Made by a program: the position numbers and the translations under genes | Assembly (NCBI RefSeq): GCF_003334765.1 | Contig: NZ_QOWT01000130.1 | Direction: 5' to 3' (one strand) | DNA length: 360 nucleotides | From: Escherichia coli | GTDB lineage: Bacteria > Pseudomonadota > Gammaproteobacteria > Enterobacterales > Enterobacteriaceae | Notes under the pieces: model-generated | The model's input: the letters and a program-made list of their open reading frames with translations, nothing else | Databases searched by the model: none | What the model was told of the DNA's origin: nothing | In this document: positions 1-360 of the stretch, piece by piece | How positions within the stretch are numbered: the first letter of the stretch is position 1 | How the letters are laid out: each line of letters opens with the position of its first letter

Positions 1-76
<76 letters not shown>

Positions 77-82
77 TAATTC

Positions 83-98
83 ACCACAGCGATGTGGT
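83..98 (+). other. Small hairpin 7 nt downstream of the copy-1 CCA: 6-bp stem with a GCGA (GNRA-type) tetraloop
   Basis: Seen in sequence: accaca (83-88) is the reverse complement of tgtggt (93-98); loop gcga (89-92). No U tract follows, so it is not an intrinsic terminator. Any role in processing is inference. Confidence 0.4.
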
Positions 99-150
99 AA
101 CTTCGGTGAGATTGTGAAAGTTTGCACTCATCGGGGAAGGGTGAGAACCT

Positions 151-165
151 TCGACTAAGGTTCGA
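151..165 (+). repeat. Degenerate copy of the tRNA variable-arm/T-arm region
   Basis: Seen in sequence: spacer tcgact (151-156) matches tRNA 41-46, and aaggttcga (157-165) matches tRNA 50-58, in the same order with a 3-nt deletion (tRNA 47-49 tcg) between them. That is 15 matched positions over an 18-nt tRNA segment. It lies about 68 bp upstream of the 19-nt 3'-end copy, so the spacer looks like a diverged partial tRNA duplication with inserted sequence. Confidence 0.5.
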
Positions 166-185
166 TTCGAGCGAAAGCGAGAGAA

Positions 186-202
186 CGTTGCCACAGGCAA
201 CG
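186..202 (+). other. Inverted repeat / hairpin: 7-bp stem with a 3-nt loop
   Basis: Seen in sequence: cgttgcc (186-192) is the reverse complement of ggcaacg (196-202); loop aca (193-195). No U tract follows. Function unknown. Confidence 0.35.
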
Positions 203-232
203 GCCCGAAGGGTGAGGAGCGAAGCGACGAAT

Positions 233-251
233 AATCCTTCCCCCACCACCA
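233..251 (+). repeat. Exact 19-nt copy of the tRNA-Tyr 3' terminus (aatccttcccccaccacca) inside the spacer
   Basis: Seen in sequence: 233-251 is identical to 58-76 (last 3 nt of the T loop, T stem 3' strand, acceptor 3' strand, discriminator and CCA). It is not preceded by the rest of a tRNA, so it is a 3'-end fragment, not a third gene. Confidence 0.9.
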
Positions 252-285
252 TCTCAAGCATTACCTCAAAATTTGAATTACCCCT

Positions 286-360
<75 letters not shown>

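Follow-up and report, generated by a model that had tools for sequence, protein, structure and literature searches.

Why does a small hairpin stand directly downstream of the tyrT tRNA of Escherichia coli, when the identical tRNA is also made from genes that lack it? The tyrT locus is among the most studied tRNA loci, and the locus itself, its RtT element and an RNase E cut are already known. Yet this hairpin, here called HP1, is missing from the Rfam RtT model.

The tyrT-tyrV Spacer and Its tRNA-Linked Repeat

We analyzed a window of 360 nt (the whole stretch of DNA under study, numbered from its first letter), which is 100% identical to the E. coli K-12 tyrT-tyrV locus as it occurs in J53, ME8067, and MG1655 derivatives. 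The features of the window are as follows.

1-76, plus strand: 3' part of tyrT, tRNA-Tyr with anticodon GUA (Rfam tRNA match at 1-73; RefSeq annotation of strain J53, 1492-1576 of locus L001); the 5' side of the gene is cut off by the window start, and the encoded CCA is at 74-76 (sequence)
58-76, plus strand: copy 1 of a 19-nt direct repeat, AATCCTTCCCCCACCACCA, the tRNA 3' end (sequence)
77-285, plus strand: tyrT-tyrV spacer, 209 nt
77-251, plus strand: tRNA-linked repeat (TLR) unit, 175 nt, missing en bloc from short-spacer E. coli strains
77-82, plus strand: linker UAAUUC, single-stranded and U/A-rich, holding the RNase E cut U77/A78 listed in Table 3 of PMC2241853 (folding; orthologues)
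83-98, plus strand: hairpin HP1, arms 83-88 and 93-98, loop GCGA at 89-92 (folding, covariation)
101-136, plus strand: second stem-loop, HP2 (minimum-energy spacer fold, pair count)
120-251, plus strand: RtT RNA, the TLR core (Rfam RF00391; RefSeq annotation as RtT sRNA)
233-251, plus strand: second occurrence of the 19-nt repeat, AATCCTTCCCCCACCACCA, closing the TLR on its 3' side (sequence)
252-285, plus strand: tyrV 5' leader (sequence, annotation)
286-360, plus strand: 5' part of tyrV, tRNA-Tyr, cut by the 3' end of the window (Rfam tRNA match at 286-360; annotation)

ARAGORN found zero tRNAs in the window because both tRNA genes are truncated; they are identified by Rfam and by annotation. 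The RF00391 match at 120-251 scores 132.9 bits (gathering score 45, E = 1.5e-29). Sub-threshold Rfam matches over the region (sX4 with 19 bits vs. 70, a snoRNA, and a plastid UTR) were dismissed as chance. RtT elements, or tRNA-linked repeats, reportedly go back to Egan & Landy in 1978 and Rudd in 1999. The hallmark of a TLR is that its last 18-19 nt duplicate the 3' end of the upstream tRNA (PMC8144298). The unit studied here lies directly 3' of a tRNA gene, and its terminal 19 nt are identical to the tRNA 3' end (58-76 = 233-251). The function of TLRs in tRNA operons is not known, and what was first claimed for rtT has been retracted (PMC8144298).

In K-12, the operon continues beyond tyrV with three further RtT copies, followed by narI. 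HP1 lies outside the RF00391 model, which begins at 120 and has its first 14 positions unpaired. This means that HP1 is a member of the TLR unit, but not of the Rfam family as defined. The sole ORF spanning HP1 encodes 58 amino acids from a TTG start on the minus strand (81-257), within the tRNA operon spacer.

A Hairpin Directly Downstream of tyrT

HP1 is formed by ACCACA (83-88) and UGUGGU (93-98), giving six Watson-Crick pairs, three of them G-C; its loop, GCGA (89-92), is a GNRA tetraloop closed by the pair A88-U93. The base of the stem is the seventh base past the CCA. An earlier note on this DNA had described a 6-bp stem with a GCGA loop at this place, 7 nt past the CCA, and both the sequence and folding confirm it. 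In isolation, the hairpin has a free energy of -7.0 kcal/mol (z = -4.2), equalled by none of 200 shuffles. It is retained in the minimum-energy fold of 70-110, the check proposed in that note, and is not outcompeted in larger contexts: it is also present in the folds of 77-130, 60-130, the spacer 77-285, and the tyrT-tyrV precursor of 379 nt, in which the HP1 pairs have probabilities of 0.92-0.98. Only in the artificial fragment 77-119 was it replaced by an alternative fold.

When the window was shuffled with its dinucleotides preserved, 40% of the shuffles contained a perfect 6-bp hairpin with a loop of 3-8 nt; restricting the loop to 4 nt lowered the figure to 9%, and GNRA-looped 6-bp hairpins averaged 0.005 per shuffled window. 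Given these frequencies, HP1 observed in one sequence is only suggestive.

HP1 is followed by a second stem-loop, HP2. In the minimum-energy fold of the spacer, its outer stem pairs 101-110 with 127-136 and its inner stem pairs 113-117 with 122-126, and it extends into the RtT 5' strand, taking in the first Gs there. In the alignment of orthologues described below, the covarying core of HP2 (104-110/127-133) was 82.4% paired, with changes on both sides in six of the seven pairs. The two stem-loops are arranged in tandem, as the gap between them is 2 nt, and 5 nt separate HP1 from the covarying core of HP2.

Conservation and Covariation of HP1

A single scan of species-representative genomes for the RtT 5' motif downstream of a tRNA-Tyr 3' end yielded 120 Enterobacterales loci. 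The covariation set comprised all 32 loci in which two tRNA-Tyr genes are separated by 100 nt or more, chosen regardless of structure and aligned with MAFFT. In these tandem loci, 82.8% of the cells in the HP1 columns were paired, compared to 18-44% when the 3' partners were slid along the alignment; over the comparative pair counts made, the paired share of HP1 ranged from 83 to 87%. The earlier note had called for a search for compensatory changes in orthologous spacers, and these were present in all six pairs of HP1, each with changes on both sides, adding up to 29 double-change cells. The covariation score was 0.457 vs. 0.230 in shuffles and was reached by none of 500, although this control does not correct for relatedness, whereas the slid-partner control retains it.

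The arms differ markedly in sequence while remaining complementary, the variants including ACUACA/UGUAGU, ACUGCG/CGCAGU, ACCAUA/UAUGGU, ACCUUA/UAAGGU, and AUCUGA/UCAGGU. When 29 of the 32 sequences were folded jointly by RNAalifold from the CCA to the RtT core, HP1 was the sole predicted structure. The first 34 nt past the CCA had a mean energy of -6.2 kcal/mol in the 32 tandem loci, 81% of them at -5 kcal/mol or better, compared to a mean of -1.8 kcal/mol and 15% in trailers without a downstream tRNA-Tyr. Among 37 distinct hairpin-bearing trailers, 30 had tetraloops and 19 had GNRA loops; the loops outside this class include GCAG, GCAC, AAAA, AGCA, and UUGA.

Orthologous HP1 stems also contain G-U and U-G pairs. 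As these would be A-C mismatches on the opposite strand, the structure is selected in the plus-strand RNA. For the same reason, and because pairing is kept while sequence is not, we rejected the possibility that HP1 is a DNA palindrome serving as a protein-binding site. Together, the modelled folds and, decisively, the aligned sequences confirm HP1 as a real structure that is conserved across enteric bacteria.

The Linker and the RNase E Cut

The sequence CCAU/AAUUC at the tyrT 3' end is listed as a high-efficiency RNase E site by Mohanty & Kushner (PMC2241853, Table 3, citing Li & Deutscher 2002). According to this table entry, the cut between U77 and A78 is 1 nt past the CCA and 5 nt upstream of the HP1 stem base A83, and the site carries A at +2, neither U nor C. 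O157:H7 has a natural substitution, A78G, at position +1 of the cut. The suggestion that the tyrT 3' end is matured by an endonucleolytic route is thus borne out by the listed site.

In the precursor, the linker 77-82 is predicted to be unpaired with a probability of 0.89. Of the 37 hairpin-bearing trailers, 22 have a linker of 6 nt and 34 have one of 3-6 nt, and the linker composition (60% U, 20% A, 2% G) is maintained even next to stems of unrelated sequence. Both the offset and the composition hold in two operons, tyrT-tyrV and thrU-tyrU-glyT-thrT, the latter having the order tyrU, TLR, glyT; in the tyrU-glyT spacer of E. coli, too, a 6-nt linker leads into a small, related hairpin. We also considered that HP1 might keep the linker single-stranded and discarded this as its main role: one of four in-silico mutants, with the 3' arm changed, sequesters the linker, but deletion of HP1 does not, the linker accessibility being 0.95 after deletion and 0.89 with HP1.

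HP1 Is Found in Internal Spacers

To see where the hairpin occurs, we classified the tRNA-Tyr genes of the fetched loci by their tRNA neighbours using ARAGORN and scored a hairpin if the first 34 nt folded at -5 kcal/mol or better.

First gene, with 100 nt or more to the next tRNA: n = 34, hairpin in 76%
Middle gene (tyrU - TLR - glyT): n = 16, hairpin in 88%
Solitary tRNA-Tyr gene: n = 35, hairpin in 6%
Last tRNA-Tyr gene: n = 63, hairpin in 2%

Overall, the hairpin was present in 40 of 48 internal spacers and in three of 101 terminal trailers. The entire segment from the CCA to the TLR core differed between the 48 internal and 101 terminal units, with C/G ratios of 1.04 and 2.6, minimum free energies of -14.6 and -2.7 kcal/mol, and paired fractions of 56 and 23%, respectively. 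For 81-86% of the TLR cores, however, the nearest neighbour belonged to the same class. This clustering implies that the internal/terminal contrast largely reflects two old paralogous lineages, which inflates the Fisher p of 1e-24; following this nearest-neighbour test, we discarded that value as independent evidence. Still, several pairs of similar TLR cores carry opposite linkers depending on their position, both within loci L097 and L051 and between L067 and L008. Some internal units lack the hairpin structure, namely one from Pantoea (L019) and two from Yersinia (L057 and L071).

Within K-12, the trailer of tyrV (UCACUUUCAAAAG...), which follows an identical tRNA, has no hairpin, and neither do the junctions between the distal repeats. 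Moreover, window positions 60-140 are present in 1,921 of 5,426 complete E. coli genomes, so that ∼65% lack them. In strains GPEC1042 and ST2747, the tyrT-tyrV spacer at the purU-narI locus has 34 nt that correspond to window 252-285, without the 175-nt unit. A 34-nt spacer equal to 252-285 is seen in loci L014, L122, and L123. Since tRNA-Tyr is matured without HP1 at tyrV and in ∼65% of E. coli genomes, HP1 is not necessary for maturation. It is an accessory element of spacers that precede another tRNA gene, and is not required to make the tRNA.

Terminators and Rho Loading

HP1 is not a Rho-independent terminator. The stem is followed by AACUUCGG, with no U tract, and a terminator scan found no terminator-like sites in the window, in agreement with the earlier note, which had reached the same conclusion from the missing U tract. 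HP1 resembles such terminators in being a short stem-loop 3' of a stable-RNA gene; it differs in having AACUUCGG in place of a U tract and only three G-C pairs out of six, and transcription has to pass it to reach tyrV.

Rho loading (rut) sites are ∼60-80 nt of RNA that is C-rich, G-poor and little structured. The stretch downstream of tyrT does not fit this description, as window 77-132 contains 11 C and 13 G and folds at -14.8 kcal/mol. By contrast, the segments after tyrV and the distal repeats, with 19 C, 6-7 G, and -1.1 to -5.4 kcal/mol, do fit it. The C-rich linker of the tyrV type spans 1871-1929 of L001. The 60-nt GC skew in K-12 is +0.24 after tyrT and -0.69, -0.62, and -0.54 after tyrV and the distal repeats. 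The tyrT terminator is reportedly a classic Rho-dependent one lying within these repeats (Kupper et al. 1978; Rossi et al. 1981), in line with the earlier note, which placed Rho-dependent termination further downstream. The candidate open, C-rich and G-poor segments past tyrV fit such downstream termination. In the literature searched, we found no account of the tyrT Rho terminator or of rttR in E. coli RNA-interaction data.

Comparison With Known Systems

The closest parallels to the tyrT arrangement are MicL, an sRNA from a 3' UTR, and RNAI of ColE1-type plasmids. In both, as at tyrT, a single-stranded cut site is followed by a stem-loop 4-5 nt on, with a second stem-loop close behind. RNase E cuts 5 nt from stem-loop A of MicL and 4 nt from the stem-loop in RNAI (bioRxiv 10.1101/341578); with the cut taken from the Table 3 entry, tyrT has the same 5-nt distance as MicL, and HP2 follows closely. 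The settings differ: the tyrT site is between a tRNA and a repeat element, whereas the others are in an mRNA 3' UTR and an antisense RNA, and the tyrT cut, unlike those in MicL and RNAI, has the tRNA acceptor stem and CCA as its 5' boundary. Dependence on the stem-loop was shown by mutagenesis for MicL and RNAI, while at tyrT it is deduced from the likeness.

The second parallel is provided by tRNA operons. Cleavage of argX at the 3' side by RNase E needs a downstream structured element, for which a simple stem-loop can substitute, and the adjacent element stimulates RNase E via a groove that lies far from the active site (PMC9841416). As at tyrT, RNase E cuts argX-hisR, glyVXY, and the metT operon one to a few nucleotides past the CCA, in a U/A-rich linker (Clarke et al., 2023). 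There, the adjacent element is the next tRNA, while at tyrT 209 nt separate the two tRNAs and HP1 is the closest structure; tyrT-tyrV is not among the substrates dissected in that study (Clarke et al., 2023, PMC9841416). By analogy with these systems, HP1 may direct or stimulate the RNase E cut. We also considered a general form of the argX analogy, in which any first or solitary tRNA would need a downstream stem-loop for RNase E, and rejected it, as only 6% of the 35 solitary genes have the hairpin.

As for the repeat itself, HP1 belongs to the 175-nt unit (77-251) that is bounded by the 19-nt repeat and gained or lost en bloc, but the described RtT family (RF00391) includes neither HP1 nor HP2, and the distal RtT copies of the operon do not have such stems. 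Like the HP1-containing spacer, the 3'ETS-leuZ RNA (PMC8144298) is a conserved stretch outside the tRNAs of its operon that RNase E releases. It base-pairs with sRNAs, whereas for HP1 there is no evidence of such a partner. In the literature searched, which did not extend to the primary tyrT papers, we found no description of the covarying HP1, the tandem HP2, the fixed offset, or the restriction to internal spacers, and the Rfam model includes none of them; those primary papers may already show the HP1 stem.

Possible Roles of HP1

The reading we favour, as quite possible although we would stop short of calling it probable, is that HP1 is the boundary stem-loop of an internal TLR, serving as an RNase E anchor and ruler beside the CCA. 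HP1 and HP2, as tandem stem-loops at the 5' edge of the internal TLR, would fold the stretch between the CCA and the RtT core, leaving only a 6-nt U/A-rich window beside the CCA single-stranded. RNase E would cut inside that window, 1 nt past the CCA and 5 nt upstream of HP1; it may hold the HP1 stem, which would then act as a ruler for the cut position, and 3' exonucleases would trim the last nucleotide. Being limited to internal spacers, the folding may in addition keep Rho from loading until the downstream tRNA gene has been transcribed. Counting against a ruler are the maturation without HP1, the 6% of solitary genes with a hairpin, the linker accessibility, which is not reduced by deletion of HP1, the A at +2, and the descent from two lineages, which inflates the internal/terminal statistics. 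As the same tRNA is matured without HP1, HP1 would be needed at most where the trailer is otherwise folded.

The strongest competitor takes protection from Rho as the only role: HP1 and HP2 would keep the 57 nt past the CCA folded and not C-rich, the corresponding open stretch of terminal TLR units would be the rut site of the operon terminator, and the nearness to the RNase E site would be incidental. The contrast between 40 of 48 internal and three of 101 terminal junctions agrees with this, as do the differences in C/G ratio, folding energy and paired fraction, the counts and skews of K-12, and the similar cores with opposite linkers (L097, L051, L067/L008). It also covers all five position classes including the solitary tRNAs, which a model based on RNase E does not. 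However, formation of hairpins itself raises the G content, so that composition cannot be counted as evidence separate from structure, the contrast is largely due to descent, and the unstructured internal units of Pantoea and Yersinia do not conform. Moreover, the stem start fixed at 5-7 nt from the CCA and the U/A-rich linker are left without explanation. As the sole role, we consider this possible but on balance unlikely. A second possibility, protection of the downstream RNA, starts from the new 5'-monophosphate end: HP1 would hinder 5'-end-dependent attack or scanning by RNase E and so shield both the RtT spacer RNA and the precursor of tyrV. Stem-loops near the 5' end do protect E. coli RNAs, as in the ompA 5' UTR, and HP1 is confined to internal spacers, where the downstream RNA is worth protecting; by the listed cut, it would be 5 nt from the new 5' end. 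Yet a 5'-monophosphate end with five unpaired nucleotides generally suffices for the 5' sensor of RNase E, tRNAs are stable by nature, and since RNase P trims the tyrV leader, cuts there do no harm. Given also that TLR RNAs of tRNA operons have no known function (PMC8144298), this role seems improbable.

The earlier note had gone further than the endonucleolytic route itself, and suggested that HP1 may define it by blocking 3'-to-5' exonucleases. Stem-loops are known obstacles to 3' exonucleases (PMC9841416), HP1 is stable and conserved, and the route is endonucleolytic as far as the table entry goes. However, HP1 contributes ca. -7 kcal/mol to a spacer that folds at -66 kcal/mol, and the RtT core and tyrV are far stronger barriers; with this much more stable core of ∼130 nt and tyrV lying downstream, an endonuclease is needed with or without HP1. 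In addition, the hairpin-less trailers of the identical tRNA, at tyrV and in the strains with 34-nt spacers, are processed, and HP1 is nearly absent from solitary genes and from terminal trailers (2% of last genes), the only ones that can be reached from a free 3' end. We consider this claim very unlikely. Finally, HP1 could be a functionless relic that is carried along with one paralogous TLR lineage and owes its conservation to shared descent. The TLR unit is lost without obvious harm, being present in 35% of E. coli genomes, the cores cluster by class, and the shuffle control ignores relatedness. But pairing, offset and tetraloop size are kept between families whose stem sequences are unrelated, the 29 double-change cells are spread over six pairs, and the slid-partner control, which keeps relatedness, gave 18-44% against 83%. 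A relic is therefore hardly credible.

The anchor-and-ruler role and protection from Rho are compatible rather than exclusive: the distribution of the hairpin is better explained by the latter, while its fixed offset is not. One might go further and regard TLRs as modular Rho-termination cassettes, each with a linker of ∼57 nt, and HP1 as the switch between terminating and passing transcription. In terminal units, the open, C-rich and G-poor linker would load Rho and end the tRNA operon; in internal units, HP1 and HP2 would shut the linker and allow read-through to the next tRNA gene, with the RNase E window staying in place. We offer this as speculation that we doubt rather than believe. If HP1 does represent a closed Rho loading site, this would be the first function proposed for TLRs, and would explain how the long untranslated spacers of tRNA operons escape Rho. 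If, on the other hand, HP1 positions RNase E, the rule of a cut 5 nt from a stem-loop would extend from sRNA biogenesis to tRNA 3' maturation, and the hairpin-less alleles would provide natural built-in controls. Under either reading, the practical consequence is modest, as HP1 is dispensable in most E. coli strains.

Alternative pairings around the RtT core

The 5' strand of RtT, the core of the tRNA-linked repeat (TLR), contains 22 nt that show 86% complementarity to the T-arm and the 3' strand of the acceptor stem of tyrT. The segments concerned, in the window and in the tyrT-tyrV region of E. coli strain J53 (L001), are as follows.

Window 47-68 (L001 1547-1568): tyrT T-arm and acceptor 3' strand
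Window 133-154 (L001 1633-1654): RtT 5' strand

When the 379-nt tyrT-tyrV precursor is folded thermodynamically, a long helix between these two segments displaces the tyrT cloverleaf, and the acceptor stem has a pair probability of 0.0. Judging from this predicted fold and the 22-nt complementarity, the TLR 5' strand can pair with either of two alternative partners, its own 3' end or the upstream tRNA.

A second stem-loop, adjoining the 3' side of the hairpin, covaries across Enterobacterales.

Window 101-136: second stem-loop, core 104-110 with 127-133

Its pairing is 82%, with changes on both sides in six of the seven pairs. The 3' strand overlaps the RtT 5' strand at its first Gs, and the Rfam RtT model either leaves the region of this stem-loop unpaired or does not include it. 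On the minus strand, an ORF of 58 codons with a TTG start (window 81-257) runs antisense to the hairpin and RtT, and nothing marks it as a gene.

Variation of the tyrT-tyrV spacer

The 175-nt unit composed of the hairpin and RtT (window 77-251) has 19-nt direct repeats as its boundaries, and its presence varies within E. coli. Window positions 60-140 were found in only 1,921 of 5,426 complete E. coli genomes; in other strains the spacer separating tyrT from tyrV is 34 nt long, and there is one distal RtT. Spacers of intermediate length retain the hairpin: 138 nt in Escherichia sp. E1V33 and Pseudocitrobacter vendiensis, and 139 nt in Salmonella diarizonae. These lengths fit a deletion of 71 nt (209 - 71 = 138) inside the RtT core, from one copy of GAAGGGTGAG to the other.

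L014 10684-10717, L122 796-829, L123 741-774: 34-nt tyrT-tyrV spacers
L066, L074, L110: loci with 138-139-nt spacers
Window 136-145 and 207-216: two GAAGGGTGAG copies in the RtT core

The first tRNA-Tyr trailer of Enterobacter pulveris DSM 19144 (L121) is a tRNA-Tyr/tRNA-Tyr spacer of 70 nt, from which the RtT core is absent. Here the hairpin has the identical core ACCACAGCGAUGUGGU and is three pairs longer (-13.1 kcal/mol), and a further hairpin, GAUAAGCC-GCU-GGCUUAUC, is present.

Natural substitutions were also observed. E. coli O157:H7 (Z1835, L125) carries A78G, the +1 nucleotide of the published RNase E cut, and its hairpin is unaltered. NCTC9966 and F5656C1 have differences at window 116, 123 or both, positions that belong to the second hairpin's inner stem.

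Other tRNA-Tyr trailers

The linkers that follow tyrV and separate the distal RtT repeats from one another contain 19 C and 6-7 G per 59 nt and are almost without structure.

L001 1871-1929, 2049-2107, 2227-2285: C-rich linkers downstream of the window

Terminal tRNA-Tyr trailers of other genera (n=101), which have no tRNA gene downstream, are likewise C-rich (C/G 2.6), G-poor and nearly unstructured. Both look like Rho loading sites.

Exceptions to the rule that internal trailers carry the hairpin are Pantoea sp. IMH (L019) and two Yersinia loci (L057 and L071), whose internal trailers lack a stable hairpin. The terminal and internal trailers of the Pantoea locus are nearly identical copies, as if a tRNA had been duplicated in a block with its terminal-type TLR.

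The other internal tRNA-Tyr trailer of E. coli, the tyrU-glyT spacer (VE-F10, L124 570-590), reads CCA-AUUUCG-GCCA(CGCGA)UGGC. Its hairpin is weaker than that of tyrT, ACCACA(GCGA)UGUGGU, and has the same 6-nt offset and a similar sequence; the spacer, 116 nt long, is possibly a degenerate TLR.

Follow-up and report, generated by a model that had tools for sequence, protein, structure and literature searches.

What is the segment that separates the two identical tRNA-Tyr genes of the Escherichia coli tyrT locus, and what could the copy of the tRNA 3′ end that it carries do there? The stretch of DNA analysed (360 bases, referred to as the window) matches, base for base, the tyrT–tyrV region of K-12-type E. 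coli chromosomes, in which the order of the locus is purU, tyrT, spacer, tyrV, 3 repeat units, and, on the opposite strand, narI. The Rfam tRNA model matched both tRNA-Tyr copies in the window, and ARAGORN called no tRNA in it because the window ends cut both gene copies. No promoter-like or terminator-like site was found in the tyrT–tyrV spacer, which is consistent with co-transcription of tyrT and tyrV; a separate tyrV promoter, or a terminator, within the spacer was rejected on this ground. The features of the window are given in Table 1.

Table 1. Features of the tyrT–tyrV window, in order of position
Feature	Position	Strand	Basis
tRNA-Tyr(GUA) gene tyrT, 3′ 76 nt, CCA at 74–76	1–76	+	Rfam tRNA match 1–73; RefSeq annotation of identical locus
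20-nt repeat, copy 1: T-loop AAT, T-stem 3′ strand, acceptor 3′ strand, ACCA, and one T	58–77	+	
Spacer between tyrT and tyrV	77–285		RefSeq annotation; Rfam tRNA matches on both sides
Spacer-type tRNA-linked repeat (TLR/RtT) unit, 175 nt	77–251	+	Alignment with three 178-bp downstream units; exact gap in UK_Dog and LF82 alleles
Unit-specific 5′ region	77–132	+	Common to Siccibacter and E. asburiae spacer-type units; unrelated to tRNA and to downstream-unit 5′ regions
RtT RNA, Rfam RF00391, full-length match	120–251	+	132.9 bits vs gathering score 45; E = 1.5e-29; model 1–130 of 130
Closing helix P1, 5′ strand (GGGGAAGGGU), partner 234–243	133–142	+	MFE; RNAalifold; both-side changes in P. stewartii and tRNA-Pro-linked unit
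Hairpin P2, GAACCUU / AAGGUUC; T-arm-like motif is the 3′ strand	145–163	+	Not separated by covariation from Rfam's long-range pairing
Variable-arm/T-arm-like stretch	151–168	+	Local alignment to tRNA; Kosakonia and C. werkmanii chimeras join at exactly this motif
Hairpin P3 (UUCGAGC-GAAA-GCGAGAG; tandem G.A mismatches in window copy)	166–183	+	4 pairs changed on both sides
Hairpin P4 (CGUUGCC-ACA-GGCAACG)	186–202	+	5 pairs changed on both sides; 97% of cells paired
Hairpin P6 (GGAGC-GAA-GCGAC; weak in window copy, 5 bp in downstream-type units)	216–228	+	4 pairs changed on both sides
20-nt repeat, copy 2: 234–243, predicted P1 3′ strand; 244–251 (CACCACCA), predicted single-stranded tRNA-like 3′ tail	233–252	+	
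34-nt 5′ leader of tyrV; the entire spacer in short-allele strains	252–285	+	
tRNA-Tyr(GUA) gene tyrV, 5′ 75 nt, second identical tRNA copy	286–360	+	Rfam tRNA model; RefSeq annotation

The sequence AATCCTTCCCCCACCACCA occurs twice in the window, at the 3′ end of the first tRNA-Tyr (58–76) and at 233–251, and the 2 occurrences are identical at 19/19 positions. The exact direct repeat extends one base beyond this 19-mer (58–77 = 233–252). Allowing up to 3 mismatches returned just these 2 matches, and none of 200 dinucleotide shuffles yielded any. The perfect 19-nt copy of the tRNA 3′ end named in the original prediction is therefore real, and is in fact 20 nt long.

The spacer belongs to a described RNA family, which the original prediction had not recognised: it matches RF00391 at 132.9 bits, and RefSeq labels the spacer RNA as “RtT sRNA, processed from tyrT transcript.” Residues 77–251 are one TLR/RtT unit between the co-transcribed tyrT and tyrV, lying on the tRNA strand, inside the tRNA operon, and directly after a stable-RNA gene (tyrT). 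TLRs were first described by Egan & Landy (1978), and 22 copies at ten loci in K-12 were reported by Rudd (1999) (both as cited in PMC8144298). The hallmark of the family is that the last 18–19 bp of a unit repeat exactly the 3′ end of whichever tRNA or rRNA gene lies upstream, and TLRs are also found behind 5S rRNA (PMC8144298). The 178-bp × 3.14 repeat of the tyrT locus goes back to Egan & Landy (1978) and Bosl & Kersten (1991) (as cited in PMC8144298 and PMC3318445), and rttR is one repeat unit of the tyrT operon (PMC3318445). Thus, that the tyrT repeats carry 19 nt of the tRNA-Tyr 3′ end is already known and has been on record since 1978, and automatic annotation labels the spacer unit as RtT. 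The 19-nt copy in itself changes nothing; it is the defining hallmark of a TLR.

Downstream of tyrV, Tandem Repeats Finder detected 3.1 copies of a 178-bp repeat, every copy of which ends in the same 19-mer; the statement in the original prediction, that the repeats of the tyrT locus each end in the 3′ 19 nt of the tRNA, was correct. The check that it proposed, for the same unit beyond the second tRNA, gave a positive answer: the 3 downstream units of 178 bp align with the spacer unit. The 119-nt core, from GGGGAAGG onward, is identical to the first downstream unit (U1) at 103/119 positions (87%), and at 84/100 positions with the 19-mer left out. By alignment, the spacer unit is a diverged paralogue of the 178-bp repeats. 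The 2 kinds of unit differ in 2 respects: (i) their 5′ regions are unrelated over the 56 nt of the spacer unit, and a reading of the spacer 5′ region as a diverged form of the downstream one was rejected because 1506 of 2000 shuffles reached its score against U1; (ii) the period is 175 nt in the window and 178 nt downstream.

The annotated RNA product of the tyrT locus is the unit after tyrV only, RttR (b4425 in MG1655), and RttR is also the experimentally characterised RNA. It is annotated with 171 nt as the first unit after tyrV, starts 7 nt past the tyrV CCA, and stops at the CCA of the 19-mer. The window unit resembles this RtT/RttR RNA in covariance-model family (RF00391), in its core (87% identical), in operon and strand, and in the 19-nt 3′ terminus. 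By contrast, the characterised unit follows tyrV, whereas the window unit is a spacer-type paralogue between tRNA genes, with a closed tpr frame and a patchy distribution (described below).

The segment 84–251 folds with a free energy of -60.2 kcal/mol (z = -2.9); in the MFE structure, residues 133–142 pair with residues 234–243, and CACCACCA is single-stranded. The same closing helix was obtained with RNAalifold on an alignment of 23 units, taken from E. coli and from 13 further genomes of Enterobacterales among the matches listed (the genera being Acerihabitans, Pseudocitrobacter, Enterobacter, Kosakonia, Superficieibacter, Pantoea, Lelliottia, Siccibacter, Erwinia, and Serratia). The cross-species set, ~15 Enterobacterales loci among the matches listed, came from a scan of contigs with a 16-nt pattern; the pattern gave mostly chance matches, and the set is a convenience sample, neither random nor complete. 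Among the units listed, Enterobacteriaceae, Erwiniaceae, and Serratia all retain the 119-nt core. Under a six-helix model, standard pairs occupied 88.9% of cells (36.5%–46.6% in slid controls), and 17 pairs were changed on both sides (3–6 in slid controls); none of 500 shuffles reached either value. Four of the six helices, the closing helix included, are supported by covariation, and the support for P1 and P4 is just as strong when Rfam's own structure is used. Thus, the first 10 nt of the 19-mer (AUCCUUCCCC) are predicted to be the 3′ strand of the closing helix, pairing with GGGGAAGGGU at 133–142. Neither the long-range central helices of Rfam nor the local P2 and P5 have both-side changes in either set; therefore, covariation picks no partner for the T-arm-like motif, which is paired in both competing models, as the 3′ strand of P2 in the local one and, in part, through long-range pairs in that of Rfam.

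The 3′ end of a unit follows the local tRNA. Among the matches listed, 19 of 21 units close with 18–19 nt that match their own upstream tRNA exactly. The tRNA-Tyr of Pantoea stewartii ends in ...CCTTCTCCCACCACCA, and the unit carries the same T; the 5′ strand of this unit is GGAGAGGG in place of GGGGAAGG, so that the closing helix is kept. In “Enterobacter sp. Ag1,” a homologous unit stands after the tRNA-Pro gene in a cluster resembling argX-hisR-leuT-proM; its last 19 nt, AATCCTCTCTCGCCGACCA, are also the last 19 nt of this tRNA-Pro, and its 5′ strand is changed to ...AGAGG. After proM in E. coli K-12, we found no RtT match, just a terminator; the tRNA-Pro-linked unit is therefore specific to “Enterobacter sp. 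Ag1” among the matches listed. Comparison across species shows the unit 3′ end to be that of the upstream tRNA, with the 5′ strand of the closing helix changing to match. This tracking agrees with the published TLR hallmark, and the new part is the accompanying change of the internal partner strand.

The unit is also a unit of variation. In UK_Dog_Liverpool and LF82, the tRNA genes are 34 and 33 bp apart, respectively, and exactly the 175-bp unit is missing relative to K-12; the breakpoints can be placed no finer than within the 20-nt repeat. The coverage of whole-window megablast matches was inflated by the joining of separate pieces, so allele counts were taken from a spacer-only query, which found the unit at a coverage of at least 80% in 1921 of 5426 complete E. 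coli genomes. E. coli can do without the spacer unit, because ~65% of its genomes do not have it. Among 60 evenly spaced records, approximately half had the short spacer, ~35% the long one, and ~12% just one tRNA-Tyr gene; between 0 and 3 downstream units were present. Recombination between the 3′-end copies, suggested in the original prediction, is thereby borne out: the allele data demonstrate it at the DNA level, many strains lacking exactly the 175-bp unit, with breakpoints inside the repeat.

The 19-mer was expected to be conserved in relatives, which holds in part. The tRNA–unit–tRNA–unit layout recurs in Siccibacter colletis with an exact 19-mer, and a small contig of Enterobacter asburiae has a spacer-type unit between two tRNA-Tyr ends, again with an exact 19-mer; the spacer-type unit is old. 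In the O157 lineage (~292 genomes), by contrast, the 19-mer carries 2 substitutions (AATCCTTTCCCCACCGCCA), of which one adjoins the CCA, and the spacer unit also has 2 changes in hairpin P4. Therefore, strict identity to the tRNA is not required in every lineage.

A second tRNA-like element had been placed at 151–165, where a degenerate copy of the T-arm, together with the 19-mer, was taken to indicate that the spacer arose by partial duplication of the tRNA gene followed by divergence. The best local alignment of the whole tRNA with the 156-nt unit body is at 151–168 (TCGACT---AAGGTTCGATTC against tRNA TCGACTTCGAAGGTTCGAATC), with 17/18 positions identical and one 3-nt gap, and 24 of 2000 dinucleotide shuffles reached its score (p ~0.012). 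In the same test, 113, 179, and 203 of 2000 shuffles did so for the 3 downstream units. The similarity at 151–168 thus appears to be present, although just marginally above chance taken alone. The 15/15 identity at 151–165, 68 nt upstream of the 19-mer, stands, and the reality of the longer stretch rests more on the family-wide conservation of the motif AAGGTT.G and on chimeric copies. In Kosakonia cowanii and Citrobacter werkmanii, a degenerate tRNA/TLR chimera lies upstream of two intact tRNA-Tyr genes; it consists of a near-complete tRNA-Tyr 5′ part to ...AAGGTTCGA, followed by a spacer-type core that rejoins at AATCCTT. Such a chimera is either a tRNA with a T-loop insertion or the result of a secondary deletion between the tRNA AAGGTTCGA and the unit AAGGTTCGA. 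The tRNA similarity of the 5′ 56 nt of the spacer was not above chance in shuffle tests (z ≤1.1), nor was that of residues 77–133 to tRNA 1–49 or to the chimeric pseudo-tRNAs (z ≤1.1), and within 77–251 there was no match by the Rfam tRNA model or by ARAGORN. An anticodon-arm remnant was also considered, as 115–133 is 74% identical to tRNA 25–43 and the downstream units look similar by eye; it was ruled out when the 5′ regions of five units were compared with tRNA 1–49 and the two chimeras (z ≤1.1).

These results bear on whether the spacer could be a decayed tRNA-Tyr pseudogene, that is, a third gene copy that received a T-loop insertion of ~67 nt and then diverged, which was the model of the original prediction and which we consider quite unlikely. 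The T-arm-like stretch and the exact 19-mer do stand in tRNA order, and in the K. cowanii and C. werkmanii chimeras a tRNA-Tyr 5′ part runs into a TLR core; however, the chimeras are equally explained by secondary deletions between two AAGGTTCGA copies, residues 77–133 resemble neither tRNA 1–49 nor the chimeras above chance, and the Rfam tRNA model does not match the spacer. Furthermore, the core behind tRNA-Pro carries the 3′ end of that tRNA, and a location behind 5S rRNA is known from the literature (PMC8144298), so the core is not specific to tRNA-Tyr. Since the core stands behind tRNA-Pro and the 5′ part of the unit has no tRNA similarity, we do not accept the whole unit as a decayed tRNA-Tyr copy. 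A simple decayed duplicate is at odds with a 119-nt core that belongs to a structured RNA family also present behind other genes. Direct repeats from T-loop to CCA invite comparison with integrative elements, because this is the typical crossover region of tRNA-targeting integrases. A scar or miniature of such an element, with the tRNA 3′ end duplicated as attL/attR, would share with the window an insert flanked by T-loop-to-CCA repeats beside an intact tRNA gene and a precise presence/absence polymorphism. The insert between the repeats is tiny (156 nt), however, the flanks are purU and narI with no integrase or mobile-element gene nearby, the units of 150–180 nt form head-to-tail arrays, and the insert itself is a structured RNA, conserved and paired with the repeat. 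An internal 5′ strand that covaries with the repeat is a property of RNA rather than of an att site, and we regard this origin as very improbable.

A neutral origin is harder to dismiss, and we hold it possible but doubtful. The unit would then be a selfish or neutral tandem duplication kept by unequal crossing-over, with the 19-mer marking the duplication boundary in the T-loop and with neither a processing role nor a functional RNA. Its absence from ~65% of E. coli genomes and the downstream copy number of 0 to 3 fit this account, as do the substitutions in the 19-mer and P4 of the O157 copy, the degenerate last unit of some arrays (e.g., the second Kosakonia unit), and the published RtT phenotype, which was withdrawn, leaving no known function (PMC8144298). 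Against it stand the conservation of the 119-nt core in Enterobacteriaceae, Erwiniaceae, and Serratia, where 17 base pairs are kept through both-side changes, and the retention of spacer-type units with an exact 19-mer in three genera; and the compensatory changes of the P1 5′ strand where the tRNA 3′ end differs are not what recombination alone predicts. Coding by the unit has next to no probability. Tpr, a 29-aa “protamine-like protein,” is annotated inside RttR (tpr, b1229, within the first downstream unit), and the window unit has a homologous frame that might encode a similar arginine-rich peptide. In the window, this frame opens with GTG and is closed by a stop codon after just 5 codons (V-R-T-F-D-stop, 142–159); among the matches listed, it is intact just in E. 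coli U1 and is interrupted or shifted in U2, U3, and nearly all other species. Tpr-like coding in the window unit is refuted by the in-frame stop and by a frame that is not conserved across units or species among the matches listed.

Taken as a whole, the segment is probably best explained as a TLR unit with a tRNA-like 3′ end that serves as a processing and recombination module, and the best-supported roles are those of a 3′-processing/closing-helix module and of a recombination substrate. In the finishing of tRNA 3′ ends, RNase E cuts a few nucleotides past the CCA, and exonucleolytic trimming then proceeds back to the CCA. Each unit would end in a tRNA-like context of sequence and structure, on which the same 3′-finishing enzymes would be expected to act, cutting and trimming the precursor at each repeat. 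We infer that the 19-mer would both give the unit a tRNA-like 3′ end and close its fold, so that the tyrT–unit–tyrV precursor would be resolved at each repeat into two tRNAs and a discrete structured spacer RNA of ~168 nt. In the DNA, the 20 bp shared exactly with the true tRNA end would drive unequal or slipped recombination, which would keep the copy identical to the tRNA (concerted evolution) and add or remove whole units. Identity to the local tRNA could also come from recombination alone, without a processing role. Recognition of the repeat by RNase E, which would define the 3′ end, has been proposed for the 5S-linked TLRs (PMC8144298); the idea in the original prediction that the 3′-end copy is a substrate for 3′ processing matches this suggestion and also agrees with the annotated ends of RttR. 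A stringent-response phenotype once given to RtT has since been ascribed to a reading frame next to it, and TLRs are listed with “no known function” (PMC8144298). The closing helix that covaries with the host 3′ end, the long and short natural alleles, and the mutated 19-mer of O157 offer handles on processing and fitness.

A further reading, which we think unlikely, is that TLRs form a family of mobile structured RNA modules, in which the closing helix depends on a copied 3′ end of the host gene as its pairing partner. Units would pass from one stable-RNA operon to another by recombination within the near-universal T-loop sequence (GGTTCGAATCC) and so acquire the new host's 3′ end, after which the 5′ strand would undergo compensatory change; once settled, the units would act in cis on precursor processing or tRNA yield. 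Perhaps this reading is partly covered already by Rudd (1999). The tRNA-Pro-linked unit, the compensatory change in P. stewartii, and the tRNA/TLR chimeras fit it and are not proof of it.

Among the regulatory RNAs derived from tRNA spacers is 3′ETS-leuZ (mentioned in PMC8144298). It resembles the RNA proposed here in being a stable RNA that ordinary tRNA processing frees from a tRNA precursor. It differs in that it is a sponge for base-pairing sRNAs, whereas no such target is known for the tyrT spacer unit, and it is not known to be defined by a copy of a tRNA 3′ end. The window unit shares with other TLRs, including the 5S-linked RrA, RrB, and RrF, a 3′ segment of 18–19 nt that equals the 3′ end of the upstream stable-RNA gene; these units likewise lie inside tRNA or rRNA operons and are co-transcribed, with the repeat proposed to direct 3′ processing by RNase E (PMC8144298). 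By contrast, RrA, RrB, and RrF bind Hfq and CsrA in vitro, and the TLRs of tRNA operons, those of tyrT included, score <0.01 in a CsrA-binding predictor (PMC8144298).

The 175-bp spacer unit (window 77–251), a tRNA-linked repeat (RtT), was found to be polymorphic in E. coli; some strains have the unit, others lack it, and only 1921 of 5426 complete E. coli genomes carry it. UK_Dog_Liverpool and LF82 are examples of strains without it, the unit being absent exactly at the 20-nt repeat. The gene pair itself also varied: in approximately 12% of the sampled E. coli genomes, a single tRNA-Tyr gene replaces the tyrT–tyrV pair (single-gene alleles, sample rows H74–H76 and H101–H104), some of these single-gene genomes being without any RtT unit, and the number of downstream RtT units per sampled genome ranged from 0 to 3. 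The O157-lineage spacer unit had two substitutions in its 19-mer, the copy of the tRNA-Tyr 3' end (AATCCTTTCCCCACCGCCA; approximately 292 genomes), and hairpin P4 had a further two (GTTGCC to GTTTTC); this unit may be in decay.

Coordinates of the features compared
Feature	Location	Strand	Details
Short tyrT–tyrV spacer, UK_Dog_Liverpool	L002 1220–1253		34 bp
Short tyrT–tyrV spacer, LF82	L003 1220–1252		33 bp
O157-lineage spacer unit	L004 1199–1373		E. coli O157 SRCC 1675
tyrV leader	window 252–285		TCTCAAGCATTACCTCAAAATTTGAATTACCCCT
tyrT leader, last 14 nt	compared in L001 2462–2491		AAAAGCATTACCCCGT
RtT-like units, ‘Enterobacter sp. Ag1’	L027 3090–3365	(-)	~1.9 tandem units
tRNA-Tyr and RtT unit, Pantoea stewartii	L064 12115–12368
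Spacer between two tRNA-Tyr genes, Pantoea sp. IMH	L049 10578–10859		282 bp
Degenerate tRNA/RtT chimera, Kosakonia cowanii	L075 9850–10009	(-)
Degenerate tRNA/RtT chimera, Citrobacter werkmanii	L006 380–532	(-)
Antisense ORF	window 81–257	minus	58 aa, TTG start; comparable to ychS

The segment at window 133–154 was 86% complementary (19/22; pairs I1 and I2) to 47–68 and 341–360, where both flanking tRNAs have their T-arm and 3' acceptor region; therefore, the 5' strand of the unit could compete with tRNA folding in the precursor. Judging from the sequence, this strand could alternatively pair there with either 3'-end copy. Within the window copy of the unit, tandem G.A/A.G mismatches were observed in each of hairpins P3 (169–170/179–180) and P6 (217–218/226–227). 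Other species have Watson–Crick pairs at these positions (CTCTCGC/GCGAGAG in E. asburiae and GTCTCAT/ATGAGAC in Serratia). The tandem mismatches may represent a conserved non-canonical motif.

The RtT-like units of ‘Enterobacter sp. Ag1’ follow a tRNA-Pro gene that belongs to an argX-hisR-leuT-proM-like cluster, and the complete unit terminates in the 3' 19 nt of that same tRNA-Pro; at the corresponding position after tRNA-Pro, nothing but a terminator is present in E. coli K-12 (L125 1013–1050). The P. stewartii tRNA-Tyr has the acceptor stem variant A7:T66; this T recurs in the 3' end of the RtT unit, whose closing helix has a compensating G-to-A change on its 5' strand. The Pantoea sp. IMH spacer contains two degenerate RtT-like pieces, each with the end GAATCCTTCCTGCACTG, which score 38.9 bits, below the Rfam gathering score; this is a further lineage with repeat material between tRNA-Tyr genes.

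In K. cowanii and C. werkmanii, the chimera is located upstream of two intact tRNA-Tyr genes and consists of the tRNA-Tyr 5' part (to ...AAGGTTCGA), a spacer-type RtT core, and a decayed 19-mer. The substitutions in the tRNA-like part are identical in both genera, which makes the chimera either old or a product of transfer.

Both AAGCATTACC and ...ACCCC.T occur in the tyrV leader as well as in the final 14 nt of its tyrT counterpart. By sequence comparison, the tyrV leader looks like the tyrT leader plus an internal insertion or duplication of approximately 17 nt; if so, the tRNA gene duplication took in part of the 5' leader.

The antisense ORF of the window is probably a spurious product of the repeat. 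In MG1655, the antisense strand of the downstream repeat units carries the annotation of a putative uncharacterized protein, YchS (ychS, b1228; L126 710–985).

Follow-up and report, generated by a model that had tools for sequence, protein, structure and literature searches.

The stretch of DNA analysed here, called the window, is 360 nucleotides long, and its bases are 100% identical to those of many Escherichia coli chromosomes. It contains parts of two tRNA-Tyr genes, tyrT and tyrV, together with the complete spacer that lies between them (Table 1). At the annotated locus L001, tRNA-Tyr (tyrT) occupies positions 1492-1576, which correspond to window positions -8 to 76, and the gene is identical to tyrT of strain K-12. 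ARAGORN, run on the window, detected no tRNA, since each of the two genes is truncated at a window edge. The spacer carries an internal direct repeat, AAGGGTGAG, with copies at 137-145 and 208-216. Its leader (77-132) is specific to the spacer copy of the repeat, and the leader of the distal units, which lie beyond tyrV, is different.

Table 1. Positions of the genes, repeats and predicted helices in the window
Feature	Position	Strand	Basis or remark
tyrT, tRNA-Tyr(GUA), 3' part, cut at window edge	1..76	+	CCA end 74-76; Rfam tRNA match 1-73
tyrT-tyrV spacer, 209 nt	77..285	+	
Spacer-repeat leader	77..132	+	Small hairpin 78-103 inside
RtT RNA (tRNA-linked repeat, TLR, after tyrT)	120..251	+	Rfam RF00391 and RefSeq 'RtT sRNA' annotation
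P1 closing helix	134..142 (5' strand) with 234-242	+	Rfam consensus; RNAalifold columns 2-10/106-114
tpr frame remnant, GTG AGA ACC TTC GAC TAA	141..158	+	Homologous to K-12 tpr ATG AGA AGC TTC GAC CAA
H1 hairpin, GAACCTT-CGACT-AAGGTTC, T-arm-like	145..163	+	Fold and RNAalifold
H2 hairpin	166..183 (166-172/177-183)	+	Tandem G.A/A.G pair, GAAA loop
H3 hairpin	186..202	+	Arms 186-192 CGTTGCC and 196-202 GGCAACG, loop ACA, 7 bp
CCC-GAA-GGG (CCCGNAGGG), near-invariant	204..212	+	One base after the end of H3; in all K-12 TLR copies examined
H4 hairpin	213..231 (213-220/224-231)	+	Two tandem G.A motifs in window copy
tRNA-Tyr 3'-end copy, AATCCTTCCCCCACCACCAT	233..252	+	Direct repeat 58-77 = 233-252, 20 nt, 100% identical
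tyrV 5' leader	253..285	+	
tyrV, tRNA-Tyr(GUA), 5' part, cut at window edge	286..360	+	Rfam tRNA match 286-360; annotation L001 1786-1870

The spacer repeat is an RtT RNA

A match to the Rfam family RF00391 spans window positions 120-251 on the + strand and the entire model (1-130 of 130), with a score of 132.9 bits (gathering score 45) and an E-value of 1.5e-29. RefSeq genomes of E. coli annotate an 'RtT sRNA' at the same place. In the alignment to the model, CGUUGC/GCAACG (186-191/197-202) falls on consensus helix 67-72/78-83 with the posterior probability symbol '*'. The consensus gives this helix six pairs (<<<<<<____>>>>>>), and the closing stem P1 is matched too. H3 is therefore a stem-loop of RtT RNA that is already catalogued in the curated consensus of the family and, as such, already known. 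The element in the window scores highly as a member of the family over its full length; it stands directly after a tRNA gene and ends in a copy of the tRNA 3' end. Nothing essential sets it apart from other members. In tyr-type units a seventh pair, C-G, is added and closes the 3-nt loop.

RtT belongs to the tRNA-linked repeats (TLRs), which were first described at the tyrT-tyrV locus in 1978 (Egan & Landy 1978, cited in PMC8144298) and of which K-12 carries 22 at ten loci (PMC8144298). PMC8144298 quotes criteria set out by Rudd in 1999, which concern the position of the repeat and a copy of 18-19 bp of the 3' end of the upstream gene. The window element lies directly after tyrT, which ends at 76, and before tyrV, which starts at 286, on the same strand, and its 3'-end copy comprises 20 identical nucleotides. 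We added a criterion of our own, derived from the K-12 TLR copies, in which a hairpin, one base and CCCGNAGGG follow one another; the window has this layout at 186-202 and 204-212. It is not the spacer copy in the window but the unit next after tyrV that is annotated as rttR, the 171-nt rtT RNA. In K-12 its annotated start lies 8 nt after the CCA of tyrV and its end at the copied CCA. Bosl and Kersten reportedly described rtT RNA in 1991 as an expressed and processed RNA of this length.

H3 is predicted to fold on its own

The first-pass annotation had drawn attention to a perfect 7-bp inverted repeat with a 3-nt loop at 186-202, and the arms and loop are exactly so, with 100% complementarity and the loop sequence ACA. 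Folded alone, H3 has a predicted energy of -8.9 kcal/mol. Each of its seven pairs has a probability of at least 0.976, whether the whole window or the full tyrT-spacer-tyrV precursor is folded, and the MFE and centroid structures of the spacer both contain it. These calculations show H3 to be a strong, autonomous local RNA stem-loop in the folding model. From a single sequence, such a hairpin is not very surprising. A perfect 7-bp hairpin with a loop of 3-8 nt arises in 13% of dinucleotide shuffles of the window, and the window contains a second one at 145-163. The case that H3 is more than a product of chance rests on comparison with its relatives.

Pairing in H3 is maintained across RtT units

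For this comparison, one genome per species was scanned with the pattern GGNTGAGAANCTTCGNNNNAGGTNCG, which is located upstream of the hairpin, with no overlap between the two. The scan yielded 117 loci, almost all of them in Enterobacterales, with 184 units. Of these, 159 are full length as judged without reference to the hairpin, and the 142 distinct sequences were used for the alignment. Standard pairs occupy 98.4% of the H3 cells in these 142 units. All seven pairs show double-sided changes, amounting to 60 compensatory cells, a figure that counts sequences and not evolutionary events. None of 500 column shuffles reached the pairing values observed for H3, and pairing fell to 19-56% in a control in which the 3' partner was slid by 1-3 columns. 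RNAalifold independently predicts H3 from the same alignment.

The stem variants include CGTCGC/GCGACG in Sodalis and Acerihabitans, CGATGC/GCATCG in Acerihabitans, CGCGC/GCGCG in Pantoea and Serratia oryzae, CGCTGCC/GGCAGCG in Pluralibacter, TGTTGCC/GGCAACA in Huaxiibacter and Lelliottia, CGTTACC/GGTAACG in Pseudocitrobacter, and TATTGCC/GGCAATG in Siccibacter. Single-step intermediates (U.G and C.A) are also seen. These changes represent several independent events. The loop varies freely (ACA, GCA, AAA, AAC, GTCA, TTCA and others). This pattern shows selection that acts on the pairing of H3, not on its loop and not on an encoded peptide. G-U pairs (8 cells) and A-C mismatches (6 cells) are balanced in H3, so that this helix by itself is silent on which strand, and whether RNA or DNA, is under selection.

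Within single genomes, the stem is also found in the units downstream of the second tRNA gene. All three such units in K-12, and the only one in strain 300709, carry a stem identical to that of the window, with the loop GCA in place of ACA. Both comparisons had been proposed in the first-pass annotation, and its suggestion that the hairpin was inherited from the repeat unit agrees well with the shared stem, as does the retention of the inverted repeat, with compensatory changes, in other species. We consider it quite probable that H3 is a selected RNA helix of RtT RNA.

Other helices and the global fold

The helices that neighbour H3 carry signatures typical of RNA, namely a wobble bias for the + strand and non-canonical G.A pairs. 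In P1, 99% of cells are paired, with 38 G-U against 4 A-C combinations. The columns of H1 are fixed by the search pattern, so covariation there is uninformative. In H2, five of seven pairs show double-sided changes, and the tandem GA is replaced by Watson-Crick pairs at three loci (L016, L018 and L092). The columns of CCCGNAGGG are nearly invariant and show no covariation; this segment, which runs directly into H4, may form a mini-hairpin of 3 bp. Double-sided changes affect seven of the eight pairs of H4, where G-U combinations outnumber A-C by 15 to 6. Columns 83 (T/C) and 103 (A/G) of the alignment vary in concert, giving 84 C-G and 53 U-A pairs (137 of 142 units).

The Rfam structure contains a long-range pairing of CUUCG...UUCG with CGAA-GGCG, which conflicts with H4. 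We did not adopt it because columns 83 and 103 covary and the short lys and arg TLRs have no 5' partner for it. Rivas analysed the covariation of the Rfam RtT structure in 2020 and 2021 (PMC7657543, PMC8250186). In the passages on this RNA, RtT exemplifies both a helix that covariation adds around a tandem GA and an Rfam helix without covariation support (PMC7657543, PMC8250186). The passage in the 2020 paper names the tandem GA in RtT and gives no position for it (PMC7657543).

In the thermodynamic fold of the precursor, the 5' arm of RtT (133-154) pairs with the T arm of tyrT (47-68) and P1 is not formed. The two segments, each of 22 nt, are 86% complementary. The global fold is therefore tentative; H3 forms either way. 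When the precursor was folded with and without the H3 stem, as a test of tRNA protection, the model reproduced no tRNA cloverleaf. A hammerhead-like reading of GGAUGAGAA was dropped; the Rfam scan gave no match to a ribozyme family.

H3 and the adjoining motif recur in TLRs of K-12

The TLR loci of K-12 were taken from the strain table of PMC8144298, and 19 copies were located by means of the CCCGNAGGG motif. These follow tyrT/V, lysT/W/Y/Z/Q/V, argV/Z/Q, proK, serX and rrfB. A hairpin ends exactly 1 nt before CCCGNAGGG in 19 of 19 copies, and its stem is CGUUGC/GCAACG in 13 (four tyr copies, lysT/W/Y/Z, argV/Z/Q, proK and rrfB). The copies after lysQ and lysV have an expanded stem, CG-GA-GCCG...CGGC-GA-CG, and the three serX copies have CCG-UGA-AC...GU-GAG-CGG. 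The sharing of one stem by 13 of 19 copies from subfamilies that otherwise differ could mean sequence-specific recognition and not a purely architectural role.

P1, H3, CCCGNAGGG and H4 are all that the short lys and arg repeats contain, which makes H3 part of the minimal unit; H3 and H4 are the sole hairpins inside P1 in these shortest TLRs. The 5' strand of P1 follows the copied tRNA 3' end and reads GGGGAAGGAT in tyr, GGGAGGAT in arg, GGGGGGAT in ser and GAGGAT in pro copies. Matches to RF00391 are above threshold for the pro and lys copies and for two of the three ser copies, and below it for the third serX copy and the arg copies. The rrnB copy gave no RF00391 match at E <= 1. It is the sRNA that Stenum et al. 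studied as RrB, and its core is GAACGTTGC-GAA-GCAACGGCCCGGAGGGTG.

RrA, RrB and RrF are sRNAs that represent TLRs between the terminators T1 and T2 of rrnA, rrnB and rrnD (PMC8144298). Like RtT, they have the core with GAA at its centre, a layout of three hairpins and a copy of the 3' end of the upstream stable RNA; unlike RtT, they follow 5S rRNA, have flanking hairpins with CsrA-binding GGA loops and escape the RF00391 model at E <= 1. Stem-loops 2-4 of RrB are conserved across Enterobacterales, and RrB has been probed in vitro (Stenum 2021; PMC8144298).

Outside K-12, tRNA-Tyr precedes the scanned units throughout, save for one case behind tRNA-Gln. This case, in a MAG of Cellvibrionaceae, has the same layout, with the stem UUCGC/GCGAA beside CCCGAAGGG. 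All scanned units are in sense orientation inside highly transcribed stable-RNA operons, and their number ranges from 1 to 5 across strains and species. A single counter-example speaks against homogenisation of H3 throughout a genome, namely a Sodalis genome in which the stems of tyr-type and rrn-type TLRs differ.

TLRs share some features with other elements. REP/BIME sequences are likewise repeated, palindromic, intergenic and enterobacterial; TLRs differ from them by being tied to the 3' ends of stable RNAs, by carrying a 3'-end copy and by their multi-helix fold. 3'ETS-leuZ acts as a base-pairing sponge for sRNAs (Lalaouna 2015, cited in PMC8144298). It and other tRNA-spacer RNAs resemble RtT as stable RNAs excised from the spacer of a tRNA precursor, whereas we found no sequence relation, and no sponge activity or target is known for RtT. 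A paper on Klebsiella in spaceflight reports expression changes only.

The spacer copy is dispensable

The species sample is biased, being composed of genomes with at least one RtT somewhere. Within it, the strict pattern identifies a full RtT between tyrT and tyrV in 20 species. There are nine further long spacers (200-226 nt), of which most carry RtT too, and the hairpin is present in all those that were read. In four species (Salmonella enterica subsp. diarizonae, Pluralibacter gergoviae, Pseudocitrobacter vendiensis and a Kosakonia sp.), the spacer measures 132-142 nt and H1-H3 have been deleted between the AAGGGTGAG direct repeats. About 49 species have a tyrT-tyrV spacer of 22-82 nt with no repeat. 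The first-pass annotation held that loss of the inverted repeat from otherwise conserved spacers would count against it. The spacers without the hairpin lack either the whole of RtT or H1-H3, and so are not otherwise conserved.

TLRs have no known function, and a starvation phenotype once ascribed to rtT was retracted and later assigned to a nearby ORF (PMC8144298). A strain from which all 22 TLRs have been deleted is listed in the strain table of the same paper (PMC8144298). Because the spacer copy is absent from most relatives and such a deletion strain exists, any function of RtT would be non-essential.

Architecture or recognition

RtT, which follows tyrT, is co-transcribed with tyrT and tyrV on the + strand. 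We propose that H3 serves as an architectural arm that, with CCCGNAGGG and H4, would fold the spacer RNA into a compact form resistant to nucleases, in which P1 would hold a decoy copy of the tRNA 3' end. The spacer could then be cut out through cleavage a few bases after each CCA and 3' trimming like that of a tRNA, and it might persist as a by-product RNA. The chances that H3 is an architectural arm of this kind seem to us evenly balanced.

Alternatively, H3 and CCCGNAGGG might form a site, common to all TLRs, at which a trans-acting protein or RNase binds or cuts. The K-12 copies that share an identical stem although P1 and H4 differ, and the near invariance of the adjoining CCCGNAGGG, are what such a site would be expected to produce. 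Pull-downs with the homologous RrB recover proteins, most strongly CsrA, and RrB also binds Hfq in vitro (PMC8144298). However, CsrA binding has been assigned to GGA motifs in other loops, and the TLRs of tRNA operons are predicted to be without affinity for CsrA (PMC8144298). The H3 loop is not conserved, and the stem has been swapped for unrelated ones, such as CGCGC in Pantoea and UUCGC in the Cellvibrionaceae MAG. It is also expanded with tandem GA after lysQ, lysV and serX, and differs between the two TLR types in the Sodalis genome. Moreover, the hairpin is far from either annotated end of rtT RNA. Given the same three observations (a variable loop, replacement of the stem in other taxa and distant RNA ends), the 'endonuclease recognition context' that the first-pass annotation had offered finds no support. 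We regard a common recognition site as unlikely.

A possible role at the level of DNA

H3 could instead be a DNA palindrome that acts in recombination or propagation, the TLR being the remnant of a small mobile or integrative element whose insertion duplicated the tRNA's 3' end. The 18-20 bp duplication does resemble that of an att site, unit numbers vary between strains and species, and natural deletions have occurred between internal direct repeats. H3 itself has no excess of G-U over A-C. Against this stand the + strand wobble bias and the G.A pairs of the neighbouring helices, which are expected for RNA, and the invariable sense orientation of the units in highly transcribed stable-RNA operons. 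In addition, an unsystematic look revealed no associated recombinase gene. A DNA-level role for H3 is very unlikely in our judgement.

The tpr reading frame

Another explanation is that the hairpin reflects a coding constraint, or a translational signal, for the protamine-like Tpr peptide. In K-12, the tpr gene (b1229) for this protamine-like protein overlaps the first distal RtT unit. The gene begins with the ATG within GGATGAGAA of this unit, the first one after tyrV; its product is MRSFDQGSTRAPARERCRRQRPEGRSAQR. In that unit, the hairpin lies inside the ORF as codons 16-21, CGT TGC CGC AGG CAA CGA, which encode R-C-R-R-Q-R of the annotated 29-residue protein. This ORF, intact in distal unit 1 of K-12, is interrupted in the copy within the window and in the majority of units. 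In the window, the codon homologous to the tpr start is the GTG at 141-143, upstream of the hairpin by 45 nt. Its frame meets a TAA stop at codon 6, so a start with an intact ORF of about 29 codons is absent from the window copy.

The first-pass annotation had placed the hairpin ahead of a tpr-like start, the GTG at 212. Its arithmetic was right, with 9 nt between the two, but this GTG is not the homologue of the tpr start; it is part of the second AAGGGTGAG copy (GTG 212-214) and lies off the tpr frame, which reads TGA at 213-215. The homologous start at 141 lies upstream, and the hairpin falls inside the reading frame instead of preceding it. Among 188 units, the stop at codon 6 is present in 130 (69%). 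Only 30 keep at least 25 codons, and in these the hairpin is read in different frames because of 1-nt indels upstream. Compensatory changes in the stem are not predicted by a constraint on the peptide, which cannot explain the hairpin. The tpr frame itself does not look like a conserved gene, the hairpin is not a signal for its reading frame, and the coding explanation, which is extremely unlikely overall, is effectively refuted for the window copy.

Termination and chance

A role of H3 as the hairpin of a transcription terminator or attenuator might be suspected, since Rfam files RtT under 'Cis-reg' and some candidate attenuators are similar to rtT, with rtT-like sequences grouped among them (PMC2965389). 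Yet the stem is followed by GGCCCGAAGGG and not by a U-run, a scan of the window returned 0 terminator-like sites, and tyrV lies downstream in the same operon. An intrinsic (Rho-independent) terminator was rejected on the first two of these grounds, and a promoter reading was rejected in the same way by the scan. Termination or attenuation by H3 is, in our estimate, barely credible. Chance, for which the 13% of window shuffles with a perfect 7-bp hairpin might be cited, has practically no probability left and is refuted by covariation, the RNAalifold prediction and recurrence throughout the TLRs, with compensatory conservation extending across 142 units and the TLR subfamilies.

Implications for tRNA-linked repeats

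On its own, the hairpin matters little, because the helix is in the Rfam consensus and the covariation of the family has already been published. The TLRs, with 22 copies in K-12, are an unexplained family. To what is known of them, our analysis makes a modest addition: the hairpin with CCCGNAGGG is the common core of every tRNA-linked and 5S-linked repeat examined, including RrB.

Beyond the proposal that H3 is an architectural arm of the spacer RNA, a bolder possibility is that H3 and CCCGNAGGG are the functional heart of the TLR superfamily, either as a docking site for a factor or as a cis element in the copying and spread of the 3' end. This idea starts from the identical stem in 13 of the 19 K-12 copies and from the reach of the element beyond Enterobacterales, and we consider it distinctly unlikely. 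If true, it would explain repeats that have been without a function since 1978 and that stand behind tyr, lys, arg, pro, ser and gln tRNA genes and 5S genes. The hairpin together with CCCGNAGGG is the natural first target for finding what TLRs do.

Helices of the RtT unit

An alignment (A1) of 142 distinct units of RtT, a tRNA-linked repeat (TLR) RNA, was used to evaluate the helices and flanking bases within the repeat, and the features located are collected in the table below. Helix H4 is absent from the consensus line of the Rfam RF00391 model, and its pairing conflicts with that model, in which the same column is paired with the CUUCG region. A1 column 83 (T or C) covaries strongly with column 103 (A or G), with 84 units carrying C-G and 53 carrying U-A at these positions. 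Tandem G.A pairs are also present within H4.

Locations and characteristics of repeats, helices and related TLRs
Feature	Location	Characteristics
Direct repeats AAGGGTGAG	window 137-145 and 208-216	
Helix H2	window 166-183	tandem G.A/A.G
Helix H4	window 213-231	A1 columns 83-103
RrB sRNA/TLR	K-12 rrnB, L120 820-930	between terminators T1 and T2
TLR after tRNA-Gln(UUG)	Cellvibrionaceae MAG, L085 2879-3075	RtT-like layout; copy of tRNA-Gln 3' end terminates repeat

The bases on either side of the stem of H3, the hairpin at 186-202, likewise covary (window 185 and 203; A1 columns 53 and 72), being A...G in units located between tyrT and tyrV (spacer-type) and in the lys, arg, pro and rrn TLRs, versus G...A in the tyr units located after tyrV (distal-type). 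These flanking bases could form a purine-purine pair that lengthens the helix. Alternatively, this pattern could reflect mere linkage between two paralogue types.

The tandem G.A/A.G of H2 gives way to C-G and U-A pairs in Enterobacter asburiae (L016), Pluralibacter (L018) and Enterobacter sp. (L092). This helix closes a GAAA loop in spacer-type units; in most distal-type units the loop has one base fewer, and the reading frame of tpr, the annotated protamine-like gene (K-12 L119 688-777), is shifted as a result. Most units lack an intact tpr, among them the second unit of K-12, where the sequence is GAC TAA. Overall, tpr looks doubtful as a protein-coding gene.

Pairing with adjacent tRNAs and internal repeats

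The 5' arm of RtT (133-154) spans 22 nucleotides and shows 86% complementarity to a stretch of the upstream tRNA-Tyr (47-68) made up of its T arm and acceptor 3' strand. Pairing between the two replaces P1, the closing helix, in the minimum free energy structure predicted for the full precursor. This predicted structure therefore leaves room for an alternative fold or for antisense contact between RtT and tRNA-Tyr. The copied tRNA 3' end CCCCACCA (241-248) is also able to form pairs with TGGTGGGG (285-292), the 5' acceptor strand of tyrV. In the thermodynamic ensemble computed for the precursor, the probability of this pairing is ~0.5, and it might compete with correct folding of the tyrV tRNA.

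Four species (L022, L069, L086 and L102) carry tyrT-tyrV spacers of 132-142 nucleotides, from which the stretch between the AAGGGTGAG repeats, including H1 through H3, is deleted. This deletion looks like the outcome of recombination or slippage between the direct repeats. A third, weaker copy of the repeat at window 175-189 hints at an internal period of ~35 nucleotides in the RtT unit.

Distribution of RtT and related TLRs

A place covering at least 80% of the window was found in only 4,725 of the 5,426 E. coli genomes, and the tyrT-RtT-tyrV arrangement is therefore variable within this species. Plasmids carry 27 of the 16,531 window-matching places in the E. coli collection. No RtT follows tyrU in the tyrU-glyT spacer of K-12 (L120 4558-4673), and one to three units occupy the homologous place (thrU-tyrU-glyT-thrT operon) in three other genomes. 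Enterobacterial-type tRNA-Tyr and RtT loci were also found in assemblies labelled as Bacteroidota ('Chryseobacterium sp. 18061', L116) and Alphaproteobacteria ('Martelella alba', L041), which are likely to be contaminated or mislabelled.

RrB shares the hairpin core GAACGTTGC-GAA-GCAACGGCCCGGAGGGTG with RtT and yields no match to the Rfam RtT model at E <= 1. The rrnB T1-T2 segment in which it resides is present in many cloning vectors. Given the TLR that follows tRNA-Gln(UUG) in the Cellvibrionaceae MAG, the TLR family extends past Enterobacterales and past the tRNA species listed for K-12.
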